Source: an uncultured Verrucomicrobiae bacterium (GTDB lineage Bacteria; Verrucomicrobiota; Verrucomicrobiia; Chthoniobacterales; UBA10450). Taken from it: a stretch of DNA of 64,000 bases. Both the position numbers and the translations under genes were made by a program. Below the pieces are notes generated by a model that saw only the letters and a program-made list of their open reading frames with translations, was not told the origin of the DNA and did no database searches. Below, in pieces: positions 1 to 64,000 of this stretch; the stretch's first letter is position 1; each line of letters opens with the position of its first letter. The stretch spans positions 1,720,365 through 1,784,364 of the forward strand of contig CAVWPA010000003.1 in NCBI GenBank assembly GCA_963756875.1, read 5' to 3'.

Positions 1-255
1 AACGAATCGATGACGTGGGCTTTTGAGAACAGCCAGGTCACGGTGGTGGTCCGCCAACTGACGGGTGCGGTTGCGCGGCGCATCGTTGCCTGGTCGCAGG
101 TCGGCGATGAATTGAAGAAAGGCGATCGGTTTGGAATGATTCGCTTTGGCTCCCGAACGGAAGTATATTTACCGCTTTCCGCCGCCGTGCTGGTGAAAGT
201 GGGCGATCACGTAGCTGGCGGATCGACGATTATCGCGCGCCTCCCCGAGCTATGA
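1..255 (+). CDS. psd: Phosphatidylserine decarboxylase (archaeal/short type), 3' part; truncated by window start
   Basis: C-terminal GMIRFGS autocleavage motif and QLTGAVARRI; overlaps the start of pssA. Confidence 0.9.
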   Translation, partial: NESMTWAFENSQVTVVVRQLTGAVARRIVAWSQVGDELKKGDRFGMIRFGSRTEVYLPLSAAVLVKVGDHVAGGSTIIARLPEL

Positions 256-1085
256 ACGAACAACCATCCAAGATTTATCTGCTGCCAAATTTGATGACGG
301 CGGGGAATCTGTTCTGCGGGTTTACCGCGACGCTGAAGATTCTCGAGGGCGCATTGTTGCAGAACACCAATGCCGAAGCTGCCTCCGATTTGTTTCACGC
401 TGGGATTTGGTTCATTCTCGGCGCCTGCATATTCGACCTGCTGGACGGGCGTCTGGCGCGTCTCGGCGGACACGAAAGCGCTTTTGGCCGCGAATTCGAT
501 TCGCTGGCAGATATCGTGTCATTCGGCGTCGCGCCGGCGTTGCTGGTCTATCGAATTGTGCTGCAGGAATTTCCGCGCGCCTGCTGGATCATTGCGTTCG
601 TTTATCTGGCGTGCGGCGCAATGCGGCTGGCCCGTTTCAACTCCGTAGCCGCCAATCAGGCGACAAACGGCCAGGACAACATGAAGAATTTCACCGGGTT
701 TCCGATTCCCGCGGCGGCGGGGCTTATCGCTTCAATTACGCTCTTCATGCTTTGGCTCGCTCAAGGCGAGCATTTTCTCGGGAAATGGAAATTCGTTTTG
801 CCTCCGCTGATGGTTTTTCTTTCGTTCATGATGTTTAGCCGCATCCAATATCCCAGCTTCAAAGCATTGAACTGGAAGACGAAGAAATCGATCCCGCGTT
901 TCCTTGCCATCATCCTCATCGCGATCTTTACCTGGCTCTATTACGAATGGATGCCCGCCGTGCTTTTTCTGGCGTATCTGCTTTACGGATTTCTGCGGCC
1001 GTGGCTTTCGCGCGAGTGGCGTCGCGAAATCGAAGAGGAAATCGGCGAGGAAACGCCCGACGAGCCGGCAGAGCAAACGTCGTAG
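252..1085 (+). CDS. pssA: CDP-diacylglycerol--serine O-phosphatidyltransferase
   Basis: LPNLMT start; DLLDGRLAR...FGREFDSLADIVSFG CDP-alcohol phosphotransferase motif; RLARFN; follows psd. Confidence 0.92.
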   Translation: MNEQPSKIYLLPNLMTAGNLFCGFTATLKILEGALLQNTNAEAASDLFHAGIWFILGACIFDLLDGRLARLGGHESAFGREFDSLADIVSFGVAPALLVYRIVLQEFPRACWIIAFVYLACGAMRLARFNSVAANQATNGQDNMKNFTGFPIPAAAGLIASITLFMLWLAQGEHFLGKWKFVLPPLMVFLSFMMFSRIQYPSFKALNWKTKKSIPRFLAIILIAIFTWLYYEWMPAVLFLAYLLYGFLRPWLSREWRREIEEEIGEETPDEPAEQTS

Positions 1086-1102
1086 ATTTTGGAATTGTCG
1101 CG

Positions 1103-1263
1103 TGTCATCCCGAACCGCGAAGACGGCGAGGGACCTTCCGCAAGAGCGAAGGTCACACGAGTTACGGTTGATCGGCGAACACGCTGGGTGCTGAATTGTT
1201 CTTTTCCCATTAGCGTGACGCAATCTCCGACTGGCGGGGTTCCTCGCTCCGCTCGGAATGACA
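1103..1263. repeat. TGTCAT...ATGACA-bounded palindromic intergenic element
   Basis: Inverted ends TGTCATCCCGA / TCGGAATGACA; related element at 40744-40825. Confidence 0.7.
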
Positions 1264-1285
1264 TCCGTTTGAATGGCGCGGACCC

Positions 1286-1359
1286 GCTGTAGCGGCGCCC
1301 TGTGAGCGTCGCAATCTTCATGCGCGATAAAGGCGACGGTCGTAGACCGCCGCTACAGC
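1286..1359. repeat. GTAG-family REP doublet
   Basis: GCTGTAGCGGCG ... CGCCGCTACAGC inverted ends with internal short hairpins. Confidence 0.8.
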
Positions 1360-2070
1360 TCACCGATTTAGCTTCGCAAGAATTTCCGGGTCGCGCACGT
1401 CGGCCCACGCGCCGCTTAATTCGAGAGCTTTCACTTTTTTTCCCGACCGGGCGAGATTGCGAATTGCGTCGGTCAACTCGTATTCGCCGCGTGGAGACGG
1501 TTTGAGTTTTGCGGTGAACTCAAAGATACCGGGCCGAAAGGCGTAAACTCCGGCGTTGTACCAGACACTGTTTGATTCACCGGGCTGTGGTTTTTCCCGG
1601 ATATCGGTCACTTCCATTTGTTCGTTCACAAAAACTGCGCCGCCCTTGCTGAGGTCCTCGCCACGGATCACAGTGACGATCGCTTCGACACCTTCGGGAA
1701 GATCGCCAATGCGCCTATAGTTCGTGGGCTCGACCAGGATGTCGCCGTAGCTTAGCACGAATGGCGAGAGGCCGGCAAAATCGCGCGCGAGCTCGACTAC
1801 GCGCCCCGTGCCGTCCTGCACGGTCTGCGTCATGTATTGAATCCCGATTTTGTAACGAGAGCCATCTCCGAAGAAATTCTGAACAGCTTCGGCATGATAA
1901 CCGACAATAATTAGAACATCACAGACGCCGGCGTCGCGCAGCCCTTCGACAATGTGTTGCAACACCGGCTTGCCGCGAACTTCGAGCATTGGCTTGGGCA
2001 GTTCTGCCGTCATCTCGCGCATCCGGGTCCCGCGGCCGGCTGCCAGCACGACTGCTTTGTCGATCTTCAT
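1360..2070 (-). CDS. Sugar-1-phosphate nucleotidyltransferase (RmlA/GlmU N-domain-like)
   Basis: KAVVLAAGRGTRM, LPKPML, SYGDIL, EKP, SPRGEYELTD motifs. Confidence 0.9.
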   Translation of the reverse strand: MKIDKAVVLAAGRGTRMREMTAELPKPMLEVRGKPVLQHIVEGLRDAGVCDVLIIVGYHAEAVQNFFGDGSRYKIGIQYMTQTVQDGTGRVVELARDFAGLSPFVLSYGDILVEPTNYRRIGDLPEGVEAIVTVIRGEDLSKGGAVFVNEQMEVTDIREKPQPGESNSVWYNAGVYAFRPGIFEFTAKLKPSPRGEYELTDAIRNLARSGKKVKALELSGAWADVRDPEILAKLNR

Positions 2071-2202
2071 TTTGGTTGCCTGGGGTGGATCGAGCTCTCT
2101 CAGCCCGATGTTACGATCAGGTGGCGAAGCCGCAATTAACTTAACGTTACGCGCTCATGGGCAACTCTCGTGCTTCCTCATACGCGAATTGCCAATCGTA
2201 AA

Positions 2203-5200
2203 TCAAGGTTGACCGATTTTCTCGGTAACGAACAGCGCCGGCAGATTCGCATCTTTGATCAAGCCGTTCACTTTGGGAACTTCGCTCGATTTCAGTTCCG
2301 CCCATTTTTTCAATTGTTCGCCCAGTTTGCCGTTGAGCATTTGAAAAACGTTCAGCTGCGACTGGGTCGGGGCCGTGTCCCCAGCCTCGATGATATGGCT
2401 GAAAGCGTCGAAGCGTTCGTTGAGCATGCTGGGGAAGGCGAGGTTCGCTTCCGATCCTTTCATGTCGACCTGAATGAGCTGTTCCTCGACCTGCGACATT
2501 TTGTGATCGAGATCGTCGGCGGCCGCGAGCGCAGGTTTCAAATTCTCCTCGTACCCGAAGCGGGTGTGAAGATCTTTGATTTCCTTTTCCATCTGGCGGA
2601 TCTCGTTAATGGCTCCGTGAAGTCGCGAGATGTCGTCGTTGACCTTCATCGCGAGCGCAAATTGCTGTTGCACAGCCTGCTCGGAACCTTTCGTGCGCGG
2701 GTCGGTAACGAGATGCAGCGGTACGGTCTGCGATTTGCCGCCGGCTGTTAGTTTCACCTGATAATCCCCTGGCACGGCCAGTGGCCCTCTCGGTCCGGTT
2801 CCGGCATAAAATGCGCCGGGCACCTGCACGGGATCGTCGTAACGCAGGTCCCATGCGAACCGGTCCATTCCCGCGTTGGCCGGTATGGTTTTGGCCCGCT
2901 CGAGGAAGTCCGGCCATTCAGGAGGCTGCTCGTTCTTGTTTTTCTCCTGGCTGGAAAAATGCCTGACAATTTTTCCCTGGGAATCGAGAATATCGAGCGT
3001 CACTTCGCCCTTGGGCGCGGTCTTGAAGTAGTAATCGATGATTGCTCCGGCAGGCGGGTTCTCTCCGACTGGCAATCGCGTATCGACTTCGTCCGGGTAA
3101 TGCAAACGGAGCGCGGTCTGCGGTTGATAGAGCAGCGTGTCCGCTTGCGCCGATTGGGCGCTGACCTGTCGCAGCGGCGTGAGATCGTCGAGCACCCAGA
3201 AAGAACGACCATGTGTCGCTACCACCAGATCGTCGTCTTTGACCACGAGATCACGAATCGGCGACTGCGGGAGATTCAACTGCAGAGGTTCCCAATGCGC
3301 GCCGTCATCGAATGAAACGAACACGCCGCGTTCTGTTCCCGCGTAAAGCAGTCCACGCTTTTTGGGATCTTCGCGCACGGCACGCACATAAGCGCCCTCG
3401 GGGATTCCATTCACGATTGAAGTCCACGTTTTTCCAAGGTTTGTCGTTTTGAATATGTATGGCTTGAAATCATCGAGTTTATGCCGGTCGACCGCGACGT
3501 AAGCGGTATTGGCGTCGAGCGGTGACGCTTCGATCAGGCTAACCGTGCTCCACTCCGGCATTTTCGGTGTGACGTTAGACCAATTTTTACCGTCGTCGGT
3601 CGTTACCTGGACGAGACCATCGTCGGTGCCGGCCCAGATCGTCCCCTGTTTCAGGGAAGATTCAGCCAGCGCAAAAATCGTGTCGTAATATTCGACAGAT
3701 GTAATGTCTTTCGTAAGCGGTCCGCCGCTCGGTTTTTGTTTGTTCTTGTCGTTACGAGTGAGATCGCCGCTTATCTGTGTCCAACTGTGGCCGTGATCGG
3801 CGGACTTAAAGACACATTCCGCCGCTGTGTAAAGAACGTCGGGATTGTGCGGCGAAAGCATCAACGGCGACACCCATTGGAACCGGTGGACCAGATCCGA
3901 CGCGGGGTGTCCGGAATTGTCGAGCGGGACGGGACTGATGTCCTGTGCCTCGCCTTTCTTTTTGTCGTAGCGGACGGCGTAGCCTTCACTGTTCGAATAA
4001 ATGATCTGCCAGTCGCGTGGATCGGGAACCACAAAACCGCATTCGCCATCACCGGCCACGAACCAGTCCTCGCGACCGATCACTCCGGAATCGCTGCGGC
4101 TGGCAATTCCAATGTTTGAGTTGTCCTGTTGCGCGCCATAAATGTGATACGGAAACGCGTTGTCGACCGCGACATGATAAAATTGCGCGGTCGGCTGATT
4201 GTTCTCCCGTGTCCATGTCTTGCCGCCGTCCGTCGAGATGCTCGCGCCGCCATCGCTCACGTTTCCGATCCGGTCCGGATTGTTCGGGTCGATCCAAAGC
4301 CCGTGATGGTCACCATGTCGCGCGGGCAACAGCGTGAAATCTTTTCCGCCGTCCACCGATCGAAATAATCCCGTGTTCAGTAGATAGACCGCGTCCACGG
4401 ATTTTGGATCCGCGTACACCTTGCTGAAGTACCAGGCGCGCTGGCGAAAGCGTCCGTCACTATTAATGCGTTTCCAATGCTCGCCACCATCCTCGGAACG
4501 GTAGAGACCGCCGTCCTTCGCTTCGATGATCGCATAGACGCGGTTGGAATCGGCCCCGGAGACGGCCACGCCGATCCGGCCCAACTCTCCGCCTGGCAGT
4601 CCGTTGCCCTCGAGATGTTTCCAGGTGACGCCGTTGTCTTCCGACCGATACAAGCCGCTTCCCGGTCCGCCGCTGGAAAAAAACCAAGGTTGGCGGCGCA
4701 TCTGCCAGAGCGCGGCGAAGACAATGTTCGGATTATGCGGATCGAACACGACGTCGATGCCGCCGGTGTTTTCGTCTTTGCTTAAGACGTTGGTCCAGGT
4801 CTTTCCGCCGTCCATTGTGCGAAAAATCCCCCGTTCCTTGTTAGGCCCGAAAGCGTGGCCCAGCGCCGCCACGAGCGCCACGTTGGCATTTCTTGGATCG
4901 ACGATCAGGGCGCCAATGTGGTGGCTGTCTTTCAGTCCAACATTTTCCCAGGTCTTCCCGCCATCGACCGATTTAAAGACGCCCGTGCCGTACGTGATGT
5001 TGCCGCGGGGAGCCGCTTCGCCTGTTCCGACGTAGATGACATTATGGTCGGAGGGCGCTACCGCGATGGCGCCGATGGATGAGATTGGTTCTTTGTCAAA
5101 GAGAGGCTTCCAATTCGCGCCGCCGTCCACCGTTTTCCAAACCCCGCCCGCTACAGCCCCGAAATAGTACTTATCCGGTTCATCGGAGATTCCCTCGATG

Positions 5201-5409
5201 GCGAGCGCGCGTCCACCGCGAAACGGTCCGACGAGCCGCCACTTCATTCCGTCGAACAAATTTTCGTTGATCGCGGGGGCGGGTGTCGCTTTAGGGGATG
5301 AAGCAATATGCGCGGGTTTTGGCGAGGGATTGGCAGCGAAAGCGGTCGCGCAAAATAAAGCGAACGTGGATAAGACAAGTGAAGGAAAGCGGCCGGCGGG
5401 CGTGTTCAT
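2203..5409 (-). CDS. Secreted BNR/Asp-box (VPS10/sortilin-like) beta-propeller protein, glycosyl hydrolase-like
   Basis: Signal peptide; many S/TxDGGxT/NW Asp-box repeats; WRLVGPFRGGR start; helical C-terminus. Confidence 0.88.
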   Translation of the reverse strand: MNTPAGRFPSLVLSTFALFCATAFAANPSPKPAHIASSPKATPAPAINENLFDGMKWRLVGPFRGGRALAIEGISDEPDKYYFGAVAGGVWKTVDGGANWKPLFDKEPISSIGAIAVAPSDHNVIYVGTGEAAPRGNITYGTGVFKSVDGGKTWENVGLKDSHHIGALIVDPRNANVALVAALGHAFGPNKERGIFRTMDGGKTWTNVLSKDENTGGIDVVFDPHNPNIVFAALWQMRRQPWFFSSGGPGSGLYRSEDNGVTWKHLEGNGLPGGELGRIGVAVSGADSNRVYAIIEAKDGGLYRSEDGGEHWKRINSDGRFRQRAWYFSKVYADPKSVDAVYLLNTGLFRSVDGGKDFTLLPARHGDHHGLWIDPNNPDRIGNVSDGGASISTDGGKTWTRENNQPTAQFYHVAVDNAFPYHIYGAQQDNSNIGIASRSDSGVIGREDWFVAGDGECGFVVPDPRDWQIIYSNSEGYAVRYDKKKGEAQDISPVPLDNSGHPASDLVHRFQWVSPLMLSPHNPDVLYTAAECVFKSADHGHSWTQISGDLTRNDKNKQKPSGGPLTKDITSVEYYDTIFALAESSLKQGTIWAGTDDGLVQVTTDDGKNWSNVTPKMPEWSTVSLIEASPLDANTAYVAVDRHKLDDFKPYIFKTTNLGKTWTSIVNGIPEGAYVRAVREDPKKRGLLYAGTERGVFVSFDDGAHWEPLQLNLPQSPIRDLVVKDDDLVVATHGRSFWVLDDLTPLRQVSAQSAQADTLLYQPQTALRLHYPDEVDTRLPVGENPPAGAIIDYYFKTAPKGEVTLDILDSQGKIVRHFSSQEKNKNEQPPEWPDFLERAKTIPANAGMDRFAWDLRYDDPVQVPGAFYAGTGPRGPLAVPGDYQVKLTAGGKSQTVPLHLVTDPRTKGSEQAVQQQFALAMKVNDDISRLHGAINEIRQMEKEIKDLHTRFGYEENLKPALAAADDLDHKMSQVEEQLIQVDMKGSEANLAFPSMLNERFDAFSHIIEAGDTAPTQSQLNVFQMLNGKLGEQLKKWAELKSSEVPKVNGLIKDANLPALFVTEKIGQP

Positions 5410-5453
5410 CCGTGTAAGGTGGGAAGGTTGCAGCGTCCTTCAACTGGAATCAG

Positions 5454-5918
5454 CTAATCGGTGGGGCGCCGTAACGCGGGTGAAGGAGCGGCCGGGCTTT
5501 CAAATTCAGTCGAGCCGACTAATTGCTTCCCGGCCCGAGAGGCCTGTCGTCCTGCCTGTCGCGTCCGCGCCGCGAGAAGGTAGGCGAGAACCGCGTCGCG
5601 CTCGGCCGGTTTCAAATCAGCGCGAGGCGCCATTCCCCGAACGATGCGTGGCCAATCCGAAGCGCTATAACGCGAAGCCACGGGGAGAGTGTGGCATTCG
5701 ATGCAGCGTGAAGCGAAGAGAACGCGGCCCTGGCGCAACGTAGCGAGATTGACACGCTGGCGCGCCGCCGCTTGCGACCATTCCGGTGTTACTGAAGGGG
5801 GCTTGTAACTTAGCGATTCACAACCAGCCAAAGCGGCGACGAAGTAAAGGCAGACGAGCATGCCGACGTGTCGCGCACATGCCGGCAATATGGCATTTCT
5901 CATCCTGAGAGCGGTCAT
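5454..5918 (-). CDS. Monoheme c-type cytochrome lipoprotein
   Basis: Lipobox LAGC; CIECH heme motif; distal Met in WPRIVRGM; start placed at ATG 5918 (or 5903) just after the upstream stop. Confidence 0.75.
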   Translation of the reverse strand: MTALRMRNAILPACARHVGMLVCLYFVAALAGCESLSYKPPSVTPEWSQAAARQRVNLATLRQGRVLFASRCIECHTLPVASRYSASDWPRIVRGMAPRADLKPAERDAVLAYLLAARTRQAGRQASRAGKQLVGSTEFESPAAPSPALRRPTD

Positions 5919-5922
5919 GTCG

Positions 5923-6762
5923 CTAAAACCCAAAGCCGAAGATCGTGCGGAGTTGCAGGTCCGGCTCGTCTGCCGTGCTGGTCGCTTGTGCAAGGGCGGT
6001 AATTGTCGCGAAACAGCGGCCATGACGGAGCGCGATGTTCGGACCGAGGAAAATATTTCGCGTCCGCTGTTCGTCCCGCCATTCCGGAAACACGAACTCA
6101 TGCAGCAGCTCGATTCCCACAGAGACGCACGGCGAAAGTTGATAACTCGCGCCCAGCGCCTGTTGCAACTCCCCGTTGCTCTCCTCGAGATGGCGTCCGT
6201 TCCATTCGGCTTCCATCGTCAGATTGTAATCGAGAATCAGCGGCCCGAAATTTTTCTGGGCGATTAGTTTCGATTCCGATTCGAAATGCTGACGGCCTGC
6301 GCTGATTTCCTCATAAATAGAGATGCCGGCGGGATCGATGACCGGATTGCTGAAATTGTAAATGAGCTCTACAGCACCGCCGTCGTAGGAAACGCCGTCC
6401 TCATCGGCGTGGTTCGCGTCGCGATAAGACCAATCAAGAGGATAAAGTCCAATCTGGAAGTGGTCTGTGATTCCGATCTCCAATTCTTCCCGAAAACCCA
6501 CTTCGTCCAGGCGGGTCGCGCCATCGTTGGTCCGCGCCCATGTGATCGTGTTCTCCGATTCGATGCTTCCCGGGGCCGAGGTCGGCGCTTCGTAGAGAAA
6601 CGTAAAATGGCGCGCTCCAGCAAAAGCGGAAGCGGCCGATAACGTCAACAGGAAGGCGATGGCCGATAAAAAACCGATCCGAAATTCCGGGTGTTCCGCG
6701 ATTGAGCGAGGCGCTCTTGCGGAAGACTTGGCGTTAGAGAAGGTCCGCCAAGTCCCGCTCAC
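5923..6762 (-). CDS. Putative outer-membrane beta-barrel protein
   Basis: Signal peptide (AASAFA), alternating amphipathic strands, C-terminal ...RTIFGFGF ending in Phe; true start may lie downstream of 6762. Confidence 0.65.
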   Translation of the reverse strand: MSGTWRTFSNAKSSARAPRSIAEHPEFRIGFLSAIAFLLTLSAASAFAGARHFTFLYEAPTSAPGSIESENTITWARTNDGATRLDEVGFREELEIGITDHFQIGLYPLDWSYRDANHADEDGVSYDGGAVELIYNFSNPVIDPAGISIYEEISAGRQHFESESKLIAQKNFGPLILDYNLTMEAEWNGRHLEESNGELQQALGASYQLSPCVSVGIELLHEFVFPEWRDEQRTRNIFLGPNIALRHGRCFATITALAQATSTADEPDLQLRTIFGFGF

Positions 6763-7862
6763 GAGACCGTTTCGAATCGTTCCGAAATGGCGGCGCGACG
6801 ATTGGCAGCAGTGTCATCAGCCACGCCGGCCGCATTCTCTTCGGTTACGGGCGGCGCGGCAGCCTCGACAGTGTCTCCTGGTAAAGCGCTAAAGTGTCTG
6901 GCCGCGTAGTAAGAGCCGACGACAACAACCGCGGCGATGAGTTGCGCGATCATCGTTTCGCGCGTGGGGAAGACCGCAAACCACATGCTGATCCATCCCG
7001 GGATCCGGTCTGCCAGCCAGGGAATTGGGGTTGTGGGAATCCAGTGGGCCAGCTGCATTTCCTGCGCTTGCTCGCCTACCATCACCAGCAAAACAACGCC
7101 GAGAAGAAGACCCGTCGTGATCAACATCTTTCGATAAGGAAGGCGTTGTTGAAGGACAAAGGTGAGCATCGCGACCATGCCTGAAAGGACGATGCCGAGC
7201 AGCGCGCCTTGCAGCACGACGCCTCCGCCCAGGCGCAAATTGTAGCTTTGAAGAAACAGGACGACCTCGAAGCCTTCGCGATAAAGCGAAGTGAAACCGA
7301 GCAGAATTAGCCCCCACCACAGGCGCGACCGTGTAATCTCTTCCGCTCCCGCCCCTGCCAGGAGCGATTTTCGCCGGCGATTGTGCGCGCGAATCCAACC
7401 GCCCCAATAAATCTTGTGAAAGAACCAATTCATGATCACGAGCAGCACAATCACTGCAAGCAATCCGGTCGCCGCTTGCAGATCGAGCGCCGGCATGTTG
7501 TCGCTGAGCGAACTGACGATTCGTACCGCGACCACCCATGTGACCAGAGTCGCTGCGAAGGCAATGCCCGCACCGGCTGCGACGGGACGACGATATGCGC
7601 GTTTGACCCCGGTCATGCTCGCGGTGATCGCGGCCAGGACCAGAATGCATTCGAGCCCTTCGCGAAAGACAAGAACGCCAATATCGAGAAACGCGACTGT
7701 CCGGCTTGTGTCGGCGCGCATTGGATCGGGCGCGCCGTGGACAGTGAGTCCCTGCCAGAGAACCATCGCCAGCACACAACCGGCTGCCACCCAAATTGCG
7801 ACGCGCAAAAGAGCGCGTACTGCAGGGCGCTTCGATAGCAAAGCAGTCGCAGTCACAAACAA
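6759..7862 (-). CDS. FTR1/EfeU family iron permease
   Basis: Two REGxE motifs (FREGLE, YREGFE) and multiple transmembrane helices. Confidence 0.9.
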   Translation of the reverse strand: MFVTATALLSKRPAVRALLRVAIWVAAGCVLAMVLWQGLTVHGAPDPMRADTSRTVAFLDIGVLVFREGLECILVLAAITASMTGVKRAYRRPVAAGAGIAFAATLVTWVVAVRIVSSLSDNMPALDLQAATGLLAVIVLLVIMNWFFHKIYWGGWIRAHNRRRKSLLAGAGAEEITRSRLWWGLILLGFTSLYREGFEVVLFLQSYNLRLGGGVVLQGALLGIVLSGMVAMLTFVLQQRLPYRKMLITTGLLLGVVLLVMVGEQAQEMQLAHWIPTTPIPWLADRIPGWISMWFAVFPTRETMIAQLIAAVVVVGSYYAARHFSALPGDTVEAAAPPVTEENAAGVADDTAANRRAAISERFETVS

Positions 7863-7947
7863 AGGCTATCACATTCCCTTGCCGGTCGCTGCCGGTCAGT
7901 TGCGTTTTTTTAGCGGCCAATTGCGCCGCCTCAGACACTTCGCGCCC

Positions 7948-8727
7948 TTACTGCCGGCTGTAAAAATCCACTCCCGAAAGCGTCGTGCCGGTTAATCCTA
8001 TCCCCACCGCAAGCGTTCGTCCGTCCTCGGAAACTTGCAGTCGCTCTACATAAGCGAGTTTCCCGTTAACTTTGCCGAACATCTCGATTATCCCCGGGCC
8101 AACGCGCCGGGCCGAAACGGTGGAGCCCGGCGTGACGTGCGGACCCTTATCCGGATAATCTTCGCCATCGAACTTCAGATCGACGCGCTCCCCGCTATCG
8201 CGGCTGATTAACGATAACCCGTCGCCCCCATACGGTTGGATCGACCAGTTGATCGGTTTATGGCGCCTGGGCGATACGCTTTCCCAGGTTCCGATCAATC
8301 CTGACGTTCCGGCAATTCGCCTTGCCGTATATTCGCTTTTGTAGGTCGAACCGTCGTTCTTAACACCTTCGGTAACCGAATTGAACGTTTGGTTGTCCGG
8401 GGAAACGGTCCAAATAGAACTGGAGATGATTTGACCGTTTAATTTATCGATGGATTTCCATTTATTGGGACCTATCCGCCTTAACGCCCAAGTCGTGCCG
8501 CCGCCAGTAGGGTGGTCCTCGCCGTCGAGAACGATCGTCTCCACCTTGTCGCCGGTGGTAAATCTGTATTTGTAGTTGCCGAGATCCTCGATCTTTTCCT
8601 GAACGCCCGCGAATCTGCTCTTGTCGGGTATCAGTTTCCAATTGCCAACAAATGGATTGTCAGCGGCACTCGCGCGAGCCGACAGCATGGAAAACAAAGA
8701 TAGAATAATTAGATGGCGAATATTCAT
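7948..8727 (-). CDS. Secreted hypothetical protein with two tandem lipocalin-like repeats
   Basis: Signal peptide; GNWKL...DGEDHP...TVSPDNQT repeated as GTWES...DGEDYP...QVSEDGRT. Confidence 0.7.
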   Translation of the reverse strand: MNIRHLIILSLFSMLSARASAADNPFVGNWKLIPDKSRFAGVQEKIEDLGNYKYRFTTGDKVETIVLDGEDHPTGGGTTWALRRIGPNKWKSIDKLNGQIISSSIWTVSPDNQTFNSVTEGVKNDGSTYKSEYTARRIAGTSGLIGTWESVSPRRHKPINWSIQPYGGDGLSLISRDSGERVDLKFDGEDYPDKGPHVTPGSTVSARRVGPGIIEMFGKVNGKLAYVERLQVSEDGRTLAVGIGLTGTTLSGVDFYSRQ

Positions 8728-8944
8728 AATACGGATGCGTCTCGTTGAAAGTTTAACGCGTCGCGCGTTTCAATCAATCTGCCAAGGTAAAAACCAGCTC
8801 GGCGACGGGGCCCGGAGGTTTCCGGTTTCAAATCCTGGAGATTGTTTCCGCCGACTCCCCGGATTGGCGTGGCGCCTGGGACAAAGCGAGGCGGCTACAC
8901 CGGGGGGGATCTTGTGATTTCCTGCGCATCGCGTAACTTCGCCG

Positions 8945-9451
8945 GTGCGACGTTGTCCGGGAAATCGACCGGTTCGCCCCGGGGTGGACCAGGCATTTAC
9001 GTTGATCGAGATCGTTATCGCGATCTCCATTCTCGTGGTGGTGCTTCTTCTGGCGGTTCCGAGTCTGACCGGCGTCCTTGCGAACAATCGGCTGCGGCGT
9101 TCGCTCGATCGCTTTAACGGATTGGTGCATGAGGCGCAGGAACGGAGTGTCACCGAGCACCGCGCATATCTCATCGTGTGGGGCGATAAGGATATCGAGT
9201 TGCGTCCGGAGGTAGTCGGCAAAAAGGAAGAAGCAAATCCGACCGACGGATTTCAACTGGCGCGCGGAGAAACCTTGACTCTGACGCTACCCGCCGCGCT
9301 GACCAAACATCCGCCAGCCCAATGGATATTCTGGCCGTCGGGAATATGCGAACCGGCGATTGTCGAGTTCAAAGGGCGCGACGGCGTGTGGAAAGCCGAT
9401 TATTCTGCGCTGACCGCGCGCTCAGACCTCTTGAATTATGCGACGCGCTAA
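8945..9451 (+). CDS. gspH: Type II secretion minor pseudopilin (GspH-like)
   Basis: Prepilin site A|FTLIEIVIAISIL; first gene of the pseudopilin run. Confidence 0.75.
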   Translation: MRRCPGNRPVRPGVDQAFTLIEIVIAISILVVVLLLAVPSLTGVLANNRLRRSLDRFNGLVHEAQERSVTEHRAYLIVWGDKDIELRPEVVGKKEEANPTDGFQLARGETLTLTLPAALTKHPPAQWIFWPSGICEPAIVEFKGRDGVWKADYSALTARSDLLNYATR

Positions 9452-9884
9452 AGACCGGACGAATCCGGCGGCCGGCATTCCGCATCGACGCGCTGCAAGA
9501 AAGCGCGCATTCGCCCTTTATGAGGTGCTGCTTGGCGTTGCGATTTTCGCCATTGGAGTTCTGGCGCTTGGCCGTGCAGTCCAAAATTGCCTCAACGCAA
9601 GCACGCTCAACGCAGAGGAAGAACGCGTTCGTCAGATTTTATCGAATCGTATGGCGGAAATTCAGGCCACACCGGGATTTCCCGATTCGGCAAAGGAATC
9701 GAAAATCGATACCGGATACGGAGTTGTAAAGCTGATCCAGAAAGCCGCCCCTGCTGGGTTGGAGGAAGATAACGTTCAACTTAACGGAATCGACGTGGTC
9801 ACGTTGAGCGCGCAGTGGATGCGCGGCGGCGTCGCGCAATCGAGGCAGCTCCAGTTTTATGTCTATCGCGTCGGGGCAGGTTAA
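9438..9884 (+). CDS. gspI: Type II secretion minor pseudopilin (GspI-like)
   Basis: A|FALYEVLLGVAIF prepilin-like site; gene order. Confidence 0.7.
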   Translation: MRRAKDRTNPAAGIPHRRAARKRAFALYEVLLGVAIFAIGVLALGRAVQNCLNASTLNAEEERVRQILSNRMAEIQATPGFPDSAKESKIDTGYGVVKLIQKAAPAGLEEDNVQLNGIDVVTLSAQWMRGGVAQSRQLQFYVYRVGAG

Positions 9885-10494
9885 TCGTGCCACACGCAGC
9901 GGGTTCACGTTGCTCGAAATCACGCTGGCGGTGGCGATTCTGGCGATGATGGCGGTGGCCATTTATCGTTTCGTTCAAACCAATCTCGTCGCGATTCGTG
10001 TCTCGTCCGATGCCGCTCTGGAGGACGAGCGGTACGGTGGGTTGCGCGACCTGCTCACAGCACAATGGCAAAGCCTGGTTCCCGGTAACGGCCGGCTCCT
10101 GGGTGAACCTTATAAATTCAACGATCGTTCGCGCGATGAGATCAGGTGGATTTGCGGCGCCGGCCCCGGGTTGCTGACCCGGTACGCGCCGGGCGATTTC
10201 ATCGTTACGATGCGGCTGCAGCGGGAAAATGAGAAAAGCAACCGGCTCGATCTCGGATTCCTGCGAAAACCGAAAAACGATTCTGACATTGCCGGGGAAG
10301 AGGATAGCTGGGTGCCGCTGATCAAGAACGTCTCCAGTTTGCAGATTCGTTATTTCGATCCGCGTTTGAACACGTGGCTGAATCGATGGACCGATACGGT
10401 GACGTTGCCACGGCTGGTGAAGGTGGTGATTGGACGTCCCGGTAATGCGGCGCCGTGGGAGGTGATCATTCCGTTGGGACGGACCCCGCTATGA
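9859..10494 (+). CDS. gspJ: Type II secretion minor pseudopilin GspJ
   Basis: G|FTLLEITLAVAIL; C-terminal W...LPRLVKV typical of GspJ. Confidence 0.8.
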   Translation: MSIASGQVNRATRSGFTLLEITLAVAILAMMAVAIYRFVQTNLVAIRVSSDAALEDERYGGLRDLLTAQWQSLVPGNGRLLGEPYKFNDRSRDEIRWICGAGPGLLTRYAPGDFIVTMRLQRENEKSNRLDLGFLRKPKNDSDIAGEEDSWVPLIKNVSSLQIRYFDPRLNTWLNRWTDTVTLPRLVKVVIGRPGNAAPWEVIIPLGRTPL

Positions 10495-11411
10495 TAAAGA
10501 GGATGCCGATCTTGCGGTTGAAAAGAATTCGCGGCGCCGCGGTGATCCTTTCGCTCTGGGCGCTTTTCCTGCTCAGTGCGATGGTAATTTCATGGGCAGT
10601 AGACATTGGCTCGCGGCTGACGCTTTCCGGAAATGCCAATCGCCTTCTCGATGCGGAAGCGATGGCTTGCTCCGGTGCCGAGGTTGCATTGCATCCCGCG
10701 GTCAAACCGGGCTCGCCCAATCTGACCGGGGGACTGGGTCGCGGCAAAAGTTATGAGGCGCGTATCACCGGTGAGGGTGGCCGCTTGAATATAAACTGGC
10801 TCGTGGCGGGTGAAGATCCCGACAAGCTGGAGATTTTGGAGAAATATCTGCAAAACAAAGGTGTCGATCTAAATGAACGCGACCATATGATGGATTGTCT
10901 GCTCGACTGGGTCGATCCCGATAACCTCGTGCGTCTCAACGGCGCTGAGGAAGGCGAGGATTATCATCCGGCCAATACATTGTTTACGCGAATCGACGAG
11001 CTTAAAAAAGTGAAAGGCTGGACCGAGTTTACTTCCCATCCGGACTGGGACGAAGATTTCACGCTGAATAGCAGCGGGCCGATCGATGTGGCCTGGGCTT
11101 CGCGCGACGTGCTTTTGGCTTTGCCCGGAATGACGGAACAGCTGGTGGATCGATTCCTGGAAATCCGGCGCGGCCCGGACGGAATCGATGGGACAGCCGA
11201 TGATGCACAGTTTAAAACCGTGGACGACGTGCGGGCGCAGCTCGGTTTTAACGAGGAACAGTTTAAAGAGCTCGCCAAGCTGATCTCATTTAAGGACCCG
11301 GTTTACCGCGTTGTCAGCGTTGGAAAAGCCGGCGATGCCACGCGTACCGTGCAATTGGTGTTCCGGCGCGTCGGTGTTGTTTCGCAAGTCATCACCTGGA
11401 GGGAGTTTTAA
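10491..11411 (+). CDS. gspK: Type II secretion protein GspK
   Basis: RGAAVILSLW N-terminus; EGGRLNIN, LLDWVDPD, ELKKVKG, LLALPGM motifs; ATG at 10491. Confidence 0.88.
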   Translation: MIKRMPILRLKRIRGAAVILSLWALFLLSAMVISWAVDIGSRLTLSGNANRLLDAEAMACSGAEVALHPAVKPGSPNLTGGLGRGKSYEARITGEGGRLNINWLVAGEDPDKLEILEKYLQNKGVDLNERDHMMDCLLDWVDPDNLVRLNGAEEGEDYHPANTLFTRIDELKKVKGWTEFTSHPDWDEDFTLNSSGPIDVAWASRDVLLALPGMTEQLVDRFLEIRRGPDGIDGTADDAQFKTVDDVRAQLGFNEEQFKELAKLISFKDPVYRVVSVGKAGDATRTVQLVFRRVGVVSQVITWREF

Positions 11412-11433
11412 TATCGAAGCGGGACCGACATCT

Positions 11434-12648
11434 GTGTTCATCACGCCGACGGCGCATGGCTGGAATCTTTTGCGGGCGTCGGCCAGTAACGGTTCCTGGG
11501 AAGTGCACCTGTTGCACACGCTCGATGAGGCGGTGCCGCTGTTGAAGGCGGAAGACGATCTCGTGCTCAGTCTTCCCGTGGCCGCGGTGCTGGCCCAGCG
11601 GTTTCGTCTGCCAACCGTCGATCCGTCGGAGTTTCCGGAAATGGTCCGCATTCAAATTGAGAAGGCCCTCCCGTTTTCTCCGGAGGAAGTGACGACCGAC
11701 TTCGAAGTGATCGAACAAAATGAGACCGAAAGCGTGATTTCTGCGGTCGCGGTCCGCAACGAACGGTTGGCGGAAATCGCGGCGCCTTTGATCGAACGGG
11801 GTTTTATTCCGCGACAGGTGACCGTGTATGCCGCGCAACGGGCCAGCACGCACGCGCCGAAGGGCCGCGCGCTGCTTATCTATCCGGAAGGCGAAACGCT
11901 CGTTTCCGCTGTCACGGAGAATGGAAAAGTAAGCATGGCTAAGACTTTGAATGGCGTGGAACCGGCACAATTGCAGATGGAACTGCCGCAGCTGACGTTG
12001 AGCGCGGAGTTGCAGGGGATCACAGGCTCGTTCCCGAATGTGTTGCTGGACGAGACTTGTTACGAACTGCGCGACACTGTGCAGGGGATCCTGAACGAGC
12101 GCGCCGAGATTGTGAGCGTCGAAACGCCGCCTGTCCCCGTTAAGCTCAATCTTCTTCCCGAAAGTTGGAAGCAGCGGCGATTGCAAATCGTCAGGCGAGG
12201 GGAATGGCGCAAACGCCTCATTCAGGCCGGAGGCGTGTATGCCGGCCTCCTGTTGCTTTTCCTTGCTTATTTCGGCTATGAACGATTTCAAATTGCGCGG
12301 CTTGATCGGCTGATTGCGCGCGACGAGCCGCAGACCCAGTTCGTTCGCGCGACGGAATCGACCTGGAAGGCGCTGGCTCCGGCCATCGATACGCGATATT
12401 ACCCGGTCGAAATTCTATTGCATCTCTACGAGAGCATTCCGTCGCGGGACGTGCGTATCACCGCTTATAATCAATCGGCGCGCCAAATTTCAATCGATGG
12501 CGAAGCCAACTCCGCCGCGCTCGCTTATCAATTTGCCGATAAAGTGAAAAAGAATCCCGGTCTCCAGATTTTTCGATTCGACATGGCAGCTCCGCGCATT
12601 TTACCGAACGATCACGCCCAGTTTCGCCTGGAGGGAAAACCGCGATGA
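11434..12648 (+). CDS. gspL: GspL/PilM-PilN-like inner-membrane platform protein
   Basis: QIEKALPFSPEE, NLLPESWK, single TM helix, PilN-like C-terminus; GTG start at 11434 avoids overlap with gspK. Confidence 0.72.
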   Translation: MFITPTAHGWNLLRASASNGSWEVHLLHTLDEAVPLLKAEDDLVLSLPVAAVLAQRFRLPTVDPSEFPEMVRIQIEKALPFSPEEVTTDFEVIEQNETESVISAVAVRNERLAEIAAPLIERGFIPRQVTVYAAQRASTHAPKGRALLIYPEGETLVSAVTENGKVSMAKTLNGVEPAQLQMELPQLTLSAELQGITGSFPNVLLDETCYELRDTVQGILNERAEIVSVETPPVPVKLNLLPESWKQRRLQIVRRGEWRKRLIQAGGVYAGLLLLFLAYFGYERFQIARLDRLIARDEPQTQFVRATESTWKALAPAIDTRYYPVEILLHLYESIPSRDVRITAYNQSARQISIDGEANSAALAYQFADKVKKNPGLQIFRFDMAAPRILPNDHAQFRLEGKPR

Positions 12649-13205
12649 CGATTCAGGCATGGTTCGAGCGAATGAATCAGCGCGAGCGAATGCTATCGCT
12701 CGCTGTCGCGGCCGTCATTTTTGTGCTCTTGAATTTTTTTATTTGGAGCTGGCTGCTCGGCACCATTGGCCAGGCGCGGTCGGAGCTGGCTGTTCGCCGC
12801 GACAGGCTCAAGGAACAGGAGGTATTTGTTAAGGAGCGGGCGCTTTGGACGAAACGAGACCAGTGGCTGCAGAAGCATCAGCCAGTCTTGAAAAATTCGG
12901 GAGAAGCGCAAACCGGGTTGCTCGACCAGCTTAAACAGATCGCCGGCAAGTATAATATCTTGATTGAAAACCCGGCCATCGGTCCGGGAGAGACAACGCC
13001 GAATCATCAGGCTGTTTTTGCGTCGATCGAAACGAAAAGCGCGTGGCCGCCTCTCGTACACTTTCTTTATGACGTGCAGCAGCCGGACTCATTTATCGCG
13101 TTTGATTCGGTCAATCTCATGATCGACAGCAATGATCCGACGATGATGCGCGGTAGATTTAAGATCGCGCGCTGGTTTGCGCCGGTCGGACGCAAGAAAG
13201 GGTGA
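12645..13205 (+). CDS. gspM: GspM-like protein
   Basis: WFERMNQRERMLS followed by a TM helix; follows gspL. Confidence 0.75.
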   Translation: MTIQAWFERMNQRERMLSLAVAAVIFVLLNFFIWSWLLGTIGQARSELAVRRDRLKEQEVFVKERALWTKRDQWLQKHQPVLKNSGEAQTGLLDQLKQIAGKYNILIENPAIGPGETTPNHQAVFASIETKSAWPPLVHFLYDVQQPDSFIAFDSVNLMIDSNDPTMMRGRFKIARWFAPVGRKKG

Positions 13206-13804
13206 CTATTATGAGAGGGTCACTCCTGCTTTTATTACTCCTTGCCTTGATCGGCGTCCTACCGAGCCGGGGTGATGATGATTTGCCGAAGCGATTCAAC
13301 TTCTCTCGCTATCAGGCCATGCTGGATCACTCGCCCTTCGCCGTGGCTACCGCTGTCGTGTTGCCGGCGGCCACGCCGGAAGTCTTTAAGGACCTTTACG
13401 TCGCCAACGTTGCGCACACGCCGGAGGCCGATCTGGTAACTGTTGTGTCGAACGCCGATAAAAACCTGAAAGAATATCTTTCGACGGCCGGGCCTAACGA
13501 ACACGGTTATTCCGTCTCCAATATCGAATGGTCCGACCAGCCCGGCGCGACCAGGGTTACCATCGGCAAGGACGGAAAATTTGTCACCCTCAGCTTTAAC
13601 CAGGCTTTGCTCAGCGCACCGTTGCCCGTGGCGCCGACGCGTCCTCAGCCGCAAAGGATTATTCCGCGGCCGACCCCGGCCATGAATAGGCCCAGGATCC
13701 CCAGCTCGATACGTATTCCGCCCTTGCCGACACGGACTCCACACATACGCGGCGTCATTCCCAGAAATCCGGCGGCAAACGTTCGTCCACCGGCCCAGCA
13801 GTAG
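13202..13804 (+). CDS. Hypothetical exported protein with Pro/Arg-rich tail (GspC-like position)
   Basis: Hydrophobic N-terminus; overlaps gspM stop. Confidence 0.6.
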   Translation: MTIMRGSLLLLLLLALIGVLPSRGDDDLPKRFNFSRYQAMLDHSPFAVATAVVLPAATPEVFKDLYVANVAHTPEADLVTVVSNADKNLKEYLSTAGPNEHGYSVSNIEWSDQPGATRVTIGKDGKFVTLSFNQALLSAPLPVAPTRPQPQRIIPRPTPAMNRPRIPSSIRIPPLPTRTPHIRGVIPRNPAANVRPPAQQ

Positions 13805-13833
13805 AGCCTTAACTGAGGGCGATGGAATCTTCG

Positions 13834-14250
13834 CTACCGGCCCCAGTCGTCATCCGCAGTATCGGGAGTCCGATCCGGGCCTGCTGAAAAAAGGTCGTAA
13901 CCACTCGGATTCTTGATTCCGGGGCATCGATAAACGTACTCCATAGCCCATGGATCTTTCGGGACGCTGTCCATCAATTGAGTCCACTGTTCTGGGATTG
14001 GATCGGTGTCCGGCCTAACGACGAGCGCCTTCAGGCCCTGATCCGTGGTTGGATAAAAACCATTTCGTCCTGAGTACGCCAGTAACATGGTTCTTATTCC
14101 CTGAATGTCGGCTTCGATTCGCGTTTTCTTCGCGACATCGACACTCGGGCCCATTTTGTAAATCGCTGCACCAAGAAGGAGCGCGATGATTGTGACCACG
14201 AGCATGATCTCGAGCAGCGTGAAGCCGCTCTGTTTGCGGGTTATTCTCAT
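13834..14250 (-). CDS. gspG: Type II secretion major pseudopilin GspG
   Basis: G|FTLLEIMLVV, YPTTDQGLKALV, PKDPW, YDLFSAGPD; ATG at 14250. Confidence 0.92.
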   Translation of the reverse strand: MRITRKQSGFTLLEIMLVVTIIALLLGAAIYKMGPSVDVAKKTRIEADIQGIRTMLLAYSGRNGFYPTTDQGLKALVVRPDTDPIPEQWTQLMDSVPKDPWAMEYVYRCPGIKNPSGYDLFSAGPDRTPDTADDDWGR

Positions 14251-14322
14251 ACAAGCCTGAAATCCGGGCTGCGAATATAGCACAAACGAACTCCTGCGCC
14301 GGGCGATTCTTCCACAACTGTC

Positions 14323-15405
14323 TTAATGGCCGGCTTGCAGAACGTAATCGGATTTCTCCCAAAGATATTTTAGCTGAATCTGTGTTCCACGGATCGCCGA
14401 TGCTGCGGTTCCACTTCCGCTGAGAACCACCAGGTCATTTGTGCCGGCCTTTAAATTTGCGACCGGAATAATTTTCTGTGCCCGCAGCCAGCCGGTGTAC
14501 TGAAACTGCATTTGGTTCACGAGCGGCTCCATCTGGCCCCGATAACCGGGATCGGCGAGTTCCGGCAGGGTCAGCGTAACCGGCCCGACGTCTTCGCCGT
14601 TCACGTAAACTTCGGGCGGCACATCGATGCGCGGGCTGGCTACTTCAAACGTAAGCAGAGCAAGCAACGGTTGCGCTTCGATACCGAATTGAAACGCCGC
14701 GCCTTGCTGGACGCTCGGTCCGATCCGGATGGTATCCGGGGAGAGCGACGCAGTGACGCTCCCAAACTGTGCCGTATCCTGTGTCGGCGATTGCAACGGC
14801 GGCAGCGATGAAAACGGTTGCGGGATCACCTCCTGGTGTCTGGCATTGAGCGGATGCACCACTTCGGTGCTCGTCATCCAATTGAGATAGGCACCACGGA
14901 CGGTCTTGCCGTCTCCCGGAACTTCGATATCGATGGCAGAAATTCCGTTCATCGGAATCATGGCCGAATCGGAGGTTGGCAAATCGATCCCCGACCCGAG
15001 CTGGCCGGAACGCAAAACTTCGCTGCCTGATTCGTCCCACGCGACCAATTCCGGCCGCGCGCCCGGTTTGTCGTCGAAGAAAAGACGGAGAAACAAGACT
15101 TGATAGTCTCCCGGCGGATGCGCGACCCGGATTCGAAAAACAGTTTTGGGCGCCCCCTCTGTTGTTACGCTCGGCGTCATGGATACGGCTTCGACCCAGT
15201 CCGGCGCGCTTTGTGTCCCGGGATGTCCGTTTTGCCGAAGATCGATCCAGGCGCTGTCCGGGGTCGTTTTCCCCAGGGTGACAGCTGCCTGGGACTGGGG
15301 TTGAGACAGGCCGCCAGTAAACGCTTCCTGGGCATGTAGAGAGACTGCGCCGCCGAGCATGAGCGCGAACGCAACAGAGCGAAGAAGCATCTGGGACTTC
15401 GACAT
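14323..15405 (-). CDS. Secreted beta-rich hypothetical protein between gspF and gspG
   Basis: Signal peptide ...SLHA|QE; 360 aa; starts 4 bp after the gspF stop. Confidence 0.7.
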   Translation of the reverse strand: MSKSQMLLRSVAFALMLGGAVSLHAQEAFTGGLSQPQSQAAVTLGKTTPDSAWIDLRQNGHPGTQSAPDWVEAVSMTPSVTTEGAPKTVFRIRVAHPPGDYQVLFLRLFFDDKPGARPELVAWDESGSEVLRSGQLGSGIDLPTSDSAMIPMNGISAIDIEVPGDGKTVRGAYLNWMTSTEVVHPLNARHQEVIPQPFSSLPPLQSPTQDTAQFGSVTASLSPDTIRIGPSVQQGAAFQFGIEAQPLLALLTFEVASPRIDVPPEVYVNGEDVGPVTLTLPELADPGYRGQMEPLVNQMQFQYTGWLRAQKIIPVANLKAGTNDLVVLSGSGTAASAIRGTQIQLKYLWEKSDYVLQAGH

Positions 15406-15409
15406 TACT

Positions 15410-16663
15410 TCAATGCGGACGGAACTGCAAGCTGCGTGTCATTTCAAACACGGCCGAGAGAATGCTGTAAACGACAGCACCCACCACGATGGCGATGAGC
15501 ACTACGATAACAATCGGAATCAGCGTCGAAATCACGCCCACGGTGCGATCGAGCTCGCGTTCGTAGACGTCCGCAATCGTTTGCATCGACCCGGCGAATT
15601 GTCCGTGTCCGGTTTGTTCGCCCACCGCCATCATGTCGGTAAACAAATCGGGAAACAGATGTTGCGCGCTCAACGCGCTCGACAGTGTGGCTCCATCGAT
15701 CACCGCGCGCCGCACTTCGGTCAGTTTTGATTCGAGAAATTTGTTGCCCGCGATTTCCGAAACGAGATCGAGTGCACGGAGGAGGGGAACTCCATTCTCT
15801 ATTAGAGTACCCAGCGTCCGCGAAAACTGAGCGTAGTAACGATGCCGAATCAATCGCCCATAACCCGGAATGCTGAGACGGAACCGGTCCCACGTGATGC
15901 GCCCTTCCGGTGTCCGCACGAACGCGCGAAAGCCCGTGATACCGCCTGCGACAAGGAGCGCGACAAGCCACCAGTAAGAGGTGATCGCATGATGAACTCC
16001 CAGCAACATGCGGGTGGCCAACGGCAGGGTGGCGTTGTTCTGCGACATGAAAGCAGTCAATTGCGGCACCATGAACGTGATGAAAATGGTGATCAGGGCG
16101 ATGCCGGCCACGGCCAGCGCGGCCGGATAGATCAACGCCAGTTGCACGCGATCGCGCAGGTTTTTCGCCTGCATTAAATGTTTTACCAGCCGGTGTAAAA
16201 TATCGGGAAGCGCGCCGCTCGCTTCGCCGGCCGCTACCAGGTTCACATAAAGCGGAGGAAAAATTCGTGGGAAATCGCGCAGCGCTTGCGAAAAACTCCG
16301 GCCATCGACTAATGCCTGATGCAGCGCCCGCGTCATTTGCTGCAGGCCCGGCCGCTTCAGACGCTTTTCCAGGATGGACAATCCTTCGTCCAGTGTCATG
16401 CCTGCTTGAAGCAAGTGCGCCAGTTGCTCGGTAAAAAGAAGCGCCTGGCTGTGCGGGATCTTCAGATTCTGCGTTGCAGGCGCGATCGGAGGCTTTTCAC
16501 CGACGACAGCTCTTTCGGGTGCCCCGCCGACGATGTCGATCTTAATTGGAATGCAGTGCTGTTGCTCGATTTGGCGAATGGCGACGGCGCGGTCCGCGCA
16601 TTCCAGTACGCCTTCGACCAGACCGCCGCTGGCATTGCGCGCTCGATAAGCAAACTGTGGCAT
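15410..16663 (-). CDS. gspF: Type II secretion inner-membrane protein GspF/PilC
   Basis: MPQFAYRA, FTEQLAHLLQAG, AAGEASGAL, ALIYP, VGEQTG. Confidence 0.92.
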   Translation of the reverse strand: MPQFAYRARNASGGLVEGVLECADRAVAIRQIEQQHCIPIKIDIVGGAPERAVVGEKPPIAPATQNLKIPHSQALLFTEQLAHLLQAGMTLDEGLSILEKRLKRPGLQQMTRALHQALVDGRSFSQALRDFPRIFPPLYVNLVAAGEASGALPDILHRLVKHLMQAKNLRDRVQLALIYPAALAVAGIALITIFITFMVPQLTAFMSQNNATLPLATRMLLGVHHAITSYWWLVALLVAGGITGFRAFVRTPEGRITWDRFRLSIPGYGRLIRHRYYAQFSRTLGTLIENGVPLLRALDLVSEIAGNKFLESKLTEVRRAVIDGATLSSALSAQHLFPDLFTDMMAVGEQTGHGQFAGSMQTIADVYERELDRTVGVISTLIPIVIVVLIAIVVGAVVYSILSAVFEMTRSLQFRPH

Positions 16664-16786
16664 CGGCTGGAAAAGTAATCCGAATTCTCAAACCTTAAAC
16701 ATGAAACAGTTGGGATTGGGAGCGCCACCCGTTGCTGTGTCGAGGACCGGAATCGGGATTTGTCTCGGGGCCGGGATCGATTGTTC

Positions 16787-18051
16787 TCAGCCGGCCAGCG
16801 TCGCCCAGATAATCAAGCCTCCCAACGCTGCCAGCGTCACCGGTACGCCCAACCGTTCGAAATCGCGGAAGGAAATTCGAATGCCGAGTTCGCGGGCTTG
16901 CTGCACCACGATGATGTTGGAGACACTTCCGACGATGAGGAGACTTCCGCCGAAACTGTTGGCCAGCGCCAAAATGTAGGCCGCCGTCGGTTGGGAGAGA
17001 TTGATCATCTTGATCAGCAGCATCACCGCGGGCGCGTTGTTGATTAGATTGGATAGTGCCGCTGTCGTCAGCGCGAGCTGGATCGGCGCGTTGAGATTGA
17101 AACCGACATGCGTCAGCCATTGCACCGCCTGCTCGCCGTACCCCGTGGATTCAAACGCGCCAGTCACAACAAATAATCCCAAAAAGAGAACGAGGATCGA
17201 CCAGTCCACGAGGCCGAGAAGCTGGTCTGTGCGGAACTTGGGACTGGCAAGGTGAATCGCCGCAGCGGCGAGAACGATGATTTCTCTGGGCCACGACGTG
17301 AAGAACAGACCGACCACCAATATCAGAATGACAAGACCCTTGACTGTGTGCGTGCGATCAAATGGGTAACTTTCGCCATCTGCGTGCGCTTGGAGCGGGC
17401 GCTGTCAGCTGAAGGTTCTTGCGCGACATCATCCAGATGATTCCGTAACCGGCGCCCATGGCGAAGAGTACAGGAATGATGCTCCATAAAAGATAGCGGC
17501 CGAAGTTCAGGTCCGCGACCTGTCCGATCAGCATGTCCTGCGGGTTGCCGACTAAAGTGGCAGCCGCGCCGATATTGCTGGAAATCGCGAGCGCAATCAG
17601 AAATGGAACCGGGTTGAGTTTTCGGCGAAGCAGAGCCAAGGCGACAACGGGCGTAAAAGCGTAGCAAACGATGTCGTGATTGAGAAAGGCGGACAGCCCG
17701 CCCGTTACCGCCATTAAAACGAGAAGAAAACGCGCCGGATGTCCAAGTCGCGCGGAAATCGCCATCGGCCACTTTATTGTAAAATCCGGAGAGCCGGAGT
17801 TGGGCTGAGATAACAAAAAAACCGAACAGCAGGAGGATTGTCGGCCAGTTAACGCTGGCAATCGCGCCTTGGATGGAGATGCCGCCAAAGATCATCATCG
17901 CGATTGCCCCCAGGAGAACGATGCCGACGCGATTGAGTTTCAAGCCCGGCACGCGACCGATCGCGATGCCCAGATAGGTGACCGCGAAGATGGCCAGGAC
18001 GATCGCCTTGGAAGGTGCGTTCAGCGTTGCGATGCCGAGCAAAGCGAACAT
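16787..18051 (-). pseudogene. ArsB/NhaD/CitM-type (IT superfamily) anion transporter split by two frameshifts
   Basis: Three frames give consecutive parts: ...FYNKVAD | AISARLG...SNIGAAATLVGNPQD... | ...ADGESYPFDRTHTVKGL...SNLINNAPA...GSVSNIIV; shifts near 17762 and 17395. Confidence 0.8.
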
Positions 18052-18112
18052 GGGTAGGACCGCTACGTTACCCGCGGATTGTTCGACTTGTCTCTGTTTT
18101 TATCTCGGAATC

Positions 18113-18682
18113 GAGGCGGGGGCGGGAATGGAGCCGGCGGGAGCCGAGCGACATAGACGAAGCCCGAAGGGTGAGCTCGCGGGCAGCGAGCGAATCAATC
18201 GAACCGGCCCGTGGAGTGAAAGCCCCGGTATCCATCAAACCCGAGCGTGATGTTGAGGCGGGGGCGGGAATGGAGCCGGCGGGAGCCGAGCGACATAGAC
18301 GAAGCCCGAAGGGTGAGCTCGCGGGCAGCGAGCGAATCAATCGAACCGGCCCGTGGAGTAAAAGCCCCGGTATCCATCAAACCCGAGCGTGATGTTGAGG
18401 CGGGGGCGGGAATGGAGCCGGCGGGAGCCGAGCGACATAGACGAAGCCCGAAGGGTGAGTCTCGCGGGCAGCGAGCGAATCAATCGAACCGGCCCGTGGA
18501 GTAAAAGCCCCGGTATCCATCAAACCCGAGCGTGATGTTGAGGCGGGGGCGGGAATGGAGCCGGCGGGAGCCGAGCGACATAGACGAAGCCCGAAGGGTG
18601 AGTCTCGCGGGCAGCGAGCGAATCAATCGAACCGGCCCGTGGAGTAAAAGCCCCGGTATCCATCAAACCCGAGCGTGATGTT
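18113..18682 (-). repeat. Four tandem 142-143 bp repeats downstream of tRNA-Cys, each ending in the tRNA 3' end
   Basis: Units start at 18113, 18255, 18397 and 18540 with GAGGCGGGGGCGGGAAT, identical to 18683-18699. Confidence 0.95.
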
Positions 18683-18683
18683 G

Positions 18684-18755
18684 AGGCGGGGGCGGGAATC
18701 GAACCCGCGAATAGCGGTTTTGCAGACCGCTGCCTTACCACTTGGCTACCCCGCC
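18684..18755 (-). tRNA. tRNA-Cys (GCA)
   Basis: Reverse complement GGCGGGGTAGCCAAGTGGTAAGGCAGCGGTCTGCAAAACCGCTATTCGCGGGTTCGATTCCCGCCCCCGCCT folds as a cloverleaf; GCA anticodon; U discriminator; CCA not encoded. Confidence 0.96.
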
Positions 18756-18921
18756 AAATCAGCGAAAGCGCAGTATCCCGCACAGTGAGAACGTGTCAAT
18801 ACACGCGAGCTCAAGCCGCTGGAGCAATGGAGTAGAGGAGCGATGGAGGAATGATGGGTTTGAATCATTGCCGCATCACCTCAATACTCCAATACTCCAC
18901 CTCTCCAATCCGCCGCAACCT

Positions 18922-20202
18922 GTGACCTCGCGTTCTTCCGAACTTTTTTCCCGCGCGCAAAAACGCATCCCCGGCGGCGTGAACTCGCCGGTGCGCGCTT
19001 TTCGCAACGTCGGTGGCGAGCCCTTTTTTGTCGAGCGCGCGGCCGGATCGAGGATCTGGGATGTCGACGGGAAAGAGTACATCGATTACGTCGGCAGCTG
19101 GGGACCGGCGATTCTCGGGCATGCGCCAAAGGTAATTGTCGATGCCGTGCGCGACGCCGCCACGCGTGGCCTCAGCTTCGGGATCCCTAATCCATTCGAG
19201 GTGGAAATGGCGGAATTGATCTGCAACTGGATGCCGTCGATTGAAAAAGTCCGGATGGTCAACAGCGGCACCGAGGCGACGATGTCGTGCGTCCGTCTGG
19301 CACGCGGCTTTACCCACCGCGACAAAATCATCAAGTTCGATGGTTGTTATCACGGGCATGCCGATCCGCTGCTGGTGAAATCGGGCAGCGGCGCGCTCAC
19401 TCATGGCCAGCCGGACAGCGCAGGTGTTCCGCGCGCTTTTGGGGAACTCACGATTTCCTTGCCATTCAACGACGTCGCACTGATCCGGAAAGCTTTCTCT
19501 GAAAACAAAAATCAAATCGCAGCTATCATTCTGGAACCGGTCCCGGCAAATGCCGGACTCTATTTTCCGGAAAAGGATTTTCTGTCCTCCTTGCGCGAAG
19601 AATGCACCAAAAATGGCGCATTATTGATTTTTGATGAAGTGATGACCGGTTTTCGCGTCGCCCGTGGTGGCGCCCAGGAAATTTACGGAGTGAAACCGGA
19701 CATCACCGCGTTGGGAAAAGTAATTGGCGGCGGGTTGCCTGTGGGCGCATTTGGCGGGCGCGGCGAAATCATGGACCAGCTATCGCCGGATGGTCCGGTT
19801 TATCAGGCGGGAACGCTTTCCGGAAATCCTCTGGCCATGGCGGCCGGTCTTGCGCAACTGCGCGAACTCGAGCGGATCAACGCTTGGAAATTACTCGAAG
19901 AACTTGGCGCGCAATTCGAGAAATTTACTCGAGACGCCATCTCGCATGTCGGAATCGCCGTAACATTTCATCGGATCGGCTCGATGTTTTGTTTGTTTTT
20001 CGCGTCCGGGCCGATTGTCGATCTGGCGGGCGCAAAACGCAGCGACCTGAAAATGTTCGCCAAATTTTTTCATGCCTGTTGTGAGCACGGCATTTATTTC
20101 GCGCCATCACAATTCGAAACCGGTTTCATCTCAACCGCGCACAGTGCCGAAGACATCGAGCGAACGGGTACCGTTGTGCGCGAAGTCCTGGCTCACCTGT
20201 AG
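18922..20202 (+). CDS. hemL: Glutamate-1-semialdehyde 2,1-aminomutase
   Basis: [61 protein letters not shown] start at 18922. Confidence 0.96.
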
Positions 20203-20275
20203 CGGCCCCGAACGCTTTCGGGGTCGCAAAATGTTGGGAGAAGAGAATCCGACGGTCATAGACCGCCGCTACAGG
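20196..20275. repeat. GTAG-family REP doublet overlapping the hemL stop
   Basis: CCTGTAGCGGC ... GCCGCTACAGG. Confidence 0.8.
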
Positions 20276-20316
20276 GAGACTGGACGCCGCAACGCAGCCT
20301 CCTTACCTTTCCCGCT

Positions 20317-22893
20317 GTGAGCGATAACTCGCGAATTCGTGCAGTCGCGAAATTTTTTTTCGAAGGCGAGCGAAAATTCTTTGTCAAAGGCGTCACCTAC
20401 GGCCCGTTCAAGCCGGATGCGGAAGGAAATTATCTTGGTCGTCCGGAGCAGGTTGATACCGATCTCGCGCTCATGCGTGAGATCGGGCTGAACGTGATCC
20501 GCGTTTATCACGCGCCGCCGCGCTGGTTTCTCGACCGTTGCGCGGCGGCCGGTCTTCGAGTGCTCATCACGCTGCCGTGGGCCAAGCACGTTGAGTTTTT
20601 GCGTCAGAGAAAAGCGCGCGATGAAATCTCACGATCTGTCCGTAACGCGGTCAAGGCCTGCGCCGGGCATCCCGCCGTCTTCGGTTACCTGGTTGGAAAT
20701 GAAATTTCCAGCACGATGGTGCGCTGGCTCGGCGTGCGCCGCGTCACCGAGTTTGTTGAGCATTTGATTCGAATTGGCCGGGCGCTCGACCCGAACGTTC
20801 TCTTTTCCTACGCGACATATCCGCCGACCGAATATCTCCTGCCGCAAAATGTCGATTTCTTCTGCTTCAATGTTTATCTCCACAATCAGCGCGACTTCGA
20901 AAGATACCTGCTCCGCCTGCAAAACTTGACCGAAGACAAGCCGCTCATTCTCGGCGAATTCGGCATGGACACGATCCGTCATTCGCAGGACGAGCAGGCC
21001 GAGATGCTCCGCTGGCACATTGACAGCGTGGTGAAATGCGGGCTGGCCGGGACCGTTTTCTTTTCCTGGACGGACGAATGGTTTACCGGCGAGCAGGAAA
21101 TCACGGATTGGGCGTTTGGGATCGTCACGCGCGACCGGCAGCCGAAGAAAGCGTTCCACATGCTGCGGGAAAGGCTTGGTCTGGAGAATTCGATTCTGCC
21201 GCGTCGTGCTCTTGCAAAGACGCCGTCTGTTTCGGTGATCGTTTGTTCCTATAACGGCGGAAAGACGCTCGCCGCGTGCCTCGATTCGTTAGGTCGCCTC
21301 AACTATCCGGATTACGAAGTCATCCTGGTCGATGATGGATCGACTGACGATACGGCTTATATAGCCGCTCAATTTTCGCAGGTCCGCTATATTCATCAAA
21401 CCAATCACGGTTTGAGCCATGCCCGGAACACCGGCGCGGCCGCTGCGAAAGGCGAGGTGCTCGTTTACACCGACTCCGACTGCATGGCGGACGTCGATTG
21501 GCTTTATTATATGATTGGCACGCTGACGAGCGGTGACTACGCCGGGGTGGGGGGGCCCAATATCACGCCGCCGGCACAGAATTGGATCCAGGCTTGCGTG
21601 GCGGCCGCGCCCGGCGGACCGAGCCACGTCCTGCTGACGGACACGGTCGCTGAGCACATCCCCGGTTGTAACATGGCGTTCTACAAATGGGCGTTCGACA
21701 ATGTGGGAGGATTCGATCCCGAATACCGCAAAGCCGGCGACGATGTCGATTTTTGCTGGCGGCTTCAACAAGCCGGTCACGTGATTGCCTTCAGTCCGAC
21801 CGCGGTGGTCTGGCACCATCGGCGTTTCACTTTACGCGCCTTCTTCAAGCAACAGGACGGGTACGGCGAGGCGGAATCGCTTCTCCGCTTCAAGCATCTC
21901 ATTTTCTTCGGTCCCACCGGCACGGCAAAATGGCGCGGCCAGATTTACGGCGCGCCGCGCTTCAGCTGGTTTCTTAACCGCCCGATCGTGTACCACGGAG
22001 TTTTCGGTGAAGGCTTTTTCCAATCGATGTATCCGACACCGCAATCCGACATCGCGGCGTATCTGGGCAGCATCGAATGGTTCGCGCTGACCGTCTTTCT
22101 TTTCGGACTTGGCATTTTTCTGCCCTCGTTACGGATTGTGCCTTACGTGATGCTGGGCGGCACCCTCTGCGTCGCTCTTTCTTATATGGTACGGGCCCGT
22201 ATCGAGCCAAAGTTCGATACGGTTGCCGCGCGTCTGGTAGTCATGTTCCTGGCGGTTGTGCAACCGCTGGTGCGCGGCTTTTCGCGCTATTTCACCTGGC
22301 TGCACTTTAAGCGCACGCCGCGAAACGTGATCAAGGCGCACGAGAAGCTTCCAGCTGTCGCACGTTTTTCCGGAGGCTTGCGCCGCCGGGTTTTCTGGAG
22401 CGAAGAAGGCCGGGACCGGCATCATCTGCTCGGCGCGATTTTTCAACTGCTGGAGGAAGAGGGCTGGCGTTACTCCACCGATTCCGGCTGGAATGAGTGG
22501 GACATCCAAATCTATGGAAATTTCTGGTGGAGTGTTGTTCTGCAAACCGTGACCGAATACCACGGAGGTCCAAAATGTCTGACGCGCGTCAAGCTCCGCT
22601 CGCGTCTGGTCACCACAACGGTGATTTTCAATCTCATCGCCTTAAGCTTTTTCATTTATAGGCAGGTGAACCTGTCCCACATCGATCTTTGGTTCATTGT
22701 TCCTTATTCGTTGTTTCTCCTTTTTCTCACCAATCGCGCTCGCACCCTGAAATCGCGCGTCGCGGAGCTGGTTGACCTGGCTGCTTATCGTGCCGGTTTG
22801 CAGCGGGTCGCGCGCCGGGGCCGGATTGCGAAGCGCGAATCAGGCCCGGAGATTGAAGTTCCCATGAGCGTTGATCCCGCGGCGCGCATCTGA
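20317..22893 (+). CDS. Fusion of a clan GH-A TIM-barrel glycoside hydrolase domain, a GT2 glycosyltransferase and a membrane domain
   Basis: VGNE and LGEFG catalytic motifs; VSVIVCSYN, DDGSTD, YTDSD, GCNMAF, GDDVD; C-terminal TM helices. Confidence 0.85.
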   Translation: MSDNSRIRAVAKFFFEGERKFFVKGVTYGPFKPDAEGNYLGRPEQVDTDLALMREIGLNVIRVYHAPPRWFLDRCAAAGLRVLITLPWAKHVEFLRQRKARDEISRSVRNAVKACAGHPAVFGYLVGNEISSTMVRWLGVRRVTEFVEHLIRIGRALDPNVLFSYATYPPTEYLLPQNVDFFCFNVYLHNQRDFERYLLRLQNLTEDKPLILGEFGMDTIRHSQDEQAEMLRWHIDSVVKCGLAGTVFFSWTDEWFTGEQEITDWAFGIVTRDRQPKKAFHMLRERLGLENSILPRRALAKTPSVSVIVCSYNGGKTLAACLDSLGRLNYPDYEVILVDDGSTDDTAYIAAQFSQVRYIHQTNHGLSHARNTGAAAAKGEVLVYTDSDCMADVDWLYYMIGTLTSGDYAGVGGPNITPPAQNWIQACVAAAPGGPSHVLLTDTVAEHIPGCNMAFYKWAFDNVGGFDPEYRKAGDDVDFCWRLQQAGHVIAFSPTAVVWHHRRFTLRAFFKQQDGYGEAESLLRFKHLIFFGPTGTAKWRGQIYGAPRFSWFLNRPIVYHGVFGEGFFQSMYPTPQSDIAAYLGSIEWFALTVFLFGLGIFLPSLRIVPYVMLGGTLCVALSYMVRARIEPKFDTVAARLVVMFLAVVQPLVRGFSRYFTWLHFKRTPRNVIKAHEKLPAVARFSGGLRRRVFWSEEGRDRHHLLGAIFQLLEEEGWRYSTDSGWNEWDIQIYGNFWWSVVLQTVTEYHGGPKCLTRVKLRSRLVTTTVIFNLIALSFFIYRQVNLSHIDLWFIVPYSLFLLFLTNRARTLKSRVAELVDLAAYRAGLQRVARRGRIAKRESGPEIEVPMSVDPAARI

Positions 22894-22910
22894 AAAACGC
22901 ACTGAATCAA

Positions 22911-24266
22911 ATGCGCCGCCGTTCGTGGCTGCTATTCTCGTTTGCTGTTGCCGGCGAAATCGTCTTTTTCGCGGCGCTGAATCTTTTCGACGATTGGACG
23001 CTTGAATCGATGCCGATAAAGTTCGTCGGAGCATCTTTTCTTGCCGGTATCGCCTACCTGATAGCGGTTTCGCATTTTCCGCCAAAGGGGGGATTCGGTT
23101 CGGCGCAGAGGGTCCACCCGGGCGCGCGCAAGCACGCGATCATTTTCTGGGCGGTTGCGGTAACGCTGCGTCTGATCGCGCTGCCGCTTGCGCCTGGTGA
23201 TGATTTGTGGCGCTACGAATGGGAGGGGAAAATCCAACAGGCCGGTTTTAATCCGTACGTTATTGCGCCGGACGATCCGAAACTCGACGGCCTTCGGCGC
23301 AGCTTTCCCGAGTCGTCCAAAATTAATCACCCCGAATTTCGTGCGATTTATCCGCCCGGCGCCGAACTGCTGTTCCGCTTCTTCAGTGAAATTTCAAACC
23401 GGCCGCTTTTTTACAAGCTGGTGGTCGCCATCGCCGACCTGGCAACGGCCTTTTTGCTTTTACGATTGATCGGCGGCGAGGAACGGTACAAGACCGCAGT
23501 TTGGTACGCTTGGAACCCGCTTGTTGCCTACAGTTTCGCGGGCGCAACGCATTTCGACAGTTTGATGATTCTGCCGCTGGTTGGCGGAATTCTCTGCCTG
23601 GTTCGTTCCGAGACTCGAAGCGAACCTGGCCGAAAATGGGCTTGGGCGCTTTGGGCCGCGGTTCTTTTTGGAATTGCCATCTCGATCAAGCTTGTTCCTG
23701 CTTTGCTTCTTCTGCTTTGCGTGTTCGCGTTACGCTGGCGTGCAATCGTTCTCATCCTGAGCGGCGCCATTCCGGCAGCACTCAGTCTGCCGTACGGGTT
23801 TCCGAAAATTCGAATCTGGGAGTCGTTCGGCCAATTCGCCTACGTCGCTCGCCTGAACGACCTCTTTTGGTGGCTGATCGAGGACACCGTCTGGCCAAAT
23901 CCGCATCAGAAAAATTATCATTACAATGTGATCCTGATCCTGTGCGTGATCGCTGTTTCGCTCATCTTCAGTCGTAACTGGAAACGCGGAATGCTTTGGG
24001 TCCTGGGCGTCGCGCTGGTGCTCAGTCCGGTTTTACATGCCTGGTATTGTACCTGGATCGTGCCGATTGCGGCCTGGCGGCGCGCCCATGCCTGGCACGT
24101 TCTTTCGGTGACAATCTTCGCCTACTATCTTTTCTGGGACCCGCGTCTTTTCATGTTGCCGTGGCACAGCGAACCGTGGATGCGCGCGCTGATCATTGCG
24201 CCCGTGCTGGCGGCCTTGGTCATGCTGTTAAGTGCGCAAAAAACTAAGCAACAGTCTGTTGTTTAG
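22911..24266 (+). CDS. GT-C (GT87-like) membrane glycosyltransferase
   Basis: DDLWRYEWEG, IYPP, YAWNPL, HFD, PVLHAWY; polytopic. Confidence 0.8.
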   Translation: MRRRSWLLFSFAVAGEIVFFAALNLFDDWTLESMPIKFVGASFLAGIAYLIAVSHFPPKGGFGSAQRVHPGARKHAIIFWAVAVTLRLIALPLAPGDDLWRYEWEGKIQQAGFNPYVIAPDDPKLDGLRRSFPESSKINHPEFRAIYPPGAELLFRFFSEISNRPLFYKLVVAIADLATAFLLLRLIGGEERYKTAVWYAWNPLVAYSFAGATHFDSLMILPLVGGILCLVRSETRSEPGRKWAWALWAAVLFGIAISIKLVPALLLLLCVFALRWRAIVLILSGAIPAALSLPYGFPKIRIWESFGQFAYVARLNDLFWWLIEDTVWPNPHQKNYHYNVILILCVIAVSLIFSRNWKRGMLWVLGVALVLSPVLHAWYCTWIVPIAAWRRAHAWHVLSVTIFAYYLFWDPRLFMLPWHSEPWMRALIIAPVLAALVMLLSAQKTKQQSVV

Positions 24267-24365
24267 TAATTTACGTTATTAGCATTTGGCTGCCTTGGTC
24301 TGCAAAGCGCGACCCGCAGATTACAAGTCACGCGCGCGTTGCGTCCCCCAGAGGGCGACAGCCAC

Positions 24366-24437
24366 AACTGTAGTGGCAGGCGGTGCCGCCTGCATTTCTT
24401 TCTATTTAGAGCAGCCGATACGGCCGCCTCTACAGTT
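24366..24437. repeat. GTAG-family REP doublet
   Basis: AACTGTAGTGGC ... GCCTCTACAGTT between convergent genes. Confidence 0.8.
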
Positions 24438-24449
24438 CATCCTTTTAAC

Positions 24450-25406
24450 TTAAGGATTTGAAATTCCGGTCGCTCGCAGCGCCTCAACGAAATCTTCAGG
24501 CGGCCCGGCTTCGAAACTCCTCCACTCCCCGGTCCGAGGATGCCTGAAGCCAAGCCTCCATGCATGCAGCATCTGCCGCAGAAATTGTCCCCCCGATTTT
24601 CGCCCATAAATTCTGTCGCCGAGAACCGGATGCCCAAGATGATGCAGATGAACTCGAATTTGATGGGTACGCCCGCTATGTAGCCGGCACTCGACAAGGC
24701 TTGCCGTTTGGCTCGATCGCAAAACCGAATATTCCGTTTTGGCGGTGCGCCCCCTGGCGGATACCACACTCATCCGTTGCCGATGAACAGGATGGCGCCC
24801 GATCTTCTCTTCAATAATACCGGTTGTCCTGCGCAACCTTCCCGCGACCACGGCGAGATAGATTTTCTCAACGGTCCGCGCGGCAAACTGGGCCGACAGA
24901 TCACGATGGGCTTCATCGTTCTTTGCGACCACGAGGCAGCCGCTGGTTTCCTTGTCCAGACGATGGACGATACCGGGGCGTTCCTTCCCGCCGATTCCAG
25001 ACAATGTTGTGCAGTGATGGAGCAGGGCATTGACGAGTGTGTGCTCGCTGTGGCCCGCGCCCGGATGGACAACCATACCGGCCGGCTTGTTGATTACGAT
25101 GAGGTCCCGGTCCTCAAAAAGGACATCGAGCGGAATGGCCTCCGGCTGATTCTCGATTTTTTCCAACGGCGGTTCCGCAAGCTCAATCCGGTCCTCTTTC
25201 CGGACGAGATCGCTCGGCCGGGCCGCCTCTCCATTCAGTCTGACGGAACCGTTGCGGATTAACTGCTGGAGGCGTGAGCGCGAATATTCGGGTAGTTGGC
25301 TTGCCAGGAAACGGTCGAGCCGAAGGCGCGCGGCTGGTCCCTCGACGACCAACCGGATGGTCGCCGGGTTGGCGTTTTCCCCTGACGATTCAGTGCTGCG
25401 TTTCAT
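24450..25406 (-). CDS. rluD: RluA-family 23S rRNA pseudouridine synthase
   Basis: S4 domain RLDRFL, NKPAGMVVHP, GIVHRLDKETSG, GRTHQIRVH; ATG at 25406. Confidence 0.9.
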   Translation of the reverse strand: MKRSTESSGENANPATIRLVVEGPAARLRLDRFLASQLPEYSRSRLQQLIRNGSVRLNGEAARPSDLVRKEDRIELAEPPLEKIENQPEAIPLDVLFEDRDLIVINKPAGMVVHPGAGHSEHTLVNALLHHCTTLSGIGGKERPGIVHRLDKETSGCLVVAKNDEAHRDLSAQFAARTVEKIYLAVVAGRLRRTTGIIEEKIGRHPVHRQRMSVVSARGRTAKTEYSVLRSSQTASLVECRLHSGRTHQIRVHLHHLGHPVLGDRIYGRKSGGQFLRQMLHAWRLGFRHPRTGEWRSFEAGPPEDFVEALRATGISNP

Positions 25407-25433
25407 TGCCCCCGGAATTGTCGATGATACAAT
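25406..25433 (+). promoter_or_regulatory. Putative sigma70 promoter of the kinase gene (near-leaderless transcript)
   Basis: TTGCCC-N16-TACAAT with an extended TG, 8 nt before ATG 25442. Confidence 0.4.
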
Positions 25434-25441
25434 CGCAGGGA

Positions 25442-27640
25442 ATGGCTGCTGAAAAGGTCGCCTCGATCTCGCAAAAGTGTTCCGCCTGCGGTGCGTCGAT
25501 TGACACCACCGACGCGGAACCGCTTGCACGCATCGTCTGTCCGAAGTGCGGCGAGAAAGTGCGGGTCGAACGATCGTTCAACAACTTTGTGTTGCTCGAA
25601 ACACTCGGTATCGGCGGGATGGGCACCGTTTACAAGGCTCGCGACACGCTGCTTGATCGACTGGTTGCGTTGAAGTTGCTGCGAAAAGATCTCGGCACTG
25701 AAATCGATCCCGCGTCCCGTTTGCAACAGGAAGCTCGCGTAGCGGCATCGGTCAATCATCCCAACGTCATCCAGGTCTTTTCTTCCGGGACGGATCACGG
25801 CCAGTTTTATCTGGTAATGGAACTGGTCGATCACGGAAGTCTGGACGATTTCATTGAAGAGCGAAAGCGTTTGCCGGAAGAGCAGGTGCTCGAAGCCGGC
25901 ATCCAGGTTGCCAAAGGATTGCGCGCTGCGTACGCCAAGGGACTGATTCATCGCGATGTAAAACCGGCAAACATTCTTTTTGCCGACGAGCATACCGCAA
26001 AAATCGGCGACTTCGGGTTGGCCGGTGTGGCGGCGGAAAAAGCGGAAACGCGCGGCGAGATCTGGGGCACGCCTTACTATGTCGCGCCGGAGCGATTAAA
26101 AAACGAGCCCGAAGATTTCCGCAGCGATATTTACAGTCTTGGCGCAACGCTCTTTCACGCTATTGCGGGCAAGGCGCCGATCGAAGGTGAAACGAATTCC
26201 GCGGCAGCCTTGCGCGATTTGAAAAACAAACCGCTCGATCTTCGCCAAATCACACCAGACGTCTCCGCGGGGACGGCGCGCGTGCTTAACCGGATGATCG
26301 CTCCCGATCCCGCGATGCGCTTCGCTTCCTACGACGATCTCGTTACGGAGCTGGAACGCGCGCAGCGTCTCCTGTCCGGAAAAGAAGACGTAGATGTTGT
26401 CCGGGCCCGGCAGAAACGATGGCAACTATTTGCCATTGGGGCGGTATTGTTAATGGCTCTTGCGATCGGCGGTTTCTTCTTCTTACACAAAACGCGCGAG
26501 TCACAATCCGCCTCGCCCGCTTCCGCCTCGACGCCAATGATTCCGACCAGTGAGCTTGAGCGGCAATTCCACGATGCACGCCATCAGCTTGTGGCCGGCA
26601 GGCATAAAGTAGCGCACGCCGCTTTCGCGCGCATCGCGCTGGACGCGCAGGGGCGCCAGCCGCTCTATGACTGGCTGCTCTTGAATGAAGGTCTGGCTGC
26701 GCTGATAGGGCGCGAGCAAATTCAGGCACGGCAGGCGTTTCAGGACGTGGAAAACGCAGGGCAGACGGGATTCGCCAAAAAGGATCTCGATCTGGAGAAG
26801 TTTTTTATCGCCACAGCCAGGAGGGTGGCGGCGTCCGGTGTCGTTCCCGCGACCGAAGTAGAGCGCGGCGACGACTTTAAAAGCTTTGCTCTGCTGCTTT
26901 TCGCGATCAAGGACATCTCCCAGTCGGACATTAACGATGCGACTTCATTGCTCGATCAATTCGTCAATACCCAGCCACAGGGAAACTTTGCGTGGATCGC
27001 TGACTACAAACCACTCGCCAAAAAATATTTGAACGATTGCCGCGTTTACACCGCCTGGAAGAACGGACCGAAGGAGGCCAATTCGGCGGAAGCTTTGGCA
27101 AAGTTAAAGGCGATCCGAAAACAGCTTAAAGCGCACAGCGCCATTTCCGATGCGATAAGCGCCGAAGAGAAAGCGTTGGCCCGAGGCGCGACCCAGCAAC
27201 AGAAAGCAGAAAGCGCCGCTCTTGAAAAAAAGCGGAAAAAGGAAGTGGAAGAAGCGCCGCGGAAAAAAGCGCAATGGCTGACCGAGTGGAAAAGGAAACT
27301 GATCGACGATCTCAATCGCAGGCATTTCGCCGGCCCGATCGTCGATGTGAACGGCGCGAAGTACACCGGCATCGCCGGCGCAACTCCGGAGAAACTGGTT
27401 TTAAAGACTCCGTACGGGACCGCGGAGCTGCCCTGGAACAAATTATCTCCGCGAACTTTGCTCGCGGTTTCCATCTCGTTTATCCAGCCGAACGCGTCCG
27501 ACGCGGCCGACCGGCAATGGCTGTGCGCTATTTTCGCGAATGAAAGCGGCCAGCGTGAAGAAGCGCGAAAGTTGGCAGAGGAAGCCGCAAAAGGGAAACC
27601 GGAATATCAGGAGCAAATTCCGCTCGTTTTCCCACACTGA
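25442..27640 (+). CDS. Hanks-type Ser/Thr protein kinase with an N-terminal zinc ribbon and one TM helix
   Basis: CSAC...CPKC, LGIGGMGTVY, VALK, HRDVKPANIL, DFGLA, GTPYYVAPE. Confidence 0.92.
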   Translation: MAAEKVASISQKCSACGASIDTTDAEPLARIVCPKCGEKVRVERSFNNFVLLETLGIGGMGTVYKARDTLLDRLVALKLLRKDLGTEIDPASRLQQEARVAASVNHPNVIQVFSSGTDHGQFYLVMELVDHGSLDDFIEERKRLPEEQVLEAGIQVAKGLRAAYAKGLIHRDVKPANILFADEHTAKIGDFGLAGVAAEKAETRGEIWGTPYYVAPERLKNEPEDFRSDIYSLGATLFHAIAGKAPIEGETNSAAALRDLKNKPLDLRQITPDVSAGTARVLNRMIAPDPAMRFASYDDLVTELERAQRLLSGKEDVDVVRARQKRWQLFAIGAVLLMALAIGGFFFLHKTRESQSASPASASTPMIPTSELERQFHDARHQLVAGRHKVAHAAFARIALDAQGRQPLYDWLLLNEGLAALIGREQIQARQAFQDVENAGQTGFAKKDLDLEKFFIATARRVAASGVVPATEVERGDDFKSFALLLFAIKDISQSDINDATSLLDQFVNTQPQGNFAWIADYKPLAKKYLNDCRVYTAWKNGPKEANSAEALAKLKAIRKQLKAHSAISDAISAEEKALARGATQQQKAESAALEKKRKKEVEEAPRKKAQWLTEWKRKLIDDLNRRHFAGPIVDVNGAKYTGIAGATPEKLVLKTPYGTAELPWNKLSPRTLLAVSISFIQPNASDAADRQWLCAIFANESGQREEARKLAEEAAKGKPEYQEQIPLVFPH

Positions 27641-27829
27641 GCAGGATCGAGTGCTTCCCGGAGCTAGCGGTTCGTTTGAACGGCTTTCGCGTGGCGATTG
27701 TCGATGTTTGGGTTACTCTCTCTATGAGAGCAGCAAGTCAACCTTCGACACTCGCCTCTGTTTACACGCCTTTCGTCGATGCTAACTTTAGCGACGACGT
27801 TTAAACGCCACCATATGTAACAGGAAGCC

Positions 27830-29425
27830 ATGGAGCAAAACCCGCCGCCATTTCCGTCACCGGAAGAGTTAAAGTCCAAGATCACGGAGTTCATGAAACA
27901 GAACTTCGGCGATCGCGTGTCGGTCGCGACATTTCCGCAACCGGAGACCGAAGAGGCGCAGACCGAGGAGTCGCCGGAAAAGAGCGACGGCCTGGAGTTC
28001 GAATTCAATTTTCTGCCGCGCGACATTAAGACGCATCTGGACCGGTTCGTAATCAAACAGGATGAAGCGAAAAAGGTCCTCTCGATCGCCGTTTGCGATC
28101 ATTATAACCACGCAAAATTCCTGCACCGGCTGGAGAAGGAAGATCCGCATCGGGCCGAGACGACTGAGTACGCGAAACAAAATGTGATTTTGGTCGGACC
28201 GACCGGCGTCGGAAAAACGTATCTGATCAAACATATCGCCGATTTGATCAAGGTCCCGTTTGTGAAAGCGGATGCGACCAAGTTTAGTGAGACAGGATAT
28301 GTGGGGGGCGACGTGGAAGATCTGGTGCGGGAACTTATCGGCAAAGCCGATGGCGACCTGAATCGCGCTCAATTTGGGATCATTTACATTGATGAGATCG
28401 ATAAGATCGCTTCCGCGGGAAACATGATTGGACGCGATGTGAGCGGCCGCGGCGTGCAAACTACGCTGCTTAAGCTTATGGAAGAAACCGAAGTGCCGGT
28501 GCGCAGCATGAACGATCTCCAGGCGCAGTTGCAGGCTGCGTTCGAATTTCAGAGGCGCGGCGGCAAGGCGAAACGGGAAACGATCAATACCCGCCATATT
28601 CTCTTCGTGGTAAGCGGCGCCTTTGAGAAATTAAAAGAGCAGGTCGCGCGACGCGTCCGGCAGGGACAGATCGGGTTCAGTGCTTCTCCGGTGCAGGTGA
28701 TGGACAACCAATTGTTCCAGTACGTGACCACGCAGGATTTTGTCGAATACGGTTTCGAGCCGGAATTCATCGGCCGTCTGCCGGTGCGCGTGGTTTGCGA
28801 AGACCTTGATGCCGCCGATCTCTTCGAGATCATGAAATGTTCCGAAGGCAGTCTGCTGCGCCAATACGAGCGCGCTTTTCAGGCGTACGGGATCGGGATT
28901 AGCTTTGATGATGAGGCTTTGCGTTTGCTTGCCGAGGCGGCGGCGAAAGAGAAGACCGGCGCGAGGGGATTGCTGACAGTATTTGAAAAGTTGTTCCGCG
29001 ATTATAAGTATTACCTGGCCGGATCGGGGTTGAGCCAGTTGCGCGTGACGGCGGAGCTGGTTCGGGAACCAAGGCGAGTGCTTGACCGGCTCATGGCCGA
29101 AGGGCACAAGCAGGAGAGACAGACCCTGGAAGCAGGGGCTCGCCAGTTCGCGGAGAGATTTAAGAACCAGTATGGCATCGAACTTGTTTTTAGTGAGGCG
29201 GCTTTGCACCGTTTGATCGAGCGAGCTCACACAGAGCGAATGACCATGGAGGAACTTTGCGCCCATCTATTCAAGGATTACCAATTTGGACTGACCCTGA
29301 TTCGAAAAAACAATGGGCGGACCCAATTCGTTCTGGATGCGGCGGCGGTGGATGCGCCGGACAAGTTCCTGAGCGAAATGGTGGTGCAATCCTACTACCC
29401 GGGTGCATCGCAGCAGAAGACGTAG
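27830..29425 (+). CDS. ClpX-like AAA+ ATPase lacking the zinc-binding domain, with an extended C-terminus
   Basis: [44 protein letters not shown] loop, [14 protein letters not shown]. Confidence 0.88.
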
Positions 29426-29432
29426 CTAACTG

Positions 29433-30686
29433 ATGAAACGGTCGCTGATCGAAGTTCTGGTAATTGCGTTTCTGGTGGCCGCAGTCATCGCAGCGCTCCA
29501 TGCCAGCGGGCGTTTCCAGCATTTGGAAATGGCGGCCGCCCAATTCATTTCGTCCTACGGATCGGCGACGAGGGTGGTCGCGAATAAATGGCAATATCTG
29601 TTCATCGTCATTGCCGCGCTTGGTATCACGTGGTTGACATTGACCAGTTTGCGACGCGGCCGCATCGGGTTGCTGGCAGTAGTGTTGATAGCGGAATTGG
29701 TCGGCGTCGCCTGGATTTGCTCGCTTTACCGGATTTTCTTTCAACCGGTACCGACGATTTGCGTCCTCGCTCTCGGTTACGTCGTGACAAACGGTTATGG
29801 AACCGTCATGGAGCGGACCCGTTCGCGCACCGCGAGAGCATTCTTTAGCGACCGCCTGTCGAAAGAGCAGGTTCACCGTGTGATCGCCGGGGACATCCCA
29901 TTTGAGCCGGAAGCGAAGACTTACCAGGTCACGGTCGTGGTCTGTGACGTCGCCAACAAATACGATCTGGCCGAAGAATGTGCGCCCGACATATTTGCGC
30001 AGGTAACCGAGAGATTTATTGGTCGCGCGACCGAGCTTTTCCTGGAAGCCGGGGCTTATATTCAGGCTGCCGATGGCGAAGGCGTCGTCGCTCTTTTCGG
30101 GTTCCCCGATCCGGATGCGCACCATGGCGACAAGTCCGTCCGAGTCGCGCTCGACTTGCTCAACCAGTTTCGCGATTTCCGCCAAAATAACGGCGAAATC
30201 TCGAGCAAGTGTGATGTGCACCTCGGTATCAGTTCCGGGACGATGATTGTCGCTCCGTTTCGGGACGGCGAACGCCCCGGCCTCCTGACCAGCGGCGAGC
30301 CGGTCGAACTGGCACGACGCTTCTGTGTGGCGAACCGTTTCTACGGGTCGCGTATCCTGATTGGTCCCCGCACGTTCGAGCTGGCGAGCCGGTATATCGT
30401 TGCCCGCCCGATCGATTTTCTTAGTGGAGTTAATTCGCGCGAGCGCCATGAAATTTATGAGCCCCTCTGGCTTGCCTCGGAAGCCAAGCCGGAACAGTTG
30501 GCCCGGCGCGATTCGTTTTGGAACGGAGTCGTGTTCTATCGTGAGAAACGTTGGGCGGAAGCATACTTCGAATTTCAAAAGGCGCACGACCCTGCCGAGG
30601 AGCAGGAGGACGCGCCGCTTCAGCTCTATCTGCGCCGGCTGGAGCCGCTGGCGTTGCATCTGACGACTGAATCGCAGGAGGCATAA
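29433..30686 (+). CDS. Membrane-bound class III nucleotide cyclase-like protein with a degenerate active site
   Basis: VTVVVCD, DGEGVVALFGFP, HLGISSG, GEPVELARR, YGSRILIG. Confidence 0.75.
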   Translation: MKRSLIEVLVIAFLVAAVIAALHASGRFQHLEMAAAQFISSYGSATRVVANKWQYLFIVIAALGITWLTLTSLRRGRIGLLAVVLIAELVGVAWICSLYRIFFQPVPTICVLALGYVVTNGYGTVMERTRSRTARAFFSDRLSKEQVHRVIAGDIPFEPEAKTYQVTVVVCDVANKYDLAEECAPDIFAQVTERFIGRATELFLEAGAYIQAADGEGVVALFGFPDPDAHHGDKSVRVALDLLNQFRDFRQNNGEISSKCDVHLGISSGTMIVAPFRDGERPGLLTSGEPVELARRFCVANRFYGSRILIGPRTFELASRYIVARPIDFLSGVNSRERHEIYEPLWLASEAKPEQLARRDSFWNGVVFYREKRWAEAYFEFQKAHDPAEEQEDAPLQLYLRRLEPLALHLTTESQEA

Positions 30687-30963
30687 GGAGACCGTTGAAA
30701 TACTGGAGAGGGTCGCGCGTAGAAGGCAGAAGGGGCGGATGGCAAGGAGCGAGTGAGGCGCATCCCCTTTATGGGGCTGTAACGAACGAGCGGCGCGGCC
30801 AGGCGCCCCTTCTGACTCGCGCCCGAAGGGTTGTGTCGATTTTGCCGCTGGCCGGCGTTGCTCGCCTGGCCGAGATCGCTGGAGATATCGGCACTGCGCT
30901 CGCGCCTTGGCCAGCGCCAAAATCGGCAGCAACGCGGCCCACTCCAGTATTTCAACAGTCTCC
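30687..30963. mobile_element. MITE-like non-autonomous element, copy 1
   Basis: Terminal inverted repeats GGAGACCGTTGAAATACTGGAG / CTCCAGTATTTCAACAGTCTCC; internal stems; homolog at 57903-58175. Confidence 0.8.
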
Positions 30964-30978
30964 TAGGCGACTGTCGTT

Positions 30979-31584
30979 TTGAAAAGGACGGAGTACCCGC
31001 CTGCGCTGCGGGATTTAGTCGCCCGGCTTCGCCGAATGCCGGGTATCGGCCCGCGTTCCGCCGAGCGCATCGCGCTTTGGGTGGTGCAGGCGCGGGAAGA
31101 TCAGCCGGAACAGATTGCGCGGGCCATCACCGAGACGCGGCGCGACATTCATCCCTGCAAGTTGTGCGGATATTTCACAACGAATGAGATCTGCGACATT
31201 TGCTCCGATCCGGCGCGCGCGGCCGATCTTCTCTGTGTTGTCGAACAACCGACCGATATTCTGCCACTGGAGAAGTCGCGCGCATTCCGTGGACGCTATC
31301 ACTCATTAGGCGGCCGCATTTCTCCCCTCGATCACATCGGCCCCGAACACTTGCGAATTAAGGAACTCCTCGATCGCGTCGATCGCGAGAAATTTTCCGA
31401 AGTCATTTTTGCGCTGGCAGCCGACGTGGAAGGCGAGGCGACCACGAATTATCTCGTCGATCTTTTAAAGAACAGGCCGGTAAAGCTCACCAGGATTGCT
31501 CGCGGCCTGCCCGCCGGCGCCGCCCTCGAGTCGGCCGACGAGCTGACACTTTCTCAAGCCATGACCGGCCGGACGAATCTGTAG
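30979..31584 (+). CDS. recR: Recombination mediator RecR
   Basis: MPGIGPRSAER, CKLC...CDIC, LCVVEQ, YHSLGG, VEGEAT. Confidence 0.95.
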   Translation: MKRTEYPPALRDLVARLRRMPGIGPRSAERIALWVVQAREDQPEQIARAITETRRDIHPCKLCGYFTTNEICDICSDPARAADLLCVVEQPTDILPLEKSRAFRGRYHSLGGRISPLDHIGPEHLRIKELLDRVDREKFSEVIFALAADVEGEATTNYLVDLLKNRPVKLTRIARGLPAGAALESADELTLSQAMTGRTNL

Positions 31585-31664
31585 ATGAGCTTTAAGTCTT
31601 AAGTGTTAAGTTTTAAGAGATTTGCCAGGCGGGCACTTAAAACTTAAAACTGAAAACTCCGAAC

Positions 31665-32555
31665 ATGCCCTGCGCAAAAATCGATCCGGCCCTGCATCAG
31701 GCGCATAAACCGCCCTGGATCAAGGTGCGGTTGCCGTCGAACCCTATTTTCTTTTCGACGAAGGCGCTCATTTCCGATTTGCAGCTGCACACGGTCTGCG
31801 AAAGCGCCCAATGCCCGAACCGGTGGGAATGCTGGAGCCAGGGTACCGCCACTTTCATGATCGCAGGAGATCGTTGCACGCGTGCGTGTGGATTTTGCGC
31901 GGTGCAGACGGCAAAACCATTTGCGCTGGAGGAAGACGAGCCGCAGCGCGTGGCCGAAGCGGTGCAGCGTATGAAACTGAAACATGTCGTTATCACCGCC
32001 GTCGCGCGCGACGATTTGGAAGATGGCGGCGCCAATCATTTCGCGCGGGTGATCACCGCGATTCGCAAAATGGAGCCGTCCATCATCGTCGAAGTTCTGG
32101 TGCCGGATTTTCATGCCCGGGACTGGTGCATTCAGGCCGTGCTCGATGCCGGCCCCGACATTTACAATCACAATTTGGAAACGGTTGAGCGGTTGACGCC
32201 CCTTGTCAGGTCGCGCGCGAAATATCGCACTTCTCTGGAAGTGTTGCAGCGCGCCAGGGAACTTTCGCCGAACACGGTGACGAAGAGCGGCGTGATGCTC
32301 GGTCTTGGCGAGACCGGGCCCGAGCTGTTCCAAACCATGGACGATTTGCGCGGCGTCGGTTGTCAGGTCCTCACAATGGGACAATACCTGCGACCATCGC
32401 AGAAACATTTGCCTGTCGTGGATTACATTACGCCCGCGCAATTTGAGGTCTACGGCGAGATCGCGCGCGAAAAAGGATTCGAACACGTCGCGTCCGGTCC
32501 GCTGGTGCGGAGCTCGTATCACGCGGCCGATTTTCATCCGGTCGTGCGCCGATGA
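31665..32555 (+). CDS. lipA: Lipoyl synthase
   Basis: CESAQCPNRWEC, CTRACGFC, GPLVRSSY. Confidence 0.96.
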   Translation: MPCAKIDPALHQAHKPPWIKVRLPSNPIFFSTKALISDLQLHTVCESAQCPNRWECWSQGTATFMIAGDRCTRACGFCAVQTAKPFALEEDEPQRVAEAVQRMKLKHVVITAVARDDLEDGGANHFARVITAIRKMEPSIIVEVLVPDFHARDWCIQAVLDAGPDIYNHNLETVERLTPLVRSRAKYRTSLEVLQRARELSPNTVTKSGVMLGLGETGPELFQTMDDLRGVGCQVLTMGQYLRPSQKHLPVVDYITPAQFEVYGEIAREKGFEHVASGPLVRSSYHAADFHPVVRR

Positions 32556-33247
32556 CGGAACGGGACCGGCTCGCCGAGGTTCGATCCAGGGTTGGCGTGA
32601 TCGTTCCCGCTTACCACGAAGAAAAACATATCGGCGAAGTCGTATTGCGAACACGGGCCCAATTGGACCATGTTCTCGTGGTCGATGACGGTTCCGCCGA
32701 CAAAACCGCCGAACACGCGCGCGTGGCCGGCGCCGAAGTCGTCGTTCATTCGCAAAATCGTGGCAAAGGCGAAACGATCAAAACCGGTTTGCGCTACTGG
32801 CTGGATCGGCAAATGGATTTCGTGATCGTGCTCGACGCGGACGGCCAACATCGTCCCGAAGAAATCGATCGCTTTGTTTCGATGGCTGCATCGGATGACG
32901 TTGCGCTGGTCGTGGGCAACAGAATGGACGACGTCAGTCGCATGCCGCGCGTGCGCCGGATGGTCAATCGCTACATGAGCAAAAAAATCAGCGGCATTTG
33001 TGGACAGGAAATACCCGACACGCAGTGCGGATTTCGCATGTTGCACCGGCGTTTGATTCCCGAGTTGCTAGGCGGTGGGGCTCGTTTCGATTACGAGACG
33101 GAAATGCTCATCCTTGCCAGCCGTAAAGGCTTTCGAATCGATTCAGTCCCGATCAGCACGGTTTATTCCGATGAAGTCAGTAGCATTCATCCGGTGAGGG
33201 ACACCCTCCGCTTTTTCAAATTGATGCGGCGTTACAAAAAGCTGTAG
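32552..33247 (+). CDS. GT2 glycosyltransferase (DPM1-like)
   Basis: VPAYHEE, VDDGSAD, NRGKG, LDADGQH, DTQCGFR. Confidence 0.9.
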   Translation: MTERDRLAEVRSRVGVIVPAYHEEKHIGEVVLRTRAQLDHVLVVDDGSADKTAEHARVAGAEVVVHSQNRGKGETIKTGLRYWLDRQMDFVIVLDADGQHRPEEIDRFVSMAASDDVALVVGNRMDDVSRMPRVRRMVNRYMSKKISGICGQEIPDTQCGFRMLHRRLIPELLGGGARFDYETEMLILASRKGFRIDSVPISTVYSDEVSSIHPVRDTLRFFKLMRRYKKL

Positions 33248-33300
33248 TCACGGCTCTGCGAGCCGTTTCCGCCGCGCCGCACAGCGACGCGATCAACCAC

Positions 33301-34182
33301 TCACGGTTTCTTCGCCGGCAACGGTTTGCTGCTCTTTATGATCTCCGATTCCGGCGTGAGCTTGGGCGGTTTGCCGCTAAAAATCACCCGGTTTGGTTTC
33401 TCGGCGAGCTCGTCCACGAGCGCTTTGGCATGCGTGGTGACCACTTTCAAATTCAGCAGGATCACGTGCAGCTCTCTCATTTGATCCTGCAGTTGTTTGT
33501 CCGTCGTGCCGACAAACATGTTTGCCGTGTTAAGAAACGTATCGCCATCCTTGGCGACAGTCCCGAGGCTTGTCACGACATTCTGCAGATTGTCCACGTC
33601 CGATTTTAGCGAATCCGCCAGCGGTCCAAGCTTTGGCATGAAGCCGCCCAGGTCGGTCTTCAAATCGGTGACGGTGAGATTGAGATTATCCAACAGCTTG
33701 TTGGCGTTTTCGAAAAGGGGACCAGCCGCCGCAGTGATCTGTTCGATTCCGTACGCGGGATGTCCTTCGATGGCAGCATTATTCGCGAGCGTCTTCCCGC
33801 CTGGTGTGCCGGCGGAGAGCGCGACAAATTTCGGCGCCAGCAGCGTGTCGGAGCTGAGTGTGGCCGTGACATCGGCCGGCAGTGGCGGGATATCGTCGTT
33901 GAGATCCACGGTAACGATCACTGCATCTTTTTTATTTTCCGATTTTTCGCGTTCCGTCGCCGTAAGGTGGCGCATGGCGATTACGCGGCCGGCGGGAGCA
34001 CCGGCGTAGCGTACCTCGGAGTGCACTTTGATTCCGGTCACGTCTTCGTATTTAATTTGCAAGGTGCGCGTCGGTTTGTTCAACCGATAACCGGTGAGCG
34101 CAAACGTTAACGCGCCGAGCAAGACAATGCTGCAGGCAATGACCGAGAGGGCCACGATATAGTCGGAGAGATTTTTCTTCAT
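33301..34182 (-). CDS. mlaD: MCE/MlaD family protein
   Basis: N-terminal TM helix; GIKVHSEVRYAGAPAGRV MCE motif; helical tail; operon context. Confidence 0.85.
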   Translation of the reverse strand: MKKNLSDYIVALSVIACSIVLLGALTFALTGYRLNKPTRTLQIKYEDVTGIKVHSEVRYAGAPAGRVIAMRHLTATEREKSENKKDAVIVTVDLNDDIPPLPADVTATLSSDTLLAPKFVALSAGTPGGKTLANNAAIEGHPAYGIEQITAAAGPLFENANKLLDNLNLTVTDLKTDLGGFMPKLGPLADSLKSDVDNLQNVVTSLGTVAKDGDTFLNTANMFVGTTDKQLQDQMRELHVILLNLKVVTTHAKALVDELAEKPNRVIFSGKPPKLTPESEIIKSSKPLPAKKP

Positions 34183-35036
34183 ATCCGTTTGCGATGGAAC
34201 CGTCCACGCGCGGCGAAGAATGGCCGCGGCTTCACATACTGATGATGTTCGTGCTCGTCTTGCGAGAGATTTAACGGAATCGGTCCATCGGCTTCGCCGT
34301 TGATGAATTGTTGCACTTCCGGGTTGGGACTGGTGCGGATTTCATCGGGTGTGCCCTGCGCCACAATTGAGCCGTGACCGAGCATGATCATACGCGTCGC
34401 GATCCGAAACGCGCTCGTCATGTCGTGGGTCACGACGACCGCCGTCATGTGGCTGCCGTGCGTGAGCTTTAATGTTAGTTGATCGACCACTGCGGTCATA
34501 ATCGGATCCAGGCCGGATGTTGGCTCATCGCTGAAAAGCAGTTCGGGATTGAGCGCAAGGGCGCGCGCCAGACCAACGCGCTTTTTCATGCCTCCGCTGA
34601 TTTCGGCCGGCTTCAGGTTTTCAAATCCGCTCAACCCGACCATTTGTAATTTTTGCCTGACCACTTCCTCAATTTCATCGATCGACATCCGGGTATGCTG
34701 CAACAACGGCAGCGCAACATTTTCGCCAACGGTAAGTGAAGCGAGTAGCGCCCCAGATTGAAACAACATTCCGAAGCGTTTTCGCACGTTGGCGATCTCG
34801 CGCTCGTCCATCATCGTGACTTCTTTCCCGAAAATCTTCACCGAGCCGGACGTCGGTTTCATCGAGCCGATGATATGCCGCAGGAGCGTGCTTTTGCCAC
34901 AACCGCTTCCGCCCATGATAACGAGTGTCTCGCCCCGATGAATGTTAAACGAGATATCGTTGATCACAGCGCGATTGCCGAATCTTCGGACAAGATTGGC
35001 GACCTCGATAACCGGGGAGTCAGCGGGAGCGGGCAT
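34179..35036 (-). CDS. mlaF: MlaF-type ABC ATPase
   Basis: GGSGCGKST, FGMLFQSGAL, ISGGMKKRVGLARA, DEPTSGLDP; ATG at 35036. Confidence 0.9.
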   Translation of the reverse strand: MPAPADSPVIEVANLVRRFGNRAVINDISFNIHRGETLVIMGGSGCGKSTLLRHIIGSMKPTSGSVKIFGKEVTMMDEREIANVRKRFGMLFQSGALLASLTVGENVALPLLQHTRMSIDEIEEVVRQKLQMVGLSGFENLKPAEISGGMKKRVGLARALALNPELLFSDEPTSGLDPIMTAVVDQLTLKLTHGSHMTAVVVTHDMTSAFRIATRMIMLGHGSIVAQGTPDEIRTSPNPEVQQFINGEADGPIPLNLSQDEHEHHQYVKPRPFFAARGRFHRKRI

Positions 35037-35149
35037 GATCAAAAATGACGAAAGAATGCCGAAGCTGGAATGACGAAAAAAACGTCCCGCGTCCTTTCGG
35101 CTTCTGGCTTCGTCTGTCTTTCGTGCTTTCTCATCCGGATTTGGCGGTT

Positions 35150-35265
35150 CCTCCCGCTCCTCCAAATCTTGGAGAAGATAAGATGCCGCTCTTTTGCTTC
35201 AATCCAAAGTTCCTTTGCTCGCGGTTTTAATTCTGGCACTGCGCGAACCGACATACAGAGAAAAG
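35150..35265 (-). pseudogene. Probable C-terminal remnant of a four-helix-bundle (TIGR02436-type) gene
   Basis: Reads LCMSVRAVPELKPRAKELWIEAKERHLIFSKIWRS; flanked by (G)AATGAC-type short repeats. Confidence 0.5.
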
Positions 35266-35312
35266 ATTTGGTCATTCTTTTGTGGTTGGTCATTCGTGCT
35301 TCGTAATTTGCT

Positions 35313-36053
35313 TCAGCCGCTGAAGAAAAAGATCCCGGTGAGCACGGCGTTCATCACCAGCATGGCGAGCAATGCTTGCACGACCGAAGAGGTGGTGGAC
35401 TGACCGACGCCTTCCGCTCCGCCTTCGACGTGGAGTCCCGCGTTGCACGCGATCGTAATGATTAGCCAGGCAAACACGCCGCTCTTGATCATGCCCGAGT
35501 ACAAATCCCACGTGTCCGCGCTCTGCAGGGCCCGCAGCACATACCCTGCGGTGTTGAAATCGAGGGCGAATCGGCAGACCGCCCATCCACCGAACACGCC
35601 GACGTAATTCCCCAGGATGGTGAGTGCGGGCAACATAACGAGCATCGCAAGAAAGCGGGGCACGACGAGATACTCAACCGGGTTGATCGCCATGACCTCA
35701 AGGGCTTCGATCTCTTCGGATACTTTCATCGTTCCCAATTCCGCCGCGACGGCCGATCCGCTGCGGCCAATCACGATCACCGCGATCAGAACCGGTCCCA
35801 TTTCGCGCAGGATCGTCACCATCACCAGATCAGGCACGTACATTTCCGCCCCGAGTTGTTGGAGCGAATGCGCAGCCTGCATGGCCAGCGTCACGCCCAC
35901 GCTGAAGGCGGTCAGCGCAACCATTGGCGTAGCGCGCACACCGATAAAGACCATTTGCCGAAAGATCGGAGAGATTTTGAAAAATCGTCCGGTGAACGGC
36001 GCGACAAACACCCAGTAAAGGAGGCTAAGGTTAAGCTGGAGATAATTCTTCAA
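35313..36053 (-). CDS. mlaE: MlaE-type ABC permease
   Basis: REMGPVL, GRSGSAVAAELGTMKVSEEIEALEVM, VVPR, GAEGVGQSTT. Confidence 0.92.
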   Translation of the reverse strand: MKNYLQLNLSLLYWVFVAPFTGRFFKISPIFRQMVFIGVRATPMVALTAFSVGVTLAMQAAHSLQQLGAEMYVPDLVMVTILREMGPVLIAVIVIGRSGSAVAAELGTMKVSEEIEALEVMAINPVEYLVVPRFLAMLVMLPALTILGNYVGVFGGWAVCRFALDFNTAGYVLRALQSADTWDLYSGMIKSGVFAWLIITIACNAGLHVEGGAEGVGQSTTSSVVQALLAMLVMNAVLTGIFFFSG

Positions 36054-36251
36054 GTATGGGAAGCGACCCGCGCGCAGAATGACAAGACAAGGGCGATGAC
36101 AAAAGCCGAAAGTTCAGACAATTCAGCAATCGTTCCCTGAAAAAGGGGAGATGACGATGTTTCAAATGAATCCGGCGCGATGGGAAAATTATAGCCGCCT
36201 TGCTCAGTCGAGGCGAAGTGGCACGCGCCGAGAGAGCGGCGCGGCTACAGG

Positions 36252-36773
36252 CTAAATCAAGCCGCGCTTGTGAAAGTCCCCGAGGTTGCCGCCGGCGGAG
36301 CGTTCGATCATGTCGATCGTGAATTTGAGCAAACAAACTTCCCACGCATCGTCCACGCCTTGAATGATGGCGCTTAACGGTTCCTGCATGTGTTCCACCT
36401 GCGACTTCGTTCGTGCTATAACAGCTTCCACAGGGTCGCGAAACGTGCGCTCGGTCACATCCGTCTTGCGAAACTGAAAGCCGTAGCGGAGCACAGCGAT
36501 GTTGCGTGCGCGTTCGCGCAGTTGTTCAACATAATCCTCCGCTTTCTCGCCAAAGCCTTCCAGCAGAAGACGGCTGAAATGGTCCGGCGTGAGAATCTGC
36601 GGCCGGTCGGCGTGAATTTTGCCATCGCGTACGCGCACTTCGTTCACGCGGTCCATCAATTCGGAAATGAGATAAAAACGAAAGCTTGTCGTGCCAAATG
36701 TGGCGATCTTTTGATCCGGCAGGAGAATCACCTGCGTGTTCTCAATCGCATATTGGAAATCGTGTTCCTTCAT
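36252..36773 (-). CDS. Conserved hypothetical protein
   Basis: 173 aa globular-looking ORF with an ATG start; no recognised family. Confidence 0.7.
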   Translation of the reverse strand: MKEHDFQYAIENTQVILLPDQKIATFGTTSFRFYLISELMDRVNEVRVRDGKIHADRPQILTPDHFSRLLLEGFGEKAEDYVEQLRERARNIAVLRYGFQFRKTDVTERTFRDPVEAVIARTKSQVEHMQEPLSAIIQGVDDAWEVCLLKFTIDMIERSAGGNLGDFHKRGLI

Positions 36774-36941
36774 TTGCTGATTTTGACCCTAAGGTAGCAC
36801 GAGTGTGTTACGATGCCGGAACAACTGCAGGGCGGCCCTGTCAGGGTCCCATTGGAAGCCGGCGGCCTCCCCTACAGATCATTAATTTCTGCCATACGAA
36901 GATCGGCCGCAAAATCAGGGTCGCCTGGCAAACCACAACGG

Positions 36942-37598
36942 CTACTTCGCCGCGGGCGTTGCGGTTGGACTTTGCGAATTTGGAAAGAGGTAAAGGAATT
37001 TCGCGTAGCCTTCACTCTCCATCTTTTCGAGCGGAACGAAGCGCAGCGCGGCGGAGTTGATGGCATAGCGCCGGCCGGTCGGCACCGACGCGTCCTGAAA
37101 GACATGGCCCAAGTGCGAATTGCTGCGGCGCGTGCGCACCTCCGTCCTTTGCATGCCAAAGGAGGTATCGCTTCTCTCGACCAGGCGCTCCGGCGAAATC
37201 GGCTTGGTAAAAGTCGGGCGCCCCGTATCGCTGTCGAATTTGTCCGTCGAGCTAAAGAGCGGTTCGCCCGTGATGATATCCACATAAATACCGGTGCGAG
37301 TATTGTCCCAGTAATCATTGTGAAACGCCGTCTCGGTCCCGTTTTCCCGGGTCACATGATATTGCACCTGGGTGAGCGTTGAGCGCAAAACCGAATCGGT
37401 CGGCACCGGTTTCAAATAACCCAGCGGATCGGTCATCTTCTGCGCGGTTTGCGCATGCGCGAAGTAAAGAAATGCAGCCACCAGGCCAACGGCAACGGGT
37501 ATACCAAACCACAGGCTCACCGGCAATTTATGATGATGCCGGATGCGCGTGGATTTTATCTCTCCAGCAGTTGATCCCATATCCTCCCTGATTACCAA
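36942..37598 (-). CDS. msrB: Membrane-anchored MsrB homolog lacking the catalytic cysteine
   Basis: GTE, GIYVDIITGEPLFSS, RTEV, HLGHVF, but RYAINS instead of RYCINS. Confidence 0.88.
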   Translation of the reverse strand: MVIREDMGSTAGEIKSTRIRHHHKLPVSLWFGIPVAVGLVAAFLYFAHAQTAQKMTDPLGYLKPVPTDSVLRSTLTQVQYHVTRENGTETAFHNDYWDNTRTGIYVDIITGEPLFSSTDKFDSDTGRPTFTKPISPERLVERSDTSFGMQRTEVRTRRSNSHLGHVFQDASVPTGRRYAINSAALRFVPLEKMESEGYAKFLYLFPNSQSPTATPAAK

Positions 37599-37629
37599 TT
37601 TAACGCGAGGCTGGCAACAAAGTTGCCGT

Positions 37630-38280
37630 TTAATGTTTCGCGTCTTGGCTCTTGGCGGTCTCGGATTTCGAGAATAGCGCCAGGTACTGACCGTACCCCT
37701 CTTCCTTCAATTTCTCAACCGGAATGAACCGTAACGCCGCTGAGTTGATGCAGTAGCGCTGGCCGGTGGGCGCCGGACCGTCGTCAAAAACATGACCCAG
37801 ATGCGAATTACTCCTGGCGGAACGGACTTCAGTGCGTTCCATCCCGGCCGTTCGATCCGCCTTTTGTTCGAGGTGTTCTTTCGAAATCGGTTTTGTGAAA
37901 CTCGGCCAGCCGGTGCCGGAGTCGAACTTGTCGAGGGAACTGAAAAGCGGCTCGCCGCTCACGATATCGACGTAAATTCCCGCGTGATGATTGTTCCAGT
38001 ACGCGTTTTGGAACGGGGGCTCCGTGCCGCACTGCTGTGTCACATAATATTGCTCGGGCGTGAGCTTTTTGCGCGAATCTGTATTGGCCGATTTGGCGTT
38101 TTCGTCGTGGGTTGTTGATGGACTTGTCATAACTCTCTTGGTCGGTTGCGGTTCATCCTTTTTCTGTGCGCTGGCATGATTAAGGAAAATTAACACGCCG
38201 CACAAAGTTGCGAAAACCAACGCGGAGAATACCAACATTCCACGCGGCGATTTCGCCGGTCGTTTGGGTAATTGAATCAC
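37630..38280 (-). CDS. msrB: Exported peptide-methionine (R)-S-oxide reductase
   Basis: Signal peptide; [32 protein letters not shown]. Confidence 0.93.
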
Positions 38281-38348
38281 ATGAAAAATATACGTAATTT
38301 ACTTTTTGGCGACAGTGGAATTTTGCAGCGCAGGCTGGACTTTTCGGG

Positions 38349-39863
38349 CTAATCCTGGCGTCCCGCTTCGTGCACGCGGATGTATCGGCGAAACACGATC
38401 AATCCAATGGGTGCGATCGAAGCGGCCAGACCAAAGATCAGCCACATGATCCACGAACGTCGGGGACCTTGAGCCGGGCAAAATGAAGCCAGTAAAAATC
38501 CCCCGCCTCCGACAAGGAGTTTGCCGAGCAGGAAAGGAATGTAGGAGAGAGCACCGTACGAAGCTTCCTGGCCTTTGGGAGCAATGGCGGCGGCATATTC
38601 GTAGACTCGCGGCGAATAGAAAGCTTCACCGATCGAAAAGATCGCAACGTAAATCGCAATCATCACGTAGTAGGGATTAATCGCACCCTGCACGCCCAGA
38701 TAGATGTGACCAACCCAATCCCCAAGAAAGCCCTGGGCCGATGCCTGGAACCACTGGGTCGGTAACGCCATGATGAAGACAGACGCGGCGCAGATGATCC
38801 CGCCAACCACGACCATTTTGTAAGCCGAGTATTTTTGAGTGAGCGCGCCGACAATGGGAACGAGAATGATGATGAGAATGTAATTGATCGCCGAGAGCTG
38901 ACCTATGGGGGCGCCATTTCCCAGTTCTCGAATGCCGAACTTGGGAAAGACGTAGTCCATCTGCAGGAAAATGAGTTTCAGAAATCCAATCAGAAGTAGA
39001 AAACCAAGGAGCCGGTAAAAACCGGATTGGCCCAGAAGGCGCTTGAATAACCGGACGGTATCGTTAGCACTGTCGCGCACGGTTAGCCAGATGCGCTCCC
39101 ACAACGCGCGTGTGGCGTACTTTACCGACTCAGGGGTGAACTTAGGACCTTCATCTGTGGCTTCAGCACCCCGACGCAGAAAGTAAATCGTCGGAAAAAG
39201 CAGTATCTCAAATCCGAGGCTTACCAGGAACAGTGCTCGATAGGTGCTGATGTGTAGCCCGAAAACAGCTAGATGACCATGTTCGCCTAACGTCTGTCGA
39301 ACGTAGTCGAAAATGCGGGCGGAAATCAGGTAGCCCACGTTCATGACCATGTAGATGATTGAAAAGGAGATGGAGCGTTGTCGCGTCGTCGAATACCGCC
39401 GCGTGGCTGCGATCAGCACCGGCGTGCCTAATGCCTCGCCGATGACTAATGGAAACAAGCCACCAACAAGAGCGAGCCATGGCATTGATGTAAACACCAT
39501 GACGGAGCGAGCAATCAGACAGACAAAAACACCAAAGAAGAAAGTTCGCCGAAGGCCGAGTGCGTCGGTGAGGGAGCCGGCTAGGAGCGTGCACACGGTC
39601 ATCGCCGGCGCCCAGACCCATCCCACTAAAGCTCCCGCCGCCTGATCGCTGAAGCCGAGATCCCAGGAGAGCCACAAGATCAGCGTCTTATTTGTGATCG
39701 AGTAAGCCGCAATGATTAGCAGCTTTATCAGGAAGGTGAGCCACAGCTCGCGTTGAGCTCCCCTGAGAACGGTAAATTTGGCAAAAAAGGCCGCCAGCCC
39801 TCTCGCTGCGACTGGAGCGATGCTGTCCTCCGGAACGAACGTCTCTTTAATCTCGTCTCCCAC
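38349..39863 (-). CDS. MFS transporter (POT/peptide-like)
   Basis: GSLTDALGLRR motif A; FSIIYMVMNVG; IGEAFYSPR; about 12 TM helices. Confidence 0.85.
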   Translation of the reverse strand: MGDEIKETFVPEDSIAPVAARGLAAFFAKFTVLRGAQRELWLTFLIKLLIIAAYSITNKTLILWLSWDLGFSDQAAGALVGWVWAPAMTVCTLLAGSLTDALGLRRTFFFGVFVCLIARSVMVFTSMPWLALVGGLFPLVIGEALGTPVLIAATRRYSTTRQRSISFSIIYMVMNVGYLISARIFDYVRQTLGEHGHLAVFGLHISTYRALFLVSLGFEILLFPTIYFLRRGAEATDEGPKFTPESVKYATRALWERIWLTVRDSANDTVRLFKRLLGQSGFYRLLGFLLLIGFLKLIFLQMDYVFPKFGIRELGNGAPIGQLSAINYILIIILVPIVGALTQKYSAYKMVVVGGIICAASVFIMALPTQWFQASAQGFLGDWVGHIYLGVQGAINPYYVMIAIYVAIFSIGEAFYSPRVYEYAAAIAPKGQEASYGALSYIPFLLGKLLVGGGGFLLASFCPAQGPRRSWIMWLIFGLAASIAPIGLIVFRRYIRVHEAGRQD

Positions 39864-39877
39864 GGCTCGAACTTGGG

Positions 39878-40726
39878 CTACAACATCTTCGCGACAAATT
39901 CATGTCCGTCGAATAGCGCGAAGTCGTCAATCTTCTCTCCGGTGCCGACAAACCGTGTGGGGATGCCGAGTTGATCTTGAATCGCGACCACCGTTCCGCC
40001 TTTGCCGCTGCCGTCGAGCTTGGTTACGATCAACCCCGTCAGACCGAGTGTCTGATGAAATTCGCGCGCCTGACTTACGGCATTGCTGCCAGTTGTGGCA
40101 TCGACTACGAGAAGAATCTCCTGTGGCGCGTCAGGATCGAGCTTGGCCAGTGTGCGTTTTACCTTTTGCAGTTCGCTCATCAGATTGCTCTTTGTGTGCA
40201 CGCGTCCCGCCGTGTCGCAAAGAAGAAATTCGCTCTTCCGTTTCGAGGCGGTCTGATAGGCATCGTAGCAAAGCGCGGCCGGATCGGCGCCATACTGGCC
40301 GCGAATCATTTCAACCCCAAGCCGTTCCGCCCAAATGCCAAGCTGTTCAATGGCTGCCGCGCGGAACGTGTCCGCAGCCGCCAGCAGAACACTGTGCCTG
40401 TCTCTCTTTAAATAATGAGCAAGCTTCGCTGTGGAAGTCGTTTTGCCGGTACCATTCACGCCGACGATCAGGATAACATTGGTTTTCCCCGGCACCGGCC
40501 GGATCGGATCCGTGTGCGACGGTAGAATTCGCAAAATCTCTTCACGCGCAACTTTGATTACATTACCGATGCCCGTAAGCGACCAGGCTTCGCGTTCGCG
40601 CAATCGATCGATGATGCGCACGACCATGGGGCCGCCGAGATCGGCGCGGACGAGGGCCGCTTCAAGCTCGTCCCAATCGATCGGCTTGCTTGCAAATGTC
40701 TGCGCTAGAGTTTCGAGAAATGTCAT
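39878..40726 (-). CDS. ftsY: Signal recognition particle receptor
   Basis: GVNGTGKTT, DTFRAAA, DTAGR, TKLDG, GTGE. Confidence 0.95.
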   Translation of the reverse strand: MTFLETLAQTFASKPIDWDELEAALVRADLGGPMVVRIIDRLREREAWSLTGIGNVIKVAREEILRILPSHTDPIRPVPGKTNVILIVGVNGTGKTTSTAKLAHYLKRDRHSVLLAAADTFRAAAIEQLGIWAERLGVEMIRGQYGADPAALCYDAYQTASKRKSEFLLCDTAGRVHTKSNLMSELQKVKRTLAKLDPDAPQEILLVVDATTGSNAVSQAREFHQTLGLTGLIVTKLDGSGKGGTVVAIQDQLGIPTRFVGTGEKIDDFALFDGHEFVAKML

Positions 40727-40743
40727 TCCCAGGCCGCAGTCTA

Positions 40744-40825
40744 TGTCATGGCGAGCGAAGTCGAGACATCTCTCGTTATTGTCTGGCGACCAGCAAAAGA
40801 TTCCTCGACTTCGCTCGGAATGACA
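40744..40825. repeat. TGTCAT...ATGACA palindromic element
   Basis: TGTCATGGCGAGCGAAGTCGAG ... CTCGACTTCGCTCGGAATGACA. Confidence 0.8.
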
Positions 40826-40834
40826 GAAACCGGA

Positions 40835-41299
40835 TCAACAGCTGCTATTTCGTGGCGTTGGATCCGCCTTTGGTAATGCCGCTTCGCGCAACGGGCGATT
40901 TAAATCGTTTTTGACCCGGTCGAGGATGCCGTTGACAAACCGGCCGGAGTCCGTACCTCCGAAAGTTTTTGCCAGCTCGATCGCCTCGTTGATTGAAACC
41001 ACGGGCGGAATGTCGTCGCGGTAAAGCATCTCGTAGATGGCGAGCCGCAGGACGTTTCGATCCACCGCCGAAATGCGGTTGAGATTGTAATTCTCGCAAT
41101 ATTTGCGGACTCGTTCGTCGATCTCCGGCAAATGCGAGACCATTCCTTCGATGAGCGGTTGCGCGAATTCGCGCACGCGCGGAGTGGCCGGACAAAATTC
41201 CCAAAAATCATCGATCCGCTCCGGCCCTTCGCCGTGCTGCAGATCGCGCCAGAAGTGGTACTGGATGGCCGCCTCGCGCGCTCTTCGCCGTTTACCCAT
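40835..41299 (-). CDS. nusB: Transcription antitermination factor NusB
   Basis: RRRAREAAIQ, VDRNVLRLAIYE, INEAIELAK, FVNGILD; ATG at 41299. Confidence 0.95.
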   Translation of the reverse strand: MGKRRRAREAAIQYHFWRDLQHGEGPERIDDFWEFCPATPRVREFAQPLIEGMVSHLPEIDERVRKYCENYNLNRISAVDRNVLRLAIYEMLYRDDIPPVVSINEAIELAKTFGGTDSGRFVNGILDRVKNDLNRPLREAALPKADPTPRNSSC

Positions 41300-41300
41300 G

Positions 41301-41780
41301 CTAATTTTCCTGACGTAAGCCGGCCAGGACACCGGCAATCTGGACAGCCGCGCGCGCTGCTTCGGTTCCGCGATTGATTTTCTTTCCAAGACAACGCTCC
41401 TTGGCTTGCGCGTTGTTGTCCGGACTCAACACGTTGTGAATGACAGGCACGCCGTGATCGAGCGCGATACGCTGCAACGCCTGCGTGACAGAGCGAGCCA
41501 GATTTTTCGCGTGGCTCGTTTTGCCTTTAAGAATGACGCCGATTGCGATAATGGCGTTCGCTTTCCGTTGCAGCGCAAGTTCGCGAACGACGATTGGGAT
41601 TTCAAATGCTCCGGGGACGCGGTGGACCGAGACAGCCGCATCCGGGGCTAACGCGCGCAACTCTCTCATTGCATGATCGACAAGGCCCTCGACGTAGCGC
41701 CGGTTGAATTGACTGGCCACGATCGCAAAGCGGAGTCCGCCTACGATGGGCCGGAGGCGAGGTGGCGCTATCTTCGACAT
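41301..41780 (-). CDS. ribH: 6,7-dimethyl-8-ribityllumazine synthase
   Basis: AIVASQFN, VPGAFEIP, GVILKGKTSH; directly upstream of nusB. Confidence 0.92.
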   Translation of the reverse strand: MSKIAPPRLRPIVGGLRFAIVASQFNRRYVEGLVDHAMRELRALAPDAAVSVHRVPGAFEIPIVVRELALQRKANAIIAIGVILKGKTSHAKNLARSVTQALQRIALDHGVPVIHNVLSPDNNAQAKERCLGKKINRGTEAARAAVQIAGVLAGLRQEN

Positions 41781-41853
41781 GTTAATGCCTTAAATGCATT
41801 AACATTGCGCTCTGGGCAACAACGCGCGTTTGCAAACGCTTATTCAGCAAATC

Positions 41854-42306
41854 TCAGGCGTTCCGGTCCGAAGATGGGATGGAAACCGCGATGCCGGCAA
41901 GCAGGAAAATCATCGCGGCTGAGAAAAGGCAGTAATGACAGAAAGCGTGCAGCAAAAACGCCTGCACAAAAAGCAGCCAAAGAGTGACGGCGAACATCGT
42001 CCAAACCATGAGCGAAAAAAATCGTCGGGCGAAGGCGTGGCCGAACGCCGCGAATATGGCGCAGCTGAATGTTCCGAAGTAGGCGAGAGCGCCGAACAAC
42101 GCCAACGGAATGCCGGCTATTGTCGCGTATTGACTGCCGAGAACGCGAAAGCAATCAGCCGATCCGCCGCAGACGGCCGTCTCGCCTGTCAACGAAAGGA
42201 CGGTGAGATACGTTGCTTCAGCCAATCCGGTCAGCGATATCAAAGCCGCCGCGGTGTAAAAAACAGTCCAGATACGCGATTGAGCCGCCGTGATTGATTG
42301 TTCCAT
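41854..42306 (-). CDS. Vitamin K epoxide reductase (VKOR) family protein
   Basis: CGGSADC..VLGSQY and CHYC motifs; TM helices. Confidence 0.9.
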   Translation of the reverse strand: MEQSITAAQSRIWTVFYTAAALISLTGLAEATYLTVLSLTGETAVCGGSADCFRVLGSQYATIAGIPLALFGALAYFGTFSCAIFAAFGHAFARRFFSLMVWTMFAVTLWLLFVQAFLLHAFCHYCLFSAAMIFLLAGIAVSIPSSDRNA

Positions 42307-42309
42307 TTC

Positions 42310-42981
42310 TTACGAGGAGGGCTGTTTTGCTTTGACAGCAGATTCAACTTCCGCGTGCAGCGCTGTCGGATTTAACGATTTTGGATTGATCGCACGATTA
42401 TTAATGAAAATCGTGGGCGTGTTTTTCACGCCTAACGAAGCGCCTTGCGCCTGGTCCGTCGCAACCCGCGCCTGGGCTTCCTGGCCGTTCATATCCCTCT
42501 TGAAACGCTCGGCGTCCAATCCCAGCAACTCGGCATAGGCAACGAACAATTCGCCCGCATCTGTCGCGTGACTCCAGACAGATTGCTGCCGGTAAAGCAG
42601 GTCGTGCATTCGCCAGAATTTGCCCTGCAATCCGGCTGCTTCGGCAGCAACGGCCGCCTCGCGTGCATGGGAGTGAACGGCCAGCGGAAAATTCCGAAAG
42701 ATCACGCGTAAGTTCGGAGAGAACTCTTCTTCGAGATGGCCGATGGGTTCCGCCAGAATGCCACAGGGCGGGCATTGATAGTCGCCAAACTCTTCGAGTG
42801 TCACCGGTGCGTTCGCGGGGCCAAGGATGTGAGCAGAGTCGCCGCCTTGCACGCCTGCGGCGGATTGATCGGTAGAGATAGCAAGGGTGGGGGGACGCTT
42901 TGCGCGATAAAGAATCGCGCCGCCGCTGAGCATCAACAACCCTACCGCAATGACGATGACAAGGGGAAGATATCGTCTCAT
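42310..42981 (-). CDS. DsbA-family thiol:disulfide oxidoreductase
   Basis: TM anchor; EEFGDYQCPPC; FRNFPL; GVKNTPT. Confidence 0.9.
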   Translation of the reverse strand: MRRYLPLVIVIAVGLLMLSGGAILYRAKRPPTLAISTDQSAAGVQGGDSAHILGPANAPVTLEEFGDYQCPPCGILAEPIGHLEEEFSPNLRVIFRNFPLAVHSHAREAAVAAEAAGLQGKFWRMHDLLYRQQSVWSHATDAGELFVAYAELLGLDAERFKRDMNGQEAQARVATDQAQGASLGVKNTPTIFINNRAINPKSLNPTALHAEVESAVKAKQPSS

Positions 42982-43083
42982 CAGAAGTAAACCTCGGACA
43001 TATATCTCGCTTTCATCAAAACGCGAGCAATGCCGAGCCGTAAGCGGCGGCGCCGACGGGCCGCCGGTAATGGCAAACCGAAA

Positions 43084-44301
43084 CTACAGCAGGTGACCCA
43101 GCTTGACCTTTTTCGTCTCGAGATATTTTGCGTTGTGCGGATTGGCTTCCGTACGAATCGGCACCTGTTCGACCATTTCGAGCCCGTAACCCTCCAGACC
43201 GACCACTTTCTTCGGATTATTTGTCAGAAACCGGAATTGTCGCACGCCGAGATCGAAGAGAATTTGCGCGCCGAGGCCGTAATCCCGCAGATCGCTCGGA
43301 TAGCCGAGCTTTGCGTTGGCCTCCACCGTATCGAGCCCTTGCTCCTGCAATTTGTAAGCGTGAATTTTCGCAGCAAGACCGATTCCGCGGCCTTCCTGGC
43401 GCATGTAAACCAGCACCCCGTTTCCTTCCTCCTCGATTTGTCGAAGCGCGGCGTGCAGTTGATTACCGCAATCGCAGCGGCGCGATCCGAACACATCGCC
43501 TGTCAAACATTCGCTGTGTACCCGCACCAGTGCCGGTTTGTTCTTGTCGATCTTTCCCTTCACCAGCGCCAGATGATGCATCCCGTCGAGCTTGGCTCGA
43601 TACAAATGTAAATTGAAATCGCCGTAATCGGTCGGCAGCCTTACCACCTGTTCGAGTTCGACCAGCTTTTCGCGTTTCCGCCGGTAAGCGATCAAATTTT
43701 GGATCGAGCAAATCCGCAGCCCGTGCTTTTTGCGGAACTCCATCAGCTCCGACAAGCGCGCCATGGTTCCGTCATCGTGCAAAATTTCGCAAAGCACACC
43801 CGCCGATTGCAATCCGGCCATGCGCGCAAGATCAACAGCCGCCTCGGTATGACCTGCGCGGCGTAACACGCCGCCGTCTTTTGCGCGAAGGGGGAAAACG
43901 TGCCCGGGTTGCGTCAAATCTTCCGGCGACGATTTCGGATTGGCGATCGCCAGAATAGTGGTCGCGCGATCGTAGGCGCTGATGCCGGTGGTCACTCCGC
44001 GCGCCGCGTCCACCGAAACAGTGAAATCGGTCCGCTGGGCCTCGCGATTTTGCGTGACCATTCGTTGCAGACCCAGTTGCTCGGCGCGCTCGTTCGAGAT
44101 CGGCACGCAAATCAAACCACGCCCGTGCGTCGCCATGAAATTGACCGCTTCCGGCGTCACCTTCTCCGCCGCCATCACCAGATCGCCTTCGTTCTCACGG
44201 TCGGCGTCGTCGGTCACAATCACCATGCGCCCCTTGGCGATATCGCTCACAACATCGTCAATCGCATCGAACTGAAACGTCTCCACGGCCTTCGTAATCA
44301 T
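43084..44301 (-). CDS. ribBA: Bifunctional DHBP synthase / GTP cyclohydrolase II
   Basis: DRENEGD, GHTEA, RVHSECLTGD..SRRCDC, QEGRGIG, LTNNP. Confidence 0.96.
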   Translation of the reverse strand: MITKAVETFQFDAIDDVVSDIAKGRMVIVTDDADRENEGDLVMAAEKVTPEAVNFMATHGRGLICVPISNERAEQLGLQRMVTQNREAQRTDFTVSVDAARGVTTGISAYDRATTILAIANPKSSPEDLTQPGHVFPLRAKDGGVLRRAGHTEAAVDLARMAGLQSAGVLCEILHDDGTMARLSELMEFRKKHGLRICSIQNLIAYRRKREKLVELEQVVRLPTDYGDFNLHLYRAKLDGMHHLALVKGKIDKNKPALVRVHSECLTGDVFGSRRCDCGNQLHAALRQIEEEGNGVLVYMRQEGRGIGLAAKIHAYKLQEQGLDTVEANAKLGYPSDLRDYGLGAQILFDLGVRQFRFLTNNPKKVVGLEGYGLEMVEQVPIRTEANPHNAKYLETKKVKLGHLL

Positions 44302-44448
44302 CGGACCTACTATTCTAACGGTGGGGCGAGACCGAATGCAACTCCGCCTCGCAGCGAGCCGACGAAATGTCGATGCTGTTACTCCTCTTCTTGATCATGC
44401 TCATGATCATGATCAAGGGATCGATCAGGATCACACACAGGGCGAAAT

Positions 44449-45276
44449 CTACTTCGCGCTACTCGCCACGATTGCTTCCGGCCGGTACATATCGTGGTTG
44501 CTCCCCTGAAATTCGGCTTTCAGTTTTACTTTGAACTTTGCCAGATCGACCAGGTCCCAGCGCGTAAATTTCCGTGGTTCGTCCTTCTTTCGCGGCGCGT
44601 GTTCGAATCCCACGACAAAATGCACCGCGTCGTCGCGCACTTTGTTGGTGGCGTTTTTTGGTTCGAAATAGAACGTTCGAAAAGAACTGTCGCGACTTCC
44701 GGTCGCATAAAGTTTCGGGTCGAGATAGAAAACGCGTTTGCTGGCAAGATCGACAATGCGCAGGTCGGGGTAACCGGACCGCTGTACCCTGCCGTCAGCC
44801 GTGCGCGGAAAATCGCAGCTCAGTCCCGGCGTCGAGTTGAGTAGCGCACGCAAAGTGTCTTCAAAATGACTGCTCACTTCGTTGATGCGCCCGACTTTCT
44901 GAATCGGACTGTCTGGCGCGTTCAATTGTCTCATTGTTTCGCCACAAGCCTCGCTGATCTGCTTCACCACATGCTGGTCGACTTCATTTTTCGGATCGTA
45001 AGGCAGCACCTTCTTGCCGGTCGTATCGAAAATGACTTTGCTAAACGGCACTCCGCGCAATTGCCGATCTTCGCCCAGCAACCAGGGGATGAGTTGGTCC
45101 ACCGGCGCTTTGGCTGCACCCGATTCCGCTGTAGCCGGGGGCGATGACCCCGGCTGCTCAGCGGTCCGCGCCATCCCTGCGCACGCGAGTACGATCATCG
45201 CGAGCAAATAGCCGGTTCGCGAACTCGCAGAAGCCCGAAGATCACGCAAATAACGCTTCGTCTTAATTTTTAACAC
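44449..45276 (-). CDS. Putative exported PD-(D/E)XK nuclease-fold protein
   Basis: Basic N-terminus plus hydrophobic LLAMIVLACAG; RINEV...E, SGYPDLRI...YLDPK. Confidence 0.6.
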   Translation of the reverse strand: MLKIKTKRYLRDLRASASSRTGYLLAMIVLACAGMARTAEQPGSSPPATAESGAAKAPVDQLIPWLLGEDRQLRGVPFSKVIFDTTGKKVLPYDPKNEVDQHVVKQISEACGETMRQLNAPDSPIQKVGRINEVSSHFEDTLRALLNSTPGLSCDFPRTADGRVQRSGYPDLRIVDLASKRVFYLDPKLYATGSRDSSFRTFYFEPKNATNKVRDDAVHFVVGFEHAPRKKDEPRKFTRWDLVDLAKFKVKLKAEFQGSNHDMYRPEAIVASSAK

Positions 45277-45325
45277 GTTTAACGCACTCGACTTATTGCC
45301 GCCCCGCTTCTAATAAGCTCCCGAA

Positions 45326-46117
45326 ATGAGCACAACTACTAAAATCAACAAGCGTTCACCCAAATGGTACGGCTGGCTGCCGGATTTGCCCGACCATCGC
45401 GATTTCCTTTACTCGGCCATCGCCCCGAAAATAAAGAAGCTTCCGCGAAAAATCGATCTTCAGAAAGAATGCTCGGCGGTCGAGAACCAGGGTTCGCTCG
45501 GTAGTTGTACCGCCAACGCGCTTGTTGGCGCGCTGGAATTCCTGGAAAACAAGGACCGCGTGCGTTTTGTCGATCTTAGCCGGCTGTTTGTGTATTACAA
45601 CGAACGCGTCATCGAAGGCACCGTCGATCAGGACAGCGGCGCATTTCTTCGTGACGGGATCAAATCATTGGACAAGCAAGGAGTCTGTCCCGAACCGCAA
45701 TGGCCTTATATTATAGATCAGGTGATTTTCAGGAAGAAGCCGACCGCAACTTGTTACCGTGCGGCTAAAAAGCGCCGCATCCTTTCTTATCATCGGATTA
45801 ACACCGTTGACGAAATGCGTACCTGTCTGGCTGAAGGTTTCCCATTCGTGTTTGGATTTACGGTCTATGAATCATTCGAATCGCAGGCAGTTGCCAGATC
45901 GGGCGTACTGAACGTGCCTGCGGCCAGAGAACGAGTCGTGGGTGGCCATGCCGTAATGGCGGCGGGCTATAGTGACAGGGACCGAAGATTTATCGTTCGA
46001 AACTCGTGGGGCGCAGACTGGGGAAAGAAGGGTTACTTCACAATTCCTTACGCCTATCTCTCCAATCGAGATCTCTCGGACGATTTCTGGACCATCCGTT
46101 CCGCCGAACAAGACTAA
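45326..46117 (+). CDS. Papain-family (C1A, xylellain-like) cysteine peptidase
   Basis: YGWLPDLPD, QGSLGSCTAN, SRLFVYYNER, GGHAV, RNSWG. Confidence 0.92.
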   Translation: MSTTTKINKRSPKWYGWLPDLPDHRDFLYSAIAPKIKKLPRKIDLQKECSAVENQGSLGSCTANALVGALEFLENKDRVRFVDLSRLFVYYNERVIEGTVDQDSGAFLRDGIKSLDKQGVCPEPQWPYIIDQVIFRKKPTATCYRAAKKRRILSYHRINTVDEMRTCLAEGFPFVFGFTVYESFESQAVARSGVLNVPAARERVVGGHAVMAAGYSDRDRRFIVRNSWGADWGKKGYFTIPYAYLSNRDLSDDFWTIRSAEQD

Positions 46118-46285
46118 CTCTTGCTCCTGCTCATTATCGAGAGCAGATCTTTGCAGCCACGGCGCTCTGTCGCCGTGTCGTTCTTGCTCCCAAAACATTC
46201 GATCAAGAGCATGAGTTAACAATGTTCTTCTCAGTGCGCCTGCCCGCCTTTACAATACGCGGGCAAGCTTAAAGCGGCATCTTGC

Positions 46286-46675
46286 ATGAACTTCCTGGTC
46301 GCGCTCGTTGGTTGGCTGATTATAGCCATTGGTGCGTTGGGCGTTATCCGCCCCCATCTCATGGCCGAGTGGATCCTTGCGATGCCGGGTGAAGTCCGAT
46401 TTTATCTCACTGTCATCATCCGGTTGCTATTGGGCATTCTTCTCATTGTCGCCGCCCCCAGATGCCGTCTCCCGCGATTCTTTTACGTTTTTGGCGTGAT
46501 CATCGTGTTGGCAGCCGTCGCACTCTTCTTTTTTGGACCAGTCCGGCTTGAATCGATCATTCGACAGATTTCCAGCCTGCCCGGCGTGATCATTCGGTTG
46601 TTATATGCCGTGACAGTCCTCTTCGGGGCTCTCCTGGTCTACGCCAGCGCGAGGCGGGGCCCGAAACAGTTGTAG
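46286..46675 (+). CDS. Small four-TM membrane protein
   Basis: Four hydrophobic segments in 129 aa. Confidence 0.7.
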   Translation: MNFLVALVGWLIIAIGALGVIRPHLMAEWILAMPGEVRFYLTVIIRLLLGILLIVAAPRCRLPRFFYVFGVIIVLAAVALFFFGPVRLESIIRQISSLPGVIIRLLYAVTVLFGALLVYASARRGPKQL

Positions 46676-46688
46676 AACTCAAACCGCG

Positions 46689-47678
46689 CTAAGGAACCCT
46701 GCCTGAAGGCGTAGGCGTCGGAGAAGCTCTCCTCCGGCCAGTCGTTCGCTTTCCACTGTAGGAAGATGTTGGCTTGGTGACTGTCTTGCGAGTCCGCTTT
46801 CCACTGTAAGAAGAAGCCGATGTTTGCGTGGTCGGCTTGCGGGGTTTTTTAGGATTCTTAGGATTGACCACGGTGCCACCGGGACCAGAAGGGCGCGGGG
46901 ACGTAGCGGGCCGCCCAGGCGGATGGCCTCCGCCACCAAAGCCAGCACCGCCACCAACAACGCCTCTCGGTGGGTGACCGCCCACCGGTCTTCCGGGATA
47001 AACAGGTTCGCCAGGTGCGCCGCTTTCTTGATCCCGAATTACCGCAAGAATCAAACTCTGACTTGGCAACGGTGGAAAATCCGTGATGAGCGGATTCGTC
47101 TTCATGATTCTGCGAAGATCGACGTTCACCGGCTTTGGAAGCCGGGTTGCTCCTGCTTTCACGTCCAACATTTGGCCGGCTCGCACGTACTCCGAATGCC
47201 TGGGGTATTTTTTCAGTTGAGCTCTCGCGCCTCCTTCCATGACAACCAAATTGCTCCAGCCCGCCCGGTTTCCTCTAAAAATAACTGTCGTCCCGGTGAT
47301 CGCGACCGTCACAGCGCTGCCGTTGATTGTCGCGCCTCCGGAATCCTTCGGCACGCGCAACAGCATCGAGCCGCTTCCCATGTCCGCGGTTCGCCCGGCA
47401 TGGTTGAAATGGAAAAGCGTGTTCGCGCCCAAACGCGTAATTGTCAGATCGGCGAAAGTCAGTTCTGAACGCGACCTGTCGCCGGTTCGCACCCCCGTGT
47501 TTTCCTGAACCGTCGCGTTGATCACTGCCGGCTCGGCTTCCGACTGAGGCGGCACAATTTTAACGTCTCGAATAATTCGTGTAACGCGCGCTTCGTCTTC
47601 CGCCGTGCTGGCGGCGATGAGGCAACCGGCAAAGACCAGGCCTGTAGTCGCCATTGCAGCTTTACCGAAAAATTTCAT
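46689..47678 (-). CDS. FecR-domain protein with a low-complexity basic tail
   Basis: VRTGDRSRSELTFAD..TRLGANT, VAITGT, VMEG; duplicated SSYSGKRT in the tail. Confidence 0.78.
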   Translation of the reverse strand: MKFFGKAAMATTGLVFAGCLIAASTAEDEARVTRIIRDVKIVPPQSEAEPAVINATVQENTGVRTGDRSRSELTFADLTITRLGANTLFHFNHAGRTADMGSGSMLLRVPKDSGGATINGSAVTVAITGTTVIFRGNRAGWSNLVVMEGGARAQLKKYPRHSEYVRAGQMLDVKAGATRLPKPVNVDLRRIMKTNPLITDFPPLPSQSLILAVIRDQESGAPGEPVYPGRPVGGHPPRGVVGGGAGFGGGGHPPGRPATSPRPSGPGGTVVNPKNPKKPRKPTTQTSASSYSGKRTRKTVTKPTSSYSGKRTTGRRRASPTPTPSGRVP

Positions 47679-47746
47679 CGATTCGATCCGCTAAGTCGTG
47701 GACTTGAGCAATATGGTACTTGTCGCGCGCAATTCAAACTGTCGAC

Positions 47747-48985
47747 TTAGGCCGGCGCCACATCCACCGCTTTTTCCAGGAGCGGCACGACGGTTAGAAA
47801 CGATTGCTCATTGCGGGCGTGCACGAACAACAACGGCTCGTCGACGTCCACATGCTCCCCGATCTTTTTGATGGCGGAGAAGCCGACCGCGAAATCAACC
47901 GCGTCGCCGGTCCGTTGTCGGCCCGCTCCCAGCAAAACCGATGCGCGTCCAATCAATTCGGCATCCATTTTTTTTACCGTGCCGTTGGATTGCGCGCGCA
48001 AGGGCCGAACGATTGGAGCCTTGTAAAGATCGAGCATTTTTTCCAAGGTTGTGGCATCACCGTCCTGTGCGTAAACCAGAGAGATAAACTTTTTCCACGC
48101 GCTGCCGTCTTTCAGTCTCTGTTCTAACTCCGTCCGCGGCGTCGTCGAAACTTTCTCGGCAAGATCCAGACTCAGCGTGATCAGGTCGTTGGGACCACTG
48201 CCGCGTAAAACTTCGACGCACTCGGCGACTTCGAGCGCGTTGCCTACCGCGCGGCCGAGTGGTTGGTCCATCGGGGTGAGCAGGTGCGACATTTTCACGT
48301 TCATGCGTTCGCCGACGTCCGTCATCGCCGCGGCGAGTTGCTCGGCCTCGTTCTTCGTCTTCATAAACGCTCCGTGGCCAAATTTCACATCAAGAACAAG
48401 GCGATCGAGGTTCTCCGCGAGTTTTTTGCTCATAATGCTTGCCACAATCAATGGCTGCGACGGCACGGTGCCGGTCACGTCGCGCAAGGCATAAAGCTTT
48501 TTGTCGGCCGGGCAAATGTCCGCGGTTTGTCCGATCATGAAAACGCCGATCTTATCGAGTTGTTTCAACGCGCGCTTTTCATCGAGGTGCACATTGAACC
48601 CCGGGATGCTTTCCAGCTTGTCGAGCGTGCCGCCTGTGATGCCGAGGCCGCGTCCGGAAATCATCGGGACCCAGACCGGATCGCACGCCAGCAACGGCGC
48701 GAGCACGAGCGAAACCTTGTCGCCCACGCCGCCGGTGGAGTGCTTGTCGATCTTCGGCGGCGAACTTTTGGAATATTTCAGCACGCGCCCGCTGCGCATC
48801 ATCGCCTGGGTCAGTTCCTGGGTCTCGGCGGCAGTCATTCCTCGAAAGAAAACCGCCATGGCCCAGGCGCTCATCTGGTAATCGGGGATTTCGTCGCGGG
48901 TAAACGAATCGATCAGGAACGCGATCTCTTCGGCGGACAGTTCGTGACCGTCGCGTTTTTGTTCGATGAGGGACGGAACGTGCAT
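47747..48985 (-). CDS. pdp: Pyrimidine-nucleoside / thymidine phosphorylase
   Basis: DKHSTGGVGDK, SGRGLGITGGTLDKLESIPG, SIMSKK, DVKFGHGAFM. Confidence 0.93.
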   Translation of the reverse strand: MHVPSLIEQKRDGHELSAEEIAFLIDSFTRDEIPDYQMSAWAMAVFFRGMTAAETQELTQAMMRSGRVLKYSKSSPPKIDKHSTGGVGDKVSLVLAPLLACDPVWVPMISGRGLGITGGTLDKLESIPGFNVHLDEKRALKQLDKIGVFMIGQTADICPADKKLYALRDVTGTVPSQPLIVASIMSKKLAENLDRLVLDVKFGHGAFMKTKNEAEQLAAAMTDVGERMNVKMSHLLTPMDQPLGRAVGNALEVAECVEVLRGSGPNDLITLSLDLAEKVSTTPRTELEQRLKDGSAWKKFISLVYAQDGDATTLEKMLDLYKAPIVRPLRAQSNGTVKKMDAELIGRASVLLGAGRQRTGDAVDFAVGFSAIKKIGEHVDVDEPLLFVHARNEQSFLTVVPLLEKAVDVAPA

Positions 48986-49069
48986 TGAGTTCGTAAAATG
49001 ATTGGCAGGGCGCGTCGTTCTGGGCGCCCACTTATCTGGCGGCGCGGCCCCGGACGGGCGGTCCCTGAT

Positions 49070-49969
49070 TTACAAGCCAATCGGATGCCATGCCGTCTTC
49101 ATTTCCACCGTATCGAGGATCCAATACGGGTTTTCAGCGGCGCGGCCGGCCCACATCGGGAAGGTAAGATCGCGGCGGACGTAGCGTTTCACGTTAAATT
49201 CGCCGCCGCTTTGCAGACGGGCACCGATTTTTGCGTCGCCGCTGGCATCGACAATGGCGTTTACGTCCATGTGGCCGGCGATATGCGGGGCCAGTTCGGC
49301 ACGGTCCCCCGCAATCACGTTGATTACGCCACCGGGTAAATCGCTGGTGGCGATGATCTCTGAAAACGTGAGCGCGGGCAGGGGTTTAGTGCTCGAGGCC
49401 AGCGCGATCGCGCAGTTCCCGGTCAGAATTACCGGTACGACCAATGAAACAAATGCGAGCAACGGCGGTTCATCGGGGCAAATGACGACCACCACGCCGG
49501 TCGGCTCGGGAGTTGTGAAATTGAAATGCGAAGATGCGACCGGATTCACCGTGCCAAAAATCTGGCTAAACTTGTCCGTCCATCCGGCGTAATGCACCAA
49601 CCGATCGATGGCCATGGTCACTTCGGATGAAGACCTTGATTTCTCCTTGCCATCGGCCCGGGCGATTTCGTTTTGCAGCTCGCTCCTGCGCATCTCCAGC
49701 ATTTCCGCCGCGCGATACAAGATTTGCCCGCGCAAATAGGCACTCTGTTTGGACCAGTTAGGAAATGCGCTGCGTGCGGCGACTACTGCATCTCGAAAAT
49801 CTTTTCTCGAAGCGCGGCAGAAATTCGCAAGGAGATTGCGGTTTCGACCAAGCGCCGGGAGGACGCGTCCGTTTTCGCCGCGAACGAATTTCCCGCCAAT
49901 ATACAGCTTGTAGGTTTTCTGGACTTGAAGTCGCGAGCGGGTCTTGGGCACGAAGGGAGGATTGCGCAA
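49070..49969 (-). CDS. Short aldehyde dehydrogenase-family protein (NAD-binding part only)
   Basis: KTYKLYIGGKF, YAGWTDK, EPTGVV, DLPGGVINV; about 299 aa; no catalytic-domain GQxC. Confidence 0.82.
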   Translation of the reverse strand: MRNPPFVPKTRSRLQVQKTYKLYIGGKFVRGENGRVLPALGRNRNLLANFCRASRKDFRDAVVAARSAFPNWSKQSAYLRGQILYRAAEMLEMRRSELQNEIARADGKEKSRSSSEVTMAIDRLVHYAGWTDKFSQIFGTVNPVASSHFNFTTPEPTGVVVVICPDEPPLLAFVSLVVPVILTGNCAIALASSTKPLPALTFSEIIATSDLPGGVINVIAGDRAELAPHIAGHMDVNAIVDASGDAKIGARLQSGGEFNVKRYVRRDLTFPMWAGRAAENPYWILDTVEMKTAWHPIGL

Positions 49970-50090
49970 ACCTGGAAAAAAGAAAATGCTAAACCGCAGC
50001 GGCGGAAAGCTGCTGGCCCTGGGCCAACTGTCGCGTTGGTTGCGTCTGACACACGGCTAAAGCAGGGTGTGCATTGGATTCACGCTTTTC

Positions 50091-51023
50091 ATGAACAAAT
50101 CGGAGAAGATATTTCTGGCCGGTCATCGCGGCATGGTTGGGAGCGCAATCCAGCGCCGCCTGGAAGCTGATGGTTTTTCCAACCTGATTACGCGGGATCG
50201 CGCTCAACTCGATCTGGCGGAAGGAAGCGCTGTCGCGCAATTTTTCGCGAAACAAAAACCGGCCATTGTGATCCTGGCCGCGGCCAGGGTCGGCGGCATT
50301 AAAGCGAACAACGATTTTCCGGTTGAATTCCTACTCGATAATCTGCGGATCCAAAACAGCGTCATTCGGGCCGCGCATGAAAGCGGCGTTCGCAAACTGC
50401 TTTTTCTCGGTAGTTCCTGCATTTATCCGAAGCACGCGCCGCAACCGATTCCTGAAAACGCTCTTTTAACGGGACCGCTTGAGCCGACGAACGAGGCCTA
50501 TGCCATCGCGAAGATTGCCGGAATCAAGCTTTGCCAGGCATTCTCTCGCGAGTACGGCGCGAATTTTATTTCCGCCATGCCGACAAATCTGTATGGGCCT
50601 AACGATAACTTCGATCTGGAAACGTCGCACGTCCTGGCGGCACTCCTGCGTAAGGCGCACGAAGCCAAAACCACTGGCGCGCGGCGGCTGGTCGTCTGGG
50701 GATCTGGCGAGCCGCGTCGTGAGTTTTTACACGTCGACGATCTGGCGTCGGCCTGCCTTTTTCTCCTCGATAAATACGATTCGCCGGAAATTATCAATGT
50801 CGGTTGCGGCGAAGACATTTCGATTCGCAAATTGGCCGAGCTGGTTTGCGACGTGGTCGGTTTCGATGGCGAACTGGCGTGGGACAAAACAAAGCCGGAC
50901 GGCACGCCGCGGAAGCTTCTCGATATGACCCGGCTGCACGAGCTCGGTTGGCGTGCAGCGACTCCGCTTCGGGATGGGATCGCGCGGACGTACGATTGGT
51001 TTCGAAAGAACTGTGCCGGTTGA
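50091..51023 (+). CDS. fcl: GDP-L-fucose synthase
   Basis: AGHRGMVGS, AARVGGI, GSSCIYP, YAIAK, MPTNLYG, REFLHVDD; ATG at 50091. Confidence 0.95.
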   Translation: MNKSEKIFLAGHRGMVGSAIQRRLEADGFSNLITRDRAQLDLAEGSAVAQFFAKQKPAIVILAAARVGGIKANNDFPVEFLLDNLRIQNSVIRAAHESGVRKLLFLGSSCIYPKHAPQPIPENALLTGPLEPTNEAYAIAKIAGIKLCQAFSREYGANFISAMPTNLYGPNDNFDLETSHVLAALLRKAHEAKTTGARRLVVWGSGEPRREFLHVDDLASACLFLLDKYDSPEIINVGCGEDISIRKLAELVCDVVGFDGELAWDKTKPDGTPRKLLDMTRLHELGWRAATPLRDGIARTYDWFRKNCAG

Positions 51024-51075
51024 ACTTTATGAACAAGATTGCTGCTTTGCCGCCGGAGAGGACGGCCTCGACAAG

Positions 51076-51996
51076 ATGAAGAAACTGCGCGTCGGCGTTG
51101 TCGGGGTCGGCCACATCGGGAGCAATCATGCCCGGCTTTATGCCGGGATTCCGTCGGCCGAGCTGGCCGCGGTTTACGATGTGGATGCTGGCCGGGCGAG
51201 CGCCATTGCAAAAAAATACGGTGCCCGGGCAGCCAAATCGCTCGATGAATTCGCCGATCTGGTCGATGCGGCATCGGTAGCTACCCCGACGAATACGCAT
51301 TACCAGGTCGCAAAACCGCTTCTTCAACGCGGCAAACATTTGCTGGTCGAAAAGCCGATCACGGAAAATACGAAGGACGCCAGCGAACTGGCCGAGCTGG
51401 CTGCGCGCAGTCATCTCGTTCTGCAGGTCGGGCACGTCGAGCGGTTCAACCCGGTCCTGAGCGCCTTGGAAGCGCGCCTGACACATCCGCGTTTTATCGA
51501 AGCGCACCGGCTTTCACCTTATCCGGATCGCAGCACCGATATCGGCGTTGTGCTCGATCTCATGATTCACGATCTCGAAGTGATCCTGCACCTGGTGCGG
51601 TCGCCGGTGCAAAGCATCGACGCGGTGGGCGTGCCGGTATTGAGTCGCGGCGAAGACATCGCCAATGCGCGTATCCGTTTCGAGAACGGTTGCGTTGCCA
51701 ACGTCACGTCGAGCCGAATCAGCCCCGAGCGCATGCGCAAAATCCGCGTTTTTCAGGAAGACGCCTATCTGTCGCTCGATTATGAAAAACAAAGCGGTGA
51801 AATCTATCGGCGTGAAGCCGGAAAAATCATCCGGGACAAGGTGGCCATCGAACGCGAGGAACCGCTAAAACAGGAATTGATTTCATTCGTCGAGTGCGCG
51901 GGCACTGGGCGTGAACCGCGCGTTTCCGGATTTCAGGCAACCGCCGCGCTCGATCTGGCAGTGGAAATAACCAGGAGAATGACGAAATCCGAATGA
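51076..51996 (+). CDS. Gfo/Idh/MocA oxidoreductase, GnnA-like (UDP-GlcNAc 3-dehydrogenase candidate)
   Basis: GVGHIG, VEKPI, QVGHVERFNP, DLMIHD; adjacent to lpxB; ATG at 51076. Confidence 0.85.
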   Translation: MKKLRVGVVGVGHIGSNHARLYAGIPSAELAAVYDVDAGRASAIAKKYGARAAKSLDEFADLVDAASVATPTNTHYQVAKPLLQRGKHLLVEKPITENTKDASELAELAARSHLVLQVGHVERFNPVLSALEARLTHPRFIEAHRLSPYPDRSTDIGVVLDLMIHDLEVILHLVRSPVQSIDAVGVPVLSRGEDIANARIRFENGCVANVTSSRISPERMRKIRVFQEDAYLSLDYEKQSGEIYRREAGKIIRDKVAIEREEPLKQELISFVECAGTGREPRVSGFQATAALDLAVEITRRMTKSE

Positions 51997-52103
51997 CGAA
52001 TGACGAAACAAATTCAAACGATGAAGTCAGAAACAGCAGCACGACACGCAGCCCACTGGCTTCCTGATTGGTGCCTCGTCATTCGAGCCTCGTCATCAGC
52101 GGC

Positions 52104-53225
52104 ATGACCATCTATTTCGTCGCGGGCGAGGCCAGCGCGGATAATCACGGCGCGGCCTTGATGCGCGCCCTTCAGAAACTCGACACCGATTTGCGATTTG
52201 TCGGACGCGGCGGACCGCAAATGAAAGCGGTCGCGGGAACCGATTTCCATGATTGGATCGGGAAATCCGGCGTTCTCGGATTATGGGAAGTGATCAAGCA
52301 TTACGGTTATTTCCGGCAACAATTCAGGGAAACGCTTGGCGAAATTGAAGAAATGAAAGCGGACGCCGTCGTGTTGATCGATTATCCCGGCTTCAATTTG
52401 CGTCTGGCGCAGACACTCCGCCAGTGGGCACCTGACCGGAAGATCATTTATTATATTAGTCCGCAGGTGTGGGCATGGAACCGAGGCCGCATCAGGAAGA
52501 TGGCGCGTTGGCTCGATCTGATGCTTTGCATTTTTCCGTTCGAAGCAGACCTCTACAATAAATCGGGGTTGCGAACGGTCTTTGTCGGCCATCCGATGAT
52601 CGAGCGCTTGCGCCCACGGAAAATCGACGTCTCACGCGATCCAAATTTAGTCGGGTTATTTCCGGGAAGCCGTGGCCGCGAGGTGCGGAAGATTTTCCCG
52701 GTTTTGATTCAAACGGCGCGCGAGCTGCAAAAGCAAAACCGGGATTTGCGCTTTGAAGTCGCAGCCGCATCGGATGAGCTTGCGCTTGAGCTGGAAGCAA
52801 TGTTGCGTCGGCACCCTGCCGATTTTGCTCTCCAGATCAAGACCGGCGACACCACGGCGCTGATGCAAAGAGCGGCGGCCGGGATTGTTGCGTCGGGAAG
52901 CGCCACGCTCGAGGCCGCATACTTCCGACTGCCGTTCGTCCTGGTGTACAAGGTCGCGGTGATGACGTATCTGGTGGGCCGTCTCGTCGTAAAGGTAAAC
53001 TATCTCGGCATGCCTAATGTGCTCGCCAACAAAGAAGTCGTGCCGGAATTTATTCAACATCGCGCTAAACCGCGCCTGATGGCGCAGGCTGTTCTGCGAT
53101 TGCTGCGCGAGCCCGCGGCGCGTGATGTGATGCGTTCCGAATTTTATACAATTGTCCACCGGCTCGGCGAAGGCGGCGCCAGCGAGAAAGCCGCGAAAGC
53201 GATCCTCGATGAACTCCACGCATAA
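52104..53225 (+). CDS. lpxB: Lipid-A-disaccharide synthase
   Basis: AGEASAD, IDYPGFN, YISPQVWAW, FVGHP, PGSR..E, ASGSATLE, PEFIQ. Confidence 0.95.
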   Translation: MTIYFVAGEASADNHGAALMRALQKLDTDLRFVGRGGPQMKAVAGTDFHDWIGKSGVLGLWEVIKHYGYFRQQFRETLGEIEEMKADAVVLIDYPGFNLRLAQTLRQWAPDRKIIYYISPQVWAWNRGRIRKMARWLDLMLCIFPFEADLYNKSGLRTVFVGHPMIERLRPRKIDVSRDPNLVGLFPGSRGREVRKIFPVLIQTARELQKQNRDLRFEVAAASDELALELEAMLRRHPADFALQIKTGDTTALMQRAAAGIVASGSATLEAAYFRLPFVLVYKVAVMTYLVGRLVVKVNYLGMPNVLANKEVVPEFIQHRAKPRLMAQAVLRLLREPAARDVMRSEFYTIVHRLGEGGASEKAAKAILDELHA

Positions 53226-53342
53226 TGGAAAGCCGTTGAAACGGCTGCCCTCTTCGATCTGCGTGATCACCTGCCCGACTGTCGGTGTTAATGGGAAATG
53301 TTGCTCGTTGCGATTCGATTGACATAAAAGGCGCCGACTGTC

Positions 53343-54911
53343 GTGAACGAGCGATTGATGGAACAGTATCTCGAAAGTAAGCCCGTATTCTGGCTCGTCA
53401 GCGCGCTCGCGATCTTTCTATTCGTCGTCACGAATCTACCCTGGCAGCTTGACGATTACGACCAGGCCAAACAGGCGTTTACCTCGCTCGAGATGGTGAA
53501 AGATGGCCATTGGTTTTATCAGCATACGCCGCACGAACGCGTTGCCACCAAGCCGCCTCTCGTGGGATGGATTTCGGCCGCAGTCTTTACCGTTACCCGA
53601 TCGTGGGAGGTTGCGTGGCGTCTTCCATCGATTCTCGCCGCCATCGGGCTGTTCATCCTGTTATTCCGGGTCGCGCGTTTCGCTTACGGCAAATGGGCCG
53701 GTTTGCTGGCAGCAAGCGCCTTTGGTTTCAATCTGCTGACTCCTCGACTCGCCTCTCTTGTGCGGACGGACATGCCACTGGCGCTGTTGATTTTCCTGAT
53801 TGGCCTCCTTATCTGGCGAAAAATTCGAAACAACCAAGGTTGGGAGCATCGCGATCGCCGGGCCATCTTTTTTCTGCTGACCGCGGCGATGTTGATCAAG
53901 GGCCCGATCGTCTATGCATTTTTGCTGCCGGGAATCGTTTTGACACAGTGGAGACGCCGGCCGGACGATCACTACAGCGCCTGGTGCGGATGGTGGCCAT
54001 GGATCGGTTCGCTCGCAATTTTCCTGGTTTGGGTATTTGCGGGAATTGTTTTCGAGCGCGGCTTCTTCGATCAAGTCGTCATGCGCGAGTTTCTGGGTCG
54101 TTTTGGCGAAACCGTTCATCGGCCGCAGCCGTTGCTTTTTTATCTGCCACACCTTCTTCACAAATTTTTTCCGTGGAGCGTGTTGATGATCGCAGTCGCA
54201 ACGATCGAGCTTCAGTCGCGGCAGTGGCGAATTCGGGCGGCGTTTCGCGCCATGGCGCCGGAAACATTCTGGCTCATTTGCTGGGTTTTCGGCGGACTCA
54301 TCCTGATGTCTATTATTCCGTCAAAGCGCGTGGACCGGATTTTTCCGATTATTCCGCCGCTTTGTTTGCTTTTAGCCGCGCAAATCGCCTGTAGCCACGG
54401 CTCTGTGAGCCGTTCCTCAGCAAGCCCGGATCCTGAGCCGACTAGCAACCCGCCTTCACCCGACTCGGTCGCGGCAAGTGGCCGGGTATCTCCAGAGAAT
54501 GAAAGTATGCGCGAACGGACCTTCCACTGGAGCGCGCTTGCACTGACGGCTTCGATCCTGTTCGCAGGCGGGTACGCGGCGCTCAAGGTAGTCTCGGGGT
54601 ATCGCGAGAATCGTGGGGCGCTGGCCAGTTTCGGGTGGCAGGCAAACCGTGAGCTCGCGTCGCGTGGTTGGCGTTACGCAGTGGTGAAAAGCAGCGATGA
54701 AGGCCTGCTCCCGTATTTGCGGAAGACACATTTTGTCCGCTCGGAACAGGCGGTGGCGGAATGGAACCGCGGAAATCTCGACGCGTTGGTGGTCCCGGCA
54801 AAAGAGGCTCCGCGGTTGATGCGCGAACTTCAGGATGCCGCCCTTTCTGGATTGCGATCGAACACGAGAAAAAATGCGTCCAGTCTGAATTACGTGCTGA
54901 TTACGCGTTGA
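53343..54911 (+). CDS. ArnT/GT39-like membrane glycosyltransferase
   Basis: KPPLVGW, RLPS, RTDM, LIKGP, SKRVDR; polytopic. Confidence 0.82.
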   Translation: MNERLMEQYLESKPVFWLVSALAIFLFVVTNLPWQLDDYDQAKQAFTSLEMVKDGHWFYQHTPHERVATKPPLVGWISAAVFTVTRSWEVAWRLPSILAAIGLFILLFRVARFAYGKWAGLLAASAFGFNLLTPRLASLVRTDMPLALLIFLIGLLIWRKIRNNQGWEHRDRRAIFFLLTAAMLIKGPIVYAFLLPGIVLTQWRRRPDDHYSAWCGWWPWIGSLAIFLVWVFAGIVFERGFFDQVVMREFLGRFGETVHRPQPLLFYLPHLLHKFFPWSVLMIAVATIELQSRQWRIRAAFRAMAPETFWLICWVFGGLILMSIIPSKRVDRIFPIIPPLCLLLAAQIACSHGSVSRSSASPDPEPTSNPPSPDSVAASGRVSPENESMRERTFHWSALALTASILFAGGYAALKVVSGYRENRGALASFGWQANRELASRGWRYAVVKSSDEGLLPYLRKTHFVRSEQAVAEWNRGNLDALVVPAKEAPRLMRELQDAALSGLRSNTRKNASSLNYVLITR

Positions 54912-54989
54912 ACGGTTCCTAAAAAATTGCGGCGAGGCTTCTAAATTATTGCGACGGCCATCGTCCGCCGCTACAGATACAAACTGCCG

Positions 54990-55520
54990 ATGGAAGAATT
55001 TCCCAAACGAGAACTCGAAACGCTTTGGTGTCCGTGGCGCGTGGAATATTTCGAAACGGAGCCGCGAAACCTGAATTTTCTCTCTGAAGCGGCGTCGGCG
55101 GGCGACGATGCCCCGTATCTGGTCATTGCGCGGCGCAAGACCGCTTTTCTGATGATGAACCGTTATCCCTACACGGTCGGGCACTTGATGGCCGTGCCGT
55201 ATCGAAAGACCGCGCAGCTCGATTCGTTAGGCGAGAATGAGATCGTCGAACTTTGGAACCTGGTCACGCATGCCCAGGCGCTGTTGCGCGTCGCGGTGAG
55301 GGCGCAGGGTTTTAACATCGGAATCAATTTGGGCGAATGCGCCGGCGCAGGCGTGCCGGGGCATCTGCATGTTCATATCGTGCCCCGGTGGAGTGGTGAC
55401 ACCAATTTCATGCCGATTTTATCGGGCGCGCGCCTGCTTTCGGAGGGATTGCGCACGCTGTACGACAAACTGATCGAGGCGCAGACAAAGATCGAAATGG
55501 AAAAACGGAGCGCGAAATGA
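54990..55520 (+). CDS. HIT-family nucleotide hydrolase/phosphorylase
   Basis: NRYPY..GHLM and HLHVHIVPRW. Confidence 0.9.
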   Translation: MEEFPKRELETLWCPWRVEYFETEPRNLNFLSEAASAGDDAPYLVIARRKTAFLMMNRYPYTVGHLMAVPYRKTAQLDSLGENEIVELWNLVTHAQALLRVAVRAQGFNIGINLGECAGAGVPGHLHVHIVPRWSGDTNFMPILSGARLLSEGLRTLYDKLIEAQTKIEMEKRSAK

Positions 55521-56185
55521 ATACGTGGGTGGAGCCACCTCCGCCTAAGCAGTTGGGTTGTTTCGCCAGAGGTTGCCTCATCCTGGTGGTGTTCGGCGCC
55601 GTTTTGGCAATCGCCTGCAGCATCGGCGTTTACTGGGGTTTTAAACATCATTCGGCAATCGTGCGCGGGATGTATTGGCTTACGAGAAACCACGCCGTCG
55701 CCGAAAGGCCTGTCGCGGTCCCGCAGTATCAAACTTCCGAATCAAGAATTGCGGCGGCCCAGGATCGCTGGCGGTCTTTTGAAACAGCCGTCCGCTCCGG
55801 CCAACCAGCGCAGATCGAGCTTAACGCGGATGAGATTAACGACCTGATCGCGTCCGATCCGGAGCTCCACGGCAAGATGTTCGTGTCGATTGTCGGCAAC
55901 CGGTTGCGGCTCGAGATGAGTATGCCCCTCGGCGAATTAACCGGCTGGCGGGGCTATTATTTCAACGGCGACATCAAGATACAAATGGGCCAGCCGGAAT
56001 CGCTGACCAGTCCGCGCGTGAGCAGTATCACGATCAACAATCAGCCGTTGCCTGTTGATGTGCTGAACTGGAAATACCGCTCGCAGCGATTGCGCGATTA
56101 TCTCTCCGACGTTGCGGAGCCATGGAACCATACCACCGTCGAGATTCGCGACGGCAAAGTGATCCTGCAATCCCGCGGAAAGTAA
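55517..56185 (+). CDS. Hypothetical membrane-anchored protein
   Basis: GCFARGCLILVV N-terminal anchor; ADEIN motif. Confidence 0.7.
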   Translation: MNTWVEPPPPKQLGCFARGCLILVVFGAVLAIACSIGVYWGFKHHSAIVRGMYWLTRNHAVAERPVAVPQYQTSESRIAAAQDRWRSFETAVRSGQPAQIELNADEINDLIASDPELHGKMFVSIVGNRLRLEMSMPLGELTGWRGYYFNGDIKIQMGQPESLTSPRVSSITINNQPLPVDVLNWKYRSQRLRDYLSDVAEPWNHTTVEIRDGKVILQSRGK

Positions 56186-56209
56186 CTCGCGCGTGACGAC
56201 GCTCGGATG

Positions 56210-56295
56210 CTGTAGCCACCGGCCTGCGGCCGGTCGGACAAAAAGTGAAAACACGCCCCGATGCTGCATGACGGCCCACAGGGCCGTGGCTACAG
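56210..56295. repeat. GTAG-family REP doublet
   Basis: CTGTAGCCAC ... GTGGCTACAG between convergent genes. Confidence 0.8.
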
Positions 56296-56303
56296 GGTGC
56301 GGG

Positions 56304-57899
56304 CTACGGCTGCATGATTTCCCGCGCGAACACATTGAGCTGGCCATCCTCCTGCTTGCGGATCTCAGTGATCTCAAACGGACGCGCTGCATCGCGACTG
56401 ACCATCGAGCCTCGGGCCGGGGGTGTGTAACCGGCCGGAAACTCCACAATGATGCGCGTCGGTGAGCTGCTGCCGCCGAAATGAAGCACCGTGTCGCTGA
56501 GCTTTGAGCGCGGGCGCAGAACCGCGTGGTTCGCGTCGGAGAAGTTCACCACAAATTGTCCCTTCAAATAAATGCGCTCGCCGGGACTGCCGCGGTCGGC
56601 GATCTCGCCAAGATCGCTTGGGCTGACGAGTCGTCCGATCGGCATTCGGCCCGGAGGATAAGTTTTCCAACTTCCACCGCCGGCGGTAGAAGCCAGGGTG
56701 GTGGAAGAATCGGCCGAAAAAGGCTGGGCAGGCACCGCCGGCACCGGCGTTTCCACAGGCGAAGCAAGAGCGACCTCAGGCGCAAAGGTCGGCGTCGGAG
56801 TCGCAGCCGCGACAGGTGGCCCAGGGGCCGCTCGTTCCGTGACTGCTGATGCAGCCACCGCTTTTCTAACGACCTCCGCCGGTTCGGAGGTCGATGGCTT
56901 TGGTGCGCTCTTTTCTTTCTTCGCCAGCTTGCCGTGCTTCGTCGATGCTTCTTTGGCAACGGTCTCCGCATGCTTCTTCGGAATTTCGGCGACCGCTGGC
57001 GTCTCAATTGGCCTGGCCGACTCGACCCGCACCAACTGATTCTCCGGCGAGGTGGGCGTCGCGGTCGGAGTCAGGCCGGGAATCGGTACACCGCCAGTCT
57101 GCGCGCTGCCTTCTTGCCGGCGATAATTTGCGAAATGAAGTTGAGCGCGCAGCCGCTGCTGTTGTTTAAATAACGGCCAACCGGCTTCGAGATTTAGTGA
57201 CGACGGCGGGTCGAGCGTAAACGTCCCGGTCCCGCGCATGATCGTGTACGTTCCGTAAAGCAGCGGGACCGCCGTGATCATGATGTGACCATCGGCCAGG
57301 CGTTCGACATGAATAATAGCGGACAAATCGTGCGCCCGATCCATCTTGAGTTCGAGCCCGACCTTCAGCGTCTCTTTCATCAACGGCGTCGTTTGCGGAT
57401 CAGCGGGATAAACGTGCTCCATGAGCAACGCCCCGTTGTCCACGGCGCTGGTCAACGCCACCATACCGGATGTAAACACATCGTCCGGCCCCAGATCGCG
57501 CGCTTCCATGATCACATAGCTACCCACCACATACGGAACCAGGCCGCGCACCTGCTGGTAATTGCGAATGTAATTGCGGGCCAGCTCGGCGTTTGTTTTG
57601 GCCAGCTCCGCCGCGCCCATCGCGTTGTAGCGATCGTAAATCTGTTTCGGGTTCAGGAATTCCCCGGCCGGCGCCGCAGTTAGTTCAAAACGTCTGGGCG
57701 GCTCGATCTTGTGCAGCTTTTGCAAAATCCGATAGCTGTCCGGTCGCTCCGGTTGACCGAAAATGTAAAAACTGCCCAGCCATGCAGCCAGCGCAAAGCC
57801 GCTCAGCAGCAGAATGGCCAAAGTCCATCCAAAATAATTGATGCGGCGCCGTACGGGCCGGGCGTACGGCTCCTCAATTCGATAAAGCCCGTAGTCCAT
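56304..57899 (-). CDS. Hypothetical single-TM protein with a Pro/Ala/Thr-rich linker
   Basis: 531 aa ORF: N-terminal TM helix and two globular regions. Confidence 0.72.
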   Translation of the reverse strand: MDYGLYRIEEPYARPVRRRINYFGWTLAILLLSGFALAAWLGSFYIFGQPERPDSYRILQKLHKIEPPRRFELTAAPAGEFLNPKQIYDRYNAMGAAELAKTNAELARNYIRNYQQVRGLVPYVVGSYVIMEARDLGPDDVFTSGMVALTSAVDNGALLMEHVYPADPQTTPLMKETLKVGLELKMDRAHDLSAIIHVERLADGHIMITAVPLLYGTYTIMRGTGTFTLDPPSSLNLEAGWPLFKQQQRLRAQLHFANYRRQEGSAQTGGVPIPGLTPTATPTSPENQLVRVESARPIETPAVAEIPKKHAETVAKEASTKHGKLAKKEKSAPKPSTSEPAEVVRKAVAASAVTERAAPGPPVAAATPTPTFAPEVALASPVETPVPAVPAQPFSADSSTTLASTAGGGSWKTYPPGRMPIGRLVSPSDLGEIADRGSPGERIYLKGQFVVNFSDANHAVLRPRSKLSDTVLHFGGSSSPTRIIVEFPAGYTPPARGSMVSRDAARPFEITEIRKQEDGQLNVFAREIMQP

Positions 57900-57902
57900 C
57901 TA

Positions 57903-58175
57903 GGAGATTGTTAAAATACCGGTATGGCCCGCGCGGAAACAGGTTGGAGCGGATGGCAAGGCGCGAGCGAGGCGCATGTCCGTAGTGACCTGTAACGAAC
58001 GAGCAACGCAGCCAGACGCCCCAACCTGCTTCCGCCCGCAGGGTCGCGCTGCTTTTTGGCCTGAGCAGCGTTGCTCCTCAGTCACAGACCCATAAAGGGT
58101 ATGCTCCTTCGTCGCGCCTCGCTCAGGCCAAAAAGCAGTAGCAACGCGGGTCATTCCAGTATTTCAACAGTCTCC
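57903..58175. mobile_element. MITE-like non-autonomous element, copy 2
   Basis: Ends GGAGATTGTTAAAATACCGG / CCAGTATTTCAACAGTCTCC; shares internal blocks with 30687-30963. Confidence 0.8.
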
Positions 58176-58203
58176 TAAGTGAGAACGAAAAGATTCGGCG
58201 ATT

Positions 58204-58536
58204 TCAAGCCGGCTGCGCTGCCTCAAATGACGTGCCGCATCCGCATGTACGGGCCGCGTTCGGATTCACGATTTGGAAACCCGTGCCGGTCAGGCCGTCG
58301 TGAAAATCCAGGGTGGCGCCGCGCAAATAGGGAGCGCTTTCCTCATCGATGAAAAATTCGACGCCGTCGCGCTCCACCACCGTGTCGCCCGGTTTTTTTT
58401 CATCCAGCGCCATCTCGTAATGCAAACCCGAGCAACCGCCCTTTGAGATCTGGACGCGCAGGCCTTTTTGCGCTTTCGCCTCTGCTTCGAGCAAGCTTTG
58501 GAGCCGTCGAGCAGCGTTCTGGGTAACGTGGATCAT
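58204..58536 (-). CDS. A-type Fe-S cluster carrier (IscA/ErpA/HesB)
   Basis: GGCSG and NPNAARTCGCGTSF; ATG at 58536. Confidence 0.93.
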   Translation of the reverse strand: MIHVTQNAARRLQSLLEAEAKAQKGLRVQISKGGCSGLHYEMALDEKKPGDTVVERDGVEFFIDEESAPYLRGATLDFHDGLTGTGFQIVNPNAARTCGCGTSFEAAQPA

Positions 58537-58582
58537 CTCTCTTCCAAAAGTACGGCACCAGTGAATCAAGTCAACCTGTGCC

Positions 58583-58648
58583 CCTGTAGCGGCAGCCGTG
58601 CCGGCTGCGCTCCCCCAAAAACGCCGCCGGCACGGCTGCCACTACAGG
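58583..58648. repeat. GTAG-family REP doublet
   Basis: CCTGTAGCGGCAGCCGTGCCGGC ... GCCGGCACGGCTGCCACTACAGG. Confidence 0.85.
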
Positions 58649-58886
58649 CGCATCGCTAAACCGCTAAATGGTTGAATCGTTGATACGAGGCTAGAACCCA
58701 AACCGATAACCATTAACCGACAAAGATCTTCCGGCCTCTGACGTCTGAAAAATGAGCCGCATCCGCCTTCTTTGCCGAGGCGACGGCGCGACGGGTGGAT
58801 CGCTGGCGCTGGACTCCGTTTTCTCTCTCTTTTTTTATTGGACGTTGGGCGTTGGGCGTTGAGCGTTGGACGTTTGCCTTGGTACC

Positions 58887-60743
58887 ATGAGCCGCATCCG
58901 CCTTCTCTCTGAAACTGTCGCCAGCCAGGTCGCTGCCGGCGAGGTCGTCGAGCGTCCGGCGTCGGTTGTGAAAGAGCTCGTAGAAAACAGCATCGACGCC
59001 GCCGCGCGCAAGATCGACGTGGTCGTTCGGCGCGGCGGAATTTCAATGGCGCGCGTGATCGATGATGGCTCCGGCATGGACCGGGACGACGCGCTGCTTT
59101 CGCTCGAGCGTCATGCCACCAGTAAAATTCGGTCCGCCGCCGATCTGCAGGCCGTTGCCACGCTCGGGTTCCGTGGCGAAGCGCTCCCTAGCATCGCCAG
59201 TGTGTCCCGGTTTCGCCTGACGACTCGCGAACGGGACGCGGTCGCAGGCACCGAGATCCTCGTGAACGGCGGCAAGATCGATGTCGTCCGCGATGGCGGC
59301 GAAGCGCCCGGGACACAAGTCGAAGTGCGCTCGCTTTTCTACAATCTGCCGGCTCGACGCAAATTTCTTCGCGCGGAAAACACGGAAAGCCGCAACATCG
59401 AGCATCAACTCCATTTGCAGGCGATCGGCCATTCGCAGATCGCTTTTACATTCGTTCGCGACGAGCGCCTCGTTTTTCAACTTCCGCCGGCCGCCACGCT
59501 TCAACAGCGCATCCGCGACTTATACGGCGCGGATTTGCTCGATAAGTTGCTTGAGATTAACGAAGCCGATTCGTCGGAAATTCAAATTCGCGGCCTGATC
59601 GGTCGCGCGGGTGTTAGCCGGCAAACCCGCGCGCAGCAGCTTGTATTTGTTAACGGGCGCGCGATCGAAAGTCCGGTCGTGACCGCGGCAGTGCGCGAAG
59701 GTTATCACACCGCGCTCATGAAAGGACAATATCCGGTGACGTTTCTTTTTGTCGATCTCGACCCGGCCGCGGTCGATGTGAATGTTCATCCGGCGAAACG
59801 CGAAGTGCGCTTTCGCGATCCGAACGGTGTTCGTGAAGCAATCGTTCGCTGCGTCCAGCAAACCCTGGAACGCGACCGGGCCGCGTGGCAGGAAAAATTT
59901 CGCGCGCCCGTAGCAGGAGTCGTTGAACCCGGTCGTGCCGCTGTAGGCGGGACCGCCCACCCGGACATCGTTCCCGACCTGACATTGCGTCCGACAGTTA
60001 CCGTTCCGGAAATATCGCATCGCGAGTTGCCGCATATGGAAACCGCGATGACCAATCGCGAATCGCCGATTGTAGGGCAGGCGCCTCGCCTGCCAGTTCC
60101 GCCGGCCGATTCGGCAAGCGACGCGCTTGCCCTACAAAGGGACGCTGAGCGTTCCACATCAAATCAGCAATTCCAAATTCTGGGCGTGCTCAACAAGCTC
60201 TATGTCTTGATGGAGAACAGCGAAGGCCTGGTCCTCGTCGATCAACACGCCGCGCACGAGCGGATTTTGTTCGAAGAACTGCGCCGCCGCATGGAAGAGC
60301 AGGGGGTTCCTTCGCAAAGATTGCTCATCGCGCAAACATTCGAGCTGCCGCCGCGCGACGCCGATTGGATCGAGCGCAACCTGGCGGTCCTGCAAAAAAT
60401 GGGAATCGGCATCGAAAGCTTCGGCCCGAACACGTTCAAGATCGACAGTCTTCCGAGTTTTCTGAACGTGTCCGACCCGGTGCAATTCATGCGCAAGGTG
60501 ATCGACGATCTCAAGAGCGCGAGTGCGCAAAGTTCGCCGTTACGCCTTGGCGAAGAGATGATCGCGAAAACGGTTTGCCGGCACGCCGTCAAAGCGAACG
60601 ACCCGTTGCGCTACGCTGAGGTGGAAAAACTCATCCGCGACCTGCTCGACTGCGATCTGCCGTACTGCTGCCCACACGGCCGTCCAACGATGATCCAGAT
60701 CTCGCTCGCCGAACTGGAAAAGAAATTCGGCCGAAAAGTCTGA
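58887..60743 (+). CDS. mutL: DNA mismatch repair endonuclease MutL
   Basis: AAGEVVERPASVVKELVENSIDA, GFRGEAL, VDVNVHPAKREV, DQHAAHER, CPHGRP. Confidence 0.97.
   Translation: MSRIRLLSETVASQVAAGEVVERPASVVKELVENSIDAAARKIDVVVRRGGISMARVIDDGSGMDRDDALLSLERHATSKIRSAADLQAVATLGFRGEALPSIASVSRFRLTTRERDAVAGTEILVNGGKIDVVRDGGEAPGTQVEVRSLFYNLPARRKFLRAENTESRNIEHQLHLQAIGHSQIAFTFVRDERLVFQLPPAATLQQRIRDLYGADLLDKLLEINEADSSEIQIRGLIGRAGVSRQTRAQQLVFVNGRAIESPVVTAAVREGYHTALMKGQYPVTFLFVDLDPAAVDVNVHPAKREVRFRDPNGVREAIVRCVQQTLERDRAAWQEKFRAPVAGVVEPGRAAVGGTAHPDIVPDLTLRPTVTVPEISHRELPHMETAMTNRESPIVGQAPRLPVPPADSASDALALQRDAERSTSNQQFQILGVLNKLYVLMENSEGLVLVDQHAAHERILFEELRRRMEEQGVPSQRLLIAQTFELPPRDADWIERNLAVLQKMGIGIESFGPNTFKIDSLPSFLNVSDPVQFMRKVIDDLKSASAQSSPLRLGEEMIAKTVCRHAVKANDPLRYAEVEKLIRDLLDCDLPYCCPHGRPTMIQISLAELEKKFGRKV
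60070..60137. repeat. GTAG REP doublet inside the mutL linker
   Basis: TTGTAGGGCA ... TGCCCTACAA, read in frame. Confidence 0.8.
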
Positions 60744-60773
60744 ACCACGAATACCGCGGCGCGGGGGCCGACC

Positions 60774-60880
60774 CTCCGGGGAGCATAGGCTGCGAGCCTG
60801 TGCTTTTCGGCAGCCTGCCGAAAAGAGTTTCGCCGGCAAGCTGCCGGCGAATGCAGGCTAGCAGCCTGCGCTCCCCGGAG
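60774..60880. repeat. Multi-stem palindromic element
   Basis: CTCCGGGGAGC ... GCTCCCCGGAG ends; internal TTTTCGGCAG/CTGCCGAAAA and TTCGCCGGCA/TGCCGGCGAA stems. Confidence 0.75.
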
Positions 60881-61006
60881 GGCCCCAAAGCCCCGGACGC
60901 CAGCCCTTCACCGCTTCGCCGCTTTTGATCGTGCTCGTGCTCGTAATCGTAATCGCACAAAACGTAGTAGAGCCGGCCGCCGGGCCGTCCGCTTGTCTGT
61001 TCCTCA

Positions 61007-61072
61007 CTGTGGAGGCAGCCGTGTCGGCTGCGAAATCATGGGAGATTGCAGGCGGCACGCCTGCCGCTACAG
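61007..61072. repeat. GTAG-family REP doublet
   Basis: CTGTGGAGGCAG ... CTGCCGCTACAG; resembles the reverse complement of 24366-24437. Confidence 0.75.
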
Positions 61073-61252
61073 GGCCGTCCGCCTCCTAATTAACACGGGC
61101 CTTAAGGCCGGTGATCTTCCTCGCGATAAAACGTTAAGCCGTTTCAACGGCTTTCCTCTTGTAACGCTTTTAACGTTTCAACGACTTAACGCTTTTCCAA
61201 GTCAGTAAGTCGGAAATCTTAATCCGCGGCCATCCGTGTAATCCGTGGTTAA

Positions 61253-62260
61253 TTATTTCCAATGTTTCGCAATCAGCGCCTTGATAGCCGGCGTCTGCAA
61301 ACAGTAATTCTCTTTTTCGCGTTCGTTAGGCATTTCCGGAAACCATTTCCACCAGAACATCCCCGCGAGAAAAGGATGCTTCGCGGGGAGATTCAGAGCC
61401 GCATCGATACAGCGCAACTGAATTTCGGCGGCATGATCTCCACCCGTCTTAAAACCCCACGGCTCAGCCGCCGCCCGCGCGCTTTCGTTGTAGCCGATCT
61501 CCGTGAAGAGAAATTGCTTGCCGCCGTTCGCCTGCGAAAATTTCTCCAGCTCGGCGCAACGCTTCTCCCACGCGGCTGCGATCTCCGCCTCGCTCGGATC
61601 GACAGTCTTCGTAAGCGGGAAATAAGCGAGCACGCCGATGTAATCGACCGCGTCCCAGAATTTTACATTGGCATATTCGTTCCAGTTCGCGCCGTAAGTG
61701 ATTTTTCCATGATAAACGTTGCGGACCGCGGCGATAATTTTGCGCCAGCGATCCGCAAACTTCTCTGCGTGGGAAAACTCCAGGCCCACGCAAAAAATGG
61801 CCGCGCCGTGCGCCTCCGCGATTTTGGCCATCTCCACGATCCATGTTTGATAATCGCCAAAGAAATTGTCCCACCCGGTCTGCGTATCGAAGTTGATTTC
61901 ACCGCGCCACGAGAAATTCGATCCCCAGTAAGCGATGTGCGGGATGAGCATGACCGACAGCCCGCGCTCGCGCGCCCAATCGAGCGGGACCGTGATGTGG
62001 CGATAATTATCCGGGTTGCGAAACGTCACGTGCCCATCGTTCTCGATCCGCGCATAAGGATGAATGGCAACGCTGTTCGCACCTAGCGACTTCAATTCAT
62101 CAAGCGTCTGCGCCATCTCCGGTGTCTGCCACTCAATCCCCCAGGTCTGACACGAAACCGTCACCCCCTTAAAAAACACCGGCGTCTGAGCGTTCACGGT
62201 TGTCGATATCGTGACAAGCCCAACCAAAACCATAGCCGCGCGTTGAATCATCGTCCTCAC
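61253..62260 (-). CDS. Secreted GH113-like TIM-barrel glycoside hydrolase
   Basis: Signal peptide; PH..WRGEI, CVGLE, TYGANW, AYFPL, FTEIGY, FWWKW. Confidence 0.8.
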   Translation of the reverse strand: MRTMIQRAAMVLVGLVTISTTVNAQTPVFFKGVTVSCQTWGIEWQTPEMAQTLDELKSLGANSVAIHPYARIENDGHVTFRNPDNYRHITVPLDWARERGLSVMLIPHIAYWGSNFSWRGEINFDTQTGWDNFFGDYQTWIVEMAKIAEAHGAAIFCVGLEFSHAEKFADRWRKIIAAVRNVYHGKITYGANWNEYANVKFWDAVDYIGVLAYFPLTKTVDPSEAEIAAAWEKRCAELEKFSQANGGKQFLFTEIGYNESARAAAEPWGFKTGGDHAAEIQLRCIDAALNLPAKHPFLAGMFWWKWFPEMPNEREKENYCLQTPAIKALIAKHWK

Positions 62261-62478
62261 GGCTTGTTATTAAACTCCCATTCCATGGTGGGGGTCGACT
62301 ATTCCTCCTTACAACTAATGCGGCGACCCCGCCATCAAGCGTGAATCCCGTCCTGCTCGAACCGCTTGACCCCAGATCCCCCGATCTCCCGATCCCCCGA
62401 TCTTCCGCAGCCGAATCGTTTCTCCGCGAATTAGAAACTTGACTGCTTAAAGCAGTCAAGTTCGACTGGCGGGCTGTT

Positions 62479-62892
62479 ATGAAAACGGAGGCCAGCGTTT
62501 TGGATGTCTTGTTCCCGAGAGTGCGCGCGGAGATGCTGCGATTGCTGTTTACCTCAAAAGAAGGGCGGTATGTTCGCGAGCTATCGAATATGAGCGAGCT
62601 CGCCCTGTGCACAGTTCAGGACGAACTACGTAAACTCAGTGCGATCGGTCTTGTTACCAGTTGGACGGACGGCTTCCGTAAGTTTTACTGCGCTAACCCG
62701 AGTCACCCGCTTTTTTCCGAGCTTCTCCATATTGTCGAACTAGGTGCGCGGCTTCCCCGGGCAAAACATTCCGCGCTCGTTCGGCCCGGACGATCGCGAG
62801 GCCGGCGCAAGGCACGGCGGCGTGAGCCTTTTCCCTCTCGAAATTACCCGCCCCGCGGCATGAGCCTGTATCCGCGGGTCAGGCACACTTGA
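62479..62892 (+). CDS. Stand-alone winged helix-turn-helix protein with a basic tail
   Basis: LDVLFPRVRAEMLRLLF...YVRELS...VQDELRKL..IGLV...G.RKFY.AN..HPLFSEL resembles the HTH fused to MNT-type nucleotidyltransferases; Arg-rich C-terminus. Confidence 0.78.
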   Translation: MKTEASVLDVLFPRVRAEMLRLLFTSKEGRYVRELSNMSELALCTVQDELRKLSAIGLVTSWTDGFRKFYCANPSHPLFSELLHIVELGARLPRAKHSALVRPGRSRGRRKARRREPFPSRNYPPRGMSLYPRVRHT

Positions 62893-63302
62893 CTGCTTAA
62901 AGCAGTCAAGTGTGAGGGGCGTCGTCGGGCGTCGTCGGGCGAGAGACGAGAGACGAGAGACGAGAGGACGACAGGTGAGAGATCAAAGCCTGCTACGAAA
63001 TGCATAATTATTAACCATTAACTGCCGTGCGGAAGTATTGTGCCGTGAAATCTTGACTGCTTAAAGCAGTCAAGATTGCGATTGTGGAGGTCGAGGAGAA
63101 CGAGGAGAACGAGGAGAACGATGCACAATCGACCGATAATCATTAACCATTTAATCATTAATCATCACCCATTAACTGCCCGCTGAAGTATTGCGGCTCG
63201 AAAACTTGACTGCTTAAAGCAGTCAAGTTTGTGAAGTCTGTTTTGGAATTCTGCGCGCGGTATGGCCTGGTCGGTGGGTGGAGGTTGCCTCGGGACGGAG
63301 CA

Positions 63303-63464
63303 CTTAACGAGCGCATCCTTGATCAGATAGAATATGAAGAGAAAATTGTAGCGAAGATAACGGCCTGCCAGCCGCCGCGCCTCGCTCGCGACGCGAAAAA
63401 GCCAGGTGAGGCCGCGCCGCTGCATCCAGGCCGGCGCGTCTTTTTGGTCTCCGGCGTTGACTTC
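63303..63464 (-). pseudogene. Diverged duplicate of the 3' end of the WecG/TagA gene
   Basis: Reads EVNAGDQKDAPAWMQRRGLTWLFRVASEARRLAGRYLRYNFLFIFYLIKDALVK; no 5' part present. Confidence 0.88.
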
Positions 63465-63747
63465 GGCTCTCCGTTCGAACTTGACTGCTTAAAGCAGTCA
63501 AGTTTGCATGCTCACAGAAAGGGCATAGAAAAAGGGCAAGACCGCACCGTGGCGGATAATCAGTAACGATCACCGTTAGCCATAGTAGGATTCCAGACGG
63601 CGATGGGAGTCGAAAAAGTAAATGGGCTCGGCCGCCGCGTCGATATTCTTGCCAAGATCGAGCCCACGAGGAGCAAAAGGATTGGCCCGCCCCTGGAACT
63701 TGACTGCTTAAAGCAGTCAAGTTTGAGAGACGGCGTTGAAGGGCGGT

Positions 63748-64000
63748 TCAGCGGAATACTGTCTCGTTCGGGCGGTGGCGCTTAAAGAGCGCATCCTTAA
63801 TTAGATAAAATAGGAAAAGAAAGTTGTAGCGAAGATAACGGCCAGCCAGTCGCTGCGGCTCACTCGCCACACGAAAAAGCCAGGTCAACCCGCGTCGCTG
63901 CATCCACTCCGGGGCATCTTTTTTCGTTCCGGCGTTGACATCGAAAGCGAACCCAACCGCAAAGAGAATTCCGTGCTTGATCTGCGACTTGAAACGATGA
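63748..64000 (-). CDS. WecB/TagA/CpsF glycosyltransferase, 3' part; truncated by window end
   Basis: HRFKSQIKHGILFAVGFAFDVNAGTKKDAPEWMQRRGLTWLFRVASEPQRLAGRYLRYN...ETVFR*; missing from the ORF track. Confidence 0.9.
   Translation of the reverse strand, partial: HRFKSQIKHGILFAVGFAFDVNAGTKKDAPEWMQRRGLTWLFRVASEPQRLAGRYLRYNFLFLFYLIKDALFKRHRPNETVFR

Follow-up and report, generated by a model that had tools for sequence, protein, structure and literature searches.

A gene for a small ArsR/SmtB-like winged-helix (wHTH) protein lies between the first two of an array of six identical 23-bp palindromes in this genome, and gene and palindrome recur together in relatives named as Chthoniobacterales and Candidatus Udaeobacter. 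The reading that we prefer, at a probability of roughly 0.6, is an autoregulated repressor-operator module that occurs lineage-wide in soil Verrucomicrobiota of the Chthoniobacterales type and whose operator has spread much as REP elements do. The system would have two parts, a winged-helix protein of ~140 aa and its cognate perfect palindrome. A homodimer would bind the palindrome with one monomer on each arm, and base pair 7 of either arm would be read by residue 44, which opens the recognition helix. The gene sits between two palindrome copies, of which the upstream one would provide the -35 hexamer (TTGACN) of its promoter, with the start codon 10-19 nt past the palindrome, and the downstream one its stop codon. 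Binding should switch the gene off, the mRNA being nearly leaderless, because the upstream palindrome holds the -35 hexamer and the start codon follows close behind; in this sense we infer both binding and autorepression. Further palindromes are dispersed as REPs are, some intergenic in any orientation, others over stop codons or in frame within genes, and palindrome-bounded segments are duplicated in tandem beside the gene to give arrays such as the six-copy one.

The palindrome array and its spacers

The window, by which is meant the whole 64,000-nt stretch of DNA analysed, contains six exact copies of CTTGACTGCTTAAAGCAGTCAAG, a 23-mer of 11+1+11 nt, starting at 62438, 62888, 63052, 63205, 63480 and 63699; in each of them the plus strand carries the central A. 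Start-to-start distances are 450, 164, 153, 275 and 219 bp and the spacers are 427, 141, 130, 252 and 196 bp long. No match to CTTGACTGCTTAAAGCAGTCAAG was found in any of 100 dinucleotide-preserving shuffles. The sequence-only reading had described six mismatch-free 23-mers in the same orientation and private to this array within the window, and every position and distance was reproduced, as was the bracketing of the 137-aa wHTH gene by copies 1 and 2, with the ATG 18 nt past copy 1 and the TGA in copy 2. Its view that the array does not fit CRISPR also held, the spacers contrasting with the regular spacing and ~26-72 bp of CRISPR. The microsatellite DNA it had noted in the intervals was found with units of 8, 10, 7 and 9 nt, and its gene fragment proved to be 63290-63465, which is 82% identical to 63768-63943 in the 3' end of wecG. 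The features are as follows.

61253..62260, minus strand: GH113 glycoside hydrolase gene
62430..62459, minus strand: putative promoter directed outward to GH113 (right arm of copy 1 giving -35 TTGACT, then an 18-nt spacer and TCTAAT at 62435-62430)
62438..62460, no strand: palindrome copy 1, with 18 nt from its end to the wHTH ATG, a geometry conserved in relatives
62479..62892, plus strand: ArsR/SmtB-like winged-helix gene, 137 aa, predicted from the ORF, fold model, structure matches and homodimer model
62888..62910, no strand: palindrome copy 2, containing the wHTH stop TGA (62890-62892)
62911..63051, no strand: spacer 2, with microsatellites GGGCGTCGTC x2.5 and CGAGAGA x6; final ~45 nt related to the end of spacer 3
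63052..63074, no strand: palindrome copy 3
63075..63204, no strand: spacer 3, with microsatellite CGAGGAGAA x3.3; diverged duplicate of the end of spacer 2
63205..63227, no strand: palindrome copy 4
63228..63479, minus strand: spacer 4, a diverged duplicate, at 82-83% identity, of the wecG 3' end plus the palindrome downstream of wecG
63480..63502, no strand: palindrome copy 5
63503..63698, no strand: spacer 5, unassigned, single copy in the genome
63699..63721, no strand: palindrome copy 6, placed 26 nt past the stop codon of wecG
63748..64000, minus strand: 3' end of wecG (WecG/TagA/CpsF glycosyltransferase), truncated where the contig stops

The contig stops at the window end, 279 nt beyond copy 6, and the array could therefore extend further; the remainder of wecG is absent from the assembly. 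One sequencing run, in which just 7% of sampled words were present, yielded one contig, of 259 nt, across the GH113 start, with none across the array. In one relative (G005) the GH113 start almost adjoins the wecG stop, so that the ~1.49 kb between the two genes here represents an insertion.

Judged by their sequences, the spacers are local duplications and not captured cassettes. The earlier claim that unrelated palindrome-bounded cassettes accumulate at this locus was not supported, since spacers 2 and 3 duplicate one another and spacer 4 reproduces the wecG 3' end at 82-83% identity. In the arrays of other genomes spacers are 72-97% alike within an array and unlike the spacers of other genomes, as local tandem duplication would give. 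Diverged as the duplicated spacers are, both here and in those arrays, their palindromes are still identical. That the spacers are decayed wHTH genes was rejected, as tblastn found no wHTH remnants in the shorter spacers and matched the protein in gene-holding intervals only.

The winged-helix protein

In the model of the wHTH protein (pLDDT 79) residues about 1-95 are folded, with the element order H-H-H-H-wing-H, and a basic C-terminal tail is disordered. The closest structures are NolR, SqrR, HlyU, CzrA and SmtB, and the modelled fold is ArsR/SmtB-like; a sequence profile of the protein matched ArsR-type chains weakly. Scores against curated families lay below their cut-offs, at 14.0 bits for Pfam HTH_5 (cut-off 22 bits), 18.9 for Pfam DUF7342 (31.6) and 23.9 for NCBIfam NF033788, HTH_metalloreg (55). 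A homodimer model scored 0.56 against 0.00 for the best control, a pass that may reflect memory, since solved ArsR dimers exist; the same mark was attained by 20 of 30 solved homodimers and by 1 of 23 monomers. The runs agreed in at least 97% of contacts with a partner pLDDT of at least 86, and the predicted interface is formed by the N-terminal and fifth helices. Beyond the basic tail there is a conserved C-terminal [KN]-W-x-L-F motif. No second copy of the gene was found in the genome, the next-best match having E 0.116.

The protein also aligns to profile positions 3-87 of 201 in PADLOC M05A (E 1.8e-16). As outlined in PMC12988326, the PADLOC candidate system PDC-M05 consists of the nucleotidyltransferase M05A and a HEPN protein. 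The likeness is to the N-terminal portion of M05A and at the level of the domain only; the wHTH protein here has neither the nucleotidyltransferase part nor a HEPN neighbour, its neighbours being GH113 and wecG, and just 2 of 429 candidate homologs were longer than the wHTH protein.

Distribution of the palindrome and the gene

When co-occurrence was followed by a computed census through this genome and its relatives, the outcome was divided: the 23-mer is scattered genome-wide, which told against the sequence-only reading, but its link to the wHTH family is clear, as that reading had supposed. Exact matches to the 23-mer number 16 in this genome and near ones 2, of which 10 exact and both near ones lie outside the window, and among perfect hairpins with arms of at least 10 the palindrome is the commonest in the genome (17 copies vs 6 for the runner-up). 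In the same family 68 of 101 genomes carry variants, with 0-40 copies per genome, and a reversed-pattern control gave 0 in all; none of 16 genomes from other families of the order matched. The highest totals in relatives are 40-50 per genome, mostly intergenic, and within a single genus copy number ranges from 0 to 31. Across the family both arms always vary together, and the flanks are A/T symmetric, so that with these flanks counted the palindrome is effectively one of 27-29 bp. A one-sided tag, CTCGTTA[GA]N (CTCGTTAGA), adjoins the foot of the palindrome at 39 sites in 13 of the 101 genomes (control hits 2).

Plus-strand skew was positive at nearly all copies, and the central base on that strand was A in 9 of 12 such loci. 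GC skew revealed no clear relation of the copies to origin or terminus.

Homologs of the wHTH gene were found in 41 of the 101 family genomes, with a patchy, multi-copy distribution, and very short contigs hold most of them. A stop codon falls within 16 of the 59 matched stretches, and the neighbours of the gene vary between genera. Palindromes are also carried by 31 of the 60 genomes in which no wHTH gene was detected, and five palindrome-rich genomes of relatives (31, 17, 20, 13 and 11 copies; completeness 95, 97, 71, 81 and 90%) lacked the gene even by profile search. In these five either the gene lies in unassembled repeats, or palindromes persist and perhaps spread without it.

Matching of protein and palindrome

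Among the gene copies at fifty loci retrieved by their wHTH matches, 42 had an identifiable recognition helix. The computed bracketing is widespread among them, a perfect family palindrome lying upstream of 32 of the 42 and downstream of 31; with a looser pattern an upstream palindrome-like site was seen at 40 of the 42, one of them mis-registered. The predicted start codon lies 10-19 nt past the upstream palindrome in 22 of 40 cases, and the gene-holding interval from palindrome to palindrome measures 398-481 bp (16 loci). Between modules from different genomic contexts similarity starts within a few bases of the outer edge of the upstream palindrome.

Comparison of sequences across relatives also shows that residue 44 of the protein and the palindrome half-site change together. 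Cys44 pairs with GACTGCTT in 5/5 copies, Gln44 with GACCGCTT in 6/6, Arg44 together with a QEEL helix with GACTGG[TA]T in 6/6, and His44 with GACGGCTT in 7/7 and again in a single copy from the second major clade. A half-site may be shared by different residues, GACTGCTT by Cys or Arg and GACCGCTT by Gln or Ser. On the protein tree the half-site labels require 16 changes, whereas shuffled labels averaged 28.4 and 0 of 200 shuffles came as low, and the pairing of His44 with GACGGCTT has at least 2 origins. One genome (G012) encodes wHTH proteins of the Cys, His and Gly classes, and 40 of its 42 listed palindrome sites (50 were counted) fall into three matching classes of 12, 9 and 19; another (G000) has a single protein class and a single palindrome class. 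A caveat to be applied to these figures is that much of the matching could be co-inheritance, because the gene and its flanking palindromes are physically linked, and recurrence in two clades concerns only His44 with G7. The sequence-only reading had taken the palindrome to be either a binding or a recombination site. Bracketing and class matching make it most likely the predicted binding site of the wHTH protein; the recombination half of that proposal was not supported, no integrase or transposase having been found in the 16 kb upstream here or within 1.5 kb of 29 related loci.

Promoter layout and solo copies

The left arm of copy 1 contains a -35-like TTGACT at 62439-62444. Hexamers 16-18 nt past the palindrome match TATAAT at a mean of 3.6 of 6 positions on the gene side and 2.9 of 6 on the other, and A2 together with T6 occurs in 9/40 hexamers on the gene side vs 2/40 on the other side. 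In this genome the -10-like hexamer is a poor one, TCGACT, and a consensus scanner called neither promoter nor terminator at any palindrome. Copy 1 may possibly also act outward, the -35 and TCTAAT hexamers listed above suggesting a promoter toward GH113.

Several solo copies touch coding sequence. TrpA here has an in-frame insert of 19 aa (57 nt) that contains the palindrome and that computed comparison found absent from 5 relatives; it sits in a variable loop, and the comparison shows no clean ends. Another copy lies within a 1378-aa ORF, and the stop codons of DUF1003, CutA1 and amino-acid permease genes fall within palindromes. The remaining solo copies are in divergent, convergent and co-directional intergenic regions. 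In one orthologous intergenic region the palindrome is present in two congeners and missing from three, the region being too diverged among the five for the ends of an insert to be placed. From such comparisons we infer that solo copies arose by insertion, a conclusion that rests on comparison rather than on element ends, because no target-site duplication or longer conserved element was seen around them; nor was any 9-mer common to the flanks of three or more copies.

Alternative explanations and known systems

The boldest reading, though a rather unlikely one in our estimation, keeps the parts of the repressor-operator module and makes them selfish. It holds that a transposase-free module of ~450 bp, a binding-protein gene with its own two sites, seeds solo sites and arrays and falls into mutually exclusive specificity classes. 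Those classes would resemble immunity groups, and the protein would recruit host machinery for spread or upkeep, for example through its [KN]-W-x-L-F motif. Were it true, it would be a new mode of propagation for a bacterial repeat family.

That the protein is an ordinary transcription factor with a regulon, its operators kept by the needs of neighbouring genes, with nothing mobile and with arrays as accidents of slippage, is improbable. Autoregulated ArsR/SmtB repressors such as NolR, SmtB, CzrA and HlyU bind inverted repeats over their own promoters, and the likeness extends to the fold, to the predicted dimer through N-terminal and fifth helices and to a palindrome over the gene's own -35 region. 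The promoter-like layout at the upstream palindrome and several solo copies 25-150 nt upstream of genes also suit a regulon. However, the protein scores below curated cut-offs and has a long basic tail, and the operator, which occurs up to 50 times per genome, flanks the gene on either side and is found in arrays. Unlike the operators of a regulon, 16 of 18 copies here are identical over 23 bp, and in one relative (G107) 31 of 33 matches share an identical perfect GACGGCTT form. Copies that lie within trpA and the large ORF, overlap stop codons or separate convergent genes argue against this explanation, as do the range of 0 to 31 copies in one genus and a gene that is patchy, multi-copy, interrupted by stop codons in over a quarter of its matched stretches and differently placed between genera.

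No better placed is a classical REP, whose single-stranded hairpin would be copied by a distant Y1 (HUH) transposase of the RAYT kind, the wHTH protein being a passenger or secondary binder. Among the dispersed palindromic repeats of bacteria some are associated with tyrosine transposases (REP/RAYT) and others have no known partner. The genome has six matches to PF01797 (Y1_Tnp), the hairpin formed by the palindrome is stable (as RNA, -17 to -23 kcal/mol) and its arms co-vary, and wHTH-less palindrome-rich genomes exist. Every PF01797 match, however, is at least ~47 kb from any palindrome copy, and the Y1_Tnp genes seem to own separate repeats because at least two are flanked by another GC-rich hairpin (GTYTTCGGCG...). 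The tracking of residue 44 by palindrome classes and the three matching classes of G012 would also be left unexplained. In PMC3733652 REPs are short dispersed palindromes and a REPtron is a RAYT gene flanked by REPs. To judge from that text the likeness is considerable: palindromes mostly intergenic, sometimes intragenic and locally clustered, copy number that swings between close relatives, a gene flanked on both sides by the associated repeat, and several repeat classes per genome, each with its gene copy. The one-sided tag CTCGTTA[GA]N likewise recalls the GTAG tag of REPs as given there (PMC3733652). The differences are that the flanked gene here encodes an ArsR-like binder of ~140 aa without a HUH/Y1 catalytic domain, that the Y1 genes lie elsewhere, and that the palindrome is perfect, is present in modest numbers (0-50) and carries neither the GTAG nor the CGTC tag described in that source (PMC3733652).

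Less probable is an array of the integron or Xer/dif-module kind, with palindrome-bounded cassettes moved in and out by a recombinase. The compact, cassette-like wHTH interval would suit it, as would an array whose sites are identical and whose spacers are dissimilar, and the site with its A/T flanks can, on our own reading, be seen as 11-7-11, like the core sites of tyrosine recombinases. The earlier observation that no cas, integrase or transposase gene is visible was confirmed by a Pfam scan of the 16 kb upstream (10 ORFs of at least 150 aa, 47.7-60.7 kb, the other side being the contig end), and no integrase or transposase lay within 1.5 kb of 29 related loci (Pfam, E<=1e-6). The spacers are local duplicates rather than foreign genes, and none besides the wHTH interval contains a gene. 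Integron attC sites, which terminate gene cassettes, are imperfect palindromes of 57-141 bp; the site here is a perfect 23-bp palindrome and no IntI was found in the 16 kb upstream. A further comparison is with the intergenic mosaic elements of Neisseria, in which arrays of the 20-bp inverted repeat dRS3, a target of phage transposase, separate repeat units of 50-150 bp. As there, one short palindrome separates variable units of ~100-300 bp in intergenic arrays; the difference is the cognate wHTH gene within the array, and we know of no dedicated small binding-protein gene embedded in dRS3 arrays.

Slightly less credible still is an element acting at the level of RNA, the palindromes being bidirectional terminators or insulators, or hairpins that each close one small RNA gene of an array. 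As RNA the hairpins are stable (z-scores -4 to -5.7 vs shuffles), many copies lie directly past stop codons, and the stem has A/T flanks. On the other hand a T tract meeting the terminator scan was found at no palindrome, some copies occupy divergent promoter regions or the interior of genes, Rfam gave no match over 61000-64000 at E<=1, and the matching with protein classes is left unexplained.

An assembly artefact is very improbable, for although the array stops 279 nt before the contig end, its architecture recurs in dozens of independently assembled genomes.

A replication terminator was considered separately. The RTP of Bacillus is a small winged-helix dimer with dispersed sites; the comparison was dropped on account of the perfectly symmetric sites, the patchy, multi-copy gene and the copies inside genes.

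Significance

The comparisons taken together point to a repeat family that is tied to a small DNA-binding protein, with protein and site changing together across genera. No description of a wHTH-linked repeat was found in the literature searched. If binding by the wHTH protein is confirmed, the classes would constitute natural orthogonal repressor-operator pairs, and the system would offer a handle on how a repeat family spreads and keeps its identity without a visible transposase. It would also give a practical reason why assemblies of abundant soil Verrucomicrobiota break at palindrome sites.

The array and its origin

The perfect 11+1+11 inverted repeat CTTGACTGCTTAAAGCAGTCAAG, here called the palindrome or 23-mer, occurs as six exact copies in the window and none of 100 shuffled controls matched it. 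The first two copies bracket a gene for an ArsR/SmtB-like winged-helix protein (the wHTH gene), the gene and its bracketing palindromes being referred to below as the module.

Features of the array (window coordinates)
62438, 62888, 63052, 63205, 63480 and 63699 (starts), central A on the + strand in 6/6: palindrome copies 1 to 6
62479..62892: wHTH ORF, 137 aa, start 18 nt past copy 1, TGA within copy 2
62370-62407, 62917-62982 and 63092-63121: microsatellites (7-10-nt units, 2.5-6 copies) adjoining three of the six palindromes
63290-63465: duplicate of the wecG 3' end at 63768-63943, 82% identity
64000: end of contig C3, inside wecG, 279 nt past the last palindrome

The sequence-only reading had described six exact 23-mers, a bracketed 137-aa gene, microsatellites in the spacers and a gene fragment, and on re-examination this was correct. 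Neither ORFs of at least 150 aa in the 16 kb upstream of this array nor the surrounding 1.5 kb at 29 related loci showed an integrase, transposase or cas gene, and Rfam gave no match for the array region. Because the window ends with the contig the array may extend further, and wecG lacks its 5' part: the first ~184 codons occur nowhere in the assembly of the genome holding the window (G000).

Spacers 2 and 3 have their final ~45 nt in common, spacer 4 duplicates, at 82-83% identity, the 3' end of wecG along with the palindrome downstream of it, and spacer 5 has no second copy anywhere in G000. Within single arrays of other genomes spacers are 72-97% alike, and the only intervals that match across genomes are those holding the gene. 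The largest arrays have ~16 palindromes in 6.3 kb with 113-nt units recurring, and elsewhere three gene modules are spaced exactly 400 nt apart. To judge from these comparisons, arrays originate by local duplication rather than capture. The earlier interpretation was thus partly supported: palindrome and wHTH gene are linked, but the proposed accumulation of captured cassettes was not supported, the spacers being local duplicates. That palindromes are identical although spacers diverge means either constraint or homogenisation.

The usual order in the family is mutL, then GH113 on the opposite strand, then wecG. In the relative G005 the wecG stop nearly abuts the GH113 start, so the ~1.49 kb with the gene and six palindromes in the window is an insertion. 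The module lies immediately after mutL in G017, whose MutL is 90% identical, and between mutL and wecG in four genomes of another genus; the neighbourhood is common to relatives and the exact place is not. In one genus mutL, the wHTH gene, wecG and an epimerase gene are co-stranded, and by comparison wecG is inverted in the window. The wing region of the G017 module (contig C2; L134:2440-2520) carries an in-frame 39-nt tandem duplication (SNGYQRFYRANRD twice).

Linkage of gene and palindrome

Homologs of the 137-aa protein were found in 41 of 101 family genomes, in at most five places per genome, with a stop codon inside 16 of 59 matched stretches. A wider protein search yielded 421 homologs of ~135-145 aa, most from very short contigs, and only two longer forms among 429 candidates. 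Related loci are recorded under soil Chthoniobacterales, Candidatus Udaeobacter and Spartobacteria.

Fifty loci were fetched and the recognition helix was recognised in 42 gene copies. A perfect family palindrome lay upstream in 32 of these and downstream in 31; with a looser pattern an upstream palindrome was present in 40, one of them mis-registered. The predicted start codon followed it by 10-19 nt in 22/40, and the gene-holding interval measured 398-481 bp in 16 loci. Modules from unrelated contexts resemble each other from the outer boundary of the upstream palindrome onward. In many homologs the C-terminus reads ...LTA, ...STA or ...RRL, the translated left arm of the palindrome up to the central TAA.

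Residue 44, located in the recognition helix just before its invariant T-[VI]-Q, varies with the half-site of the palindrome.

Residue 44 and palindrome half-site
Cys44: GACTGCTT, 5/5 copies
His44: GACGGCTT, 7/7 copies; one further copy in the other major clade
Gln44: GACCGCTT, 6/6 copies
Arg44, QEEL helix: GACTGG[TA]T, 6/6 copies
Arg44, IQDELK helix: GAATGC..., one genus
Gly44: GACCGGTT, one copy

A maximum-likelihood tree built from the 42 copies requires 16 changes of half-site label, the average for shuffled labels being 28.4 (0/200 shuffles as low). Co-inheritance accounts in part for this matching, since gene and palindromes are linked. The pairing of His44 with GACGGCTT needs at least two origins on the tree, and an identical half-site is paired with different residues 44 in the two clades. 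Class agreement across whole genomes is the stronger argument. In G012, where Cys, His and Gly copies coexist, 50 sites were counted; of the 42 listed, 40 belong to the three classes that correspond to these proteins (12, 9 and 19), and the remaining pair are one hybrid and one chance match. G019 has His and Gln copies with palindromes of those two classes, and G000 has a single protein class and a single palindrome class. The protein and its putative site have diverged together into classes.

The protein

Matches to Pfam and NCBIfam were of ArsR type and all sub-threshold, and the wHTH profile weakly found ArsR/SmtB chains. The predicted structure (pLDDT 79.2, pTM 0.61) shows a winged-helix fold to which a fifth helix is added; from ~residue 95 the chain continues as a basic, disordered tail. 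The top structural matches to this model are NolR, SqrR, HlyU, CzrA and SmtB. A homodimer model through residues 7-16 and 77-100 scored 0.56 against 0.00 for the best control, a value reached by 20/30 solved homodimers and 1/23 monomers, with at least 97% contact agreement between runs and partner pLDDT of at least 86; as ArsR dimers are already solved, the model shows likeness and is no proof. After the basic tail, within the last ~15 residues, most homologs carry [KN]-W-x-L-F-[ST], in which W128 and F131 are nearly invariant; residues 126-130 of the window protein read MSLYP. The motif is similar to short sequences that bind partner proteins, for example the clamp-binding pentapeptide. In PADLOC the wHTH protein matched PDC-M05A (E 1.8e-16) over its N-terminal 87 positions, PDC-M05 being a candidate system of a nucleotidyltransferase and HEPN (PMC12988326). 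The likeness is confined to the domain level.

The palindrome as a dispersed repeat

G000 (2.69 Mb, 3 contigs, 87.6% complete) holds 16 exact palindromes, one with one mismatch and one with three. It is the top perfect hairpin there (arms of at least 10), with 17 copies against six for the runner-up, GCGTCCGCCGCGGCGGACGC, which has no relation to the palindrome system. Outward from the 23-mer T occupies the first three positions in 29, 30 and 21 of 36 flanks, giving an effective unit of 27-29 bp; no longer common sequence was seen beyond these. At up to two mismatches the 23-mer occurs in 12 of 24 other family genomes and in none of 16 genomes from other families of the order. With a degenerate pattern, whose reversed control matched in no genome, palindromes were found in 68/101 family genomes at 0-40 copies each; variants stay symmetric because both arms change together.

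Copies outside arrays (solo copies) look like insertions when relatives are compared. In trpA (G000:C1:126098; L066 ~1969-1991) the palindrome lies within a 19-aa (57-nt) in-frame insert, the KLDCLKQSSLKAENHRATD region, missing from five relatives, one of these being marked as unpublished, and a second in-frame copy lies inside a 1378-aa ORF. Within one genus, genomes carry between 0 and 31 copies, and one orthologous intergenic region has one copy in G107, two in G060 and none in three congeners. Stop codons of DUF1003, CutA1 and amino-acid permease genes fall within palindromes, the latter two, convergent, sharing one copy (G000:C2:73300, one mismatch) centred in a longer inverted repeat, GCTGCCGCTCA...TGAGCGGCAGC. 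Other solo copies occupy divergent, convergent and co-directional intergenic regions; the contexts in G000 showed no bias toward promoters or gene ends, and no target duplication was seen around copies.

Such a repeat could be a classical REP-type element spread by a Y1 (HUH) transposase encoded elsewhere, and this REP/RAYT explanation keeps some weight. G000 has six Y1_Tnp matches. In 13/101 family genomes, 39 sites carry the tag CTCGTTA[GA]N, which abuts the palindrome foot on one side only (two control hits) and spans several palindrome classes and genera. However, every palindrome copy is at least ~47 kb from the Y1 genes, two of which are flanked by hairpins of a different type. These two IS200-like genes, L020:1417-1943 (G000:C3:1631734) and L021:1352-1878 (C2:26294), lie between GC-rich GTYTTCGGCG...CGCCGAARAC hairpins in what looks like a separate REPtron-like arrangement. 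Read on the opposite strand, the tag gives TCTAAC, positioned like the -10-like hexamer of gene modules.

Tagged solo copies in G000
C3:538770, 654610, 1063471, 1079952 and 1490370

Palindromes also occur in 31 of 60 genomes in which no wHTH gene was detected, and even the wHTH family profile found nothing in five palindrome-rich genomes, an absence that is uncertain since the genes sit in assembly-breaking repeats. Something else may also spread the palindrome.

Proposed working

The palindrome left arm contains TTGACN, a -35-like hexamer. At 16-18 nt from it a -10-like hexamer averages 3.6 matches on the gene side against 2.9 on the other, and its A2 and T6 are both present in 9/40 against 2/40. 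The -10 of the G000 wHTH gene is weak and a promoter scanner called nothing at palindromes in G000. The hairpins are computed to be stable as RNA and lack T tracts. The short distance to the start codon suggests a near-leaderless mRNA, and a dimer binding the palindrome would cover the wHTH promoter. The literature searched offered no account of a wHTH-linked palindrome repeat; Neisseria NIME and Bacillus RTP serve as comparison systems. The locus is probably an ArsR-like putative repressor-operator module, whose operator behaves as a REP-type dispersed repeat and whose arrays grow by local duplication.
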